DNA of 64,000 bases from Chitinophagales bacterium (GCA_044368655.1 JBIPPB010000003.1:2067-66066), one strand, 5' to 3'. Numbered from the stretch's first letter, positions 1 to 64,000 are shown. Notes: generated by a model not told the origin, from the sequence alone. Translations and numbers: made by a program.

Positions 1-1
1 A

Positions 2-1324
2 GTGCGTTCGTCATCTTTGGAAACTATTTTAGAAGAATGTGTTGCTACTATGAGCGAAGAGCAGATAGCGAAAAAGTTTTTAATCAAACAATATTACGGC
101 AAAGTAAAAAAAGAAGCGATTCGAAGAGTGATTTTAGATGATAAAATCCGTTTGGATGGTAGAAAAACGTCGGAAGTTCGTGGTATTTGGAGCGAGATTG
201 ATTGTTTACCTAGCCCACATGGTTCTGCAATTTTTACAAGAGGTGAAACGCAATCAATAACTACAATTACGTTAGGTACTAAAATGGATCAACAAAACAT
301 TGATGGTGCAGTTTTCCAAGATAGCAAGAAGTTTATTTTGCATTATAACTTCCCTTCGTTTTCTACGGGCGAGGCTTATCCTTATCGTGGCGTTGGAAGA
401 AGAGAAGTTGGACACGGAAACTTAGCGCAACGTTCTTTAGAAAAAGCGTTAGTTCCGGATTTTCCTTATACCATTCGTATCGTTTCCGATATTTTAGAAA
501 GTAATGGATCGAGTTCTATGGCTACCGTTTGTGCTGGTAGTTTAGCACTTATGGATGCTGGTGTGCCATTAAAAGGTGGCGTAAGCGGAATTGCAATGGG
601 TTTGATTACAGATAAAGAAGGTAATTATGCCATTTTATCGGATATTTTAGGTGATGAAGATCACTTGGGAGATATGGACTTCAAAGTTGCGGGTACGTCT
701 AAAGGAATTACAGCTTGTCAGATGGATATTAAAATTGATGGATTAAGTGAGGCTTTATTAATTGAAGCTTTGAACCAAGCAAAAGCAGGAAGAGAAACCA
801 TTTTGAACGAAATGAATAAAACGATTTCAGCTTCTAATGCAGAACTTAAGCCACATACGCCTCGTATCGTTGAACTAAAAATTGATAAAGAATTTATTGG
901 AGCCGTTATCGGACCTGGTGGAAAAATTATTCAAGGAATTCAAGCAGAAACAGGAGCTACGTTAACCATTGAAGAGTCTGGAGACTTTGGTATTGTTCAG
1001 ATTTTTGGAAATAATAAAGAGTCTATTGACCGAGCAGTAGCTTGGGTTAAAGGTATTGCTTCAAAACCAGAAATAGGAACAATCTATGACGGTACAATAA
1101 AAAATGTTGTAGAATTTGGCGCATTTGTTGAGATTCTTCCTGGTAAAGAAGGTTTGCTTCACATTTCAGAAATTGATTGGAAGCGTATTCCTAGTATGGA
1201 AGGTATTTTTAATACTGGCGATAAAGTTCAAGTAAAACTTATTGAAATTGATAATAAAACGGGTAAATTGCGTTTGAGTAGAAAGGTTTTACTTCCTAAA
1301 GAAGAAAAATCAGAAAATGCATAA
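2..1324 (+). CDS. pnp: Polynucleotide phosphorylase (5'-truncated by window edge)
   Basis: RNase PH motifs ([36 protein letters not shown]), KH (IGPGGK) and S1 ([19 protein letters not shown]) domains. Confidence 0.98.
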
Positions 1325-1348
1325 TTGCTAAAGTTTTTAATTTAGATT

Positions 1349-1381
1349 AAGAAAAGCTCCTTTTTTAAAGGAGCTTTTCTT
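1349..1381 (+). terminator. Intrinsic terminator hairpin after pnp
   Basis: AAGAAAAGCTCCTTT-ttt-AAAGGAGCTTTTCTT perfect inverted repeat. Confidence 0.9.
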
Positions 1382-1409
1382 ATTTTACGAATAATAATTG
1401 GATTTGAAT

Positions 1410-1417
1410 TATATTTG
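1410..1417 (+). promoter_or_regulatory. Bacteroidota -7 promoter element of photolyase operon
   Basis: TATATTTG matches TAnnTTTG, 18 nt before the ATG at 1436. Confidence 0.7.
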
Positions 1418-1435
1418 TCTTGTATATAATCGAAT

Positions 1436-1705
1436 ATGGTTCAGCAAGATATTGATCGAATTATTGAAATGGCTTGGGAAGATCGCACTCCTTTTGAAGC
1501 TATTGAATTTCAGTTTGGAATCAATGAATCCGAAGTGATAAAAATGATGCGTTCCAATTTAAAACGGTCAAGTTTTAATTTATGGAGAAAGCGCGTGCAT
1601 TCTGGAATCAGCCAAAAGCATTTATTTAAAAGAAGTGAAGAAATGATTCGATTTAAATGTAGTCGGCAAAAATCTATTTCAAGTAATAAAGTAAGTAAAC
1701 GATAG
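1436..1705 (+). CDS. TIGR03643/DUF2805 family protein
   Basis: RIIEMAWEDRTPFEAI..QFG..E.EVI..MR..LK.SSF.LWRKRV signature; photolyase-cluster context. Confidence 0.88.
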   Translation: MVQQDIDRIIEMAWEDRTPFEAIEFQFGINESEVIKMMRSNLKRSSFNLWRKRVHSGISQKHLFKRSEEMIRFKCSRQKSISSNKVSKR

Positions 1706-2797
1706 ATGGAAGCTTTTCCTACTAGTTATCAATCTATTCTTGAGAAAATCGATCAAATTGATCCTATTAAATATGGGAAAACTAGAAATTATATTGATGG
1801 TGCGGTAACCTATTTATCTCCCTATATATCAAGAGGCGTTATAACTACAAATCAGGTTCTTAATCATGTATTAAAAAAAGGTTTTGCAATAAAAGATATC
1901 GAATCTTTTGTAAAAGAATTATGCTGGCGCGATTATTTTCAAAGAGTTGCTCAACACAAAAATGTAGCGTTTGATATTAAAAATCCTCAAAGTCCTGTTT
2001 TTTCAAAATCTTTTCCAAAAGCTGTTTTAGAAGCTCAAACGGGAATTTTAGCGATCGATAATGCGATACATTTGCTATATCAATCAGGTTATATGCATAA
2101 TCATTTGAGAATGTATTTAGCTTCTATAGTTTGTAACATAGCGCAATACTATTGGAATTTACCTTCAAAATGGATGTATTACCATTTGTTAGATGGCGAC
2201 TTTGCGAGTAATTCGTGCAGTTGGCAGTGGGTTGCAGGTGCCAATAGTTCCAAAAAATACTACGCCAATCAAGATAATATAAATACGTATACCAAAATCA
2301 ATCAAATAAGTACGTTTTTGGATTGTGATTACGAATCGTTGGTAAATATTCCAATTCCTAGTTTATTAACGGAAAATGATATATTGGATTTGCAAACAGA
2401 ATTGCCTGAATCAAATATTAAAAATATTGAGCCAAATTGGCCTACTTATATTTATAATTATTACAATTTAGATCCTTTATGGGGCGCAGATGTTAATGCA
2501 AATCGAATTCTTTTATTAGAACCGGATTTTTTTTCTAAATTTCCAGTTAGTGAAAAATGTATTCAATTTATACTTGATTTAAGCAAAAATATCAAGGATT
2601 TACAAATTTTTACGGGTTCTTTTAAGGAATTAGAATCTTCATTTAAGTTAAATAAAATCGTTTACAAAGAACATCCATTAAACAACCACTATAAAGGAAT
2701 TGAAGTGTCGAGGGATTGGATTTGCGAATCTATTTCGGGATATTTCCCTTCTTTTTTTGCCTATTGGAAAAAAATAAATCCATTTATAAATACCTAA
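1706..2797 (+). CDS. Short photolyase with N-terminal FAD domain (inverted domain order, NewPHL-like)
   Basis: Starts directly with FAD-domain motifs (YGKTRN, LSPYISRG, GYMHNHLRMY, LLDGDFASNSCSWQW); the C-terminal part resembles the alpha/beta antenna domain (RILLLEP...SEKCIQFILDL). Confidence 0.8.
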   Translation: MEAFPTSYQSILEKIDQIDPIKYGKTRNYIDGAVTYLSPYISRGVITTNQVLNHVLKKGFAIKDIESFVKELCWRDYFQRVAQHKNVAFDIKNPQSPVFSKSFPKAVLEAQTGILAIDNAIHLLYQSGYMHNHLRMYLASIVCNIAQYYWNLPSKWMYYHLLDGDFASNSCSWQWVAGANSSKKYYANQDNINTYTKINQISTFLDCDYESLVNIPIPSLLTENDILDLQTELPESNIKNIEPNWPTYIYNYYNLDPLWGADVNANRILLLEPDFFSKFPVSEKCIQFILDLSKNIKDLQIFTGSFKELESSFKLNKIVYKEHPLNNHYKGIEVSRDWICESISGYFPSFFAYWKKINPFINT

Positions 2798-2799
2798 TT

Positions 2800-3426
2800 A
2801 TGATCCATAAAGAACAAATTGCCAATTTTGAAAGAAGATATCGAGCGACAATGATTAATAGTTTGGCTGGGATTCGACAATCTTTTTTAGTGGGGTCTAA
2901 ATCTAAATTAGGTATAGAAAATGTAGCAATTTTCAGTAATGTAATTCATTTTGGTGCCAATCCACCCTTATGGGGTATTGTTTTTCGGCCAGATACCATT
3001 CAAAGAGATACGTTGAATAATATTTTAGAAACCAATTGTTACACGTTGAATTATATCAATCAAGATGATTTTGAAAAAGCACACCAAACATCGGCAAAAT
3101 TTGAATCTCATATTTCAGAGTTTGAATCATGTGGATTTGAAGCGCAATATGTAAATGATTTTTTTGCGCCATTTGTAGCATCTTCTCCTATAAAAATTGG
3201 ACTAAAATTTGCGGAACGTATTGATATTTCTATAAATAATACTATAATAATTATTGGGCAGATAGAAACCATTGATATTGATTCAAAGTATATTTCGGAG
3301 GATGGATTTGTGAATTTGCATCAGTTGGATGTACTTGCTAATATTGGTTTGGATGCTTATTGTCATTTTGATTTAAAACAACGATTGTCTTATGCAAAAT
3401 CAAATGTATGGCCCACTCCAATATAG
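2800..3426 (+). CDS. Flavin reductase-like (FMN-binding split barrel, DIM6/NTAB) protein
   Basis: [34 protein letters not shown] motifs; start moved from 2716 to the ATG at 2800 to avoid overlap. Confidence 0.8.
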
Positions 3427-3431
3427 ATAAA

Positions 3432-4892
3432 ATGCCATTAAACATCGTTTGGCTCAAAAGAGATTTACGATTTTTGGATCATCGACCTATATTTGAAGCA
3501 CAACAAAAGGGTATTCCTTATGTTTTAATATATTGTTTTGAACCCTCAATTATGCAATGCGAAGATAGTGATATGCGTCATTGGCTATTTGTGATGCAAT
3601 CTATAATGGATATGCAAAAACAATTGGATGCCGTACAAAAAACGATTTATATTTTTCATAATGAAGTGCTTGACGTCTTTTCTCATCTTGTTTCTAAATA
3701 TCAAATTAATCAATTGTTTTCGCATCAAGAAACGGGAAATTTAAAGACTTTTCAAAGAGATATAGAGGTTAAAGATTTTTGTAAAGAAAATGAAATAATC
3801 TGGCATGAATATCAAAATAATGGCGTAATAAGAAGATTAAAAAGTCGTAAAAATTGGGAGAAGCGTTGGCGCACATTTATGGAAGCACCGCAACTTCAAG
3901 TTGAGATTAAAGATTTAAATTTAGCCCATTTAGAAAATGATTTTTATGAAAAAATTAAAGGTCCTGCATTGCCAAAAGAAATTTTTGAAACTAATAAGCT
4001 TTTTCAGCCGGGAGGCCCTACTTTTGGGTTAAGATACTTAATCAGTTTTGTGAACGATCGTGGTAAAAATTATTCCTTTCATATTTCAAAGCCATTAAAT
4101 AGCCGAAAAAGTTGTAGCAGATTGTCACCCTATTTGGCATACGGTAATTTGAGTATGCGAATGGTTTATCAGTTAACGATGCAACATTATGAAAATTCGA
4201 GTTTTAAAAGAAGTTTGTCTAATTTTATTTCAAGATTGCATTGGCATTGTCATTTTATTCAAAAATTTGAAGATGAATGCCGAATGGAAAACGAAAATTT
4301 GAATAAAGCCTACGATACTATCCAAAAGCCTAGAAATCAAGAATATATTGATGCTTGGCAAAATGGACAAACCGGAGTTCCTATCGTGGATGCTTGTATG
4401 CGCTGTGTTGTGGCTACGGGTTATCTTAATTTTAGAATGCGTGCGATGGTTGTATCGTTTTTTGTTTATAATTTGTGGCAAGATTGGAAGGATTTACATT
4501 TTTTAGCTCGGCAATTTTTAGATTACGAACCCGGAATTCATTATCCCCAACTACAAATGCAATCGGGAACAACGGGAATAAATACCATTCGAATTTACAA
4601 TCCAATTAAAAACTCAATGGAGCATGACCCTGAAGGATTGTTTATAAAAGAATGGATTCCTGAATTGAAAAATGTTCCTGCTTCATTGATTCACGAACCT
4701 TGGAAGCTGAACTCAATGGAGCAACAATTATATGGCGTAGAAATTGGTAAAGATTATCCGTATCCGATTGTAGATATTGAAAAAACAAGAAAATATGCCA
4801 GTGATATCGTTTGGGGCGTTCGTAAATCTGAAGTTTCTAAAATTGAAACCGAACGAATTCTTAAAAAACACGTAAAACAAAAAACAAAGTAA
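3432..4892 (+). CDS. Cryptochrome/DNA photolyase family protein
   Basis: [55 protein letters not shown]; start probably the ATG at 3432 (ORF track gives 3408). Confidence 0.92.
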
Positions 4893-4899
4893 ATGGATT

Positions 4900-5046
4900 A
4901 TGAAAAATGTTAAGAAACAACATCTTCCTGAGAAAATTTGTATCGTTTGTCAAAGACCTTTTACTTGGCGTAAAAAATGGGAAAAAGTATGGGACGAAGT
5001 TAAATTTTGTAGTGATAAATGTCGAATGAATAAAAATAAATTATGA
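4900..5046 (+). CDS. DUF2256 family small Cys-rich protein (48 aa, missing from ORF track)
   Basis: Translated by hand: [48 protein letters not shown]; CxxC...CSxxC; its stop overlaps the next start (ATGA). Confidence 0.92.
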
Positions 5047-6521
5047 AAATAGCGCTCCTTTTTCCGAATCAACTTTTTGAAAATCACGAAATCTTAAATG
5101 AAGTAGATGAAGTGTATTTAATAGAAGAATATTTGTTTTTTAAACAATATCGATTTCATAAACAAAAAATATTGTTTCATAGAGCTTCTATGCAATTTTA
5201 TAAAAATTATTTGGAGACTAAAAATATCAAAGTCAATTATATTGAATCGATTTCTGAAGCATCTGATATTCTTTTGTTTTTTGATGTTTTAAAATTTGAT
5301 GAAAATGTAATTGTTCATTTCATCGACCCTGTCGATAATTGGTTGGAGAAGCGAATTATAAATGGAATTAAAAAACATAAACTTGAGGTTGTAAAATATA
5401 ATAATCCTTTGTTTTTGAATCAACAAGAAGAAATTGTATCTTTTTTTAAAGATAAAAAAAGGATGTTTCAGACCGATTTTTATATTTTTCAAAGAAAGAA
5501 ATGGGATATTTTATTGGATTCAAATAAAAAGCCTATTGGTGATAAATGGACTTTTGATGCTGACAATCGAAAGAAATATCCAAAAGGAAAAACGCCTCCA
5601 AAAGTAATGCAACAAGATCTCTCCATTTTTCATAAAGAAGCCTTAAATTATGTAGCCTCTCATTTTCAAGACAATTATGGTCAACTTGACGCATCATTGG
5701 TTTATCCAATTGATTTTGAATCCAGTAAAATATGGTTTGAAGACTTTCTAAAAAATAGGTTTGCGGAATTTGGAATTTATGAAGACGCCATTCAATCGGA
5801 TGCACTGATCCTAAATCATAGTTTGATAACGCCAATGCTCAATGTCGGCCTCTTAACGCCAACTTATATCATAGATCGTACATTAGAATTTATTTTAGAA
5901 AATGAAATTCCTTTAAATTCTTCAGAAGGCTTTATTCGACAGGTAATTGGTTGGAGAGAATTTATTCGTGGTGTTTATATTTTAAAAGGAACGGAAGAGC
6001 GAACTAAAAACTTTTGGAATTTTAAACGAAAAATTCCTGAATCGTTTTGGAAAGGAACAACAGGGATTTTGCCATTTGACGATGTTATTCAAAAAGTTTT
6101 GAAAACAGGGTATTGTCATCATATTGAGCGTTTGATGGTTTTGGGAAATTTTATGCTTTTATGCGAATTTGACCCCGATGAAGTGTATCGTTGGTTTATG
6201 GAGCTATTTATTGATGCGTATGATTGGGTTATGGTTCCAAATGTTTATGGTATGAGTCAATTTGCCGATGGTGGCCTTATGGCTACAAAACCTTATATTA
6301 GCGGGAGTAATTACATTTTAAAAATGAGTAATTATTCAAAAGGCAGTTGGCAAGAAGTTTGGGATGGTTTGTTTTGGCGATTTATGGATACGCATCGTGA
6401 TTTTTTTCTTAAAAATCCAAGACTTTCTATGCTCGTTCATAGTTTTGATAAAATGGATCAAGCCAAAAAAGCGCAACATCTAACAAATGCGAATCAGTAT
6501 CTAAGCCAACTTTCATTTTAG
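5043..6521 (+). CDS. PhrB/CryB-type (6-4) photolyase-related protein lacking Fe-S cysteines
   Basis: [78 protein letters not shown]. Confidence 0.9.
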
Positions 6522-6558
6522 ATTTTTATTTAATAAAATTGTCAGTTTATTTCTTTTA

Positions 6559-6736
6559 GAGATTCCCGATATTTTTTATTTCATACTATTATTTTACTTT
6601 AAAGTTTAGGTTGCAAAAATTCGGGAATGACGGGAGGTATAATTTGTTACATAATTCTTCGTCATCCTCGAAAATTTTCTACAACAAAATTTTATTTTTA
6701 AAGCTAAGTCTAAATTGAAAATTTATCGGGGATCTC
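6559..6736. repeat. Inverted pair of CGTC-tagged REP-like palindromes between convergent genes
   Basis: Unit 1 (6559-6632, reverse) reads CGTCATTCCCGAATTTTT..AAAAAATATCGGGAATCTC; unit 2 (6660-6736) reads CGTCATCCTCGAAAATTTT..AAAATTTATCGGGGATCTC. Confidence 0.75.
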
Positions 6737-6781
6737 ATTTTTTTAATTTTTTTTGCGCATTCAGATGTAATGTTGTAGCAA

Positions 6782-7081
6782 TTAAATCCGAATCCATTGC
6801 GGATCGATCCAATATTTGGATGTACTATCGGTGATGTAAATATCTAGATTTTCACCTTTGAAAAATTGCATTTTACTGTTCTTTTTTAGGATAAATCCAT
6901 CAAATTTTTTGGAAGAATCTATCTTCACATGAATCTTATAATCATCGACAACATAATTTTTGATTGACGAATCGTTTGAAGAAATCTTTAATTTTAGTTC
7001 ATCATCTATAAAAATATGAACTTCATTTTTGCAAGAAATAGCAAAAAACAATAAAAAAAACAAAATTGATTTAAGGAACAT
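6782..7081 (-). CDS. Hypothetical lipoprotein
   Basis: Hydrophobic N-terminus with lipobox-like AISC; overlaps the end of the upstream gene. Confidence 0.6.
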   Translation of the reverse strand: MFLKSILFFLLFFAISCKNEVHIFIDDELKLKISSNDSSIKNYVVDDYKIHVKIDSSKKFDGFILKKNSKMQFFKGENLDIYITDSTSKYWIDPQWIRI

Positions 7082-7670
7082 AATATAACAAACCTAGTGT
7101 TAATCCAAAATGATTATAGCCAAAAGATAGCGTCTCTTGTTTTCTTGTGATGTCCGAAAGTCCTAAATTCATTTGTAATTCAGAAAATACTTCAAAGGCT
7201 TTTATCCGATAATGTACTCCTGTGCCCGCAATTAAGCTATAAAAATTCTTATGTAAATACTGTGGGGCAAATAATTCGTTTTTATTGATTTTAGTTTGAA
7301 TTGCATATCCAATTTGTGGACCAGCAAAAATAGTCCAAGTGATATTGTCATGATGCATTCTTAATTTGCCTAACGCCTCTAAAGCAAGGTAATTCATTTC
7401 GAATGTCGCTTTTTGAGCATTGCCAATTTCAAAATTTCTTTGAACATAAGAGCCTCCCATAACAACGGAGAAAAACGTATGTAGCCGATGTTCGATAAAA
7501 ACCGTTGCGTTTTGAGTAAAGGCTGAAGAGGTTTGTTGAGGTTGATTAAATGCAGGTGTACCAAGAGCTCCAAAATATTTAACTCCAAAAGCCATACCTT
7601 CTTGAGATTTTAAAGATTCAAACGTTAAAAGGTTCAAAAGTAAAAGTAAATAAAGTGGATATTTTTTCAA
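7071..7670 (-). CDS. Outer-membrane beta-barrel protein (PorT/OmpA-barrel-like)
   Basis: Signal peptide, alternating beta-strands, IFAGPQIGY, terminal aromatic strand; start probably the TTG at 7670, below a TAAATTTG promoter motif at 7697-7704. Confidence 0.7.
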   Translation of the reverse strand: MKKYPLYLLLLLNLLTFESLKSQEGMAFGVKYFGALGTPAFNQPQQTSSAFTQNATVFIEHRLHTFFSVVMGGSYVQRNFEIGNAQKATFEMNYLALEALGKLRMHHDNITWTIFAGPQIGYAIQTKINKNELFAPQYLHKNFYSLIAGTGVHYRIKAFEVFSELQMNLGLSDITRKQETLSFGYNHFGLTLGLLYYVP

Positions 7671-7797
7671 AATATTTGGAGGTTTTTTGTAACGTGCAAA
7701 TTTACTTAAAATCGATAAACTTTTGTCAAAAAAAAAGGACAATGGAAAATAAAATGTATATACTCAAACTTAAATTTTAATTGAATTTTAGCGTAAT

Positions 7798-8691
7798 TTG
7801 CATTGCATTAAAAGCGATAAGATTAAAAAAGTGTATAAAAATAAACTGCATTATATTTTTTCATTAATTGAAGATGAAGGTTTATATGAGATTTTAAAAT
7901 CTCAATTACACGAAATCTCTTTTATCGACCATTCAGAAATTTTAGAAGAAATAGCGTATTTTAGTTCACATAATTTTAAAAGTAAGGGTCTCGCTCGATT
8001 AGAATCTGAAATTAAGCTTGAACTTTATTTAGATAAACTTACCGATGAAATTTTCGGGAATCAAATGAAATTAAGTCAATTTATTATTGAATTGAATGGC
8101 TTGATATTTAACAATTCCGATCAAAATCAATTTATTCACGATTGTATAGATAAATGGGCGTTAAAAGTTTCGGATAAAATACATTGCACGTCAAGCTCAA
8201 ATGAGATTTACCAAATCATGGATAAGTATATTGCCCAATCTTTTGTAGTGGAATATAATTATTCGATGTCGCACGATGATTTTTGTCAGATTTTTAAAAC
8301 ACAAAAAATTAGTGAATACGCACTTTCCGTTTTGTATTTAATGATTTCAGAAAAATTAGATTTACCGATATTCGGTTTGCCTCATAAAGAAAAATTGCTT
8401 TTGTGTATGGCAAAAAGTCATTGTAATAATAGTGAATTAGTATATCAAGAAGATATAAAGTTCTACTTTAATCCTGGGCCAAATGGTTTACTTTTTACGC
8501 TTCAAGATTTAGAATTGATTTTTAAAGCAAATGACGCTCAAGTGGCTATGCGCGAAAAATTACCAAAGTCCAATCGAATTATTGTTCAAAATTGGTTGTT
8601 GAAGTTGCATCAAGAAAATGAAATCTTGACTAAAAATGAGGTTCTGATGCCTATGTTTAGTGAATTTATAAAAATGTTGAAAAACGTTTGA
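7798..8691 (+). CDS. Divergent SirB1/transglutaminase-like family protein
   Basis: LSVLYLMISEKLDLPIFGLP and FYFNP resemble Transglut_core2 motifs; start codon uncertain. Confidence 0.5.
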   Translation: MHCIKSDKIKKVYKNKLHYIFSLIEDEGLYEILKSQLHEISFIDHSEILEEIAYFSSHNFKSKGLARLESEIKLELYLDKLTDEIFGNQMKLSQFIIELNGLIFNNSDQNQFIHDCIDKWALKVSDKIHCTSSSNEIYQIMDKYIAQSFVVEYNYSMSHDDFCQIFKTQKISEYALSVLYLMISEKLDLPIFGLPHKEKLLLCMAKSHCNNSELVYQEDIKFYFNPGPNGLLFTLQDLELIFKANDAQVAMREKLPKSNRIIVQNWLLKLHQENEILTKNEVLMPMFSEFIKMLKNV

Positions 8692-8758
8692 TAACTTCTT
8701 GTTATTTATTGTGAAAAAATGTTTAAAATTGCATTGGAATTAATAATGTATATTTTAG

Positions 8759-9559
8759 ATGCAGTATCTGTCGATTCTTAGTGAAATTAAGGCATTCAAC
8801 GAGTTTTTGGGTGGTAAATGGCGTTTGATTATTTTAGATCAATTGTTTGCAAACCCGATTCGTTTTAGAGATTTACAAAAGAATATTGATGGAATTACAC
8901 CTCGAATGCTCACCAAAGAATTACGAATCTTAGAAAAATTTGAGCTGGTTGAAAAAATAGTTTATCGAGAGGTTCCACCTCGTGTAGAATATTCATTGAC
9001 AGATAAAGGTGTGCGATTATTTCCTTTATTAGAAAGTATTAAACTGATTGGGTCTGAATTTTTAAAAGAAATTGAAGCGAATCCGGGTTTAATTGCGCAG
9101 CCTAAACTACTAAAAGTTAAGAAAACAGAAGCTTTAAGAGTTTTGAAACCTGAACCAAAAGTTGAAAATACATTTTCAGATGACTTAGGAAATCAATTTG
9201 TAAAAATTGATGTAAATAATCTAGAACCAATTAAAGAAGATATTCCGCTTCGTAATGTTTCACTTTCAACTAAAAAACGTATTGAGGATCTACATATCGA
9301 AGAAATTGATATTTTTAAAGAAGATATTCAAGAAAATACATTTTTAGATTCCGTTTCAGAAGATGCAATTGAATTTTCTTTTGAATCCGATTTTATAAAA
9401 ATAGATGAAGTAAATGAAAATGAAGCATCTATCATTTCTGAAGTAGTATTGCCTCAAATTTTTTCTCAAAAACAAGAGGCTTCTTCACAAGAAGAAAAGC
9501 AAGAGTCCAAGCAAGATGCCAAACAAAAAGTAACAACGGTTCAGTTGTCTTTATTTTAA
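8759..9559 (+). CDS. HxlR-family winged-helix regulator with long acidic C-terminal extension
   Basis: GGKWRLIIL, RFRDLQKNIDGITPRMLTKELRILE, VYREVPPRVEYSLT; about 165 extra residues ending in QLSLF. Confidence 0.88.
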   Translation: MQYLSILSEIKAFNEFLGGKWRLIILDQLFANPIRFRDLQKNIDGITPRMLTKELRILEKFELVEKIVYREVPPRVEYSLTDKGVRLFPLLESIKLIGSEFLKEIEANPGLIAQPKLLKVKKTEALRVLKPEPKVENTFSDDLGNQFVKIDVNNLEPIKEDIPLRNVSLSTKKRIEDLHIEEIDIFKEDIQENTFLDSVSEDAIEFSFESDFIKIDEVNENEASIISEVVLPQIFSQKQEASSQEEKQESKQDAKQKVTTVQLSLF

Positions 9560-9591
9560 TTAATTTATTTTTCTTACTATTTTTTTTATTA

Positions 9592-9623
9592 ACAATTCCT
9601 TTTGTTGACAATTCCTTTTGTTA
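9592..9623. repeat. 16-bp tandem duplication
   Basis: ACAATTCCTTTTGTTG followed by ACAATTCCTTTTGTTA. Confidence 0.8.
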
Positions 9624-9702
9624 ATTAAAGTTGTTTATGGAATGAAATATTCAAGGCTTTATACACTCCGTAAATTTTTGTATATAATTTAAAATTTGGG
9701 AT

Positions 9703-9733
9703 AAAAAAAGCCTTGTTGAAAATCAACAAGGCT
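9703..9733 (-). terminator. Intrinsic terminator of TonB receptor-lipoprotein operon
   Basis: AGCCTTGTTGA-aaa-TCAACAAGGCT stem; the adjacent A-run gives a U-tract on the minus strand. Confidence 0.88.
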
Positions 9734-9781
9734 CCTGAAATAAAAAACGTATTTTTATAAAAAAATCCGGTTTTTTCTTAA

Positions 9782-10903
9782 TTATTTATTTTTAACAAAT
9801 GTTGCCCACGTAGGTAAAGCTTCGCTTGGTCCAGCTCCTTCAGTTACTGTAAAACCATTACCAATAGTTTTATTAGTTACATCGTCAAATTTAACATTCG
9901 TTACTTTATTGTCTGCCGCTGGTGTGTTTGAACCTAAAGAAACTCCATCTTTGTAACCTTTTACTAATAAATTAGTAATTGTAGATTTAGTACCCACTCT
10001 CAATAAAACACCTTCTTTTTGAGTTCCAGCAAATCCGCTTCCTCTTCCAATTAATACTACATTTTCTACTATTGGATTTGAAACTGGAGTTGCAGCTGGA
10101 TCTTTAGAGTTATTATCTGCCTCTATACCTCTACTGTCATTTGATGCATTTTGATTTTTATTAACAGAATACAAATTTGTTAATTTTCCTGTATAACCAT
10201 TAGCCCAATCAAAATTATCATCATCATTGTTAAATGCATAAAGATTTGAACAGTTAACGGATCCGCCAAACCACTCATACGCATCATCGTTTGACCAGCT
10301 TGACTCTAAATTTTCAACTACTGTTCCACTACCTACACCGTAAAATGTAACTCCGTTAAATTCTCTTTCATCGTTAATTTTTGAACCAGTATATTCTAAT
10401 ACGATGTACTTATATACTCCAGAGTTGTCTGAATTATTTGATCCACCATAAGTTAAACCAGCAACTTCAGTTTGAGCTGATCCACCTGCTGTAGCAGCAG
10501 CATTAGTAGCCGCATTACCACAAATAATTAAACCACCCCATCCACCTGGAGCTTTTTCAGTAGCTGTCATGATAATTGGATTTGCAGAAGTTCCTTGAGC
10601 ATCCATTTTAGCACCTGGTTTTACAGCAATATACAATTTTGTTTTGTCAGCTGTTGAAGATTGTGCAATAATAGTTACACCTGGTTTAATAGTTAATGTT
10701 ACGCCTGTTTCAACGATTAATGCATCGGTTAACTTGTAAATACCTGCCTCTAAAGTACGGTTTGCAGTAATTGTACCTTTTAATTCACCTTGTTCGGTAG
10801 TGTTGGTAGCTACACTTTCATTTTTTTTACAAGATGTAAAAGTTGCTAATCCTAGAACAAATAAAGTTAAAAGGATTGATTGTAATGTGATTGTTTTTTT
10901 CAT
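9782..10903 (-). CDS. Surface lipoprotein with beta-helix-like repeats
   Basis: Lipobox FTSC; WGGLIICG, NGVTFYGVGSGT, DDAYEWFGG, DDDNFDW, GIEADN motifs typical of TBDR-associated lipoproteins. Confidence 0.82.
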   Translation of the reverse strand: MKKTITLQSILLTLFVLGLATFTSCKKNESVATNTTEQGELKGTITANRTLEAGIYKLTDALIVETGVTLTIKPGVTIIAQSSTADKTKLYIAVKPGAKMDAQGTSANPIIMTATEKAPGGWGGLIICGNAATNAAATAGGSAQTEVAGLTYGGSNNSDNSGVYKYIVLEYTGSKINDEREFNGVTFYGVGSGTVVENLESSWSNDDAYEWFGGSVNCSNLYAFNNDDDNFDWANGYTGKLTNLYSVNKNQNASNDSRGIEADNNSKDPAATPVSNPIVENVVLIGRGSGFAGTQKEGVLLRVGTKSTITNLLVKGYKDGVSLGSNTPAADNKVTNVKFDDVTNKTIGNGFTVTEGAGPSEALPTWATFVKNK

Positions 10904-10934
10904 TTTTTTAATTTTTTTGGGTTTAATAATTTTT

Positions 10935-13778
10935 TTATTTTATAATGTTATATGAATAACCAATACTGAAATCGATACCTCTTCTAAAAGATGAAGCGGT
11001 AAGGTTCATGTTGTTTTGATTTAAATATCTATCAATATCAGGATTTAAAATATTCCTTACATTTAAACTGATATTAGATTTTTCAGATATTTTTAATTTT
11101 GAAATGAAATCTAATGTAATAAATCCTTTTTCATAAATATTATTCATCGAATAAACGCCTAAGGAATAAACTTTATCCATGAAATAGTTGGCTACTACAG
11201 TAAATGTAGGTTCCAATTTTTTGTATTTAAACTTATAAGAAATGTCTGCATTTAGAATTAAAGGTGAAGCTCCTGTTAATTGTGAACTTGTAAATGTAAA
11301 TGGCATTTCAATTCTAGGATCTTTAGCGGCATTCTCATTAGCTACTTTATCTTTACTTAAATCCTGATGTGTGTATAATACCGATAAATTAACTCCTGTA
11401 CTCAATTGCGATTTAAATGTTTTTTCAGTTTCAAATTGATCGAAAATATTCTTTTTAACTTCAACTTCCGCTCCAAATACGATAGCTTGGTCTCCTGTGT
11501 TGGCATATGAGAAATCTCCAGTAGCAACGGTTGCGACCATAGCTTTGTTAATTGGATTTTGGATTATTTTACCAAATCCTGTGATAGAGTATAGTTCATT
11601 TTTAGTTGGAAAAATTTCATATTTTAAATCCAAATTATAGTTAGTAGAAAGGTATAAATGTGGATTACCAAAAGAGTTGTTTGTACTTATATCTTCATAT
11701 AAAAATGGCGCAAGCTCTTTAAACTGAGGTAATGTATATGTTTTACTAGCACCAAACTTAAAGTTAGATTTATCATTTATTGCATATTTACCGAAAACAT
11801 ATGGTAATATTTCAAAATCTGATCGATTGACATCTCCACTAGGAACCGCAGCCACATTATATGAAATGTTTTGATTAATCATTTCAAGCTTTGAACCAAA
11901 ACTTAATGAAAACTTATCGTTTAACTTTAAATCCAATCCAAGCGTTGTAGCAAAAATTTGAATATTTCCGCTATACGTTGAAGGAGACACTTCTCCATTA
12001 TTTTCTCTTTGTCCTCTTATATCAAATGCCCCAGCATTAAATGAATCTTTACCAAACATGGTTTGATCTATGTTATTTTCATTGACATTGTTAGAATTTT
12101 GAGCAGCGGTTTTAACCGAGTAATTATATTGTAAAGCTGAAAAATCTCTTGTTTTGTCCGTAAACTCAAATCCAAAATTTAGCTTTGGAGCTTTTGGATT
12201 GATAGATTCATTTTCTTTTTTACCTAAAGTCAATTTTCCGTTAGCTCTAGCAGAAATCACTTCATCACTAAAATCTTGATAGTAAATATTACTTGCACCA
12301 ACATTAGGGCTTAATATTCTGTAATTATTAGCTTCACCTCTATTAAACTCGTTAAAATATAGTGTTTTTCTATAAGGTTGATTTGAATTTAATGTATTAT
12401 ATGCTACGCCCCAATCGATTTCTAATCGATCTAAAATCTTATGATTTCCTAAAAGTTGATTGATCAACAAACTATTATTGTCCTGAGTACTTCGCTCTAC
12501 ATAGATATCGTTTCCATTAAAATTATGTCTTCCAAGATAACTCGAAACCACATCAGAAGAGGTGTTCGACCAAATTGAATTAAATCGTAATTTGTGATTT
12601 TGATCTATTAATAACGTAGCATTCAACATTGCATTTTGTGATGCAGTAAGGGCAGTTTGTGTTTTATTGGTACCTACTAGAATTTCTCCATCGGATCTAA
12701 AATCATTTGAGACACCTTCGTTTTGAGTAAACTTATTAGCATGGTTAAACGTTCCAAAAACGCCTAATACCGTTTTATTGTTTTTAAATTTATAGCTTGT
12801 TCCTCCTGTAAATCCAAATTCATTGTTAATTCTTGGAAGATTTCGTTTTTCTTTTTTCCATTGGATTCTTTCGTCATATGCTGCTGTATATCGATACCCT
12901 GTTGGATTATAAACAATATTATTCCCCTCTGTTACATTAATTTTGGTGTCAGGTTTATCATTATTTTTTAAAAATCCAAAAACATTCATTCCCGATCCAT
13001 AATTGTCATTGCTTACCGCTTGTGAATTCATTCCCATCCCGACATTTACCGTAAGAAATGGTTTGCTAAGATATTCCTTAGTACTTATATTTAAAGCAGC
13101 GCCACCAAAATCTCCAGATAAATTTCCGTTAAAGGTTTTACTGACCGAAACAGATTGTATAATATCTGTAGAGAAAATATCTAAAGAAATATTCTTAAAT
13201 TCTGGATTGTTAGATGACATATACAATCCATTTAAAGTTGTACTATTATATCGATCTCCTAATCCTCTAACAAAAATACTACCGTTGTCTCCTCCTTCTG
13301 ATTTCGTTACTCCAGCCATTTTAGTAACTGCCGCCGCCGCATCACCTGCTCCTTTTTTACTCATTTCTTCGGCACCAATCTTTTCTTGAATCACAACCGC
13401 TTGTTTTTGTTCAAGTAAAATCGCTTGTTCCGACTCTTTATTTTTAACACCTCTAATTATCGCACCTTTTACTTTTTTAGCTTCGGCTTCAAGCGTTATA
13501 TTTTCAATAATTTCTTGACCTTCCGTTATTTGGATAGTTTTGGTAATGGTTTTGTAATTTAAGTTACTAAAAACAACTTGGAAATTACCTGATTGTGGAA
13601 ATTTGATTTGATAATTTCCTTGTAAATCTGTTTTTGCTCCTAAAGCTTGATTTGTAACTTTAACAAAAGTAAATGCAATTGGATTTCCTTCACTATCTTT
13701 GACATTTCCTTTTAAAACTTGAGCACTACTATTTTTAAATGCGATTAGTAATAAAAGTGGTAAAATTAATTTTTTCAT
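10935..13778 (-). CDS. TonB-dependent receptor with N-terminal carboxypeptidase-regulatory-like domain
   Basis: GAKTDLQGNY, plug motif IFVRGLGDRYNSTTLNG, C-terminal NVRNILN...FSIGYSYN. Confidence 0.93.
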   Translation of the reverse strand: MKKLILPLLLLIAFKNSSAQVLKGNVKDSEGNPIAFTFVKVTNQALGAKTDLQGNYQIKFPQSGNFQVVFSNLNYKTITKTIQITEGQEIIENITLEAEAKKVKGAIIRGVKNKESEQAILLEQKQAVVIQEKIGAEEMSKKGAGDAAAAVTKMAGVTKSEGGDNGSIFVRGLGDRYNSTTLNGLYMSSNNPEFKNISLDIFSTDIIQSVSVSKTFNGNLSGDFGGAALNISTKEYLSKPFLTVNVGMGMNSQAVSNDNYGSGMNVFGFLKNNDKPDTKINVTEGNNIVYNPTGYRYTAAYDERIQWKKEKRNLPRINNEFGFTGGTSYKFKNNKTVLGVFGTFNHANKFTQNEGVSNDFRSDGEILVGTNKTQTALTASQNAMLNATLLIDQNHKLRFNSIWSNTSSDVVSSYLGRHNFNGNDIYVERSTQDNNSLLINQLLGNHKILDRLEIDWGVAYNTLNSNQPYRKTLYFNEFNRGEANNYRILSPNVGASNIYYQDFSDEVISARANGKLTLGKKENESINPKAPKLNFGFEFTDKTRDFSALQYNYSVKTAAQNSNNVNENNIDQTMFGKDSFNAGAFDIRGQRENNGEVSPSTYSGNIQIFATTLGLDLKLNDKFSLSFGSKLEMINQNISYNVAAVPSGDVNRSDFEILPYVFGKYAINDKSNFKFGASKTYTLPQFKELAPFLYEDISTNNSFGNPHLYLSTNYNLDLKYEIFPTKNELYSITGFGKIIQNPINKAMVATVATGDFSYANTGDQAIVFGAEVEVKKNIFDQFETEKTFKSQLSTGVNLSVLYTHQDLSKDKVANENAAKDPRIEMPFTFTSSQLTGASPLILNADISYKFKYKKLEPTFTVVANYFMDKVYSLGVYSMNNIYEKGFITLDFISKLKISEKSNISLNVRNILNPDIDRYLNQNNMNLTASSFRRGIDFSIGYSYNIIK

Positions 13779-13814
13779 TTTTTTGAGATTAAATACATTT
13801 TTTTATTTCGAGTA

Positions 13815-13822
13815 CAAAACTA
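13815..13822 (-). promoter_or_regulatory. -7 promoter element of TBDR operon
   Basis: TAGTTTTG on the minus strand (TAnnTTTG). Confidence 0.65.
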
Positions 13823-13873
13823 AAGGGTATTCTTTCGATGCGATTTTAAGGGTTGGTTAAGAAAATCTCTTAT

Positions 13874-13923
13874 TGTTAATTCGATGTAATTTAAATATTA
13901 AGACAATGTTAAATTTTTGTTTA
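13874..13923 (-). promoter_or_regulatory. 11-bp-phased direct repeats (Pho-box/OmpR-family operator-like)
   Basis: Plus-strand hexamers TGTTAA, TGTAAT, TATTAA, TGTTAA, TGTTTA start at 13874, 13885, 13896, 13907, 13918. Confidence 0.6.
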
Positions 13924-14017
13924 AGTTATTGTAATTCAATGTTTTAAAAATATTTTTGATTTAAGATCAATCTTTTATATTTGCTAAATATTATTCAAAA
14001 AATAAATCTAAAATGGT

Positions 14018-14506
14018 ATGGATTTTCATAAAATAAAATGGTTGTTTACCGATGTTGACGGCGTCCTAACGGATTGTGGTGTCTATTATTCTTCAGAGGG
14101 TGAAGAGTTAAAAAGATTTTCTTTAAGAGATGGCATGGGGGCAGAACGGTTAAGACAATTTACGCCTATTCAAATAGCCATTATGACTGGAGAAAATAGC
14201 GGTCCTGTGAGCCGAAGAGCCGAGAAATTGAAAATTGATACGGTCTTTTTGGGTGTTAAAGACAAGGTAAAAGTAATGGAAGAATTTCTTAAATCAAATC
14301 ATTTGAACTATGATGAAATTGCATATATCGGTGATGATTTAAATGATTTTGATGTGATTTCAAAAGTTGGAATCTCTGCTTGTCCAAATGATGCGGTAGA
14401 TCCAATAAAAGAAATCGTTGATTTTATAGCTCCAAATAAAGGTGGCTTTGGTGCGTTTCGTGATTTTTGTGAATGGATTATTAAAAGTCGGAATTCTGAA
14501 AACTAA
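14018..14506 (+). CDS. kdsC: KDO 8-phosphate phosphatase (HAD)
   Basis: DVDGVLTD, RDGMG, YIGDDLND, GGFGAFR. Confidence 0.88.
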   Translation: MDFHKIKWLFTDVDGVLTDCGVYYSSEGEELKRFSLRDGMGAERLRQFTPIQIAIMTGENSGPVSRRAEKLKIDTVFLGVKDKVKVMEEFLKSNHLNYDEIAYIGDDLNDFDVISKVGISACPNDAVDPIKEIVDFIAPNKGGFGAFRDFCEWIIKSRNSEN

Positions 14507-14584
14507 TGTCAATGTTAATAACTTTGATTAAACAAAAAATGGATTTCATTTACTTTTGTATCATTTCCTACTAAAAATTAGAAG

Positions 14585-16852
14585 ATGCATTTTTTAGATG
14601 AACTAAACGCAATTCAATACGAAGCTGTTACTGAAATTCATGGCCCAATTATGATTAATGCCGGTCCAGGTTCTGGTAAAACGCGTGTTTTGACCTATCG
14701 AATAGCTTTTATGATGGAGCAAGGTATTGAGCCATTTAATATCTTGGCGCTTACGTTTACGAATAAAAGTAGTAAGGAAATGCGCGAACGTATCGAAAAG
14801 ATTGTAGGAAGCAAAGCAAGAAGTCTTTTTATGGGCACGTTTCACAGTGTTTTTGCTCGAATATTAAGAACAAAAGCGGAGGCTTTAGGGTACACCAATA
14901 ATTTTACAATATACGATACCGATGATGCCAAAAGTGTTTTAAAATCTATCGTTAAAGATTTTGCTTTAAATGATTCGATTTATAAACCAAATGTTCTTTA
15001 TAATCGTATTTCTAATTTAAAAAATAATCTAGTCAATTACAATATATATTCTAAAAATCAAGAACTGATTTATGAAGATGAAGAAGCGCATCGGCCTAAA
15101 TTTGGTGAAGTTTTTAAAGAATATACAAAAAGATGTATGAAAAATAATGCCATGGATTTTGATGATTTACTCATTAAATTCTATGAATTAATTCTGCGAT
15201 TTCCAGAAACACTTTATGAATTTCAACATAAGTTTCAATATATACTCATCGATGAGTTTCAGGATACCAATCGAGCACAGTATATGATTGTAAAAAAAAT
15301 TGCAGATGTGCATCAGAATATCTGTGTGGTTGGTGATGATAGCCAAAGTATTTATGCCTTTAGAGGCGCAAGTATTGATAATATTTTAAACTTCAAAAAA
15401 GATTATCCTGATTTAAAAGTTTTTAAATTAGAGCAAAATTATAGAAGTTCTCAAATTATTGTAGATGCAGCCAATGCGCTTATAAAACATAATAAAAATC
15501 AAATTGAAAAAACCATTTGGACCGAAAATGAAAAAGGTCAAGAAATCGCTGTAATGCGTGCTTTTTCAGATAATGATGAAGGAAAAATGGTGGTGGATAA
15601 AATTTTAGAACAATCTTTAACAAAGCAAATTAAGTATCAAGATATTGCCATTTTATATCGAACAAATAATCAATCGAGAAGCTTTGAAGAGGCGCTTCGT
15701 AGAAAAAATATTCCTTACATTATTTATGGAGGGCTCTCTTTTTATCAAAGAAAAGAAGTTAAAGATCTTTTGGCTTATTTAAAAGTAACGGTAAATCCTT
15801 ATGAAGAAGAATCGCTCAAACGAATTATAAATTATCCAATTCGTGGGATAGGAGATACAAGTGTTAATAAAATGCTTTTGTTTGCAAGGCAAGAAAACAA
15901 ACAATTATGGGACGTAGTATGTGAAATCGAAAAATACAAAGAGCATTTTCAAGCACGAGCTATTAATACGATTACAGAATTTAGAATGATGATTCAATCC
16001 TTTCATTTGCAGCAAGATATGAATGCACATGAATTGGCACATCACATCGCTAAAACTTCTAAAATTATTGGGGAATTATATGCCGATAAAAGTGTTGAAG
16101 GAATTAGTCGCTTTGAGAACTTGCAGGAATTAATCAATAGTATAAAAGAATTTGTTGAAAATGATGAAGTTATTGAAAATCAAGAATTAGAATCGGATAA
16201 ATCACTAGGGAGTTTTTTACAATCTGTTACGCTTTTGACGGATCAAGATAAAAACAAAGATAATGAAGAATGTATAAAATTGATGACGATTCATGCTTCT
16301 AAAGGTTTGGAGTTTAAAAGTGTATTTCTTGTTGGTATGGAAGAAAGGCTTTTTCCGAGTGAGCGTTCATCGTATTCCCTTGAAGACTTGGAAGAGGAAC
16401 GCCGTTTATTCTATGTAGCGGTAACCCGAGCCGAACGATTTCTTACGATGAGTTTTTCAACGTCAAGGTACAAATTTGGTAAAATAGATATGTGCGAACC
16501 TTCGCGATTTTTATCTGAATTGCCTAAAGAGATTTTAGACATTCAATTTACAACTTCAGAGCAAAATGAAACGACTTCAAATCCATCCAATCCAATTCTT
16601 AAGAATTATCAAAGAAATAATCAATTAGTCAATACGATAAAATCAACGAATAATATTCAGAAAATACCGACTGATTTTAAACCGGATCATCCTGATAAAC
16701 TCGAAGTTGGAATGCGCGTAATGCATCAAAATTTTGGTGAAGGAAATATCGTAGGCATTGATGGAGATGCCGATAAAAAAGTAGCTAGTATTATGTTTGG
16801 TGGAACGGAAAGACGTATAATGCTCAAATTTGCAAAATTGCAGATTCTATAA
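14585..16852 (+). CDS. pcrA: ATP-dependent DNA helicase UvrD/PcrA
   Basis: AGPGSGKT, LTFTNK, IDEFQDTN, LEQNYRS, MTIHASKGLEF, EEERRLFYVAVTRA; C-terminal Tudor-like domain. Confidence 0.95.
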   Translation: MHFLDELNAIQYEAVTEIHGPIMINAGPGSGKTRVLTYRIAFMMEQGIEPFNILALTFTNKSSKEMRERIEKIVGSKARSLFMGTFHSVFARILRTKAEALGYTNNFTIYDTDDAKSVLKSIVKDFALNDSIYKPNVLYNRISNLKNNLVNYNIYSKNQELIYEDEEAHRPKFGEVFKEYTKRCMKNNAMDFDDLLIKFYELILRFPETLYEFQHKFQYILIDEFQDTNRAQYMIVKKIADVHQNICVVGDDSQSIYAFRGASIDNILNFKKDYPDLKVFKLEQNYRSSQIIVDAANALIKHNKNQIEKTIWTENEKGQEIAVMRAFSDNDEGKMVVDKILEQSLTKQIKYQDIAILYRTNNQSRSFEEALRRKNIPYIIYGGLSFYQRKEVKDLLAYLKVTVNPYEEESLKRIINYPIRGIGDTSVNKMLLFARQENKQLWDVVCEIEKYKEHFQARAINTITEFRMMIQSFHLQQDMNAHELAHHIAKTSKIIGELYADKSVEGISRFENLQELINSIKEFVENDEVIENQELESDKSLGSFLQSVTLLTDQDKNKDNEECIKLMTIHASKGLEFKSVFLVGMEERLFPSERSSYSLEDLEEERRLFYVAVTRAERFLTMSFSTSRYKFGKIDMCEPSRFLSELPKEILDIQFTTSEQNETTSNPSNPILKNYQRNNQLVNTIKSTNNIQKIPTDFKPDHPDKLEVGMRVMHQNFGEGNIVGIDGDADKKVASIMFGGTERRIMLKFAKLQIL

Positions 16853-16855
16853 TTT

Positions 16856-18118
16856 TTACACACCTTTAATCCAAGACGATGGATTTTGTTTATTACTAAA
16901 ATGCCATATTTGAATATGTGTAAATGCATAGCCTAAATCGCTACTGTATGCACATTTGCCAATGTTTTGCCTTGCATTCACTTCGCTACCTATTGAAACA
17001 TTGACACTACTCAAATGCGAATACAAAGTAAAATAATCGCCATGTTTTACCAATACGCTGGTTTCATAATTTGGCATATCAAAAATTTGAACCACTTTGC
17101 CATTATACATACATAAAACATCGGCATTGTTTGAAGTTTTAATATCAATACCATTGTTTTCTATTATCAATTCAGGAGCTATGGGATGCGGTTGACGACC
17201 AAATCGTGAAACGACAACCCCTGTTTTAACAGGGAGCGGCAGAGATCCTTTACTACCTAGAAAGCTAGAACTTAATACAGCATTATGCGAGTTCGCATAA
17301 ATTTCCTCAACGGAAGATGGTTTTTTTGCCGATGGGTTATTTTTCCTTTTCTCTTCTATTTCTCTTTGTTTGGCAATATCTCGTTCCCTTTGTTTACGGA
17401 TTTCTTCCTCGATAACTTGCTTAATTCTATTATTTACATTAATCGCAGCTCTATTTTTCTCTGCAATTTTCTTTTTTAAATCTTCAAGTTCCGCGCCTAT
17501 ATTTTTAACCATCATATCGCGTTTATTTTTTTCCACTTCAAGCGCTACTTGATTTTGTTTATTCGATTCCACGACATTGGCTTTCTCTATTTTCGATTTC
17601 TTGAGTTCTTCAACCCGCTCTTGCATTCTTCCAATAATATTTTCTAAAATTTTAGTTTGTTTTTTTGTGTAGTTCGTATATTTTCGAATATATTTTATTC
17701 GATTCCATGCTTCTCTAAAGTTTGAAGATTCCAATAAAAATGCTAATTTGTTTGTATAATTATTTTCCAAATTTTTATACTGCCACAAAATGAGTTTGGT
17801 ATACTCTTTTTTATATAATTCGGCATCTTTTTTATTTTTATCAACTTCTTGTTCCCGATATCCAAGTTCTTTTTGTATAATTTGAAGTTGGTTTTCGGTG
17901 TTTTGAATAAGTTTTTTACGAGTTTCAATTTTTTGGTTAAAAACCTCTATCTCTTTTATACTTATATTTTGTAGCGCTTTTCTTTTTTTAATATCTGCTT
18001 CAAGTTGTCTAATTTCATTTTGTAGCGCTTTGTATTCTTTTTGTAACTTTTGTTTTTGAGATTGACCAAAAGTTACATTTATTATAAAAATTAAAAAAAG
18101 TAGGTGTAAGAATTTCAT
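16856..18118 (-). CDS. envC: Murein hydrolase activator EnvC family
   Basis: Signal peptide, long coiled coil, M23-like domain (NNGIDI, VLVKHGDYFTLYSHL). Confidence 0.85.
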   Translation of the reverse strand: MKFLHLLFLIFIINVTFGQSQKQKLQKEYKALQNEIRQLEADIKKRKALQNISIKEIEVFNQKIETRKKLIQNTENQLQIIQKELGYREQEVDKNKKDAELYKKEYTKLILWQYKNLENNYTNKLAFLLESSNFREAWNRIKYIRKYTNYTKKQTKILENIIGRMQERVEELKKSKIEKANVVESNKQNQVALEVEKNKRDMMVKNIGAELEDLKKKIAEKNRAAINVNNRIKQVIEEEIRKQRERDIAKQREIEEKRKNNPSAKKPSSVEEIYANSHNAVLSSSFLGSKGSLPLPVKTGVVVSRFGRQPHPIAPELIIENNGIDIKTSNNADVLCMYNGKVVQIFDMPNYETSVLVKHGDYFTLYSHLSSVNVSIGSEVNARQNIGKCAYSSDLGYAFTHIQIWHFSNKQNPSSWIKGV

Positions 18119-18783
18119 TATCTAGAAAAAGGCATATTTTGAGGGTTATTTAATTCAATTTTTTCAATATTAAAAATAATTTCCAAAGGATTTTCATTTT
18201 GCTTTACGATTTTTAATCTTCTATTGTAAGCCCAATTTTCTTTGTAATTAGGTATAGGTTTAAATGTTTCAATAAAACCTTCACAAAAGTTAAGAGACTC
18301 TTTGTTTAAAATCTGAAAGCTTTTTATTTGATTATTAGTGTCAAAAATAAATTTTCGATGAGTAAATGAATCCTCTGCAACGGATAAAGTGTCTTCTATT
18401 TCTTTACTTTTAAATATTTCGTTGACTTTGGTTTTATCACAATTAAAAAAAATATACTTAAAGTCATTGAAAGAAAGAGGAAAAGGAATATATTGATTTT
18501 CCGACTTAATATCCATCGCTTCAAAAATATTATCAATTTTATTTTTCAAAAAAATAGAATCTTTCATAATTAATAATCGGCCTCCTTCAATTCCCATAAA
18601 ACCGGTAAAAGACATCCAAATACTATCTTTAAGATTTGAACGAATTTGCGTCGAATATGTTTCTTTTTGACCCATATACGACACGGTCATTTCAGCTTTC
18701 ATTTTTATAAAATAAATAGAATCATTTCCAAAAATTGTATTTTGAAAGGAAATTAAAAATAGTAAAATGAATAACTTATTCAT
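18118..18783 (-). CDS. DUF4292 family protein
   Basis: DSIWMSF..FMGIEGGRLLI.KDSI motif; conserved TPR-DUF4292-envC order. Confidence 0.75.
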   Translation of the reverse strand: MNKLFILLFLISFQNTIFGNDSIYFIKMKAEMTVSYMGQKETYSTQIRSNLKDSIWMSFTGFMGIEGGRLLIMKDSIFLKNKIDNIFEAMDIKSENQYIPFPLSFNDFKYIFFNCDKTKVNEIFKSKEIEDTLSVAEDSFTHRKFIFDTNNQIKSFQILNKESLNFCEGFIETFKPIPNYKENWAYNRRLKIVKQNENPLEIIFNIEKIELNNPQNMPFSR

Positions 18784-20506
18784 TCGATTCTATATATTTT
18801 TTTTCTGTGATTTTTTGCTTTAATACTTTATTACTATTTCCCGCATCCATCGATTTTTGCCAATAAACAACGGCCTTTTCGATATTACCTACTTTTGATA
18901 AAATATCTCCATAGTGTTCATAAATCGTTTTTTTATCTTCTTTTTCAATTTCAACGGCTTTTTCTTGATAAAGAAGTGCTTCTTGATATTGTCCAAGTTG
19001 AAAACAAATCCAAGCATAGGTATCTAAAAACGATCCATTGTCGGGAGCAATATCTAAAGTTTTTCGACTCATTTTCTTAGCGCGCTCTAATTGATTTTTT
19101 CGTAATGAAAGATAATAGGCATAATTATTGAGTGTAAATGGATTATTCGGTTCTAATTTAATGGCATTTTCATAGGCCTCATCCATTTCTTTATACTTTT
19201 TCTGTTTATGAAAAAGTTCACCTAAAGAATTGTAAATTTGTGCTTCGAGCTTTGGATTGTCTCCTGTAAAACGAATTGCTTTTCTTAAACTTTTTTCGGA
19301 AATACTATATTGTTCAATTTGAAGATTAGCGATCCCATTAAAATAATGAACTAAAGGATTTGCAGGGAAATATTCTATTGCTGATTGTGAGCTATCCGCT
19401 AATTCTTTATATTTAGATAATGAGAATAATGTAGAAAATAGATTCTGCCATACTTCAAAAATATCATTTCGATATTTTAAAGAGTTTTTATATGCTAAAG
19501 AGGCCTTTTCATTGTTTTCGTTTAAAAAATGGAAATCTCCTAAAATAGAATGCGATTTTGCGTCAATAGGATGAAAATCCGCTAATTTTTCGGTAAGCGA
19601 AATATAAAAACTTTTTTGAGACGGGTCTAATTTAGAAAAATTCATTAATCCATAACCAAGATATGCAATTTTAGAATCCAATTCGATTTCCTTATTTTCA
19701 ATTAATTTAATACTCGTATTTTTAAAAGCTAGAGTATCATTTTGTTTTAGGTAATAATTGCTCAAATAAATTAAAGCTTTTGGATTAGAAGGTTCTATTA
19801 ATAAAATATTTTGGAATGTTTTAAGGGCCAGTTCTTTTTTTAGATTATTGTCGTAAAATTCGGCTAAAGTAACTTGATGCCTCATTTCGGTTGGATCTAA
19901 AATAATTAGTTTTTTTATTTCATTTTCAGCATTATTAAAGTCATTCAGCCTTAAATAAATTTGATGTTTTTGAATATGAAGCATTTCGTGAGTAAGTCCT
20001 TTTTTCTCAGCTTGATTTAATACTTCAAGTGCTTTTTTATAATTTTCGGATTTAATCAGAATATAGCTGTATTGCAAAATAGATTCAAGATCATTTGGCG
20101 CATTTTTAATAATTTGCTCATATAGTTTGCTGGCTTTATCTACATCGCCACTTCTTGTATAAAGCTCCACCAGATACTCTTTAAACCAAGTGTTATTTTC
20201 GTCAATAGAAACCGCCTTTTCTGCTAATTTGATTCCTTCGCTGTATTTTTCTAATGAAATACAAATTTGGGATGCTTCAAAATGTGCGGCCGCATTTTGT
20301 GGTTGCTCTAAGATAACTTTTTGCATCTTTTCCAATGCTTTTTCAAAGTTGCCTAAATTCTTTTCTTTCATGGCATCGATATACAATTCGGTAGCCTGAA
20401 TTTCTTTTTCCGAAATTTTAATATCTTTAGTTGATGTTTTATTTTGGCTTAAAACGAAGTTTAAACAAATTATAAATTGTAAAAAAATAAGAGCGAAATA
20501 TTTCAT
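18776..20506 (-). CDS. Tetratricopeptide repeat protein (exported)
   Basis: Many TPRs; LNNYAYYLS, FLDTYAW, EHYGDIL motifs. Confidence 0.9.
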   Translation of the reverse strand: MKYFALIFLQFIICLNFVLSQNKTSTKDIKISEKEIQATELYIDAMKEKNLGNFEKALEKMQKVILEQPQNAAAHFEASQICISLEKYSEGIKLAEKAVSIDENNTWFKEYLVELYTRSGDVDKASKLYEQIIKNAPNDLESILQYSYILIKSENYKKALEVLNQAEKKGLTHEMLHIQKHQIYLRLNDFNNAENEIKKLIILDPTEMRHQVTLAEFYDNNLKKELALKTFQNILLIEPSNPKALIYLSNYYLKQNDTLAFKNTSIKLIENKEIELDSKIAYLGYGLMNFSKLDPSQKSFYISLTEKLADFHPIDAKSHSILGDFHFLNENNEKASLAYKNSLKYRNDIFEVWQNLFSTLFSLSKYKELADSSQSAIEYFPANPLVHYFNGIANLQIEQYSISEKSLRKAIRFTGDNPKLEAQIYNSLGELFHKQKKYKEMDEAYENAIKLEPNNPFTLNNYAYYLSLRKNQLERAKKMSRKTLDIAPDNGSFLDTYAWICFQLGQYQEALLYQEKAVEIEKEDKKTIYEHYGDILSKVGNIEKAVVYWQKSMDAGNSNKVLKQKITEKKYIESNE

Positions 20507-20536
20507 TATAGGGCTTCGTTTAATTTTTTAATAAAC

Positions 20537-21535
20537 TTATTGTATTTGACTATAATCGCCCAAGCTGTATTCTTCGGGCTTTCCTATTAAAACGGCTTTA
20601 GAGCCAATCATCGTATTTGAAAGTATTTTATTAACAATTTTTGTGCTATCTTGAATTAAAGCATCTTTGATTACACAATCTTCAATAATAGCATCTTTAC
20701 CAATAGATACATAAGGTCCTACAATTGCATTTTTGATTACAACATGTTCATCAACAAAACAAGGCGGAATAATTTGACTGTTAATGATTTGAGCAGAAGC
20801 ACTAATTTTGTTGGTATCTTTAATAAGTACTTCACGATTGGATTCGACCGTAGCATTTTTATTGCCACAATCCAACCATTGATTTACTGTTCCTGGACGC
20901 ATTTTTAGACCTTCGATTCGCATATTTTCTAAAACTGTTGTCAATTGGTATTCGCCTTTATCCATTATATTTTTCTCGATAATATGCGAAATATCTTTTC
21001 TGAGCTTAGCGCCATCTTTGAAGTAATAAATTCCAATTATGGCTAAATCCGATACAAATGTCGTAGGTTTTTCTACAAAGCCATTGATGAGTCCATTTTG
21101 GTCTAGAGCAATAACACCAAAAGCACTCGGATCTTCAATTTGTTTTACCCAAATTACTGTATCACTTTCTTGGTCCAATCTAAAATCAGCTTCAAACATC
21201 GTATCCGCAAAACCTACTATTAAAGGTCCTTGAAGCGTATCTTGCGCGCAAAAAATGGCGTGGGCTGTCCCAAGCGGTTCTTCTTGATAAAAAATATGGC
21301 CGGTAGTATTATACTTTTCTGCTATTGCCAAAAGTTCTTTTTCAATTGTCGTTCCAAAATCGTTTCGAATTATAAAACTAATTCCGTCTATTTTTTGATC
21401 TACAGTTTTGCAAATATTACTTACCAAACGCTCTACAATCGATTGCCCTGCAATTTTTAGCATTGGTTTTGGTACTGTTAAAGTATGTGGTCTTAATCGG
21501 CTCCCCCAACCTGCCATTGGAATAATAATCCTCAT
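20537..21535 (-). CDS. Sugar-phosphate nucleotidyltransferase
   Basis: IIPMAGWGSRLRPHT..PKP, PLGTAHA, FVEKP, C-terminal hexapeptide repeats. Confidence 0.92.
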   Translation of the reverse strand: MRIIIPMAGWGSRLRPHTLTVPKPMLKIAGQSIVERLVSNICKTVDQKIDGISFIIRNDFGTTIEKELLAIAEKYNTTGHIFYQEEPLGTAHAIFCAQDTLQGPLIVGFADTMFEADFRLDQESDTVIWVKQIEDPSAFGVIALDQNGLINGFVEKPTTFVSDLAIIGIYYFKDGAKLRKDISHIIEKNIMDKGEYQLTTVLENMRIEGLKMRPGTVNQWLDCGNKNATVESNREVLIKDTNKISASAQIINSQIIPPCFVDEHVVIKNAIVGPYVSIGKDAIIEDCVIKDALIQDSTKIVNKILSNTMIGSKAVLIGKPEEYSLGDYSQIQ

Positions 21536-21567
21536 GCGTTTATATTTATTTATTTATTTTTTTTAAA

Positions 21568-21999
21568 TTATTTACCTGTGCTTCCAAATCCTCCCGCACC
21601 TCGTTCTGAATCTGATAATTGAGATACATGTTCCCACGAAATGGATTCATATTTTTGAATGACCATTTGAGCAATTCGATCTCCAGATTCGATTTTAAAA
21701 GGTTCGTTAGATAAATTAATTAAAATGACTTTGATTTCACCTCGATAATCGCTATCAATAGTTCCTGGCGTGTTTGGTAAGGATATTCCATATTTTAATG
21801 CCATTCCACTTCTAGGGCGAACTTGTGCTTCATATCCTATCGGTAATTCTATAAATAAACCTGTAGGGACGGCCAAGCGCTCCATTGGTTTAATCGTAAT
21901 AGATTCAGGTATAAATGCTCTTAAATCCATTCCTGCAGAACCAGCGGTTTCATAAGCCGGAAATGGATTATTGGAATTATTTACAATTTTAACTTGCAT
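21568..21999 (-). CDS. dut: dUTP diphosphatase
   Basis: [30 protein letters not shown]. Confidence 0.98.
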
Positions 22000-22122
22000 A
22001 TTTTAATCTTAAAATTCTACAAATATAAAAAAACTTGACTAACAACTTCATTAAATTTGCTTACATTTGTAGCTATTTAACAATTCTTGGATTTAACAAA
22101 GATATAGAAACTTTTTGTCGTT

Positions 22123-23754
22123 ATGAAAATAGCCATTTCTCAACAAAATTACATACTCGGTCATTTTGATTTTAATATCAATAAAATTATTGTTGCAATT
22201 CAAAATGCAATAAAAGATCGTGCCGATTTAATTGTTTTTAGTGAACTGGCGATTTCGGGATATCCTCCTACGGATTTTTTAGAAATAAATGATTTTGTAA
22301 ATAAAGGAATCGAAAAATTAAATCAATTGCTACCGTTCTCTAAAGATATTGCCATTTTGGTTGGTTTGCCAACAGTAAATCCAACAATTGAAGGAAAAGA
22401 TTTATTTAATTCTGCGGCATTTTTATATAACGGAGAAATAAAAAAAATCATTAATAAAACGCTACTTCCTACTTATGATATTTTTGATGAATATCGATTT
22501 TTTGAACCTAATAATACTTTTGAATGTATCGAATTTAATGGTGAAAAAATTGCAGTAACCATTTGTGAAGATATATGGAATATTGATAATGCCAATCCAA
22601 TGTATTCGATATGTCCGATGGATATTTTAATAAAAGAAAATCCATCGTTGATGATAAATTTATCGGCATCGCCATTTTCATACCAACATGCGGATATTCG
22701 TCAAGAAATAGTTCGTGACAATTGTAAAAAATACAACTTGCCAATGATTTATTGTAATAGCGTAGGAGCACAAACCGAAGTTATTTTTGATGGTGGTTCT
22801 ATGGCTTGCGATGCTGAAGGAAATACCATTTGTAGTTTAAAATATTTTGAAGAAGATTATGCTATAATTGATTTAAAAGATAAAAATCAATCGTTACATC
22901 AAAGTGAACATTGGGGGCGTTATGAACGCAAATACAATGCTTTAGTTTTAGGAATTCGAGATTTTTTTCAAAAGTCTGGATTTCAAAAAGCCATTTTAGG
23001 GCTTTCGGGAGGAATTGATTCGGCGCTAACTTTAGCAATAGCTGTTGACGCGCTTGGAGCTGAAAATGTTTTAAGTGTCTTGATGCCTTCGGAATATAGT
23101 AGCTCGCATTCGGTAGATGATGCGTTGCAAATTTGTAAAAATATAGGCAGTCCATATGAAATTGTTTCAATCAAAGAAAATTATCAAACGATGCTAGATA
23201 CCTTAGCTCCAGTTTTTAATGGCGCACCTTTTAATGTGGCAGAAGAAAATATTCAAGCCCGTATTCGTGGAATGATTTTAATGGCAATTTCAAATAAAAA
23301 AGGACATATTTTATTGAATACATCAAATAAGAGTGAAATGGCGGTTGGCTACGGAACGCTATATGGAGATATGTGCGGCGCTTTATCCGTTTTAGGAGAT
23401 TTGTATAAAACCGAAGTCTATGAAATGAGCCGATATGTCAATCGTAATCAAGAAATTATTCCTGTTAATACTATTGAAAAAGCACCAAGTGCCGAGCTAA
23501 GACCAAATCAAAAAGACCAGGATTCGTTGCCTCCTTATGAAATATTAGATGCAATTTTATTTGAGTATATCGAAAATCAGCAAAGCCCAGCAAATATAAT
23601 TTATAAAGGATATGAAAGTGATTTAGTTTACCGAATTTTATCTATGGTTAATAGAAATGAGTTTAAACGCTTTCAAGCGCCACCCATTTTAAGAGTTTCG
23701 AGCAAAGCATTTGGTTTTGGCCGAAGAATGCCTTTAGTGGGTAAATATTTGTAG
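22123..23754 (+). CDS. nadE: Glutamine-dependent NAD+ synthetase
   Basis: Nitrilase domain (ELAISGY, ICEDIW) plus GLSGGIDS, ENIQARIR, NKSE..VGYGTLYGD, PSAEL. Confidence 0.96.
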   Translation: MKIAISQQNYILGHFDFNINKIIVAIQNAIKDRADLIVFSELAISGYPPTDFLEINDFVNKGIEKLNQLLPFSKDIAILVGLPTVNPTIEGKDLFNSAAFLYNGEIKKIINKTLLPTYDIFDEYRFFEPNNTFECIEFNGEKIAVTICEDIWNIDNANPMYSICPMDILIKENPSLMINLSASPFSYQHADIRQEIVRDNCKKYNLPMIYCNSVGAQTEVIFDGGSMACDAEGNTICSLKYFEEDYAIIDLKDKNQSLHQSEHWGRYERKYNALVLGIRDFFQKSGFQKAILGLSGGIDSALTLAIAVDALGAENVLSVLMPSEYSSSHSVDDALQICKNIGSPYEIVSIKENYQTMLDTLAPVFNGAPFNVAEENIQARIRGMILMAISNKKGHILLNTSNKSEMAVGYGTLYGDMCGALSVLGDLYKTEVYEMSRYVNRNQEIIPVNTIEKAPSAELRPNQKDQDSLPPYEILDAILFEYIENQQSPANIIYKGYESDLVYRILSMVNRNEFKRFQAPPILRVSSKAFGFGRRMPLVGKYL

Positions 23755-23769
23755 CATTTTACTAAAATC

Positions 23770-23808
23770 CATAAAAAAAGCCTACACTTGATGTAGGCTT
23801 TTTTTATG
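23770..23808. terminator. Bidirectional terminator nadE/sucD
   Basis: CATAAAAAAAGCCTACA-cttga-TGTAGGCTTTTTTTATG. Confidence 0.92.
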
Positions 23809-23823
23809 AAGAAAAAATATATT

Positions 23824-24696
23824 TTATTTTAACAAATTTGCCATTGTGATTCCGATTTCAGCAGGACTATCTACAACTGTTAATCCACATTCTCTCATAA
23901 TAGCCATTTTTGCTTCAGCCGTGTCATCTTTGCCGCCAACGATGGCTCCAGCGTGCCCCATTGTTCGTCCAGCAGGTGCTGTTTGACCCGCAATAAATCC
24001 AACAACTGGTTTTTTATTTCCATTGGCTTTAATCCATCGGCTAGCTTCTGCTTCCATACCGCCGCCAATTTCTCCAATCATTACAATAGCATCAGTCTCT
24101 GGATCGTTCATAAATAACTCAACCGCTTCTTTAGTAGTAGTTCCAATAATTGGGTCACCACCAATACCGATCGCTGTAGAAACGCCTAAGCCTGCTTTTA
24201 CTATTTGATCTGCAGCCTCATAAGTAAGTGTTCCTGATTTAGAAACAATACCAATTCTTCCTTTTTTAAATACAAAACCTGGCATAATACCAACTTTAGC
24301 CTCTTCTGGTGTAATAACACCCGGGCAGTTAGGGCCGATTAAACGAGTATTTGAAGCTTCTACAGCTGCTTTTACTTTTACCATATCTTGAACAGGAATA
24401 CCTTCTGTTATACAAACTACGGTTTCTATACCCGCAGCAACCGCTTCTAAAACACTATCCGCCGCAAATGCTGGTGGAACAAAAATTATGGAAACGTTGC
24501 AACCTGTAGCTTTTCTTGCGTCTTCTACAGTATTAAATACAGGAAGATTTAAATGTTGCTGACCACCTTTGCCTGGAGTTACTCCACCTACAACGGGTGT
24601 TCCGTATTCAATCATTTGTTCTGCATGAAAAGTTCCTTCTTTTCCGGTAAAACCTTGAACGATTATTTTAGAATTTTTATTAACGATAACTGACAT
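23824..24696 (-). CDS. sucD: Succinyl-CoA synthetase alpha subunit
   Basis: [33 protein letters not shown]. Confidence 0.98.
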
Positions 24697-24785
24697 AAAA
24701 TATATGATTTTGTAATTTAGGCAAAGATAATTTTTTTTTAAGAAACTCGTTTGAAATATTTATTTTTTTTAATGTAATGTATTTT

Positions 24786-25739
24786 TTACATCATCGAATA
24801 AATGATATCTTTTACCGAAACGCCATCGGCTTCGGCTTGATAATTTTTAAAAATACGATGGTCTAGAACGGCAATGGCTACCTCTTTTACATCTTCAATG
24901 TCTGGAGTATATTTTCCCTTTGAAATCGCAACACATTTGGCGCCAAGTATTAAGTTTTGCGATGCTCTTGGTCCAGCACCCCACGAAATATATTTTTTCA
25001 CCATTTCAGGAGCCGAAGGATTGTTTGGTCGTGTATTTGAAACCAATCGAACCGCATATTCAAAAACATTATCGGTAACCGGAATCCGTTGCACTAGATT
25101 TTGAATTTCTATGATTTCTTCAATATTCATTATTTTATTGAGTTCATAATCTTGAGGTTGTGTGGTACTTTTTATAATATGTAATTCTTCTTCAAAATTT
25201 GGATAATCTAAATAAAGACTAAACATAAAACGATCTAATTGCGCTTCGGGTAGGGGATACGTTCCTTCTTGTTCTATTGGATTTTGAGTAGCCATAACAA
25301 AGAATGGCGCAGGAAGTGTGTATGTTGTGCCGGCTACTGTAATTCGTTTTTCTTGCATTGCCTCTAAAAGGGCACTCTGTGTTTTTGGAGGCGTTCGGTT
25401 GATCTCATCGGCTAAAATCATGTTAGCAAACATAGGACCAGGTGAAAAAATAAATTGTTTGTCTTTATCCAAAATCTCAGTTCCAACAATATCCGTTGGC
25501 ATTAAATCTGGTGTAAATTGAATTCTTTTAAAAGATAAGTCCAAAACTTGAGAAATTGTACTCACTAATTTTGTTTTTGCCAAACCCGGAACTCCAATCA
25601 GCAAACAATGTCCTCCACAAAACAAAGAAATTAAGGTTTGATGAATGACCTCGTGTTGTCCAATGATTTGTTTTCCTATTTCTTTTTTTAGGAGCGCAAA
25701 CTTTTCTTGAAATTGATCTACCGCTAATACGTCATTCAT
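24786..25739 (-). CDS. MoxR-family AAA+ ATPase
   Basis: GVPGLAKT, RIQFTPDLMP, ADEINRTPPKTQSALLEAM, LPEAQLDRF. Confidence 0.95.
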   Translation of the reverse strand: MNDVLAVDQFQEKFALLKKEIGKQIIGQHEVIHQTLISLFCGGHCLLIGVPGLAKTKLVSTISQVLDLSFKRIQFTPDLMPTDIVGTEILDKDKQFIFSPGPMFANMILADEINRTPPKTQSALLEAMQEKRITVAGTTYTLPAPFFVMATQNPIEQEGTYPLPEAQLDRFMFSLYLDYPNFEEELHIIKSTTQPQDYELNKIMNIEEIIEIQNLVQRIPVTDNVFEYAVRLVSNTRPNNPSAPEMVKKYISWGAGPRASQNLILGAKCVAISKGKYTPDIEDVKEVAIAVLDHRIFKNYQAEADGVSVKDIIYSMM

Positions 25740-25769
25740 ATTTTATAAAATAAAAAATTAAATAATTAA

Positions 25770-27089
25770 TTAAAGTTTCATGGTTTTAAGCTCCTCACAT
25801 TTTAAGAACTCAGGAGCTATTTTAATATACAACAAATGTTTGTAATTATTAAACCAATTCTCCGTTTCTTGATATCGAAAGGATTCCATATTCATTTGTT
25901 TGATTCTGGAATAATCCGATTCGATACTTGCTTTATGAGGAGGGATTTCTTTCATTAATCGAACGATACGATATCCAACTTTACCAGTTGGTGAAACATA
26001 TTCCATAGCATCTGTAATTTCGCCAACGTTCATTTTGTTGATATATTGAGCTAAATCAGGTTCTAATTCTCCAATTTCAAAATACGAAGATTGTGTTTTG
26101 AAATTATATACAATACCACCATTTTGTTTAAAAACATCATCATCCGAATATAATTCGACCGCCTTTTCAAAATTAATTCGACTGCCTTTAAGTTTGGTAC
26201 TTATCGAATCCGCTAATTTTTTAGTAACTGAAAAATCCATGTCATCCGATTTTGGCGTAATTAATACGTGTCGAACACGAACTCGATCCATTTTCTTATC
26301 TAAAACCTCTAAAACATGATAACCATAGCGTGTTTCAAAAACATCCGAAAGCCCGCCAATTGGTGTAGCGTAAGCTGCTTGCTCAAACTCAGGAACCATT
26401 TCACCTTGATTGATCCAACCTAATTCGCCACCTCTTGAAGCCGTTCCTTGGTCATCCGAATATAAAATCGCTTGTGTGCCTAAATCCGCTTCTTTGGCCA
26501 TTAACTTTTTTTGAATTTCTAATGCTTTTTCCCGAGCTTTTCGTTTGTTTTCTCTAGTAACTTTAGGGAAAAATATAATTTGTTGCATTTGAATTTCAGC
26601 ATTAAAATATGGAATGCTGTCTTTTGGAATGGTGCTAAAAAAGTTTTTAACTTGCTTTGGAGAAGGCTCTTCGCCCGCAAACAGTTTGTTGCGAGTTCTT
26701 TCGGCTCTTAATTTTTGAGTGACATCATCTCTGAATAAAACTTTTAACTCCGTAATGGTTTTTTCATAATATTTCTCTAATTTGTCTTGTGTTCCAAATA
26801 CCGACACAAAATACGCCATCCTTCGTTCCATTTCATTATCCACTTCCTCGTCGCTAACCATAATACTGTCTTTTTCTGCTTTGGCAACCAACATTTTTTC
26901 TATAATCATTTTTTTGAGCATCGCACAATCTGTGATACAAGAGTCTTTTTCAGTTATTTTTTGAGCGCTAACATCGGATAAAAGTATAATTTGATCATTA
27001 ACAATAGCCGCCGTTTTATCTAAAACAATTTGCTGTGCGCTTAGGTGGGTAAATAGTAATGTTAATATTAAAAAAGGGGTAAACTTCAT
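25770..27089 (-). CDS. SurA-like periplasmic PPIase chaperone
   Basis: LDKTAAIVNDQIILLSD, parvulin motifs (YSDD, GGELGW, MVPEFE, YGYH). Confidence 0.88.
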   Translation of the reverse strand: MKFTPFLILTLLFTHLSAQQIVLDKTAAIVNDQIILLSDVSAQKITEKDSCITDCAMLKKMIIEKMLVAKAEKDSIMVSDEEVDNEMERRMAYFVSVFGTQDKLEKYYEKTITELKVLFRDDVTQKLRAERTRNKLFAGEEPSPKQVKNFFSTIPKDSIPYFNAEIQMQQIIFFPKVTRENKRKAREKALEIQKKLMAKEADLGTQAILYSDDQGTASRGGELGWINQGEMVPEFEQAAYATPIGGLSDVFETRYGYHVLEVLDKKMDRVRVRHVLITPKSDDMDFSVTKKLADSISTKLKGSRINFEKAVELYSDDDVFKQNGGIVYNFKTQSSYFEIGELEPDLAQYINKMNVGEITDAMEYVSPTGKVGYRIVRLMKEIPPHKASIESDYSRIKQMNMESFRYQETENWFNNYKHLLYIKIAPEFLKCEELKTMKL

Positions 27090-27099
27090 GCGAACTGAA

Positions 27100-29034
27100 T
27101 TAGTTGTTTTTATATAATTTATTAATTTCTGCTTGATTCCGTTTGATTGGATATTTTTTTCTTAAAGATTGCATCCATGAATCTTCAAGTTCCTTTTGAT
27201 AATCATTAGCTACGCGCCCTTTGATTTCATCATAAGGTTTAATTGAAGGGGTTAAAATGTCATTTATTTTAATGATTACATATTCATTGTCATCATTGAT
27301 TTGTATTGGAGTTATAGAATTTTGTTCCCATTTGATTTGATCTAAAAAGGGGTTTTCTGATTGTTCATACGTTTGCTCTATCAAATAAAAGGCATTGGAA
27401 TCTAACGATTTTTTCAAAATGGCTTGTATAGATTTTGGAGCTTGGTTGCTTTGTAATTTTTTATAAATATCTTCGGCAACAGCTTTTTTAGAAGTTCTGA
27501 ATTCTTCCACTTTTGCTCGTAATTTATATTGATAATTTTCTTTATTTTTTGAATAAAAATTTTGCAAAGCCAAAGTATCTTGAATTGCTTTGCGCCAAAT
27601 GTCGCGTTCCATTAATTCAAAAATCAATAACCCATCTTGATATTCTTCGAGAAGCGATTTAAATTCTGCATTTTCTTTTTGTAAAATATCTTTTGCAGCT
27701 TCATTAATTTTCTTTTCTTTAAAATTGTTATAAATGGCTGAAATAAAGCTTTTTGTATTTTTGCTTGTATTCGCAGCAAAATTTGTATTTAAAAACTTAG
27801 CAAAGTCTTGCGCTTTATATTCTTTCAGATTTACTTGAAACAATATTGGATTTTCTTTTGGAGACCATTTCCAGCCTTTTTGAGCAAAGAAGGTGTCATT
27901 AATTTGAGAAATTAACTTTTGAAAAATTTCAGGATTTTCTTTAAAGCTTACTTTTTCATTAATTCTTGATTGTGTCTTTTGTCTTATTGAAACCACGCGT
28001 TCGTCTTTTTCTATTTTATATCGAATCATTGATAACATTTCCTCTTTAGAAGACTCGGGAATCATAGAGTCAAAACGAACGATATGCCAGCCAAAAGCAC
28101 TTTTGAATGGTTTAGAAAACTGACCTTTAGTTTTTAGTTGGTATGCGGCTTCTTCAAATTCGGGTACCATTTGATTAATTCCAAAAGGAGGTAATTGGCC
28201 ATTGGTTTTTTTAGTAGTTTGGTCTTCGGAATATAGGTTTACGGCTTCTTCAAAGGTTTTTTGTTTTTTAATAATAGATTGATACGCTTCGTTGATTTTC
28301 TTTTCAGCTAATTTTTTCTTTTGAGCGTCTTCGTTTTCATCTTTTGTATAAATATGAGAAACGATAATTGGTCGCCTTGCTAATCTTCTTTTTATAGGCA
28401 TTACGATGTGGTATCCATTGGTTGTTCTAAAGATTGGAGAAGCTTTGCCAAGTGGCGTATTATAAACCGCTTCTTCGAAAACCGGGAACGTCATAAATAT
28501 ACTTATAAAACCAATATTTCCAAAATTTGTTTTAGAATTAGGATCTTCTGAAAATTCAGAAGCATTTTTTTTGAAATCTTCAAAATTTTGAATGGAAGCA
28601 GCTATTTTCTTGATTTTTTCAAATGCAACCAAACTGTCTTCATTTGTAGCGCTACATTTTATATGGATATGATAAACTTCCACATCTTCTTTACTGCGCT
28701 CATATTGGTTCGCAATAAATTGCTCTATTTGACTTTTATCTGTAAAATGATTTTGTATCCATTGAGACACATAGCTTTCCATTTCGGTTTGTAAATTAGG
28801 AAGCGTGTCTAATTTTTGGCGTTTGGCTTCTACTTTTTTAAGTAAAAACGTCTCATAAAGACGAATATATTCATCTACATCATTTTTTGAATACGTTGGG
28901 TTTTGATTATTTTTTTTGTAACCCTTATGAAACGCATCTACGGCAAAGTTTTCTTTTTCTACGGTAAATAAATTTTGAGCATTCGTAGAGAAATGAATTA
29001 TCAAGGCAAAAATTGAAAATACAAACTGCTTCAT
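27100..29034 (-). CDS. Parvulin-type peptidylprolyl isomerase
   Basis: Two rotamase domains (FSEDP..GNIG, YSEDQ..G.L, MVPEFE, FGWHIV). Confidence 0.88.
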   Translation of the reverse strand: MKQFVFSIFALIIHFSTNAQNLFTVEKENFAVDAFHKGYKKNNQNPTYSKNDVDEYIRLYETFLLKKVEAKRQKLDTLPNLQTEMESYVSQWIQNHFTDKSQIEQFIANQYERSKEDVEVYHIHIKCSATNEDSLVAFEKIKKIAASIQNFEDFKKNASEFSEDPNSKTNFGNIGFISIFMTFPVFEEAVYNTPLGKASPIFRTTNGYHIVMPIKRRLARRPIIVSHIYTKDENEDAQKKKLAEKKINEAYQSIIKKQKTFEEAVNLYSEDQTTKKTNGQLPPFGINQMVPEFEEAAYQLKTKGQFSKPFKSAFGWHIVRFDSMIPESSKEEMLSMIRYKIEKDERVVSIRQKTQSRINEKVSFKENPEIFQKLISQINDTFFAQKGWKWSPKENPILFQVNLKEYKAQDFAKFLNTNFAANTSKNTKSFISAIYNNFKEKKINEAAKDILQKENAEFKSLLEEYQDGLLIFELMERDIWRKAIQDTLALQNFYSKNKENYQYKLRAKVEEFRTSKKAVAEDIYKKLQSNQAPKSIQAILKKSLDSNAFYLIEQTYEQSENPFLDQIKWEQNSITPIQINDDNEYVIIKINDILTPSIKPYDEIKGRVANDYQKELEDSWMQSLRKKYPIKRNQAEINKLYKNN

Positions 29035-29142
29035 TGCTGAATTTTTATTTAAATATTGAAAAAATAATATATAACGGACAAAAATATCTAAATTTAATTT
29101 ATTGTAATCATTAAATATTTCTAAATTTTTTGGTAATTGGAA

Positions 29143-30735
29143 TTAATTCGACTTTATGATTTTTTTCCAATATGTTTTTTTACCAACTTGAATATTTAAA
29201 AAATATAAACCAGGACTGTAGTCTCGTAAATCAATCCATAAGTATTGGCTTTTTGATTGCGAATAATATATTTTTGAAGGGTTTGCATGTAAAAAATGGT
29301 ATAGCGAAATTTCAACAATTGTATCTTGATTCGTATTATTAGTTTCAACGATTAGATAATCTTTTGTTGGATTTGGATATATATTGAATGATGTACTTGT
29401 AATCGTGTCGGTGTTAATTTTAGGGATTCCAAAGCCAATATCAAAATTTGGATGATTAAAGTTTGTAGATATTCGATGCAGCCAATCTTTTAATTCATAA
29501 GGCTTTAAAGTAGGATTTGATTGCCACATACAAGCCAAAAGTCCTGTAATAATTGGAGCTGAAAAAGAGGTGCCATTTGCAAAATAATACCCTGAACTGT
29601 CCCATAAACACAAGGTTCGAACACCAACGGCACATACATTTGGTTTTAAAGTTGGATTTGCGGTAAATCCTCTAGAGCTAAATGGGGCGACATTTTCATT
29701 GATATCAATAGCTCCAATGGCTACAACATCTTTTGCATCGGCAGGTGCAGATAAATATTTCCATGATCTATTGCCTTGATTTCCTGCTGAATTTACAACG
29801 ATGATACCTTTTTCAGAAGCAATTTGAGCTGCTTTTGTGGAAATAGAAGTTTTGCCATCCAAACTTGACGGATTATAATTAAATTGAGGATCATCAAATT
29901 CGGTATAACCAAGAGAAGAGTTGATTAAGTGCACGCCTATACTGTCTGCTTTTTCTGCAGCTAAAGCCCAATGATATTCTTCGATAGGACTTTCAAAACT
30001 TGGATTTTCAGTAGCAAATAAATAATACGTGGCGTCAGGAGCAGCTCCAATTATGGTATCTTTGATAAAACTTGCCATGCATCCTAAAACAGCAGTTCCG
30101 TGAAAATCGCCTTCAAATAATGAACTAGAATTATTATAATCAAAAACAGGGATAATTCGATTTTGAGATTGAGCCTCATTAAAACATTTTAGTTGATTTG
30201 CATTTTTAAATCCTGCATCAAATACAGCAATTTTGATGCCAGCCCCTTTAAGGTTTTTTTTATGTAAATAGTTAAAGTTGTGAATGTTTAGTTGATCCCA
30301 TGTGTCGCCATATTCCTTTTTTTCAAATTGAATATCGAGTTTGCTTTGCTTGGTTTTCTTTATATTTTGATCATGAATTTTTACGATCGATTTTACAAAT
30401 GGAAGTTTTAATAATTGATTAAATTGTGTTTCATTTAAAATAACTAAAGCTCCAAAAAGCCATCTCGACCATTTGGTATTCGGCTGAATACTTTCTATTT
30501 TTCTTTTTATATCTTTAGGAATGTCATAATCAAGTGCATCAATAGGAACTTGATATGCTATTTTTTTTTGAAGTGCTTCTTCTGAAATTGCAAGTTTTTC
30601 TATAGCTCGATAATCTTCTTTTATTGAAACAAAATAGGTATTTTGTGCAAAAATAGTAATGCCAAATAATAAAAAAAAAATTGTAGATAAGATTTTGAAC
30701 ACAAGCAAAAATAGTGAAAAATTACTATGTTTCAA
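29143..30735 (-). CDS. S8 serine peptidase with T9SS type A C-terminal domain
   Basis: IAVFDAGF, HGTAVLG, NSAGN, NGTSFSAP triad motifs; IYPNP...GLYFL...KKIIK C-terminal domain. Confidence 0.92.
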   Translation of the reverse strand: MKHSNFSLFLLVFKILSTIFFLLFGITIFAQNTYFVSIKEDYRAIEKLAISEEALQKKIAYQVPIDALDYDIPKDIKRKIESIQPNTKWSRWLFGALVILNETQFNQLLKLPFVKSIVKIHDQNIKKTKQSKLDIQFEKKEYGDTWDQLNIHNFNYLHKKNLKGAGIKIAVFDAGFKNANQLKCFNEAQSQNRIIPVFDYNNSSSLFEGDFHGTAVLGCMASFIKDTIIGAAPDATYYLFATENPSFESPIEEYHWALAAEKADSIGVHLINSSLGYTEFDDPQFNYNPSSLDGKTSISTKAAQIASEKGIIVVNSAGNQGNRSWKYLSAPADAKDVVAIGAIDINENVAPFSSRGFTANPTLKPNVCAVGVRTLCLWDSSGYYFANGTSFSAPIITGLLACMWQSNPTLKPYELKDWLHRISTNFNHPNFDIGFGIPKINTDTITSTSFNIYPNPTKDYLIVETNNTNQDTIVEISLYHFLHANPSKIYYSQSKSQYLWIDLRDYSPGLYFLNIQVGKKTYWKKIIKSN

Positions 30736-30865
30736 GATATTTATCTATAATCTCATTAATGCGATTCGGATCAATGGGTTTAATAATGAAATTATCCATC
30801 CCAATATCAATACATTTTTGATGAACTCCTTTATAAGCTCTTGCTCTTTGAGCAACAATTGGGAT
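30725..30865 (-). pseudogene. Relic of a response-regulator receiver domain (C-terminal half)
   Basis: Hand translation IPIVAQRARAYKGVHQKCIDIGMDNFIIKPIDPNRINEIIDKYLET*, preceded by an in-frame stop; matches the REC IPIIA.TA....C...GMD.YI.KP pattern. Confidence 0.75.
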
Positions 30866-30936
30866 TTAGTTAATCATTAAGATTAATATCTTTATTGATT
30901 AATTAAGGCGCCCCAAAAATAAAAAAAATTAAAGTT

Positions 30937-32547
30937 TTAATTGCTGTTTTTTCTATTCCAAGCGGCTTCAACGAGTCCTTTAAATAATGGATGTGGATTT
31001 TCGGGCGTACTTTTTAATTCAGGATGGAACTGCGCACCAATAAAAAATGGATGATTTTCTAATTCTACAATTTCAACTAAATGATTTTCAGGATTAATTC
31101 CAGTAGCCTTTAGCCCCTTACTTGTTAATAATTCTAGATATTCATTGTTAAACTCATATCGATGTCGATGACGCTCCGAAATCATATTGGTTTTATATAA
31201 TTTAAAAGCTAAAGAATTTTTATCAATAGAGCAGTCATAAGCGCCTAGACGCATGGTGCCGCCTTTTTGAGTAATATTTTTTTGTTGTTCCATTAAATGG
31301 ATAACAGGATATTTAGTTTTTTTATTCATCTCAAAAGAATGTGCGTCTTCAAGATTCGCTACATTTCTTGCAAATTCAATCACAGCCATTTGCATACCTA
31401 AGCAAATACCTAAAAAAGGAACATTTTGAGTTCGACAATATTTAATGGTTTCAATTTTTCCTATAATGGCACGTTCCCCAAATCCTGGTGCTACTAGTAT
31501 TCCGTCATATTTTGCTAAAATTTCAGAAGCATTGGATTCATTGATGGTTTTACTATGAATCGAATCCACTTTTACTTTTATTCCTTTTGCCGCTCCAGCA
31601 TGAATAAAGGATTCATAAATAGATTTATAAGCATCTTGAAGCTCAACATATTTTCCTACAACGGCAATATTTACTTCTTTTTTAGCATTCTTCAAATTAC
31701 TTAAAAATCGTTTCCATTTTTCTAATTTAGGCTCTTGTTTCGATTTAATTTTTAATTTATCTAGCACCACTAAGTCGATTTGTTCTTTGAGCATGTCAAG
31801 AGGCACGTCATAAATACTTTCTTTGTCAATAGCTTGAATTACGGCATTTTCTGACACATTACAAAAAAGGGCTATTTTTTGTTTCAAATCTTTTGGAATT
31901 TCTTTTTCTGTTCTACAAATTAAAACATCAGGTTGAATCCCGTTCTCTAATAATAATTTTACGCTATGTTGGGTTGGTTTTGTTTTTAATTCTTTTGCCG
32001 CACTCAAATAAGGCAATAAAGTAAGATGACAAACAATCGCATTTTCTTTTCCTTTGTCCCAAATAAATTGTCTTACTGCTTCAATATAAGGTAAACTTTC
32101 GATGTCGCCTACGGTTCCTCCTAATTCGGTTATAATAAAATCGTATCTTTTTACTTCGTTTAACAAGGTAAATCTCCGTTTGATTTCATCTGTAATATGA
32201 GGAATCACTTGAACGGTCTTTCCTAAAAAAGCACCTTGACGCTCTTTGTCTAAAACAGATTGATAGATTCGACCTGTCGTTACGTTATTTGCCTGAGAGG
32301 TATTAATGTTTAAAAAACGCTCATAATGACCTAAGTCTAAATCCGTTTCTGCACCATCTTCAGTTACATAGCATTCGCCATGTTCATAGGGATTTAAAGT
32401 GCCTGGGTCAATATTTAAATAAGGGTCAAATTTTTGAATGGTTACTTCAAAACCTCTATCTTGGAGCAATTTGGCTAAAGAAGCTGCAAAAATTCCTTTA
32501 CCTAAAGAACTAGAAACACCTCCAGTTACAAATATATATTTAGTCAT
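30937..32547 (-). CDS. pyrG: CTP synthase
   Basis: TKYIFVTGGV.SSLGKG, KTKPTQHSV, GICLGMQ, RHRHRYE, QFHPE. Confidence 0.98.
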   Translation of the reverse strand: MTKYIFVTGGVSSSLGKGIFAASLAKLLQDRGFEVTIQKFDPYLNIDPGTLNPYEHGECYVTEDGAETDLDLGHYERFLNINTSQANNVTTGRIYQSVLDKERQGAFLGKTVQVIPHITDEIKRRFTLLNEVKRYDFIITELGGTVGDIESLPYIEAVRQFIWDKGKENAIVCHLTLLPYLSAAKELKTKPTQHSVKLLLENGIQPDVLICRTEKEIPKDLKQKIALFCNVSENAVIQAIDKESIYDVPLDMLKEQIDLVVLDKLKIKSKQEPKLEKWKRFLSNLKNAKKEVNIAVVGKYVELQDAYKSIYESFIHAGAAKGIKVKVDSIHSKTINESNASEILAKYDGILVAPGFGERAIIGKIETIKYCRTQNVPFLGICLGMQMAVIEFARNVANLEDAHSFEMNKKTKYPVIHLMEQQKNITQKGGTMRLGAYDCSIDKNSLAFKLYKTNMISERHRHRYEFNNEYLELLTSKGLKATGINPENHLVEIVELENHPFFIGAQFHPELKSTPENPHPLFKGLVEAAWNRKNSN

Positions 32548-32644
32548 AAAAACGAATCGAAAAATTAAATATTTGTGGGCAAATGTACAGATAATTTAAT
32601 TAAACGAATCTAATTTGTTCACTATTTTAATAAACAAAAAAGCC

Positions 32645-33409
32645 CTATTTTAAAGAAATAGGATAAGGGAAAACAACATCGACTAAATGTAATCCATTGG
32701 CTGGTGCTAAATTTATGTATTGAAGAGGCGTTTGATGAATTAAAGAATCTCTAAAAGATTCAAGAGATAATTTGCCTCTTCCTATCATTATTGATGTACC
32801 TACAATACGACGAACCATATTATGTAAAAAACGATTGGCGCTAACTTCATATCTCCAAGCGTGTTCATCAAGCTGTATCCATTCGGATGTATAAAGAAGA
32901 CATTTGGTTTTTTTTGTTTCTTTGTCCAATTTGATTAAAGGTAAAAATTCGTCAAATTCAAGAAGGATTTTTGCGGCTTCTTGCATTTTTATGAAATCTA
33001 AATTATAAAATGGAAATTCGTAACTGTAAAGTTTTAAAAAGGGATTTTTGCGTGTATGTAAAAAATAGTGATATTTTCTTGAAGTAGCGTCAAATCGGGC
33101 ATGTGCATTATCTTTGACTGGAATAATTGAATGTATTGAAATGCTTCTAGGAAGCAACGCATTCATTTTCATTGCAAAATTAGAAGTCAGTTCTTTGGGG
33201 CCATCCCAATGTGCGATATAATAATCGGCATGAACGCCCGTATCGGTTCGGCCGCAACCAATTATTTTTTGTGAAACTCTTGTTAAAACCGTAAGGGCGT
33301 TTTCAATTTCTTCTTGAATCGATGGATGATTGGGTTGAAACTGCCAACCACTAAAATTGGTACCATCGTAACTTAATGTTATAAAATATCGTTGTTGGCT
33401 TTGGCTCAT
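32645..33409 (-). CDS. truA: tRNA pseudouridine(38-40) synthase
   Basis: YDGTNFSGWQ, GCGRTDTGVHA, HARFDA, FLHNMVR; start moved to the ATG at 33409. Confidence 0.95.
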   Translation of the reverse strand: MSQSQQRYFITLSYDGTNFSGWQFQPNHPSIQEEIENALTVLTRVSQKIIGCGRTDTGVHADYYIAHWDGPKELTSNFAMKMNALLPRSISIHSIIPVKDNAHARFDATSRKYHYFLHTRKNPFLKLYSYEFPFYNLDFIKMQEAAKILLEFDEFLPLIKLDKETKKTKCLLYTSEWIQLDEHAWRYEVSANRFLHNMVRRIVGTSIMIGRGKLSLESFRDSLIHQTPLQYINLAPANGLHLVDVVFPYPISLK

Positions 33410-33413
33410 ATTA

Positions 33414-34811
33414 TTATTTCGTTTCGGTATCAAAAATGTCAAAATCTTGCGATTCAAATAGAGGCTTCCATTCCATTAATATCCTAAGATTTGAGGGCAA
33501 TAAATTGTTATGACGATTTCCAATGTGTTTTATAATTCCAAAAATCGCATTTTTATATCTAAGAAAATAATATCCTTTTTTTTCAATTGATAAATCAAAA
33601 ATTTCTTTGCTTAAAAATTGTAAGGCTTGAAATTTATTAACTTCTACAATATCTATCTTTTTTTCATCCAAGCCTTCAATAGTCGATAAATAATAATTTG
33701 GAATAAACCCATTTTTTGATTCTTCTCCAATAGGTATTCCGATTTGTTTGATATATAAGTGTTTCTTTATTACGGGTAGCATTTTCAGAACAGAATGACT
33801 CACAGCATACGTCGATTGTGGCATTGCGTATTCTGAAACATGTTCTAAATATTCATCTAGAAGATAATCTTGAATATATTTTGTTTTAGTGTTGAAATAA
33901 CTAGGTTTATAATGCGATTGGATTTCTTCTTCTTTTTTTTGTAATATAGCACAAAAAAAGCCTTCTCCTTTTACTTTATGAGGATAAAATCCATAGCCAT
34001 TAATTTCTTCATCATTAACTTGATAGATGCCCCAATTTTCATCAATTTCAATAGAAATAGTATTAAACAATAGTCCACTTTTTTTCAACTGCAATAAAAG
34101 TTTCTCATTTTCTCCAGAATTAAACGTACAAGTGCTGTATATCAAAATGCCACCTGGTTTGAGTGCAGGCCATACCTCGTTTAAGATATCGAATTGCCTT
34201 AAAGCGCATTTTTCAGTATTTTCAATATTCCACTCAGTTGCAGCTTGCGGGTCTTTACGAAAAAGTCCCTCGCCCGAACACGGGGCATCTACAGCTATGG
34301 CATCAAAAAAATGAATCATTTTACCAAAATCAGACGCATTGTTTTGTGTAACGACCATGTTTGTTTTTCCCCATTTACTTATATTTTGTTTTAAAGCGGC
34401 ATTTCTTTTTTCTATAATTTCATTACAAACAAGAAAATCTGTAATTTTGATTAAATTAGAAATAAGTGTCGATTTGCCGCCTGGAGCGGCGCACAAATCT
34501 AAAACGGAATGGAAAGGGTGTCCTTTGAGTTTTAACTGCTCAATAACTTGCTCTAAAAACATACTACTCGCCTCTTGAACATAGTAATGTGAAGCCCAAA
34601 AGTAGGGATCTAATGTAAAAATAGGTCGCTTTGGTAAAAAATAACCATTTGAGCTCCAAGGCACTTTAGGGAAGTTGATTTTTGAAGATTTTGAAGGATT
34701 GATTCGAATTGAAGTTGCCGATGGCTGATTTAATGCATTCAAAAATTGAGTTGCGTCTTCTTTAAATTGCAACTTAATTCGATCTTCAAAAGGAGTTGGC
34801 CAATTAGACAT
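33414..34811 (-). CDS. RsmF/NOL1/NOP2 RNA cytosine-C5 methyltransferase
   Basis: YYVQEASSM, LDLCAAPGGKS, VDAPCSGEG, YSTCT. Confidence 0.92.
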   Translation of the reverse strand: MSNWPTPFEDRIKLQFKEDATQFLNALNQPSATSIRINPSKSSKINFPKVPWSSNGYFLPKRPIFTLDPYFWASHYYVQEASSMFLEQVIEQLKLKGHPFHSVLDLCAAPGGKSTLISNLIKITDFLVCNEIIEKRNAALKQNISKWGKTNMVVTQNNASDFGKMIHFFDAIAVDAPCSGEGLFRKDPQAATEWNIENTEKCALRQFDILNEVWPALKPGGILIYSTCTFNSGENEKLLLQLKKSGLLFNTISIEIDENWGIYQVNDEEINGYGFYPHKVKGEGFFCAILQKKEEEIQSHYKPSYFNTKTKYIQDYLLDEYLEHVSEYAMPQSTYAVSHSVLKMLPVIKKHLYIKQIGIPIGEESKNGFIPNYYLSTIEGLDEKKIDIVEVNKFQALQFLSKEIFDLSIEKKGYYFLRYKNAIFGIIKHIGNRHNNLLPSNLRILMEWKPLFESQDFDIFDTETK

Positions 34812-34918
34812 TATAAATAAAGGGTATTTGAATTGTAATTAAAATGAAAATATTTCAAATAGTCGAGTTTTTAAGATGAATATAAATATGTATTCAGATA
34901 TAAAAGAACAAATATAAA

Positions 34919-35143
34919 TTATTTAAAAAAAATACAAGGGTTCGTTTTAGAAAAAAAGAAGAATAGTAGGGATTCAGCTCTAGTTTCAAACTCTTTAAAA
35001 TAAACGATTTTCCATGGTTTGAAAGCTTTCGTTGAATAAACGTATCCATTATTGTGTCTTAAAATTCTTTTAGTTAAATCATTTGTTTGTCCGATATAAA
35101 AACGGTCAAATTTTTCAGAATAAAGGATATAAGTGAAAAACAT
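34919..35143 (-). pseudogene. Small GIY-YIG nuclease with degenerate C-terminus
   Basis: YILYS...FYIGQT.DL..R..RHN.G...T....PW motifs; after ETRAES the sequence becomes low-complexity and the conserved Glu of the E..IK helix is absent. Confidence 0.65.
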
Positions 35144-35167
35144 AGAAAGATAGAATCTACTAAAAAC

Positions 35168-35197
35168 AAAAAAAGACTTACCGAAGTAAGTCTTTTT
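35168..35197 (-). terminator. Terminator after tRNA-Leu
   Basis: AAAAAGACTTAC-cgaa-GTAAGTCTTTTT; cUUCGg loop on the minus strand followed by a U-run. Confidence 0.88.
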
Positions 35198-35198
35198 G

Positions 35199-35284
35199 TA
35201 CCCCGGGCGGGACTTGAACCCGCACGGACATTACTGCCCACAGGATTTTAAGTCCTGCGTGTCTACCAATTCCACCACCAGGGT
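35199..35284 (-). tRNA. tRNA-Leu(TAA)
   Basis: ACCCTGG...CAGGA CT TAA AA TCCTG...GGTTCAAGTCC...CCGGGGT A; long variable arm. Confidence 0.96.
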
Positions 35285-35300
35285 ATAGGTGTTTTTTGTG

Positions 35301-35376
35301 TGGAGCGAAAGACGAGATTCGAACTCGCGACCCCAACCTTGGCAAGGTTGTGCTCTACCAGCTGAGCTACTTTCGC
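35301..35376 (-). tRNA. tRNA-Gly(GCC)
   Basis: GCGAAAGTAGCTCAGCTGGTAGAGCACAACCTTGCCAAGGTTGGGGTCGCGAGTTCGAATCTCGTCTTTCGCTCCA. Confidence 0.98.
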
Positions 35377-35454
35377 ATTTTTTTTACAAAAACGACTGCA
35401 AAATTAAAAGAAAAAATTAAAATGCAATGTTTTTTTTATTTTACAAAATAATTG

Positions 35455-35525
35455 AGGTCGAGAGCGGATTCGAACCGCTGTACAAGCTTTTGCAGAGCTC
35501 TGCCTAGCCACTCGGCCACCCGACC
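35455..35525 (-). tRNA. tRNA-Cys(GCA)
   Basis: GGTCGGGTGGCCGAGTGGCTAGGCAGAGCTCTGCAAAAGCTTGTACAGCGGTTCGAATCCGCTCTCGACCT. Confidence 0.97.
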
Positions 35526-35564
35526 TTAATATATTTTAAAAGAACGCTTTTCAAATTAGGAGTG

Positions 35565-35611
35565 CAAATATAAAACTATTTTTAACTATGCGTAGTTTTT
35601 TTTTAAATTTG
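35565..35611. promoter_or_regulatory. Divergent -7 elements for tRNA-Cys (minus) and mrdA (plus)
   Basis: TATATTTG on minus at 35565-35572; TAAATTTG on plus at 35604-35611. Confidence 0.7.
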
Positions 35612-35640
35612 CACTTCAATTTTATATATATAATTTAAAA

Positions 35641-37503
35641 ATGCAAGATATTTTTTCTTCACGAAAGCTTTTTATTCAAGCAGTTATATTAATAGCTTGC
35701 ATTGTTTTTATATTAAAATTATTTTATCTTCAAGTTATCGACTCTGGGTATCGAGAAAAAAGTAATGAAAATGCCATCAAAGAACTCATCGTTTATCCTC
35801 CAAGAGGACAAATTTTTGATCGAAATTCTAAATTAATTGTGCATAATGAAAACTTATTTGATATTATGGTTACTTATAATGAAGTTCCTAAAAATATTGA
35901 TTCTATAAGACTTTGCGAGTATCTTGGTATTGATATGGAATATTATCAAGAGCAAATGAAAAAAGCAAAAAAACAATCGAGATATAAAGAGTTTCAGTTT
36001 TTAAAACAAGTCTCTATAGAAACCTATAATCGTTTTCAGGAACATATCCATAAATTTAAAGGATTTTATGGTCAAAGCCGTTTTATAAGAAATTATCCTG
36101 ATTCCTCTGCGGCATTAATTCTTGGAGATATTGGAGAAGTGGACAGTTCACAAATTAAGGCTAGCGAGGATTACGTTTATCTTAGTGGAGAGTATATTGG
36201 GAAAAATGGCTTGGAACAAAGTTATGAAAAATATTTGAGAGGTCAACGTGGAGTTAAAACCGTTATGGTTGATGCATTTGGAAGAGTATTAGGTAGTTTT
36301 TCGGAAGGGCAATATGATAAAAAATCTAAAGCGGGAGATGATTTGATTTCAACTTTAGATATTGAATTGCAAAAGTTTGGTGAAGCATTGCTGACAAATA
36401 AAAAAGGAAGCATTGTAGCTATAGAGCCCAATACGGGAGAGATTTTAGCTTTATGTAGCGGGCCAACATATGATCCGAATATATTAAAAGGCAAAATTCG
36501 GGGTGAAAATTATGCTAAATTAGTACGAAATAAAAATAAACCATTATTGAATAGAGCTATTCAGGGCGTTTATCCTCCTGGTTCCATTTTTAAGGCTGCT
36601 GTAGCTTTAGTAGCGCTTCAAATGCGAGCCATTGATATTAATTTTACGTATTATTGTCCTGGTTATTATCCAATTGGAGCTAAAAGACTAAAGTGTTCTC
36701 ATGGTCATCCGGCTTGTAAAAACATCATGGAGGCGCTTATGCATTCTTGTAATCCTTATTTTTGTCAAACGTTTAGAAATTCAATTGATGTAGATAATGC
36801 TAAATCTATAGCTTTAGATTACAGCAAATGGTATAAAAATATGATGCGTTTTGGCTTGAATCAAAAATTAGGCTTGGACATAAAAAATGAAAAGAAAGGG
36901 AATCTTCCGGACACTGGATTTTATAATCGAATGTATCGAAATTCTTGGAAACCAACCACTATTATTTCTTTAGGTATTGGTCAGGGAGAAGTTTTGATGA
37001 CACCGCTTCAAATGGCAAATACATATGCAACTATTGCTAATCGAGGTTATTATATCGTTCCTCATCTGGTTAAAAATATTGTTAAAGATGGTGTAAAGTA
37101 TAAAAATCCGAGTATAAAAAAAGTCATGGTGCCCATCGAACAAAGTAAATATAATGCGGTAATTGATGGTTTGGAGCGCGTTGTGGTTTCTGGAACGGCA
37201 AGAAGTTCTAAAATAGAAGGGATTTCTTTGTGTGGAAAAACTGGTACTGCTCAAAATCCCCATGGAAATGATCACTCTATTTTTGTAGGATTTGCCCCAA
37301 AAGATAATCCAAAAATCGTAGTAGCTTGTGTGGTAGAAAATGCAGGAAGCGGAGGAGGAACTGCGGGCCCAATTGTGAGCTTAATTTGTGAAAAATATAT
37401 CAAAAAGAAGTTAAGTCCTGCTCGTGAAGCTACATTTCAAATGATAAAAAATCGTCATATCATAAAATTTAATCTAGATGAAGACATCGTCGATAGTCAA
37501 TAA
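35641..37503 (+). CDS. mrdA: Penicillin-binding protein 2
   Basis: PPRGQIFDRN, YPPGSIFK (SxxK), SCN (SxN), GKTGTAQ. Confidence 0.95.
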   Translation: MQDIFSSRKLFIQAVILIACIVFILKLFYLQVIDSGYREKSNENAIKELIVYPPRGQIFDRNSKLIVHNENLFDIMVTYNEVPKNIDSIRLCEYLGIDMEYYQEQMKKAKKQSRYKEFQFLKQVSIETYNRFQEHIHKFKGFYGQSRFIRNYPDSSAALILGDIGEVDSSQIKASEDYVYLSGEYIGKNGLEQSYEKYLRGQRGVKTVMVDAFGRVLGSFSEGQYDKKSKAGDDLISTLDIELQKFGEALLTNKKGSIVAIEPNTGEILALCSGPTYDPNILKGKIRGENYAKLVRNKNKPLLNRAIQGVYPPGSIFKAAVALVALQMRAIDINFTYYCPGYYPIGAKRLKCSHGHPACKNIMEALMHSCNPYFCQTFRNSIDVDNAKSIALDYSKWYKNMMRFGLNQKLGLDIKNEKKGNLPDTGFYNRMYRNSWKPTTIISLGIGQGEVLMTPLQMANTYATIANRGYYIVPHLVKNIVKDGVKYKNPSIKKVMVPIEQSKYNAVIDGLERVVVSGTARSSKIEGISLCGKTGTAQNPHGNDHSIFVGFAPKDNPKIVVACVVENAGSGGGTAGPIVSLICEKYIKKKLSPAREATFQMIKNRHIIKFNLDEDIVDSQ

Positions 37504-38746
37504 AATTGATTGGCAATTAACAATTGCATATTTAATTCTTATGTTTTTTGGATGGATAGCAGTATATTCTGCTGCTTATAATGCCGATCATCCAAATATA
37601 TTTGACTTCAAAATGACCTATGGCAAACAATTTGTTTGGATTGTAGTGAGTTTGATTATTGGATTTCTAATTATTAATTTAAGTTCTAGGCTTTTTAGTG
37701 CTTTTGCAAATGTGTACTATGTGATTACAATACTGCTTCTCATTTTACTATTATTTTTTGGCAAAGAAGTCAATGGAAATCGGGCATGGTTTGATCTCGG
37801 TTTTTTTAGATTGCAACCATCGGAGTTCTCAAAAATATCAACCGCTTTAGTTTTATCTAGTTTATTAAGTAATGTAGATTTTAATCTCCAAAAAAAATCA
37901 AATATTATTTTATCAGCACTTATCATTTTTGTGCCTTTTGTATTAGTAGCTACTCATGATACAGGTTCTTCACTTGTGTTTTTATCCTTTATTCTTTTAC
38001 TTTATCGCTTTGGGCTTTCCGCTTGGATTGTTTATGTAAGTATGTATCTACTTTTTTTATCCATAATTTCTTTAATTTTTCCGTTTTATTATATTGTAAT
38101 TGCTATAAGTTTAATTATTATTTCCGTAGTTTTTTATCTTCGAAGACGAAAAGAAATAAGGCAAATTCTTGCATTTTCAATGCTTTTCATTATTATTTCT
38201 GGATTTTATAGTTATTCAATTGATTTTACATTTGATAAATTAAAAAAACATCAACAAGATCGAATTCGGGTTATGCTTGGTCAGGATCGAGATGACGAAG
38301 GTCGTTTGTTAAATGTGCATCAAGTCAAACAAAGCACCATCGCTATAGGTGCAGGGCAATTTTTAGGAAAAGGATTTTTAAATGGTACGCAATCTAAAGG
38401 TAGCTTTCTTCCTGCTAAAGACACGGATACAATTTTTTGTACTATAGGCGAAGAGTTTGGATTTGTGGGCTCTATTTTAGTGATTGCCTTATATGTTTTT
38501 ATTATGTTTCGTATTATGTTTTTGGCCGAAAAGCAAAAGTCTAAGTTTTCAAAAGTTTATGGCTATGCTATTGTTTGTATTTTTGCCATACATTTTATTA
38601 TAAATATTGGAATGACTTTGCGTGTGATGCCTGTAATTGGTATTCCTCTTCCTGCACTGAGTTATGGCGGATCTTCTTTAATTGCATTTACAATTTTGAT
38701 TTTTTCTTTTATCAAAATGGATAGTGAAAAATGGATATATGCATAA
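37478..38746 (+). CDS. rodA: Rod shape-determining protein RodA
   Basis: SEDS motifs LQPSEFSK, GEEFGFVG, PVIGIPLP.LSYGGSS; follows mrdA. Confidence 0.95.
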   Translation: MKTSSIVNKIDWQLTIAYLILMFFGWIAVYSAAYNADHPNIFDFKMTYGKQFVWIVVSLIIGFLIINLSSRLFSAFANVYYVITILLLILLLFFGKEVNGNRAWFDLGFFRLQPSEFSKISTALVLSSLLSNVDFNLQKKSNIILSALIIFVPFVLVATHDTGSSLVFLSFILLLYRFGLSAWIVYVSMYLLFLSIISLIFPFYYIVIAISLIIISVVFYLRRRKEIRQILAFSMLFIIISGFYSYSIDFTFDKLKKHQQDRIRVMLGQDRDDEGRLLNVHQVKQSTIAIGAGQFLGKGFLNGTQSKGSFLPAKDTDTIFCTIGEEFGFVGSILVIALYVFIMFRIMFLAEKQKSKFSKVYGYAIVCIFAIHFIINIGMTLRVMPVIGIPLPALSYGGSSLIAFTILIFSFIKMDSEKWIYA

Positions 38747-39587
38747 TTTTATTAAATTAACGCGCTCTTTTTTAGCTGAAATACGCATTTTTAATTTATT
38801 AATGATATTTTCGGCACAATGGATTATTGGATATAGCATGCAGTTTGAAGCATTTAATCAATCTTATTATTCAAGTATTTTTATTATCATTTTTGGAACC
38901 ATATTTATTACTTCTGCAGGCTATTTGCAAAATAATTTGTTGGATCTAAAATTGGACATGGAGTGTAAAAAAAAGGAGCGCTTTTTTTTATTGCATTTTG
39001 CTAAATCTTCAATAAAAATTATTTTTCTTCTTTATATAATTGGGATTTCTTTGATCGCCTTTTATTCATTTTCAATAACGAATTATTCCGTTTTATTGAT
39101 TTCAATTCTTAGCGTTTTACTTTTAAATCTTTATAATCTTTATTTAAAAAAAATTGTATTTATTGGAAATATTGCAGTTGCTTTACTTTGTATATTTTCA
39201 ATCATCATTATTTATAAGATCTTTCCAATTCATGAAGGAAAAATAAATTTCTTTCAAAATCCCGTGTTGTTATTTGTTGGTTTTTATTCCTATTTAAGAG
39301 AATTTGTGAAAGACTTTGAAGATCAAAAATGTGATGCACAATTTGGATATAAAACATTCCCTATTCTCATTTCAGAAAAAAATAGCTTTATCTATTTCGC
39401 ATCGCTATTATTTCTTTTTGTTACGTACCTAATTTTTGATGAATTTAAACTTGAAATTATTGGATTTCTTGCTGTTTATCATATAATTTTATTATATTTT
39501 TTTTATAATAAGGATTATAGCAAAGTAAGTGTACTACTTAAAACATTATTCTTAATTGGTATTGTTTTTATTTGGAACGCTTTATAA
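38724..39587 (+). CDS. UbiA-family prenyltransferase
   Basis: AGYLQNNLLDLKLD, REFVKDFEDQKCD..GYKTFP; multiple transmembrane segments. Confidence 0.8.
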   Translation: MKNGYMHNFIKLTRSFLAEIRIFNLLMIFSAQWIIGYSMQFEAFNQSYYSSIFIIIFGTIFITSAGYLQNNLLDLKLDMECKKKERFFLLHFAKSSIKIIFLLYIIGISLIAFYSFSITNYSVLLISILSVLLLNLYNLYLKKIVFIGNIAVALLCIFSIIIIYKIFPIHEGKINFFQNPVLLFVGFYSYLREFVKDFEDQKCDAQFGYKTFPILISEKNSFIYFASLLFLFVTYLIFDEFKLEIIGFLAVYHIILLYFFYNKDYSKVSVLLKTLFLIGIVFIWNAL

Positions 39588-40532
39588 AACAGCATTAGCA
39601 ATTTTTACAATGCTCTCGCTTCTACTCATCGTATAGTAATGTAATGACGGAACTCCTGCCGCTTTTAGCTCCATACTTTGCGCTATACACCATTCGATGC
39701 CTACTTTTTGAATATCTTCATTAGTTTTACATCGTTCCAATTCTTTGGTTAAATCTTCAGGTAAATCCACAAAGAAATGCGAAGGAATTGAATTGATTTG
39801 TCTTTTGAATTCAATAGGTTTAAGTCCTGGAATAATTGGAACATTTATCCCCATTTCTCTACATTTCTCAACAAAATTAAAATATTTTTTGTTATCAAAA
39901 AACATTTGAGTTACGACATAATCTGCGCCCAAATCTACTTTATGTTTTAGCCATTTTAAATCCGTATTTAAGTTAGGCGCCATAAAATGTTTTTCGGGAT
40001 ATCCTGCTACTCCTATACAAAAATCCGTTTCCATTTCGTTTATTGTTTCTTCGTGAAGAAACTTGCCACGATTCATATTTGCTACTTGCTCTACCAATTC
40101 GCTGGCAAAATTGTGAGACTTGTTTTTTTGAATTTGTATATTATTCTTCGTGTCTCCTTTTAAAATCAATACATTTTCAATACCTTGATAATACAAAGAA
40201 AAAAGAGCGTCTTCGGTTTCTTCTTTAGAGAATCCTACACAAACTAAATGCGGTACGGTTTCTACATCGTATTTATATGAAATCGCCGCACAAATTCCCA
40301 CCGTTCCGGGTCTTTTGCGCAAAGGCGCTTCTTCAATTAATCCATCGGCCCTTCTTTTATAAATCATTTCTTCAGGATGGTATGTAACATCTATAAATGC
40401 AGGCTTGAATTCCATTAGTGGATCTAAAACTTCAAATAAATCATTTATTTTTTTACCCTTCTGTGGAGGTAAAATTTCTAAAGAAAATTGCGTTTTTCCA
40501 TTCGCATTTTTAAGTTTATCTACTATTTTCAT
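39582..40532 (-). CDS. metF: Methylenetetrahydrofolate reductase
   Basis: FSLEILPP, VPHLVC, VAGYPEKH, VTQMFFDN, LHYYTM. Confidence 0.95.
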   Translation of the reverse strand: MKIVDKLKNANGKTQFSLEILPPQKGKKINDLFEVLDPLMEFKPAFIDVTYHPEEMIYKRRADGLIEEAPLRKRPGTVGICAAISYKYDVETVPHLVCVGFSKEETEDALFSLYYQGIENVLILKGDTKNNIQIQKNKSHNFASELVEQVANMNRGKFLHEETINEMETDFCIGVAGYPEKHFMAPNLNTDLKWLKHKVDLGADYVVTQMFFDNKKYFNFVEKCREMGINVPIIPGLKPIEFKRQINSIPSHFFVDLPEDLTKELERCKTNEDIQKVGIEWCIAQSMELKAAGVPSLHYYTMSRSESIVKIANAVL

Positions 40533-40658
40533 TAATCCAAAATATTTGCAAATATAGTTAAATTTAAATTTTTACACTTTTAATTTGATTAAAATCAAAC
40601 AAACGTTTGGTAAATTAAAAAAATATAGTATCTTTGTGTCAAAATAAAATTGAAATTT

Positions 40659-41840
40659 ATGAGCCAAAATGCATATATAATAAAAGGATTTCGAACAGCA
40701 GTAGGTAAAGCACAAAAAGGTGGCTTTCGTTTTACAAGTCCTGTAGATTTAGCCAGTGAGGTGATTAATCATATTTTAGCGACTACGCCCGAATTAGACC
40801 CGAAAGATGTTGATGATTTGATTGTAGGTAATGCAGTGCCCGAAGCAGAGCAAGGTTTGCAAATGGCAAGATGGATTTCGGTGCGCTCTAATCTTCCGAT
40901 GAATGTCAGTGGCGTTACGGTGAATCGATATTGTGGTAGTGGTGTTGAAACTATTGCCATGGCGATTGGTAAAATTCAAGCGGGTTTTGCGGATATTATT
41001 ATAGCAGGTGGAACGGAAAGTATGAGTTTGGTACCAACAATGGGTTATAAAACGGTTCCAAATTATGAAATCGCAAAAGAACATCCTGACTATTTTATTG
41101 GTATGGGCTTAACCGCCGAAGAATTGGCGGTAAAATATAATATCAGTAGAGAAGAAGCCGATCAATTTGCGTATGAATCGCATCAAAAAGCAATTAAAGC
41201 AATAGAATCAGGAAAATTTAAAGATGAAATTGTACCTGTAACAATTGAAGAAATATTTTTTGATGGTAAAAAAAGACAAAAGAAATCATATATTGTAGAT
41301 ACGGATGAAGGTCCACGAGCGGATACCAGTTTTGAAGTATTGAGTAAATTAAAGCCTGTTTTTAAACAAGGTGGTCAAGTAACGGCTGGAAATGCCTCTC
41401 AAACCAGTGATGGGGCAAGTTTTGTTTTAGTAGTTAGCGAACGAAAATTAAAAGAATTAGGTTTAACTCCGATTGCTCGAATGGCTGCTTATGCTTCAGC
41501 CGGGGTAAGTCCAAGATATATGGGAATTGGTCCCGTTGAAGCCATTCCGATTGCTTTAAAACAAGCGGGGCTCAAATTAAGCGACCTGAATTTAATTGAA
41601 TTAAATGAGGCGTTTGCTACTCAGAGTTTAGCCGTAATGCAAAATATTCCTGATTTAGATCGAAGTATTGTGAATGTCAATGGTGGCGCGATTGCCTTGG
41701 GGCATCCACTAGGTTGCAGTGGAGCGAAACTATCTGTTCAACTTTTTAATGAGTTAAAACGCAGAAATCAAAAGTATGGAATGGTTACCGCTTGTGTTGG
41801 TGGCGGACAAGGCGTAGCAGGTATTTATGAAATGTTGTAA
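40659..41840 (+). CDS. Acetyl-CoA acyltransferase (thiolase)
   Basis: VNRYCGSG, TAGNAS, ELNEAFA, NGGAIALGHPLG, CVGGGQG. Confidence 0.96.
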   Translation: MSQNAYIIKGFRTAVGKAQKGGFRFTSPVDLASEVINHILATTPELDPKDVDDLIVGNAVPEAEQGLQMARWISVRSNLPMNVSGVTVNRYCGSGVETIAMAIGKIQAGFADIIIAGGTESMSLVPTMGYKTVPNYEIAKEHPDYFIGMGLTAEELAVKYNISREEADQFAYESHQKAIKAIESGKFKDEIVPVTIEEIFFDGKKRQKKSYIVDTDEGPRADTSFEVLSKLKPVFKQGGQVTAGNASQTSDGASFVLVVSERKLKELGLTPIARMAAYASAGVSPRYMGIGPVEAIPIALKQAGLKLSDLNLIELNEAFATQSLAVMQNIPDLDRSIVNVNGGAIALGHPLGCSGAKLSVQLFNELKRRNQKYGMVTACVGGGQGVAGIYEML

Positions 41841-41849
41841 TTCGTTTTA

Positions 41850-42773
41850 TTAAACCGCACTTCGATTTTGAGCTAATAAAAAGGTAACGGCCATCCGAAC
41901 CGCTACGCCATTTTCTACTTGATCTAAAATAATAGATTGATCGCTGTCGGCTACATCCGTACTAATTTCTACACCTCTGTTGATAGGACCTGGGTGCATG
42001 ATGACCGTATCTTTCCCATATGTATCTAACATTTCTTTATTAATTCCAAAATGTTTGGCATATTCGTTTAATGATGGAAAATAAGGCGCGTCGGCGCGCT
42101 CCATCTGGATTCTTAATACGTTAGCAACATTTGCCCATTCTAAAGTACTTTTCACGTCGTAGCTTACACTTACACCCAATGCTTCAATTCCTTTAGGAAT
42201 TAAGGTTGGAGGACCGCATAATCTGACGTTTGCGCCTAACTTAGTAAGACAAAAAATATTGGAAAGTGCGACTCTCGAATGAATGATATCGCCAATAATT
42301 GCTACATTAAGTCCTTTAAATGAATTGAATTTTTCGCGTATCGAAAACGCATCTAAAAGTGCTTGCGTCGGATGTTCGTGCGTGCCGTCTCCAGCATTGA
42401 TGATGCTGGCATCAATATGTTTTGATAAAAAGATCGGTACACCAGGGCTCGAATGTCGAATCACGACCATATCAACTTTCATCGATAAAATATTATGAAC
42501 CGTGTCTAATAGAGTTTCTCCTTTTTTTACCGAAGAGTTTGATGCTGAAAAGTTGAGGACATCCGCTGAAAGTCGCTTTTGGGCTAATTCAAAGGATAAT
42601 TTGGTACGAGTACTGTTTTCAAAAAATAAATTGGCAATAGTAATATCTCTTAAACTAGGAACTTTTTTTATCGGGCGGTTTATAATTTCTTTAAACTGAA
42701 CGGCTTGGTCTAAAATAGTTAAAATTTCTTCGGCCTCTAATGTTTTTATTCCTAATAAATGTTTATGATTCAT
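41850..42773 (-). CDS. pyrB: Aspartate carbamoyltransferase
   Basis: FFENSTRT, HEHPTQALLD, MHPGPINRGVEI. Confidence 0.98.
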   Translation of the reverse strand: MNHKHLLGIKTLEAEEILTILDQAVQFKEIINRPIKKVPSLRDITIANLFFENSTRTKLSFELAQKRLSADVLNFSASNSSVKKGETLLDTVHNILSMKVDMVVIRHSSPGVPIFLSKHIDASIINAGDGTHEHPTQALLDAFSIREKFNSFKGLNVAIIGDIIHSRVALSNIFCLTKLGANVRLCGPPTLIPKGIEALGVSVSYDVKSTLEWANVANVLRIQMERADAPYFPSLNEYAKHFGINKEMLDTYGKDTVIMHPGPINRGVEISTDVADSDQSIILDQVENGVAVRMAVTFLLAQNRSAV

Positions 42774-42776
42774 AAT

Positions 42777-43352
42777 TTAGGGTTCTTGCGATGGGTGATT
42801 CGTTTGAGTGAGATATACTATGCTTTCTTCAATTGGATTTTGAAGCGATACATTTACTTTTTCGGAGTCAATGGAATCGATTGTTTTTCCAACATATTTG
42901 GCTTGAATAGGCATATGACGATGCAATTTTCTATCGATTAATACAAGCAATTCAATGTCGCGAGGTCTTCCGTAGTCGACTAAAGCATCTAAAGCCGAAC
43001 GAATACTTCTACCTGTAAAAAGCACATCATCAATCAAAATAATATTTTTATTTTCGATATTATGAGGCATTTTATTCTCTGAAAGTGTTTGAATGGAATT
43101 TTTTAAATGTAAATCATCGCGATACAACGAGTGGTCTAAAATACCAAAATCAATTTCTTTTTGTAATTTTTGAGAAATAATTTGATGTAGCATTTTTGCT
43201 AAAAGAATTCCTCTTGGTTGAAGACCTACAATAATTGAATTGGAAAAATCATTATGATTTTCAATTAATTGGTAAGCCAACCGATGTATGGTAAGTTTTA
43301 ATTGGTTGGAATTTAAAATTATTTTTGGCTCCAATTTTATTGATTTAGCCAT
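42777..43352 (-). CDS. pyrR: PyrR regulator/uracil phosphoribosyltransferase
   Basis: YRDD, ILIDDVLFTGRSIRSALD, LIDR..R..PI. Confidence 0.93.
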   Translation of the reverse strand: MAKSIKLEPKIILNSNQLKLTIHRLAYQLIENHNDFSNSIIVGLQPRGILLAKMLHQIISQKLQKEIDFGILDHSLYRDDLHLKNSIQTLSENKMPHNIENKNIILIDDVLFTGRSIRSALDALVDYGRPRDIELLVLIDRKLHRHMPIQAKYVGKTIDSIDSEKVNVSLQNPIEESIVYLTQTNHPSQEP

Positions 43353-43783
43353 TTATTAAAAGGAATTCGAGATAAAATCAAAACAAAACTGATTGCGTAA
43401 AAAATTAAATTTGTTTTATTACGAAATGAGTCATCTTGGCTTTTCTTAATTTTAATATATCCAATAGACAAAATTACAATTGCAATAATATTTGTAAATG
43501 GATGTTCGATAAACATTTTACGCAAATCGCTATTTCCCATGATTTCTCCCATTCTTCCAAAAATTGAGGTTCCTCCAAGTACTACCCAGTAGCAAATACC
43601 CAATAAAAGCTGAATGTGTGATGCAATAAATGCAAATTTGGCCAATGTGAATTGCGTATCGGTGTATGTTTTTTTACCAAAGTATCCAATAGCGGCATAT
43701 ATAATGGATATTAAAGTTGTAACTATAAAAACGTATGCAAAAAAAGAATGCAAATTCGCGAAAAGGGATATAAAATTATTCAT
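43337..43783 (-). CDS. Conserved membrane protein
   Basis: Four hydrophobic helices; HS, HIQLLLG, EHP, SRIP motifs. Confidence 0.75.
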   Translation of the reverse strand: MNNFISLFANLHSFFAYVFIVTTLISIIYAAIGYFGKKTYTDTQFTLAKFAFIASHIQLLLGICYWVVLGGTSIFGRMGEIMGNSDLRKMFIEHPFTNIIAIVILSIGYIKIKKSQDDSFRNKTNLIFYAISFVLILSRIPFNKWLNQ

Positions 43784-43836
43784 AACTTTTTAATTTAATG
43801 TTTACAAAAATAGTTATTTTTTTGAGAATTAATAAT

Positions 43837-44718
43837 TTAAACAATCTGTACCACTTTTTTTCGTGCTAAAAGCGTGTTATAAAGTAACATCGTTACGGTC
43901 ATTGGCCCAACACCTCCTGGAACGGGAGTGATAAAACTCGTTTTTGGTGCTACATCTTCAAAATCCACGTCACCTTCTAAATGATAGCCTTTTGTAGAAT
44001 CGTCTGAGACTCTTGTAATACCAACATCTATAACGATAGCGCCTTCTTTTACCATGTCGGCTTTTACCATTTTTGGTTGCCCTATAGCTACGATTAAAAT
44101 GTCGGCTTCGCGCGTATATTTTTCAATATTTTGAGTATGCGAGTTTAAAATCGTAACCGTACAATTTCCAATGGATTTATTTTGACCTAGCATAATACCA
44201 ATTGGTTTACCAACAATATTGCTTCGTCCAACAACCACACATCGTTTTCCTGTTGGGTCTATATTATTTCTTTGAATTAATTTTAAGATGCCATAAGGTG
44301 TTGCGGGCTTGTAACTTGGCAAACCTAGAGCCATTAAACCAAAATTTTGTGGTGTAAATCCATCCACATCTTTTTCAGGATTTATAGTTAAAAGTACTTT
44401 ATTGGCGTCAATATGTTTTGGAAGCGGAAGTTGCACAATAAATCCATCTACCGAATCATCTACATTTAATCTTTTGATTAATCGAATCAATTCATCTTCC
44501 GAAGTTGCGTGGTCTTTTTTGATTAATGTAGATTCAAATCCACATTCTCTACAACTTTTGATTTTGTTATTTACGTATGTTTGGCTTGCACCATCATTTC
44601 CAACTAAAACGGCCACTAAATGAGGAGGTCGTTCTCCTTGTTTAATCATTTCGTCCACATCGTTTCGAATTTCGGCTTTTATCGTTTTCGAAAGTGCTAA
44701 ACCATCTAAAAGTTGCAT
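43837..44718 (-). CDS. folD: Methylene-THF dehydrogenase/cyclohydrolase
   Basis: VQLPLP, KDVDGF, GRSNIVGKP, TPVPGGVGPMT. Confidence 0.98.
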   Translation of the reverse strand: MQLLDGLALSKTIKAEIRNDVDEMIKQGERPPHLVAVLVGNDGASQTYVNNKIKSCRECGFESTLIKKDHATSEDELIRLIKRLNVDDSVDGFIVQLPLPKHIDANKVLLTINPEKDVDGFTPQNFGLMALGLPSYKPATPYGILKLIQRNNIDPTGKRCVVVGRSNIVGKPIGIMLGQNKSIGNCTVTILNSHTQNIEKYTREADILIVAIGQPKMVKADMVKEGAIVIDVGITRVSDDSTKGYHLEGDVDFEDVAPKTSFITPVPGGVGPMTVTMLLYNTLLARKKVVQIV

Positions 44719-44820
44719 GATATTATAATTTTTAAAAGCACAAATATAAACTCAATTTTATTATTTCAAGTCAATTTATGAGAAAAGATATGAATTTATA
44801 ATTCAATCAATAGTTTAATA

Positions 44821-46533
44821 TCAATCAATAATTTTAATATCCTTAATCATTAAATCCAGCGTCACTTTCCCATTATAATGATTTTCTTGTATCGAATAAC
44901 AAATATCTATAGGATTCCTTTTTATGTCATCGATTTGGTACCAATCGGCTAATCCAAAACAAATTCCATTAAAGGTCTTTCCAGATTCGTCTTTAAGGTG
45001 AAATCGAATGTGATTTTTACCAACAATTTTTGTTCCTCCTGCATCTTTCAAATTTTTGGTGACAAAAACAGGCTGCATATTGTGAGGACCAAAAGGTGCC
45101 ATACGATTTAAAATATTAAAAAAAGACATCGTTACTTCGCTAAATAATAGCTCGGCATCAATTTCTATTTCAGGAACAAGCATTTCATTGGTAATAATTT
45201 TTGAAGCTTCATTTTCAAATGTTTTTACAAATTCTTCAAAATTTGCTTTAGGCATCGAAACCCCTGCCGCAAAATCATGTCCACCAAATTGATTGACTAA
45301 ATGTTCGCAAGTTTTAATACCTTGATAAATGCTATATCCTTTAATCGAACGCGCTGAACCTGTTAATACACCATCTGTTTCCGAAAAAATAATGGTGGGT
45401 CTATAAAATTTTTCAACCAAACGGCTTGCTACAATCCCAACAACGCCTTTATGCCAATCTGGGTTATGTAAAACGATGGTTTTTTTATCTCCGATGTTAA
45501 TATCTAATGCAATCGATTCAAGCGCTTCGCTTGTCATTAATTCATCAGTAGCGCGCCTTTTATCGTTAACCAAATTTAAAGATTCCGCCATTCTTCGACC
45601 GATAGAAGGGTCTTCGGAAATCAAAATTTCTACCGAAGCTTTGGCATGAGCCATTCTTCCTGGTGCATTAATTCTAGGACCTAACGAGAATACAACATCA
45701 CTAATTGTAATATTTTTTTCTTCCAGATTTGCCCATTCAATTAAAGATTTTAAACCATTATTTGGATTTTCATTTAGTTTTTTTAAACCAAAATAAGCTA
45801 AAATACGATTTTCGCCAACAATAGGAACAATATCTGAAGCAATAGAAACCGCAACTAAATCAAGCAGTTGATATACTTTTTCTTTTGAGCAATCCCAATG
45901 CATACACAAAGCCTGACAGAGTTTAAATCCAACACCACAGCCACTTAACTCTTTAAATGGATATGGACAATCTACTTGTTTTGGGTCTAAAACAGCAATA
46001 GCATCAGGAATCGTTTCAGAAGGCAAGTGATGGTCGCAGATGATAAAATCAACGCCTACGTTTTTGGCATAAGCTACTTGTTCAATTGCTGTAACTCCAC
46101 AATCGAGAGCGATAATTAATGAAAACTGATTTTCTGCGGCAAAATCAATGCCTTTTAATGAAACACCATAACCTTCTAAATACCGATCTGGAATATAAAA
46201 ATCAATATTTAAATCAAATTCTCTTAAAAAAGAATACATTAAAGCTACTGAAGTCGTTCCATCGACATCGTAATCTCCATAAATGAGAATTTTTTCACCT
46301 TGAGCTCTGGCAATTTCAATTCGTTCTACAGCCGTTTGCATTCCTTTCATTAAAAAAGGATCGTGCAGTTTATCTAAAGTAGGATTGAAGAACTCAGATG
46401 CGTTTTGGGAATCTTCAATGCCTCTTTGAACTAAGATTTGACAAATCTTCTGATGTTTTAATTGTAATTCCTGCTGTAGTTTAATCGTTTTTTCATGGTT
46501 GACATTTTTTAAAGTCCATCTTTTACTTATCAT
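44821..46533 (-). CDS. recJ: ssDNA exonuclease RecJ
   Basis: YGDYDVDG, DHH, GSARS, GGH.FAAG. Confidence 0.97.
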   Translation of the reverse strand: MISKRWTLKNVNHEKTIKLQQELQLKHQKICQILVQRGIEDSQNASEFFNPTLDKLHDPFLMKGMQTAVERIEIARAQGEKILIYGDYDVDGTTSVALMYSFLREFDLNIDFYIPDRYLEGYGVSLKGIDFAAENQFSLIIALDCGVTAIEQVAYAKNVGVDFIICDHHLPSETIPDAIAVLDPKQVDCPYPFKELSGCGVGFKLCQALCMHWDCSKEKVYQLLDLVAVSIASDIVPIVGENRILAYFGLKKLNENPNNGLKSLIEWANLEEKNITISDVVFSLGPRINAPGRMAHAKASVEILISEDPSIGRRMAESLNLVNDKRRATDELMTSEALESIALDINIGDKKTIVLHNPDWHKGVVGIVASRLVEKFYRPTIIFSETDGVLTGSARSIKGYSIYQGIKTCEHLVNQFGGHDFAAGVSMPKANFEEFVKTFENEASKIITNEMLVPEIEIDAELLFSEVTMSFFNILNRMAPFGPHNMQPVFVTKNLKDAGGTKIVGKNHIRFHLKDESGKTFNGICFGLADWYQIDDIKRNPIDICYSIQENHYNGKVTLDLMIKDIKIID

Positions 46534-48181
46534 TTAATTTAACTATTTTCTTACTCCATTTTTGCCCACTTGCATCTTGAATCAAAATTAGATACATTCC
46601 ATTAACACTTGTGCTCAAATCAATATCATCTGAGCTTTTTATTGATTTTTCAATTATTGTTTTACCCAACAAGTCTACAATTTTAACTTCAAAACTATTT
46701 TGATTTTCTGATAAAAATCTCATTGTTCCGTTGGTGTTCCAATATATTTCAAAAGGCATTTTTTGTCCATTTTCAATAATTGAATTGACATTACAACCTA
46801 AAAATCCGCTTTTTGATTCCAAATCTTTAACATATTTGATTACTTTACCTGTATTTAACTTGGCACCACTCACAATTTTATTTTTTAAAAATGACAGCGT
46901 ATCCGAATTTTGGAGTAACATTTGTTTAATTGATAACAAAGACTCTTTTGGATTAGTTTTTATTTTCTCTAAAATAGGTTCGCAAAAATGCGCATACATC
47001 AAAGCAATCGTTCCAGAAACTATGGGTGATGCATAACTATTTTGATTGGATGTAATGCTGCCAAACTGATTATTTCGGATTGTAGAATAACTAGAAGCAT
47101 AAGTAGCTAAATCAATAGTATTCGGTCCAAAAGATTGAATTATTGCGGTATTACTTTCATTGATAGACGTAATTGGTATTAAATAAGGACTTGAACAATT
47201 CGTAGGTAAGTCGCCTAATCCTACTTCAATATTTGTGGTGATATTTTCAGAAGCCGATACACTTAAAATTCCGTAAGTGCCAAGTGAATCATATATTTGG
47301 CACCAAATAGGTTCTTCAGATTCAAAACCTATAGTACCTCCAGATAAATTAGAAACAACAATATAGGCACCTTCCTTTCCATTTGTTTCAAGGTACTTTT
47401 TTTTCATCTTTAAAACGTAATTGTACGACTTGATGATATCGTCAATATTCGATTCTGTTCCTACAATTGGCAGTACTTTAACATGCCCAGCTACTCCGGC
47501 TATTCCGATTTGATTATGAGTTACTGCGGCCGCAATTCCTGAAACCGCCGTGCCGTGAACATTGTGATTGCTCGGCGCTAAATTTCCATTATTTTCTAAT
47601 GCATTCCAGCCTAAATAGTCATCAATGGCTCCATTATTGTCATTATCGATGCCATCGTTTGGAATTTCATTTTTATTTATAAAAAAATCTAAATCGATAT
47701 GGGAACTATCAAAAGATCTATCAATAACCGCAATGACAATCGTGTCGCCTTTTTTTGTTGTTCGAGAAAAGCCGTAATCCCAAGCATTTTTAGCACCTAT
47801 TCCTAAAAAAGTGCCGTTAGGTAGTGTTTTGTAATCCAAATATATTTGCTGAAAAGCTTGTGGGTCGTTTGGTTCAAAAGCCCTGGTTTTAATCGTTTTT
47901 TGAACATATTTCTGTGTTAAAACAATATTTGGATTTTTCTTTAATATATTTAAAACGCGAGAGGAATCTTCAGTCGCAATTTTAAAGGAATAAATATTCA
48001 ATTCTGAGGCAATACAATTAAATTCAATAATTGCAGTAGGTAAGAGATTTTGAATGAAAGTATGATTTACCTTTTTGTTCGTTTGTATCAATATTTTAAA
48101 ATCATTAGAATTCGTTGCCAACAAAAACTGACAAAAAGTCCAAAAAAACAAAATAAAAATAGGTTTTTGATACGATTTCAT
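46523..48181 (-). CDS. Divergent S8 peptidase with T9SS C-terminal domain
   Basis: IAVID, NGIDNDNNG-like Ca loop (PNDGIDNDNNGAIDD), HGTAVSG, NSYASP; DLLGK...GMYLI...KKIVK C-terminal domain. Confidence 0.8.
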   Translation of the reverse strand: MKSYQKPIFILFFWTFCQFLLATNSNDFKILIQTNKKVNHTFIQNLLPTAIIEFNCIASELNIYSFKIATEDSSRVLNILKKNPNIVLTQKYVQKTIKTRAFEPNDPQAFQQIYLDYKTLPNGTFLGIGAKNAWDYGFSRTTKKGDTIVIAVIDRSFDSSHIDLDFFINKNEIPNDGIDNDNNGAIDDYLGWNALENNGNLAPSNHNVHGTAVSGIAAAVTHNQIGIAGVAGHVKVLPIVGTESNIDDIIKSYNYVLKMKKKYLETNGKEGAYIVVSNLSGGTIGFESEEPIWCQIYDSLGTYGILSVSASENITTNIEVGLGDLPTNCSSPYLIPITSINESNTAIIQSFGPNTIDLATYASSYSTIRNNQFGSITSNQNSYASPIVSGTIALMYAHFCEPILEKIKTNPKESLLSIKQMLLQNSDTLSFLKNKIVSGAKLNTGKVIKYVKDLESKSGFLGCNVNSIIENGQKMPFEIYWNTNGTMRFLSENQNSFEVKIVDLLGKTIIEKSIKSSDDIDLSTSVNGMYLILIQDASGQKWSKKIVKLNDK

Positions 48182-48320
48182 ATTGCAAAGGTAAGATTAT
48201 TGATTTTATTAAATGTATTTCTTTTAAAATTTTTATTATTTTTAATCAATTTGCTTTTTTTTTATTTTTTTTGTTCTACATAATTTATCTTTGTGCGGTG
48301 TGTAAAACAAATCAATTACT

Positions 48321-49316
48321 TTGAAAGGATTTCATTTTTTTCTTTTTTTAATTTTAAGCAAGATTATTTTTGCTCAAGATATTCACTTTAGTCATTTTTG
48401 GGATGCGATGCAGTTTCAAAATCCATCTAATATTGGCAATTTTGATGGAACGCACCGTTTTACGGCTATTTATCGTAATCAATGGAATCAATTTGGAACA
48501 CCGCTTCAAACCAGTTATGCTGATTGGGCATTTAAAAAAACATATGAAAATCAAGATTATATTTCGGGAGGTATTTATGTTTTACAAGATAAATTCGACC
48601 TTTTGTTTTACCGACAATATCGTGCTATGGCTACGTTTGCCTACAATAAATTTTTATCAGAAAAAATAAATATTGCTGCGGGTGCACAGTTTGGTTTTAA
48701 AAATACGTCGATTAATTACGATCGGCTTTCTTTTGACAGGCAGTGGGATCCGAGCACTGGAGGCTTTGAGCCATGGAATCCTTCTTTTGAAAATTATATT
48801 AATGAAAATACCGTTCGCCCGTTGCTCAATTTAGGGGTTAGCGCCAATTTTATGATGGGTAAAGTTTTAAACACCTTAGATGTGTCATTGAATCATGTTA
48901 ATCAGCCAAATGATATTTACAATGCGTCCAATTCAAATATTCCAATTAAGTACTCGATCAATTATCATGGATATAAACCATTAGGCGAAGATTGGATGCT
49001 GATGCCAAAAGTTAGTTTTTTATATACTCAAAATGCCAATGCTTTTTTAACTGGTTTTTTATTAAAGACTAAATTAAATCATTTTAATGAATTGTATGGA
49101 GGCGCGATGTATCGCTGGGGCGTAGACCGTAATAGTGATGCCATAGTGCCTGTTTTTGGTGTTAAATTAAATCAGTTCAAGCTCGCTTTATCTATTGACG
49201 TAACCACTTCAGGTTTAAATCAAGAATCCCAAAAAGGTTCCTTGGAGTGTACTTTAGTTTATATTTTAAAACCGGCACAGTTAAGGTACTTCTCGGTGGA
49301 TTGTATGCGGTTGTGA
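48321..49316 (+). CDS. PorP/SprF family T9SS membrane protein
   Basis: AQDIHFSHF..NP, YRNQW, YRWG...DA motifs. Confidence 0.87.
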   Translation: MKGFHFFLFLILSKIIFAQDIHFSHFWDAMQFQNPSNIGNFDGTHRFTAIYRNQWNQFGTPLQTSYADWAFKKTYENQDYISGGIYVLQDKFDLLFYRQYRAMATFAYNKFLSEKINIAAGAQFGFKNTSINYDRLSFDRQWDPSTGGFEPWNPSFENYINENTVRPLLNLGVSANFMMGKVLNTLDVSLNHVNQPNDIYNASNSNIPIKYSINYHGYKPLGEDWMLMPKVSFLYTQNANAFLTGFLLKTKLNHFNELYGGAMYRWGVDRNSDAIVPVFGVKLNQFKLALSIDVTTSGLNQESQKGSLECTLVYILKPAQLRYFSVDCMRL

Positions 49317-49401
49317 TTCGAGAGTTTTTTTAATTTTTCAAAAAGAAACTTAAACTCTTTCTTTTATGTTAAATGGTTAAATTATTTATTTTTACCATTT
49401 T

Positions 49402-49764
49402 ATGCCATTATTATTTGAAAATAAAAATCAAGAAGAGTTACAACTTCTCAAAGAATGGGCTAAAGTAAGGGCTTATATGGAAACGCATTTTGGGAAAAAG
49501 CCTGATATTCAAGGATTCCTTTATTTGATTGGTGTTAATGAGCTTGGTTTTGTTCGTGAATTTGAAAAAGAAGAAAAACAGGATTTGATTCATATTGGGT
49601 TATGTAAAGTTTTAGAAGGCGAATTTTATGATTTTACTCATACCGATTCTGATGGATGGCCGCATTATACTTGTATAAAGCCTGTGCCCGAAATGTTTAT
49701 AAAAATGCAAGAACAAACCTTAAAGTCAAAAATTGTGAACTATTTTAATACGTATATTTTTTAA
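49402..49764 (+). CDS. Conserved hypothetical protein
   Basis: FGKKPD..FLYLIGVNELG...KEEKQDL.H.G.C...D.DGWPH pattern. Confidence 0.75.
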   Translation: MPLLFENKNQEELQLLKEWAKVRAYMETHFGKKPDIQGFLYLIGVNELGFVREFEKEEKQDLIHIGLCKVLEGEFYDFTHTDSDGWPHYTCIKPVPEMFIKMQEQTLKSKIVNYFNTYIF

Positions 49765-49773
49765 AATTCAAGT

Positions 49774-51012
49774 ATGAATCGTTTAATTACAATATCGATA
49801 TTTTTTATTCTTTATTTCTTATTGGAATGGTATGGATATCAATCGATTAAAACGGTTTTTAAAACTTCGAAATACAAAGAAATTGCGACTTATGTCTATT
49901 TTGGCATTACGATTTTTTTTCTTTTTCTAATTATTTTTTCGATTTATTCAAGAATAAATAGTGTAACCATTCCATTTCAAAATTATCTTTCAGCTATTTT
50001 GTTAGGCATTTTAATTGGGAAATTACTTTTATGTATTTTTCTTGGTATTGAGGATCTCGCTAGAGTAATGCGCTATGGATTTTCAAAGTACAGTTATTCA
50101 CAAACTCCTCCAATTCAAAATATCGATCGAAGTCAGTTTTTAAATAGTCTTTTTTTGATTTTCACATCCTTGCCTTTAGCTGCTTTTTGTTATGGCGTTT
50201 TTAAGACGGCTTATGATTATAAAATTCATCGAAAAAAAATATTTTTTGACAAATTGCCCAAGGCATTTGATGGGCTTAGGATTGTTCAAATTTCAGATGT
50301 TCACGCGGGCAGTTTAAATGATTATAAAGCATTGAATAGTGCAGTAGAAAAAATAAATGAACTTGAAGCCGACTTGTTTTTTTTTACTGGAGATTTGGTT
50401 AATAATATTGCAAGTGAATTTACCGAAAAAATAGAGATTTTTAAGAATATTAAAGCCACAATTGGTAAATTTTCCATTCTGGGAAATCATGATTATGGTG
50501 ATTATTATATGTGGAACAGCCCTGATGAAAAAGTTGCAAATTTAGATTTGTTAAAGTCGTATCATAAACAAATTGATTGGAAACTTTTACTGAACGAACA
50601 CGTTTCAATTACTAAAAATGAATCTAAAATTGAAATTATTGGCGTTGAAAATTGGAGTGGAAAATTGCGATTTAAGCAATATGGTGATTTGAAAATAGCA
50701 TACGAAGGGTTAGAAAAAGAGGCTTTTAAGATTTTATTATCACATGATCCAAGCCATTGGGATATTGAAGTAGCCGAAATGTATAATGACATTGATTTAA
50801 CTTTAAGTGGCCATACGCATGGCATGCAGTTTGGTGTCGAAACAAAATGGTTCCGTTTTAGCCCTGTTCAGTTTGTTTATAAACATTGGGCTGGATTATA
50901 CCAAAAAGGTAAGCAATATTTATATGTCAATCGAGGGTTTGGATTTATTGGTTATCAAGGTCGTGTTGGTATCCGCCCCGAAATCACGTTGATCGAACTT
51001 TACAGTAAATAA
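49774..51012 (+). CDS. Membrane-anchored metallophosphoesterase
   Basis: N-terminal transmembrane segments; SDVH, TGDLVN, GNHDY, LSHDP, GHTHG. Confidence 0.93.
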   Translation: MNRLITISIFFILYFLLEWYGYQSIKTVFKTSKYKEIATYVYFGITIFFLFLIIFSIYSRINSVTIPFQNYLSAILLGILIGKLLLCIFLGIEDLARVMRYGFSKYSYSQTPPIQNIDRSQFLNSLFLIFTSLPLAAFCYGVFKTAYDYKIHRKKIFFDKLPKAFDGLRIVQISDVHAGSLNDYKALNSAVEKINELEADLFFFTGDLVNNIASEFTEKIEIFKNIKATIGKFSILGNHDYGDYYMWNSPDEKVANLDLLKSYHKQIDWKLLLNEHVSITKNESKIEIIGVENWSGKLRFKQYGDLKIAYEGLEKEAFKILLSHDPSHWDIEVAEMYNDIDLTLSGHTHGMQFGVETKWFRFSPVQFVYKHWAGLYQKGKQYLYVNRGFGFIGYQGRVGIRPEITLIELYSK

Positions 51013-51089
51013 AATCCGAAAGTAAATATAAAATAGGTTTATTTAATTAATTCTTTTGTATTTTTGCCAAATCATTAAATGAATCAGTT

Positions 51090-51296
51090 ATGTATTTAAT
51101 AGGATTGCCATCAGGTGGCGAATGGATAATTATACTTTTTGCTATATTACTACTTTTTGGAGGTAAAAAAATTCCTGAATTAATGCGTGGTGTAGGTAAA
51201 GGAATTCGCGAGTTTAATAGCGCTAAAGCGTCTATTTCCGATGAGATTGAAAAAGGAATCAAAGAAGACGAAAAAGAAAAAGAATACAAAAACTAG
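51090..51296 (+). CDS. tatA: Twin-arginine translocase TatA/E
   Basis: LLLFGGKKIPELMRGVGKGIREF. Confidence 0.95.
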   Translation: MYLIGLPSGGEWIIILFAILLLFGGKKIPELMRGVGKGIREFNSAKASISDEIEKGIKEDEKEKEYKN

Positions 51297-51304
51297 GATT
51301 AATT

Positions 51305-51613
51305 TTGTTAGAAATCATTTATAGTGTTACGGTAAAACCCAATCAAAATATCGAAAAAGATTTTTTGGATTGGTTGAAAAATGAGCATATTCAGGATGTC
51401 GTTGATACTAAATGTTTTGATTCTTCTAGGTTTTATAAACTTTTGGATCAAAATGAACAAGACGGAAGTTCATATAACATTCAATATGTTACGACGAGTA
51501 TGGAGCGCTATTTTGATTATATTCATAATTTTTCAAATGAAATGCGTCAGAAAGGTTTAGAAAAATTTGGAGATCAATTTGTAGCATTTCGTACGGTTTT
51601 AAAATCGGTATAA
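51305..51613 (+). CDS. DUF4286 family protein
   Basis: IIY.VT, W....HI.DV, Y.IQY, KFGDQFVAFRT.L. Confidence 0.8.
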   Translation: MLEIIYSVTVKPNQNIEKDFLDWLKNEHIQDVVDTKCFDSSRFYKLLDQNEQDGSSYNIQYVTTSMERYFDYIHNFSNEMRQKGLEKFGDQFVAFRTVLKSV

Positions 51614-51659
51614 ATAAATCATAGAACTGTAAACTTCGTTTACAGTAAATAATAACCTT

Positions 51660-51747
51660 GGAAAGTTGCAGGAGTGGTTGAACTGGCTCGCCTGGAAAGC
51701 GTGTAAACCTCAAAAGGGTTTCAAGGGTTCGAATCCCTTACTTTCCG
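51660..51747 (+). tRNA. tRNA-Ser(GGA)
   Basis: GGAAAGT...CTCGC CT GGA AA GCGTG, long variable arm, GGTTCGAATCC, ACTTTCC G. Confidence 0.93.
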
Positions 51748-51749
51748 CT

Positions 51750-52136
51750 TTATTTTATAAACATTTTGATCATGGGCATTAGATGCTGATAGTCTAATTG
51801 GGCAAGAACCCCTTCCAGATCATTTGTTAAGTTTTGTTCTTTTCTTTCTTTTTCGAGCATTATATGCATTTTTTGAACAAACTCTTGATTTGCTTTAATA
51901 TATTCTTTTAAGGCATTTTCAAGACTCAAAAAAACTTCATGTTTCATATCAAATGGTTGCGTGAGAAATAATGCAAATGTATCTAATTTCCCCTTAAAAA
52001 AATAACTTTTAGCGATTTCTTTAATGGATTTTACACACAAGTTTAAATGGTCTGAATTTTGATATTCATGGATTTCATATAAAGCTAATTCTATATTTTT
52101 ATCCAATCGTTTCATCAATATTAATTTATTATTCAA
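51750..52136 (-). CDS. Hypothetical protein
   Basis: 128-aa ORF overlapping the upstream stop; no recognised motif. Confidence 0.6.
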   Translation of the reverse strand: MNNKLILMKRLDKNIELALYEIHEYQNSDHLNLCVKSIKEIAKSYFFKGKLDTFALFLTQPFDMKHEVFLSLENALKEYIKANQEFVQKMHIMLEKERKEQNLTNDLEGVLAQLDYQHLMPMIKMFIK

Positions 52137-52611
52137 TAGTCGTTTTTAGCGTGTAAGGAACTACGAAACTTGAATCCGTTATTGAACTTAAAGGTTTGAT
52201 TTCAACTTTGTAAGTTGTTGATTTTTTAGGTTTTTCGGAAAATGAAGGTGCGCTTGAAATTAAAATAAAATCTTGAAAATCCATAGTTTTATTAACATCT
52301 ACAAATTTGGTTACTTTAGTTTTTCTATAGGTATTCATTTCAAAGCCATCGTTTGGTAGCTCCAATAAAACGGTGAACAATTTCCCGCTATCACAAGTGA
52401 ATTCGATATTTTTTACATTACCAAAACTAAGCGTTCCTTTGTAAATTTTTTCGTTTGGATTAGAGGCTTGCATGAGCGCTTCTACTTCTTCCACACTTAA
52501 TGAAGGAGCGGTTTCTACACTGTTTTCTAGAGGTGTTTCGGTAGTCTTTTCCTCTGAATTACAACCCATTAAAACAAAAAAAACAAGAATAGTTAAAAGT
52601 TGATTTTTCAT
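52129..52611 (-). CDS. Hypothetical lipoprotein
   Basis: Lipobox LMGC followed by an acidic linker. Confidence 0.7.
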   Translation of the reverse strand: MKNQLLTILVFFVLMGCNSEEKTTETPLENSVETAPSLSVEEVEALMQASNPNEKIYKGTLSFGNVKNIEFTCDSGKLFTVLLELPNDGFEMNTYRKTKVTKFVDVNKTMDFQDFILISSAPSFSEKPKKSTTYKVEIKPLSSITDSSFVVPYTLKTTIE

Positions 52612-52648
52612 GAGATTTGTTTTAAATTGAATTGTGAAATATTAAAAA

Positions 52649-53185
52649 TTAGGAAACTAAAGTATATATTTCTTTTAAGTTGCGCCCATATCCATCATAA
52701 TCTAAGCCATAACCTACTATAAATTGCTCTGGAATTTCAAAGCCAATGTAATCAACATTGTATGAGTATTTAAATGATGCAGGTTTATATAATAAGGATG
52801 CAATTTTAACAGAAGCAGGCTTATATTTTTCTAAAATTTCTAAAAGTTGCTCAAGTGTTTTACCTGTATCTACGATGTCTTCAAGAATAACGATATGTTG
52901 ATCTTTTAAATCCATTTGAAGCCCGATTTGCTCTATCACTTTACCTGTAGAAGCAGTACCTTCATAAGATTTAAGTTTGATAAATTCCACTTGACAAGGC
53001 GCATTGAAATTCTTAATAAAATCAGCAACAAAGATAAATGAGCCATTTAAAACGGCCAAAAAAATCGGATTTTTAGTTTTATAATCTTTCTCAACCATTT
53101 TGGACATGTCAAAAACGCGGCTAATAATTTCTTTATCTGAAATAAAAGGTTTGAAAGTTTTGTCTAAAATTTTAATTTGATTCAT
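52649..53185 (-). CDS. hpt: Hypoxanthine phosphoribosyltransferase
   Basis: VLNGSFIF, ILEDIVDTGKT, FIVGYGLDY..GRNL. Confidence 0.96.
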   Translation of the reverse strand: MNQIKILDKTFKPFISDKEIISRVFDMSKMVEKDYKTKNPIFLAVLNGSFIFVADFIKNFNAPCQVEFIKLKSYEGTASTGKVIEQIGLQMDLKDQHIVILEDIVDTGKTLEQLLEILEKYKPASVKIASLLYKPASFKYSYNVDYIGFEIPEQFIVGYGLDYDGYGRNLKEIYTLVS

Positions 53186-53201
53186 AATTAAACGTATATA
53201 A

Positions 53202-53582
53202 CTAACTAATTGGATTTAAGGATATCGAATAAATTTTATAACTATTTAAATCTCTTTCGTAATAAAACTTATCTAAAACACCGTAGATGTTTTTTGATCT
53301 AAAATAAGAGGTGTTTAAGGTTTTATCTCCTATTTTTAACCATTGAATGGTATAGCTATCTTCAGTTTGGTGATATTTTAAAATGTAGTCAAGCATTTTT
53401 TCTAAAGCTTCATTTTTATCAATAGCTTTAACGGAATGAAAAAGAAAAGATTGTTTGTGATTTGGATTTATGGTAATTAAATCTAAACATACAATAGACT
53501 CATTTTGCTTATAATTAAAGATAAGCTGATTCACGGGTAGTTCTAAAATCTGTGAAATTTTCTTTTCGATTTCCTGTTCCAT
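53202..53582 (-). CDS. Conserved hypothetical protein
   Basis: ORF within the clpP-hpt operon; no function recognised. Confidence 0.7.
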   Translation of the reverse strand: MEQEIEKKISQILELPVNQLIFNYKQNESIVCLDLITINPNHKQSFLFHSVKAIDKNEALEKMLDYILKYHQTEDSYTIQWLKIGDKTLNTSYFRSKNIYGVLDKFYYERDLNSYKIYSISLNPIS

Positions 53583-53587
53583 GCCAT

Positions 53588-54208
53588 TTACATTTTTGTA
53601 ATAATCTCGTCAACAATTCCGTATTCAATGGCTTCTTGAGCGTCTAGCCAATAATCTCTATCAAAATCCTTTAGAATTTTTTCAACAGGTTGTCCGCAGT
53701 TTTCAGCTAAAATATCCGCCAATAATTTACGCGTTTTTACGATTTGTTTCGCGGTAATTTCAAGTTCAATAGCTTGTCCTTGAACACCTCCAATTGACGG
53801 CTGATGAATCATGACTCTGCCATTTTTAAAAATTTTACGCTTTCCTTTTACTCCTTGACTCAAAATCATACTACCCATACTCGCAGCCAAACCCATGCAA
53901 ATGGTATTAACAGGAGATTGAATCATATTCATAACATCAAGTAATGCTAAACCAGCCGTAACACTTCCACCTGGACTACTTATATATAAATCAATTTCTT
54001 TTCCAGGCTCGTGTGCGTCCAAAAATAAAACTTTGGAAATGATTTTTTCCATACTTTTATCATCCACAACGCCCCAAAAATAGACACGACGCTGTTGAAG
54101 ATAAATCTCTTCCATTCTTTTATTTAATATACCATGCCCTTCTTTTTCTTCCTTCTCTTCTTTTTCTTCCTCTTCCTCGTTTTTATTTAAATATTCTAAC
54201 ATCTGCAT
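53588..54208 (-). CDS. clpP: ATP-dependent Clp protease proteolytic subunit
   Basis: YISSPGGSV, GLAASMG, MIHQP, DRDYWL..EA.EYG..D. Confidence 0.96.
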   Translation of the reverse strand: MQMLEYLNKNEEEEEKEEKEEKEGHGILNKRMEEIYLQQRRVYFWGVVDDKSMEKIISKVLFLDAHEPGKEIDLYISSPGGSVTAGLALLDVMNMIQSPVNTICMGLAASMGSMILSQGVKGKRKIFKNGRVMIHQPSIGGVQGQAIELEITAKQIVKTRKLLADILAENCGQPVEKILKDFDRDYWLDAQEAIEYGIVDEIITKM

Positions 54209-54346
54209 ATTTTTTAATATTAATTGGCAAATTTACATATTTAATTATTTATGATAGGTCAAAAAATCCTAAAAAAAATATTAATAGCCATTATGATTTA
54301 AACTTTAGGCAAATAAATTAAATTTTTAAATTACTTTTGTATTTGT

Positions 54347-55285
54347 ATGAAGTTTGGCTTTTTTATTATTTTATTTATAGTATCATGTCAGAATCAAGAA
54401 ATGGTCAATATTTTGATTCCTGAAAATGTTGACATTTTTGATACAACGCTTTTAAAACCAATTCGAAAAGATCAAATAGAACTTGGCAAAAAACTATTTT
54501 TTGATAAAAGACTTTCGTTAGATTCGTCTATTTCTTGTGTCTCTTGCCATTTTCCCGAACTTGCATTTACCGATGGTAAACCAATTAGTGAAGGATATCA
54601 AGGTAGAAAAAGCCGGCACAATGCCTCTACACTTTTTAATATTGCTTTAAGTCCATCTTTTATGTTTGACAATAGAGCTCAAACACTTGAAACACAATCT
54701 TTAATCCCAATTCATGACCCGAATGAAATGAATTTTGACATTTATAAAATATCAAAAAGATTATCAAATGATTTGTTTTACAAAGAAATGTCTAAAAAAG
54801 CATTTAATGACAGTCTTTCGCCTTTCGTCATTACACGTTCTTTGGCCGCTTATATTCGTTCTTTAGTTGTTTTTGATCGTCCTATTGATTCTTTTTATAA
54901 AACAAAAGATAAACGTATTTTTTCAAAATCGGCTTGGTTGGGTTATCAGTTATTTATTGGTAAAGCAAATTGTGTAAAATGTCACGAAGAGCCTTTATAT
55001 ACAAATCATTTATACTATAATTTAAATTTGGAAGATTCGAATTCAACAACTTTTGGTTTATACGGTGCAACGCATGATAAAAAAGATATGTACCGTTTTA
55101 AAACACCAACATTGCGTTATATTTCAAAAACAGCGCCTTATTTTCATAACGGAAAATTTAATACACTTGAGGCAGTTTTAGATTATAAAATAGATCCAAA
55201 AAACAATACTTTCGATTATAATCCGCCTAAATTAAACGATGCTGAAAAAAAAGCGATAGTTGTGTTTTTAAAAGAAATGTTATAA
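54347..55285 (+). CDS. Di-heme cytochrome c peroxidase/MauG superfamily lipoprotein
   Basis: LGKKLFFDKRLS, CVSCH and CVKCH, FKTPTLR, TAPYFHNG; lipobox IVSC. Confidence 0.9.
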   Translation: MKFGFFIILFIVSCQNQEMVNILIPENVDIFDTTLLKPIRKDQIELGKKLFFDKRLSLDSSISCVSCHFPELAFTDGKPISEGYQGRKSRHNASTLFNIALSPSFMFDNRAQTLETQSLIPIHDPNEMNFDIYKISKRLSNDLFYKEMSKKAFNDSLSPFVITRSLAAYIRSLVVFDRPIDSFYKTKDKRIFSKSAWLGYQLFIGKANCVKCHEEPLYTNHLYYNLNLEDSNSTTFGLYGATHDKKDMYRFKTPTLRYISKTAPYFHNGKFNTLEAVLDYKIDPKNNTFDYNPPKLNDAEKKAIVVFLKEML

Positions 55286-55379
55286 TTTAATTTTATCCAA
55301 AGATTAAAAAAATATAATTATTAAACAAAAGATTTATATATCTTTGTGGTTTTATTTTCTGTTATAATAATAATTTTTT

Positions 55380-56363
55380 ATGCAATATATTCGAATTATA
55401 TTAATTGTTGCAACTTTTTATATAAATAATATTAGTTTTTCTCAGGGCACTTATAACAAAGACAAAACTGTTGAAGAGCTCGAAAAATACTTGGATAATC
55501 CAAAGGCATATTTTGATATGATTCAAAAGCTTCGTAAAGAAGCTCGAGAAGCCAGTCAAAATAATTTATCTATTGCCGAAGAGTATATAAGCCAACTAAA
55601 TGCTAAAGATAGCTTGATTGAAATGTATAAAAAGAAAGCTAAAAATACAAGAAGCGTTGCAGTGGACAAAACTACTAAGCTAACCCCCACTGCAAATGCT
55701 TCGCTTGCAAATACTGTAGTAGAGAAACCAAAAACAAATATAGAAGTAATGGCAAACCAAAAAATGCCATATCGAGTTCAGATTGCAGCATTTAATAATG
55801 ATAAACTAAAAGCGATGCTTTCTACACCAAAAGCGCTTATGGTTACAAGTTTAGCAAATCGAAATGTATTTGAAGTTGCGGGTTTTCAAACTGCAGAGGA
55901 AGCATTTGAGTTTAGTCAAGAGATTAGAAGTTCGGATTGGGCAGGTGCATTTGTTTCTAAATATGCAAACGGAGTTCGAGTAGAAGATTATGATTATTTG
56001 AGCGATAAGCCTGATGCCTATAAATATAGAACAACTAAGTTCGGACCTTTTATGAATTCTAAAAATAAAGATAAGTCTGAAGGTGTAATTTATCCGTCCT
56101 CGGAACCTAATGGATATTTAGAGTTAATGGGATTAATGCCATCTACTAATAGCCCTGCAAAATCGGATAATGTAAAAACAGAAATAACAAATAAAGAAAA
56201 TACGGTAAAAAAAGAACCTGTAAAAAAAGAAAACACCAATACAAAAGTTAAAGAAAATATTAAGAAAAATAATGAGCCATCGGCTCCGATTCGCCAAACT
56301 CCAAAATCAAATACCCGAAAAGATAAATTAGACGAAGCATTTGAGGCAATATTTGGAGGCTAA
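55380..56363 (+). CDS. Exported hypothetical protein with SPOR-like motif
   Basis: Signal peptide, coiled coil, YRVQIAAF...GF....A......AFV..Y..G.R pattern. Confidence 0.65.
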   Translation: MQYIRIILIVATFYINNISFSQGTYNKDKTVEELEKYLDNPKAYFDMIQKLRKEAREASQNNLSIAEEYISQLNAKDSLIEMYKKKAKNTRSVAVDKTTKLTPTANASLANTVVEKPKTNIEVMANQKMPYRVQIAAFNNDKLKAMLSTPKALMVTSLANRNVFEVAGFQTAEEAFEFSQEIRSSDWAGAFVSKYANGVRVEDYDYLSDKPDAYKYRTTKFGPFMNSKNKDKSEGVIYPSSEPNGYLELMGLMPSTNSPAKSDNVKTEITNKENTVKKEPVKKENTNTKVKENIKKNNEPSAPIRQTPKSNTRKDKLDEAFEAIFGG

Positions 56364-56373
56364 TTTTTAGAAA

Positions 56374-56934
56374 ATGAAATTTTTATTAGTTGGACTTGGT
56401 AATATTGGTGAGGAATATAAATATACCCGCCATAATATTGGATTTCTGGTTTTAGATCGAATGGTTAATAAATACCAAACCGAATTTAAATCGGGGAAGC
56501 TTGCGGATACGGCTACTTTTAGGATAAAAAATAAAGTGGTAACGGCGATTAAACCAACAACTTACATGAATTTAAGCGGGAAATCCTATCGATATTGGCT
56601 TGAGCAACTTGATGTTCCCGTTGAGCAGTCTATGGCTGTTGTAGATGAACTTGCGCTGCAGTTTGGTACGATTCGAATAAAAACAAAAGGTAGTAGTGGC
56701 GGACATAATGGTTTAGCAAGTATTGAACAAGAGCTGAAAACCGCAGCTTATGCTAGACTTCGTTTTGGAATAGGAAATAGTTTTTCAAAAGGAAAACAGA
56801 TTGATTATGTTCTCGGAAAATGGAGCGATGAGGAAGTAAAAGCGCTTCCTGAATTATTGGATAAAACGATTTTAGCTATTGAAGAATCCATTTTGTCAGG
56901 ATTTTCCAATGCGATGAATAAATTTAACGGTTAA
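56374..56934 (+). CDS. pth: Peptidyl-tRNA hydrolase
   Basis: VGLGN, TRHNIGF, KPTTYMNLSG, GGHNGL, RLRFGIG. Confidence 0.97.
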   Translation: MKFLLVGLGNIGEEYKYTRHNIGFLVLDRMVNKYQTEFKSGKLADTATFRIKNKVVTAIKPTTYMNLSGKSYRYWLEQLDVPVEQSMAVVDELALQFGTIRIKTKGSSGGHNGLASIEQELKTAAYARLRFGIGNSFSKGKQIDYVLGKWSDEEVKALPELLDKTILAIEESILSGFSNAMNKFNG

Positions 56935-58711
56935 TTTCTTCGTTATAAGGAAAAACCAAAATTCCGACAGGGAGATTTACTGCTTTATTTTCCAAAACGG
57001 CATTTTTGGCATCTCGAAGTTTTAATATATTGTAAATAAAACTTAGTAAAAGAATCAATTTTCCGGTAAAGCTATAATCCGCCCATATTAAGAGTAATGC
57101 AATAAGATAGCCAATTATTATAAGCGTTTGAAAATGAAAATTCTGAACAATTAAGTTGTAGCAAGCGTCATTTTTTTGAATTCTTTTTAAGAAAATAAAT
57201 GGTGCAACGATACTTGAAAAAATACTCAAAGAATACATTAACAATATCGTTTTTTTTGATTCAAATTTTAAAAATTTAGATTCAAAGGGGCTATTTACTT
57301 CTTTATTTTGAGATAGTAAAGTATTAAAATACTCCGACTTTTTTTCTTCAATTTTAGGATTATCATTTTCTTTTTCAATAATTTGAAGTAAATCCAAACC
57401 TGAAAAATTACCACTGCTCATCATCAGAAAAACCGTTTTACTTGTATCAAATGATTTTAATGTTTTAAGCAAATCATTTCTTTCATTTAAATATAAAATG
57501 TCCTTGCGATTAAATTCATTTAATATCTCTTCTGAAGTAAACACTTGATTTCCTTTTTGTTCAACGGTTACTTTATCCATATAAACAATTGGAATATCTA
57601 CTTGGCCAAAAGTGTCTTTATATTGCGGAAGAAAATCTTTATTTAAAGAACTAAACGTATGTAGTTCATAACACGCAACGATTTTATAATCCGAATAAGT
57701 ATCCGAAACTGCTTTTATTGTGGCTCTAAGTTTGCTTGGAGAATGTGCAAAGTCTCTAAAAATGACACATTCATTTGAGTCATAAATTTTTTCAAGACGT
57801 CGTCCTGCGCCACTAAAACTTTGCATGGCTTGATAAAAAAGATGTGAGTTGAGTTCTAAAGTCCTGCAAACACAATGCGCCGCTTCCATATTTTCCATGT
57901 TGTGTTTTCCAAAAAAGTCAAATTCATATTTTTTACCTTCAAAAGATATAATATATTTATGATTTTCTATCGAGAAATCCGGAGATTGATAGCTTTGTTT
58001 TTCAACATCATTACGAATTGATAAAACAGTTTCTGCAATTTGCGTGTCATTATAATAGAATAACTTCGCTTGATGGTCTAAACTGTGAACCAATTTTTTA
58101 AATTGTTCAAAATAAATAGCTTCCGTTTTAAAAACATTGATATGATCCCATTCAATACCACTTAAAATAGCAATATTTCCTTTATAATTTATAAATTTTG
58201 GTTCATTGCTCAAACAGCTTGAAAGATATTCATCGCCTTCGATAACAATAACAGGCGCATCGGATAATTTTACAGAATGTTCAAATCCTTTTACCGAGCT
58301 CCCAACCAAATAGTCAAACTCAAAGTTTAAAGATTTTAAAACATGCATAATCATGGATGTAATACTTGTTTTTCCATGACTACCCGCAACGACAATTCGT
58401 GTTTTATCCATGCTGTTTTTATAAACATACTCTGGAAAGGAATACACTTTGATGCCTAATTCCATGGCTCTTGCCAATTCGGGATTATCGAGCTTGGCAT
58501 GCATACCTAAAACAATTTCATCAATATCCGTTTGAATATGTTCGGCATGAAAACCTAATTTCGAAGGAAATAATCTATTTTTTTCTAAATTAGACTTGGA
58601 AGGTTCATTGATTACATCATCCGATCCGGTTACATGATGACCTTTATTTTTGAGTGCTATTGCCATTTGATGCATAATGGCACCACCGATGGCTATAAAA
58701 TGAATTCGCAT
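56924..58711 (-). CDS. MurC/Mpl-like ligase fused to a C-terminal membrane domain
   Basis: IHFIAIGG, GSHGKTS, EGDEY, DHIN, RDFAHSP, LMMSSGNF; then three hydrophobic helices. Confidence 0.85.
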   Translation of the reverse strand: MRIHFIAIGGAIMHQMAIALKNKGHHVTGSDDVINEPSKSNLEKNRLFPSKLGFHAEHIQTDIDEIVLGMHAKLDNPELARAMELGIKVYSFPEYVYKNSMDKTRIVVAGSHGKTSITSMIMHVLKSLNFEFDYLVGSSVKGFEHSVKLSDAPVIVIEGDEYLSSCLSNEPKFINYKGNIAILSGIEWDHINVFKTEAIYFEQFKKLVHSLDHQAKLFYYNDTQIAETVLSIRNDVEKQSYQSPDFSIENHKYIISFEGKKYEFDFFGKHNMENMEAAHCVCRTLELNSHLFYQAMQSFSGAGRRLEKIYDSNECVIFRDFAHSPSKLRATIKAVSDTYSDYKIVACYELHTFSSLNKDFLPQYKDTFGQVDIPIVYMDKVTVEQKGNQVFTSEEILNEFNRKDILYLNERNDLLKTLKSFDTSKTVFLMMSSGNFSGLDLLQIIEKENDNPKIEEKKSEYFNTLLSQNKEVNSPFESKFLKFESKKTILLMYSLSIFSSIVAPFIFLKRIQKNDACYNLIVQNFHFQTLIIIGYLIALLLIWADYSFTGKLILLLSFIYNILKLRDAKNAVLENKAVNLPVGILVFPYNEEINR

Positions 58712-58918
58712 ATGTTTAAAATGTTAATACAAAAATACAAGATTTAGATTAATTAGTAAAATACTTAAGTGGAAAATCGTTTTTATAGTCATTAAAGCCT
58801 GGTTTAAAAACAACAGCAATATAAAAATGTATCTATTTATTGACTGATTTTCAATGCATTTATGGTAATAAAAAAATATTTATTCAAAAAAAAGCATATT
58901 AAATTAAAAAAAATAGTT

Positions 58919-58926
58919 TACTTTTG
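58919..58926 (+). promoter_or_regulatory. -7 element of rplM operon
   Basis: TACTTTTG followed by CA. Confidence 0.75.
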
Positions 58927-58976
58927 CAGTCCTTTTTAAAAAATATTGAATAATTAACCTATAAAATAAATAAATC

Positions 58977-59420
58977 GTGAAGCAATTAAGTTATCGAACA
59001 CAATTTGTTAGCAAATTAGTTCACCAAAAAGAATGGTACATTGTGAATGCAGAAAATCAAACTGTAGGAAGAATTTGTACTGAAATTGCCAAAATATTAA
59101 TGGGCAAACATAAACCTTCTTTTACACCAAATGACGACGCTGGAGACTATGTAATCGTTGTTAATAGTAATAAATGTGTATTTACTGGTCGTAAATGGAA
59201 TCAAAAAATATATTTAAGACATACTGGTTATCCAGGTGGACAAAGAATGATTGCGGCTAGAGATTTAAACGTTAAGAAACCTACTTCTGTAATCGAATCA
59301 GCAGTTAAAGGAATGTTACCTAAGTCTAAATTAGGTAGAGCGATGTTTAAAAAACTATTCGTTTACGAAGGTGTAGCGCATCCGCATACGGCTCAAAAAC
59401 CAACAGAAATTAAATTTTAA
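58977..59420 (+). CDS. rplM: 50S ribosomal protein L13
   Basis: WYIVNA, GKHKP.FTP, HTGYPGG, GMLPK; GTG start. Confidence 0.98.
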   Translation: MKQLSYRTQFVSKLVHQKEWYIVNAENQTVGRICTEIAKILMGKHKPSFTPNDDAGDYVIVVNSNKCVFTGRKWNQKIYLRHTGYPGGQRMIAARDLNVKKPTSVIESAVKGMLPKSKLGRAMFKKLFVYEGVAHPHTAQKPTEIKF

Positions 59421-59441
59421 TCTCCTTAAATTATATATAAA

Positions 59442-59834
59442 ATGACTAAAACAAATCACATCGCTGTAGGTAGAAGAAAATCATCTGTAGCTAGAGTTTA
59501 TATCAAAAAAGGTAGTGGAAATATCACAATCAACGGTAAAGATTATAAAGATTACTTTACAATTAGTTTTTTACAAGACAATTTAATGAAGCCATTAAAA
59601 GTTCTAGAAATGGAAGGTCAATTAGATGTTTTTGTAAATGTTTCTGGTGGAGGTATCAAAGGTCAAACGGAAGCTATTCGTCTTGGAATCGCTAGAGCTT
59701 TAGTTGAAGAAAATCCAGATAACAAACCTGCTTTAAGAAAAGAAAGACTAATGACGCGTGATGCAAGAGTTGTAGAGCGTAAGAAAACAGGTCTTAGAAA
59801 AGCACGTAAACAAGAGCAATTCAGCAAACGTTAA
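59442..59834 (+). CDS. rpsI: 30S ribosomal protein S9
   Basis: GRRKSSVARV, GGG..GQ, RD.R.VERKK, QFSKR. Confidence 0.98.
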   Translation: MTKTNHIAVGRRKSSVARVYIKKGSGNITINGKDYKDYFTISFLQDNLMKPLKVLEMEGQLDVFVNVSGGGIKGQTEAIRLGIARALVEENPDNKPALRKERLMTRDARVVERKKTGLRKARKQEQFSKR

Positions 59835-59876
59835 TCTTTATTATTATTTATTAATCTTCTAAAAATATACATATCA

Positions 59877-60707
59877 ATGGCATCAATAGATCAAAAAGCA
59901 ATGTTAGAAGCAGGTGTTCATTTCGGTCACTTAAAGAAAAAATGGAACCCGAAAATGCTTCCTTACATATTTGCAGAAAAGAAAGGAATACATGTAATTG
60001 ACCTAAACAAAACAGCTCAAAAATTAGAGCAAGCAGGTCAAGCCATGAAACATATAGCAAAAAGTGGAAAACAAATTTTATTTGTAGCTACTAAAAAACA
60101 AGCAAAAGATATCGTTAAAAATGCGGCATTAAGTTGTGGTATGCCATTCGTAACCGACAGATGGTTGGGTGGTATGATGACTAACTTTACTACGATTCGT
60201 AAATCAGTAAAGAAAATGCAAAGCATCGATAAAATGTTCAAAGACGGTACGGTGAATAACATTACCAAAAAAGAGCGTTTAATGCTTTCGCGTCAAAAAG
60301 ATAAATTAGAAGTTGTATTAGGCGGTATTGCAAATATGATGCGTACACCTGCAGCTGTTTTCGTAGTAGATATTTTACATGAAGATATCGCGATTCTTGA
60401 AAGCAAGCGTTTAGGAATTACTACGTTTGGTTTAGTTGATACCAACTCTGATCCAAATAAAGTACATTTCCCAATCCCAGGAAACGATGATAGTTCTAAA
60501 TCTATTGAGTATATCACTAACTATTTAGTAGAATGTATCAAAGAAGGTTTAGCTGAAAAAGCAACGGCTCCTGCAGTTGAAAAAGACGGAGAGCACACGC
60601 CAGAAGTTAAACAAAGAAAAGCTAAAGTAGAAGCGCCTCAAGCAGAAACTCCAGCTACTGAATCTTCGGAAGAGGTTACTGAGGCTACGGAACCTAATCA
60701 AGACTAA
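59877..60707 (+). CDS. rpsB: 30S ribosomal protein S2
   Basis: AGVHFGH, WNPKM, RWLGGM.TN, VDTNSDP, PGNDD. Confidence 0.98.
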   Translation: MASIDQKAMLEAGVHFGHLKKKWNPKMLPYIFAEKKGIHVIDLNKTAQKLEQAGQAMKHIAKSGKQILFVATKKQAKDIVKNAALSCGMPFVTDRWLGGMMTNFTTIRKSVKKMQSIDKMFKDGTVNNITKKERLMLSRQKDKLEVVLGGIANMMRTPAAVFVVDILHEDIAILESKRLGITTFGLVDTNSDPNKVHFPIPGNDDSSKSIEYITNYLVECIKEGLAEKATAPAVEKDGEHTPEVKQRKAKVEAPQAETPATESSEEVTEATEPNQD

Positions 60708-60743
60708 TTAATTTATAAGTTAATCGAAAATAATATTAATAAA

Positions 60744-61580
60744 ATGAGTACAATTACAGCACAAGATGTAAAAAAATTGAGAGATACTACCGGAGCCGGT
60801 ATGATGGATTGTAAAAAAGCGTTGACGGAATCTAATGGTGATTTTGATGCCGCAGTGGATTACTTGAGAAAAAAAGGAGCTAAAGTTGCGGAATTAAGAG
60901 CAGGTAGAGATGCTAATGAAGGTGTAGTTTATATTTTAACAAATAGCGCAAACAACTTCGGAATTATGGTTCAAGTAGGTTGTGAAACAGATTTCGTGGC
61001 TAAAAATGAATCATTTATTGAGTTTGTTAAATCTATCGCTACATTGGCTTTAGATAACAAAATCAAAACCACTGAAGATTTATTAGCTTCGGATTTAAAC
61101 GGTGTTTCAGTAACGGAGCGTATCAATGAAAAAGTAGGTTCGATTGGTGAAAATATTTCAATCCAAAGTTATCATGCTATCGAAGGTACTTATATCGCTA
61201 CGTATAATCATAATTTTAGAGCGGGTGTAATGGTCGCTTTAAATATGGACGGTAATGATACGGTTGCAGGTATTGGTAAAGACTTAGCTATGCAAATTGC
61301 AGCAATGAAACCCGTAGCTATTGACGAAACAAGTGTAAGTCAAGAGCAAAAAGATCGTGAAAAAGCAATTGCTAGAGATAAAGCGGCTGCTGAAGGTAAA
61401 CCTGAAAATATTTTAGATAAAATTGCAGAAGGCGCATTAACTAAATTCTACAAAGAGTTTACGCTTTTAAATCAAGATTATATCAAAGATACGAAAAAAA
61501 CAATTGCACAAGTTTTAAAAGAAACCAATGCAGATTTAAAAGTAACTTCTTTTGTTAGAACCGAATTAGGAACGAAATAA
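60744..61580 (+). CDS. tsf: Elongation factor Ts
   Basis: VKKLR..TGAGMMDCKKAL, CETDFVA, AMQIAAM.P. Confidence 0.98.
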   Translation: MSTITAQDVKKLRDTTGAGMMDCKKALTESNGDFDAAVDYLRKKGAKVAELRAGRDANEGVVYILTNSANNFGIMVQVGCETDFVAKNESFIEFVKSIATLALDNKIKTTEDLLASDLNGVSVTERINEKVGSIGENISIQSYHAIEGTYIATYNHNFRAGVMVALNMDGNDTVAGIGKDLAMQIAAMKPVAIDETSVSQEQKDREKAIARDKAAAEGKPENILDKIAEGALTKFYKEFTLLNQDYIKDTKKTIAQVLKETNADLKVTSFVRTELGTK

Positions 61581-61602
61581 TAAAAATAACTTTTTTTATA
61601 CT

Positions 61603-61630
61603 AAAGCCCGCAGTAATGCGGGCTTTTTTT
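61603..61630 (+). terminator. Terminator after tsf
   Basis: AAAGCCCGCA-gtaa-TGCGGGCTTT followed by a T-run. Confidence 0.93.
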
Positions 61631-61675
61631 GTTTAATTAATTTTAAGTAGCAAATATTTTAAATGCAATTTTATC

Positions 61676-61705
61676 TTGATTTTTTTGAAAAAATTGCTAT
61701 ATTTG
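61676..61705 (+). promoter_or_regulatory. Promoter heading the cassette-like region
   Basis: TTG (61676-78), 19-nt spacer, TATATTTG (61698-61705). Confidence 0.75.
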
Positions 61706-61790
61706 TTCCTATATAAAGTTGATATCTGACAGCTTTAGCAACGGCATATATAAATCAAAATTATTATCTAATTTAAGTAAACCAAATTTT

Positions 61791-62333
61791 ATGAAAAAAA
61801 TATTATTATTATTATTATTACTATCTGTAACTTGCATTGTAAACAGTATATATGGACAAAAAGATGAAAAGCTTGACACTATAATTAAGTTAAATGACGA
61901 AATTATTACTTGCAAAGTTACTAGCATAACTGAGAAAGAAGTAATTTACTCATTTCAAGGTGAAACTTTATCAAACTCTTTATCAAAAAATCAAATTAAA
62001 GAAATTCATTTAAGCAATGAAAGGGTTCAAAAGTTTTCAGAGCTAATTATTATAAAAGGAGAAGAAGATTGGGAAAAGGTTCAAATTACAAACATTGAAT
62101 CTGAAATATCAGGATTAGTTAAAAAAGGTGATGTTGCAGGAAAGGCAAATGCTGCAACCATATTTAGTTCAGTTGATGATATGAAACTCAAAGCAGAGAT
62201 GAAAATGAAGAAACATGCCGCTTCTATGGGCGCTCATATTATATTTATAAAATCAACTAATTCAACTCAAGCCGCTTATGGAATGAACACTGCAAAGGCA
62301 AATATAAGTGGTGTTGCTTTTGGTTATAAGTAA
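61791..62333 (+). CDS. Exported hypothetical protein (putative cassette gene 1)
   Basis: MKKILLLLLLL signal peptide at ATG 61791 (ORF track start 61719 is upstream of it); DTII..N...I.CKV..I N-domain; K.KK.AA.MGA.II C-domain. Confidence 0.8.
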   Translation: MKKILLLLLLLSVTCIVNSIYGQKDEKLDTIIKLNDEIITCKVTSITEKEVIYSFQGETLSNSLSKNQIKEIHLSNERVQKFSELIIIKGEEDWEKVQITNIESEISGLVKKGDVAGKANAATIFSSVDDMKLKAEMKMKKHAASMGAHIIFIKSTNSTQAAYGMNTAKANISGVAFGYK

Positions 62334-62353
62334 AGTAAGAAAGTTAAGAAAAT

Positions 62354-62495
62354 GCCGTCAGATATATACCGTATTTCTGAAAGTCGGGGTGACCGTATTT
62401 ATGTAAAAGTAATTAATATGTGAAAAATTGTGCCTTCTATTATATCTTTGTTTGGCGAAACTCGACCTTCAAAGAAATACGCGGGGAAGTTAGCC
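62354..62495 (+). mobile_element. attC-like imperfect palindrome (putative gene-cassette recombination site)
   Basis: Arms CGTATTTCTGAAAGTCGGGGT (62370-90) and ACTCGACCTTCAAAGAAATACG (62460-81); ends in GTTAGCC; left end is complementary to the GTT junction at 61718. Confidence 0.6.
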
Positions 62496-62541
62496 ATCAA
62501 TACAATAACGATATATTAAATATTCAAAAAATAAATAAAAT

Positions 62542-63147
62542 ATGAAATCAAAATTAAATATACTTTCGACGTTCTTTGTGGCGACATTTCTATTAAGTTT
62601 CGTTACAAAAAATGAAATTGGACAATGCTATATTTCATTTGATACTGCAACAAATTTGATAGTAACAGACCCTGACAGGCTCCCTGAAGCTTCTGAAAAA
62701 GTTAGAACTGTAATAACGGATAACGGAGAAATAGAAGTTACTCGAATTGACGGCTATAGAGTTTTATATAACAATGAAAATAAAGTGCCTTTTGTTGATT
62801 TGAAAATTGAACTATCAGAAGAAAAATCCTACGAAAAAGACAAACAAAATCTTCTAGAAAATTTGAAATATATAAATTCAAATTCACAGAATATGGAAAC
62901 TAAAGACTTAATCAAACTTGAATTTAATGGGTATAAAATTTATGGGTTTAGTAGAACGACAATTGAAAAAGGAAGTATATTGGTTACGTTTGTTATGTTT
63001 CCAGGTAATGGGGTAACAGTTTATTTCTATTTTAACAATATGAAACAAGAATTCAGAAATTTTGAAAGCGTTGACGATTACAAAAAACAACGCGATAGAT
63101 TTATAATCGAATATACTAATCATTTAAAAACGTGTAAAGACAAATAA
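62542..63147 (+). CDS. Exported hypothetical protein (putative cassette gene 2)
   Basis: N-terminal signal-like segment; starts 53 nt after the GTT of the attC-like site. Confidence 0.75.
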   Translation: MKSKLNILSTFFVATFLLSFVTKNEIGQCYISFDTATNLIVTDPDRLPEASEKVRTVITDNGEIEVTRIDGYRVLYNNENKVPFVDLKIELSEEKSYEKDKQNLLENLKYINSNSQNMETKDLIKLEFNGYKIYGFSRTTIEKGSILVTFVMFPGNGVTVYFYFNNMKQEFRNFESVDDYKKQRDRFIIEYTNHLKTCKDK

Positions 63148-63228
63148 GTTTATACGTCTTAGCTCGCACCTCAATAACCGAAATATTTTAATTAATATAT
63201 TTTAATATACGTTGTAACTAAAAAAAAA

Positions 63229-63260
63229 GTTCTTGATATGGGAACATTTTTGTAATTTTG
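63229..63260 (+). promoter_or_regulatory. higBA promoter with palindromic operator
   Basis: GTTCTTGATATGGGAAC imperfect palindrome (63229-45) just upstream of TAATTTTG (63253-60). Confidence 0.65.
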
Positions 63261-63278
63261 CAAAAATATTAATAGCGC

Positions 63279-63575
63279 GTGGAACGAATTTTTTCTAAAA
63301 GTACATTAAGAGCATTTTGGGAAATTCATGCGGAAGCTGAGCAATATTTAAAAACGTGGTACGAAACGGTGAAAAATGCTGATTGGAAAACACCAACAGA
63401 TGTAAAGCAGACGTATGCAAATGCAAGTATTTTAAAAAATAACCGTATCGTATTTAATATAAAAGGAAATTCTTATAGATTAATTGCGAAGTTTAATTTT
63501 GAAAAACAATGGTTATTTATAAGATTTATCGGAACTCACAATGAATATGATAAAATTGATGCAAACACAATTTAA
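63279..63575 (+). CDS. higB: Type II toxin HigB
   Basis: RI.S..TL..FW..H, L..WY, VFNIKGN.YRLI, RFIGTH.EYDKI. Confidence 0.93.
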   Translation: MERIFSKSTLRAFWEIHAEAEQYLKTWYETVKNADWKTPTDVKQTYANASILKNNRIVFNIKGNSYRLIAKFNFEKQWLFIRFIGTHNEYDKIDANTI

Positions 63576-63586
63576 AAATTATTGAA

Positions 63587-63955
63587 ATGAATATTAAACT
63601 CATAAAAACAGAAGCGGATTACCGCAACGCATTAGAAAGATTAGACGAAATTTTCGATGCAAAAATTGGAACACACGAAAGTGATGAAGCCGATATATTA
63701 GCCTTGTTGATAGATGCGTATGAGAAAAAAAATTATGCGATTGAGTCACCTGACCCTATAGAAGCCATAAAAATTAGAATGGAAGAAATGGAACTAAAAC
63801 AACTTGATTTAGTTGATATTATTGGAGGGAAGAGCCGTGTATCTGAAGTATTAAATAAAAAAAGAAAACTTACCGTAGAAATGATTCGAAATCTGAAAAA
63901 TCGTTTAAATTTGTCAACGGATATTTTAATTACAGATTATAAATTAATAAGATAA
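63587..63955 (+). CDS. higA: Type II antitoxin HigA
   Basis: IKTEADY..AL, PDPIEAIK.RME, SRVSEVLN.KR.LT..MIR helix-turn-helix. Confidence 0.93.
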   Translation: MNIKLIKTEADYRNALERLDEIFDAKIGTHESDEADILALLIDAYEKKNYAIESPDPIEAIKIRMEEMELKQLDLVDIIGGKSRVSEVLNKKRKLTVEMIRNLKNRLNLSTDILITDYKLIR

Positions 63956-64000
63956 AAAAATAGGGACTCTAATAGTCGTTTCTATTTAATTCCTTTTTCT

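Follow-up and report, generated by a model that had tools for sequence, protein, structure and literature searches.

A solitary attC-type site behind tsf in a Bacteroidota-like genome belongs to a phylum-wide family of covarying hairpin sites

The gene cassettes of integrons, both of classes 1-5 and of the sedentary chromosomal type, depend on the integrase IntI and carry after each ORF an attC site, an imperfect hairpin of about 60-140 nt with conserved ...AAC and GTT... ends, the structure of which is kept by covariation and not by sequence. Since the crossover takes place after the G of GTT, written G^TT below, the first bases of a cassette pair with its own 5' box. PMC8138268 describes an insert specific to IntI as essential for integron function and attC recombination, and as not conserved throughout an 'integron-like' subgroup. 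Integrons are defined by IntI, and their apparent near-absence from Bacteroidota is taken as their true distribution in the IntegronFinder 2.0 paper (PMC9024848), which for Bacteroidetes lists nothing beyond In0 elements and a single Salinibacter integron; integrons in Bacteroidota are reported in PMC9024848 and PMC8618304. Site-bearing cassette DNA without a nearby integrase is called a CALIN, a label that, in Cury et al. 2016, requires two or more attC sites in a span of 4 kb and is defined by the canonical attC model. In Archaea, cassette arrays beyond the classical hosts were found via the structure of their sites, as in the present work, and the integrases of those arrays keep the IntI-specific additional domain according to Ghaly et al. 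2022, whereas the recombinases described below lack it.

The locus analysed here lies in a 64-kb stretch of DNA (the window) from a genome of 2.5 Mb in 173 contigs with 32.6% G+C (G000). It shares with CALINs that cassette DNA with a site is present and an integrase is not: a tblastn search for recombinases in the 64 kb gave none (best E 0.74), in agreement with a first-pass annotation of the same DNA. That annotation had also spoken of an integron-like cassette array and of a CALIN, and these two terms had to be given up. A scan of the window with the family covariance model R3 (see below), with filters off, yielded one site, the next best score being 14.7 bits, against the at least two sites required of a CALIN; the other genes of the supposed array, ORF2 and the higBA pair, are without a site, and the single site was called by models of its own family instead of the canonical attC model.

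Layout of the locus behind tsf

All features described in this section are on the plus strand, and direct reading of the sequence confirmed every motif of the first-pass annotation at its position. The conserved gene upstream of the insertion is tsf (elongation factor Ts; ORF call at 60744-61580), homologs of which show 67-80% protein identity in nine congeners. It is followed by an intrinsic terminator at 61603-61633, with a 10-bp stem (61603-61626) of which six pairs are GC and a subsequent T-run. A search of positions 61000-64000 against Rfam, with E up to 10, produced terminator-type near-hits only, at this terminator, and no match for the hairpin described below. A promoter-like site, TTG-19 nt-TATATTTG, lies at 61676-61705 and is presumably of the Bacteroidetes -33/-7 type; an alternative reading as TTGATT-16-TATATT covers 61676-61703. 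Positions 61718-61733 read GTTGATATCTGACAGC and form the left cassette junction, in which a G of the recipient is followed by TTGATATCTGACAGC, the putative first bases of the cassette, as judged from their complementarity to 62354-62369.

The gene of the cassette, ORF1 (61791-62333), encodes 180 aa with a hydrophobic N-terminus, is secreted or lipoprotein-like, and shows a weak match to DUF4156 (PF13698, 22.7 bits, below the cut-off of 28.9). Since the records of ORF1 homologs come from MAGs of Chitinophagaceae, Chitinophagales, Bacteroidetes and Flavobacteriaceae, we refer to the host phylum as Bacteroidota-like. Starting 20 nt past the ORF1 stop, positions 62354-62369 read GCCGTCAGATATATAC and constitute the 5' end box of the attC-type site (62354-62495), which was delimited by the covariance models R2 and R3 and by the covariation of the family. 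The box is followed by a 5' arm (62370-62389), a loop (62390-62460) with TATCTTTG at 62443-62450, a 3' arm (62461-62481), an unpaired CGGGGAA (62482-62488) and the 3' box GTTAGCC (62489-62495); no T-run follows the stem. With the base next to the junction G as its first and the G of GTT as its last, a cassette of 771 nt (61719-62489) would be made up by ORF1 and its own site, as derived from the junction rule and the complementarity of the ends. To its right lie ORF2 (62542-63147; 201 aa, an N-terminal hydrophobic segment, no family), with homologs in 3 of 151 genomes, and a higBA pair (63279-63955) consisting of a higB-like toxin (63279-63575; PF09907, 118.5 bits) and its HTH antitoxin (63587-63955). 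The pair is a neighbour of the cassette and has no site nearby in the R3 scan. Until the cassette was inserted, the promoter was probably followed by ORF2. It had previously been proposed as a second cassette that lost its attC, a view contradicted by the lack of a downstream complement to the start of the ORF2 unit; the best match for a 5' box of such a unit, 10/14 and AT-rich, was discarded.

The first-pass annotation had regarded the left junction as a near reverse complement of the site start, and this is borne out in G000 and in its closest relative. In G000, the two 16-mers pair at 13 of their 16 positions, and when the 773 nt upstream were resampled 3000 times by a Markov model, 1 resample reached that value; in the sister genome G002 the upstream 16-mer reads GTATATATCTGACAGC and is complementary in 15 of 16, which none of 3000 resamples attained. 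Chance does not come near to producing the 16-nt inverted repeat that encloses ORF1. The hairpin itself is no more stable than shuffled sequences, with folding z-scores of +0.93 as RNA and -0.62 as bottom-strand DNA, and the long stem is absent from its minimum-energy DNA fold. The element is distinguished by family membership and covariation, not by free energy.

A family of covarying hairpin sites in cassette arrays

A search of the intergenic DNA against its own genome by blastn-short gave no second copy of the hairpin. The first lead to a family came from the closest relative, G002 (94-96% identity over the tsf-downstream locus), which carries on another contig a hairpin of 75% identity with a compensatory change in the stem. 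A covariance model built from three copies (R1) gave 28 matches (E at most 0.1), which are spread over 6 of 15 family-level genomes and of which several stand in same-strand rows of ORF, site and ORF. With the model R2, built from 27 sites, sites were detected in 84 of 151 order-level genomes (43 of 83 genera), and with R3, built from 84 sites of 16 genomes all outside the genus of the window, in 73 of 151 phylum-level genomes (48 of 89 genera), other classes included. R3 matches the window at 62356-62499 with 46.9 bits (E 4.2e-9 in the filter-off scan of the whole 64 kb) and R2 scores the same site at 95.4 bits. The earlier reading of the hairpin as an attC-type site is thus upheld by a model made from sites of other genera and by the covariation of the family. 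Copies elsewhere, which the first-pass annotation had proposed to look for, are many in relatives, and G000 has 12 sites in all by R3, the window site among them; five lie beside a recombinase gene on contig C148. The R3 score of the window site is among the lowest of these 12. The site retains the 3' box, GTTAGCC, but has TAC instead of AAC in its 5' box and is missing the usual spacer of 1-2 nt.

Sites of the family are about 140 nt long and end in ...TAAC on the 5' side and CGG[AG]CGTTA... on the 3' side, so that inverted AAC...GTT boxes of the attC type enclose an imperfect hairpin. The sequence of the stem arms varies while their complementarity is kept. Among 90 sites, 85.5% of the stem cells are paired, compared to 62.9% in shuffles (0 of 500 reach this value) and 33-45% in slid-alignment controls; cells with a double change number 398 as against 121 in shuffles, and 20 of 24 stem pairs have changes on both sides. 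The stem of the family is under selection. In contrast to integron attC sites, the unpaired spacer is lopsided, with 1-2 nt on the 5' side and about 5 nt on the 3' side as judged by eye, the pairing of the boxes reaches about 9 nt or more, and many loops contain a promoter-like motif: TAnnTTTG occurs on the top strand of 47 of 147 sites (shuffle mean 7.9) and on the bottom strand of three. If sites often bring their own promoter in this way, the cassettes would not have to rely on a single array promoter. In predicted folding, the bottom strand is more stable than the top strand in 99 of 147 sites (mean 1.39 kcal/mol), which may be taken as a weak hint of recombination of a folded single strand.

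The surroundings of the sites are those of cassette arrays. As in integrons, arrays are co-oriented: 147 distinct sites fall into 70 loci, none of which has sites on both strands, with a median spacing of 988 nt and the end of a same-strand ORF at most 60 nt upstream in 97 of 147 cases. Toxin-antitoxin genes and small unknown genes occur among the cassettes, again as in integrons, and the array on C148 holds copper-oxidase, serine-hydrolase (PF00144) and glyoxalase-family genes; unlike in integrons, some cassettes comprise several genes. For each site, the 9 nt that precede AAC were set against the 9 nt that follow GTT in the previous site, the latter taken as reverse complement. Among 38 consecutive same-strand pairs, 32 match at 7-8 of 9 positions (mean 6.87), as opposed to a mean of 3.89 for the own 3' box of each site and a background of 3.21 +/- 1.43 for unrelated sites (n=7712, of which 75 reach at least 7). 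Since the DNA after the G pairs with the site of the downstream gene, it travels with that gene, and a G^TT crossover with first bases complementary to the own 5' box is found here as it is in integrons. This is the pattern that would be expected of units that were once circles closed at their own site. A three-gene cassette that includes a multicopper oxidase is 99% identical over 2034 nt between G000:C148 and G002:C7, with the same first bases after the G and different left flanks.

Recombinases linked to the arrays

An IntI-like recombinase elsewhere in the genome, for which a search had been suggested earlier, has one candidate in G000: the best IntI-like gene, at C148:10066-11148, encodes 360 aa and lies divergently beside a row of five sites. 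It would be the only recombinase of this genome to act on the sites, an activity we infer from its position and relatives. Among profiles it scores highest with NF040815, 'XerA / integron integrase' (210.4 bits, cut-off 220), followed by TIGR02249, integron integrase (189.6 bits, cut-off 265), XerC (173.6 bits), XerD (166.6 bits) and NF011946 (127.2 bits, cut-off 435). The protein aligns with VchIntIA on both sides of the IntI-specific insert and is about 43 residues short in between; the alignment to 2a3v leaves out chain residues 184-247 against query residues 263-283. In the predicted structure (pLDDT 78.7), the extra helix at the place of the insert is absent and a small N-terminal alpha/beta domain is seen. 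The nearest solved folds are an archaeal Xer (4a8e, the best at 32% identity), VchIntIA and XerA. In these two matches, by profile and by structure, the enzyme resembles archaeal XerA and Xer-type recombinases, which go with dif or dif-like modules. Xer enzymes have short double-stranded dif-type sites as substrates, whereas the sites of the present family are covarying hairpins of about 140 nt in cassette arrays.

Ten array-linked homologs keep the catalytic Arg, Lys, His-x-x-Arg, His (9 of 10) and Tyr. Unlike integron integrases, the array-linked recombinases lack the IntI-specific insert and have a conserved N-terminal domain of about 50-60 residues in one to three copies, without a Pfam match. 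Recombinase homologs stand at the upstream end of the array in 8 of 26 loci examined, six with genes (L106, L107, L108, L124, L126, L127) and two with fragments (L110, L121). Further homologs lie upstream of arrays in six genomes of other classes (G171:C30, G221:C56, G265:C1, G161:C1, G164:C17, G189:C38). The recombinase is linked to the arrays. Each of 8 platforms, out of 8, has a stretch complementary to the 5' box of its first site at a distance of 110-245 nt from the recombinase gene, with 12-13 of 14 positions matching and second-best matches of 8-10, so that the junction beside the gene would represent an attI-like insertion point. As in integrons, an insertion point thus adjoins the recombinase gene in this family, although not in the window. 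In 18 of 26 array loci no recombinase is present in the stretch examined, many of these stretches ending at a contig end, and the site-rich genomes G005 and G010 have no close homolog. Arrays seem to outlive the enzyme or to travel without it, like CALINs. One recombinase beside a site, at G003:C134, sits with IS91-like ORFs, is probably unrelated and was set aside.

Competing explanations and fate of the window cassette

The element at 62354-62495 is a member of the phylum-wide site family, and we regard it as likely that these sites work in the manner of integron attC sites and that, together with ORF1, the element forms one cassette of 771 nt that was once circular and became inserted. The earlier annotation had read ORF1 and the site in the same way, and both the complementarity of the junction to the own box and the rule found in 32 of 38 other pairs speak for it. 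The same cassette logic and the resemblance of the site ends to the AAC and GTT boxes of attC would also be expected if the window held the remnant of an ordinary integron, with a canonical attC once served by a canonical IntI that has since been lost; canonical IntI genes are indeed present in the phylum sample (G171:C32, 432.8 bits; G161:C5, 429.7; G208:C287, 452.5; G037:C40, 421.9), and PMC9024848 and PMC8618304 report Bacteroidota integrons. The distribution of these genes makes this explanation unlikely. No canonical IntI above the cut-off occurs in G000, and among the 151 order-level genomes only one has it (G037), which is free of family sites, whereas sites occur in 84 of the 151. Both G171 and G161 have the insert-less enzyme at the head of their arrays and the canonical IntI on another contig, and no R3 site lies within about 1.5 kb of three canonical intI loci. 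The junction fits the first cassette beside the insert-less gene in all eight platforms, and the array-linked enzymes do not carry the additional domain that IntI has near patch III. The near-absence of integrons in the Bacteroidetes survey of PMC9024848 would be hard to understand if the attC model used there recognised the sites of this family. A canonical integron is not supported.

Very unlikely is a role of the hairpin as an RNA or transcription module, that is a 3' stabiliser or terminator of ORF1 together with a promoter of ORF2, with the repeat pairing the untranslated regions of the ORF1 mRNA. The covariation would fit an RNA stem equally well, the loop motif on the top strand exceeds its shuffle mean, and the site is always 3' of an ORF; such a module nevertheless leaves it unexplained that the bases following GTT fit the 5' box of the next site and not their own, that a matching junction lies by the recombinase gene in 8 of 8 platforms, and that a 99%-identical cassette stands behind different left flanks. 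The stem lacks a T-run, and there is no matching Rfam family: 45.8 kb of arrays, searched with E up to 1, yielded a single miRNA match that is due to chance. Invertons are common in the Bacteroidota-like phylum, and right after the promoter 614 nt are enclosed by an inverted repeat for which chance does not account, as would be the case if the 16-nt repeat flipped ORF1 relative to the promoter. We consider this highly improbable, the least probable of the explanations, since the cassette rule fully accounts for the repeat and a flipped segment would set the promoter antisense to ORF1. A recombinase gene nearby is absent, and the contigs of four runs contain no strand-changing joint at 61718-62369, a negative from which rare forms can escape.

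On the reading of the window as an inserted cassette, ORF1 and its site would once have existed as a circle. A tyrosine recombinase would have opened this circle next to the G with which the 3' box begins and inserted it at a G^T position that lies 138 nt behind tsf, downstream of the promoter and before ORF2. The enzyme responsible would be encoded outside the window, the sole candidate in G000 being the Xer/IntI-like recombinase at C148:10066-11148. The state without ORF1, tsf-promoter-ORF2, is predicted to have the joint ...TATATAAAG^TTAGCCATC, and the present right junction, G^TTAGCCATC..., runs into ORF2. The left flank of the window cassette is unlike the junctions on the recombinase side (PWM score -2.46, with 17.7% of 83,812 GTT positions scoring as high), so that the simplest reading is an insertion into a secondary G^T site that happened to follow a promoter.

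For the family as a whole, we give about even chances to a second, phylum-wide kind of integron in roughly half of the sampled Bacteroidota-like genomes, with a Xer/XerA-like insert-less integrase that has a new N-terminal domain and with sites of about 140 nt, lopsided in their spacers and often bearing a promoter, which would coexist with canonical integrons in some genomes and be invisible to standard tools. A search of the main texts of open papers found no description of integron-like arrays or of an insert-less integrase in the Bacteroidota-like phylum, and an integron-like system of an insert-less recombinase is apparently undescribed. If the insert-less enzyme serves the arrays, the domain of IntI was not needed for cassette capture on folded sites to arise, or to be kept, and this would bear directly on the origin of integrons from Xer recombinases; large pools of mobile cassettes would have been overlooked in a major environmental and host-associated phylum, and surveys of cassette-borne genes would have missed a whole compartment. 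For the window alone the meaning is modest, in that one lineage-specific gene behind tsf would be explained as a fossil cassette.

The sister genome G002 has the same block of ORF1, hairpin, ORF2 and higBA as G000. Its left junction reads G^TATATATCTGACAGC, with 15 of 16 positions complementary to the 5' box ...GATATATAC. Where G000 has G^TT (61718), G002 has G^TA, which matches the TAC in the 5' end of the site, and the 5' box is thus a TAC/GTA variant of AAC/GTT. The first-pass annotation was right that this end deviates from AAC; to call it simply degenerate misses the co-variation seen in G002. In the same way, the GTT at 61718 was not the original one: judged from the comparison of the two genomes, the GTT of G000 is derived and came about through two later changes.

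Being shared by G000 and G002, the cassette has at least the age that this requires, and it looks fixed. In a comparison of the tsf-downstream region across relatives, as recommended in the earlier annotation, the block was present in G002; nine other congeners have different genes after tsf, and thus none of them offers an empty site. The contigs of four runs keep the block of ORF1, site, ORF2 and higBA intact and contain neither an excision nor an empty-site joint at 61718/62489, contigs being prone to drop rare variants. A joint of 62530-63569 in run X7 was set aside, as one side spans just 20 nt. Homologs of ORF1 are patchy (14 of 151 genomes), and no site was found at 10 loci of the order sample that carry them. 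Elsewhere, the neighbourhoods of ORF1, ORF2 and higBA homologs showed no site in 12 loci and none in L150-L152, the ORF1 homologs of L150 and L151 being 50-51% identical. Since the 5' box is a variant, the site is solitary, and the block is kept in the sister genome and in the contigs of other runs, the cassette is most likely fixed, no longer mobile, and expressed from the promoter at 61676-61705. In G002 and in the contigs of two further runs, an extra TPR gene lies between tsf and this promoter, bounded by a 27-nt direct repeat of the upstream half of the promoter (-33 and spacer).

Array-linked recombinases and the content of their arrays

The tyrosine recombinase without the IntI-specific insert that heads the site array of the window's own genome (G000, C148:10066-11148) and its nine array-linked homologs (alignment A7) have in common an N-terminal beta-beta-alpha-beta-beta-alpha domain of about 50-60 residues, which includes a conserved WS...W motif and for which no match was found in Pfam. 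Recombinase forms of about 540-580 aa carry two or three copies of this domain.

A cassette with three genes, coding for a 126-aa Cys-rich protein, a DUF3347 protein and a multicopper oxidase, is 99% identical between G000 (C148:5949-9880) and its sister genome G002 (C7; L013 1970-4000), whereas the recombinases of the two genomes share only 69% identity. In G002, the cassette is preceded by an attI-like flank and lies inside another cassette row, far from the recombinase gene. Another cassette of the main array in G000 (C148:4469-5890) codes for a 472-aa predicted serine hydrolase of the beta-lactamase family (PF00144) that ends in a sorting tail for type IX secretion. At locus L128 (G127:C5:8000-27999), sites follow each other in runs at a spacing of about 305 nt, e.g. 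at 16419-18395; the units of these runs, of about 170 nt, are too short to hold a gene and are mini-cassettes or tandem site duplications.

Promoter-like sequences within and next to the sites

The motif TAnnTTTG, which we take to be the -7 promoter motif of a Bacteroidota-like phylum, was detected in the loops of 47 of the 147 family sites on the top strand and of 3 on the bottom strand, compared to a shuffle mean of 7.9. The site in the window carries it at 62443-62450. Sites of the family may provide promoters for the downstream cassette.

An additional gene for a 220-aa TPR lipoprotein is present in G002 (C22; L002 640-1527) between tsf and the ORF1 promoter, at the counterpart of window positions 61667-61693. 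On either side of it lies one copy of a 27-nt direct repeat corresponding to the -33/spacer part of the promoter, each copy with its own TAnnTTTG after it, and this is also where contigs of sequencing runs X3 and X7 break. The gene looks to have been gained or lost via recombination between the duplicated promoters and not via cassette sites.

Canonical integron integrases, the toxin-antitoxin pair and a probable mobile element

Canonical integron integrases were found in four genomes with scores of 422-453 bits (cut-off 265): G171 (C32:98850-99788), G161 (C5:61111-62052), G208 (C287:1537-2478) and G037 (C40:3592-4530). No site of the family was found in G037. G171, G161 and G208 contain both a canonical integrase and the insert-less system, and therefore two cassette systems may coexist in these genomes.

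Immediately 3' of ORF2, the window encodes a higB-like toxin followed by an HTH antitoxin (63279-63955), with homologs in G016 (L012) at 60-71% protein identity; neither copy of the pair is flanked by a family site. At L064 (G003:C134) 2302-4427, the neighbours of a tyrosine recombinase gene are split ORFs of an IS91-like transposase and a small ORF of GIY-YIG-like type, and a family site lies 4 kb away; this region is probably a separate mobile element.
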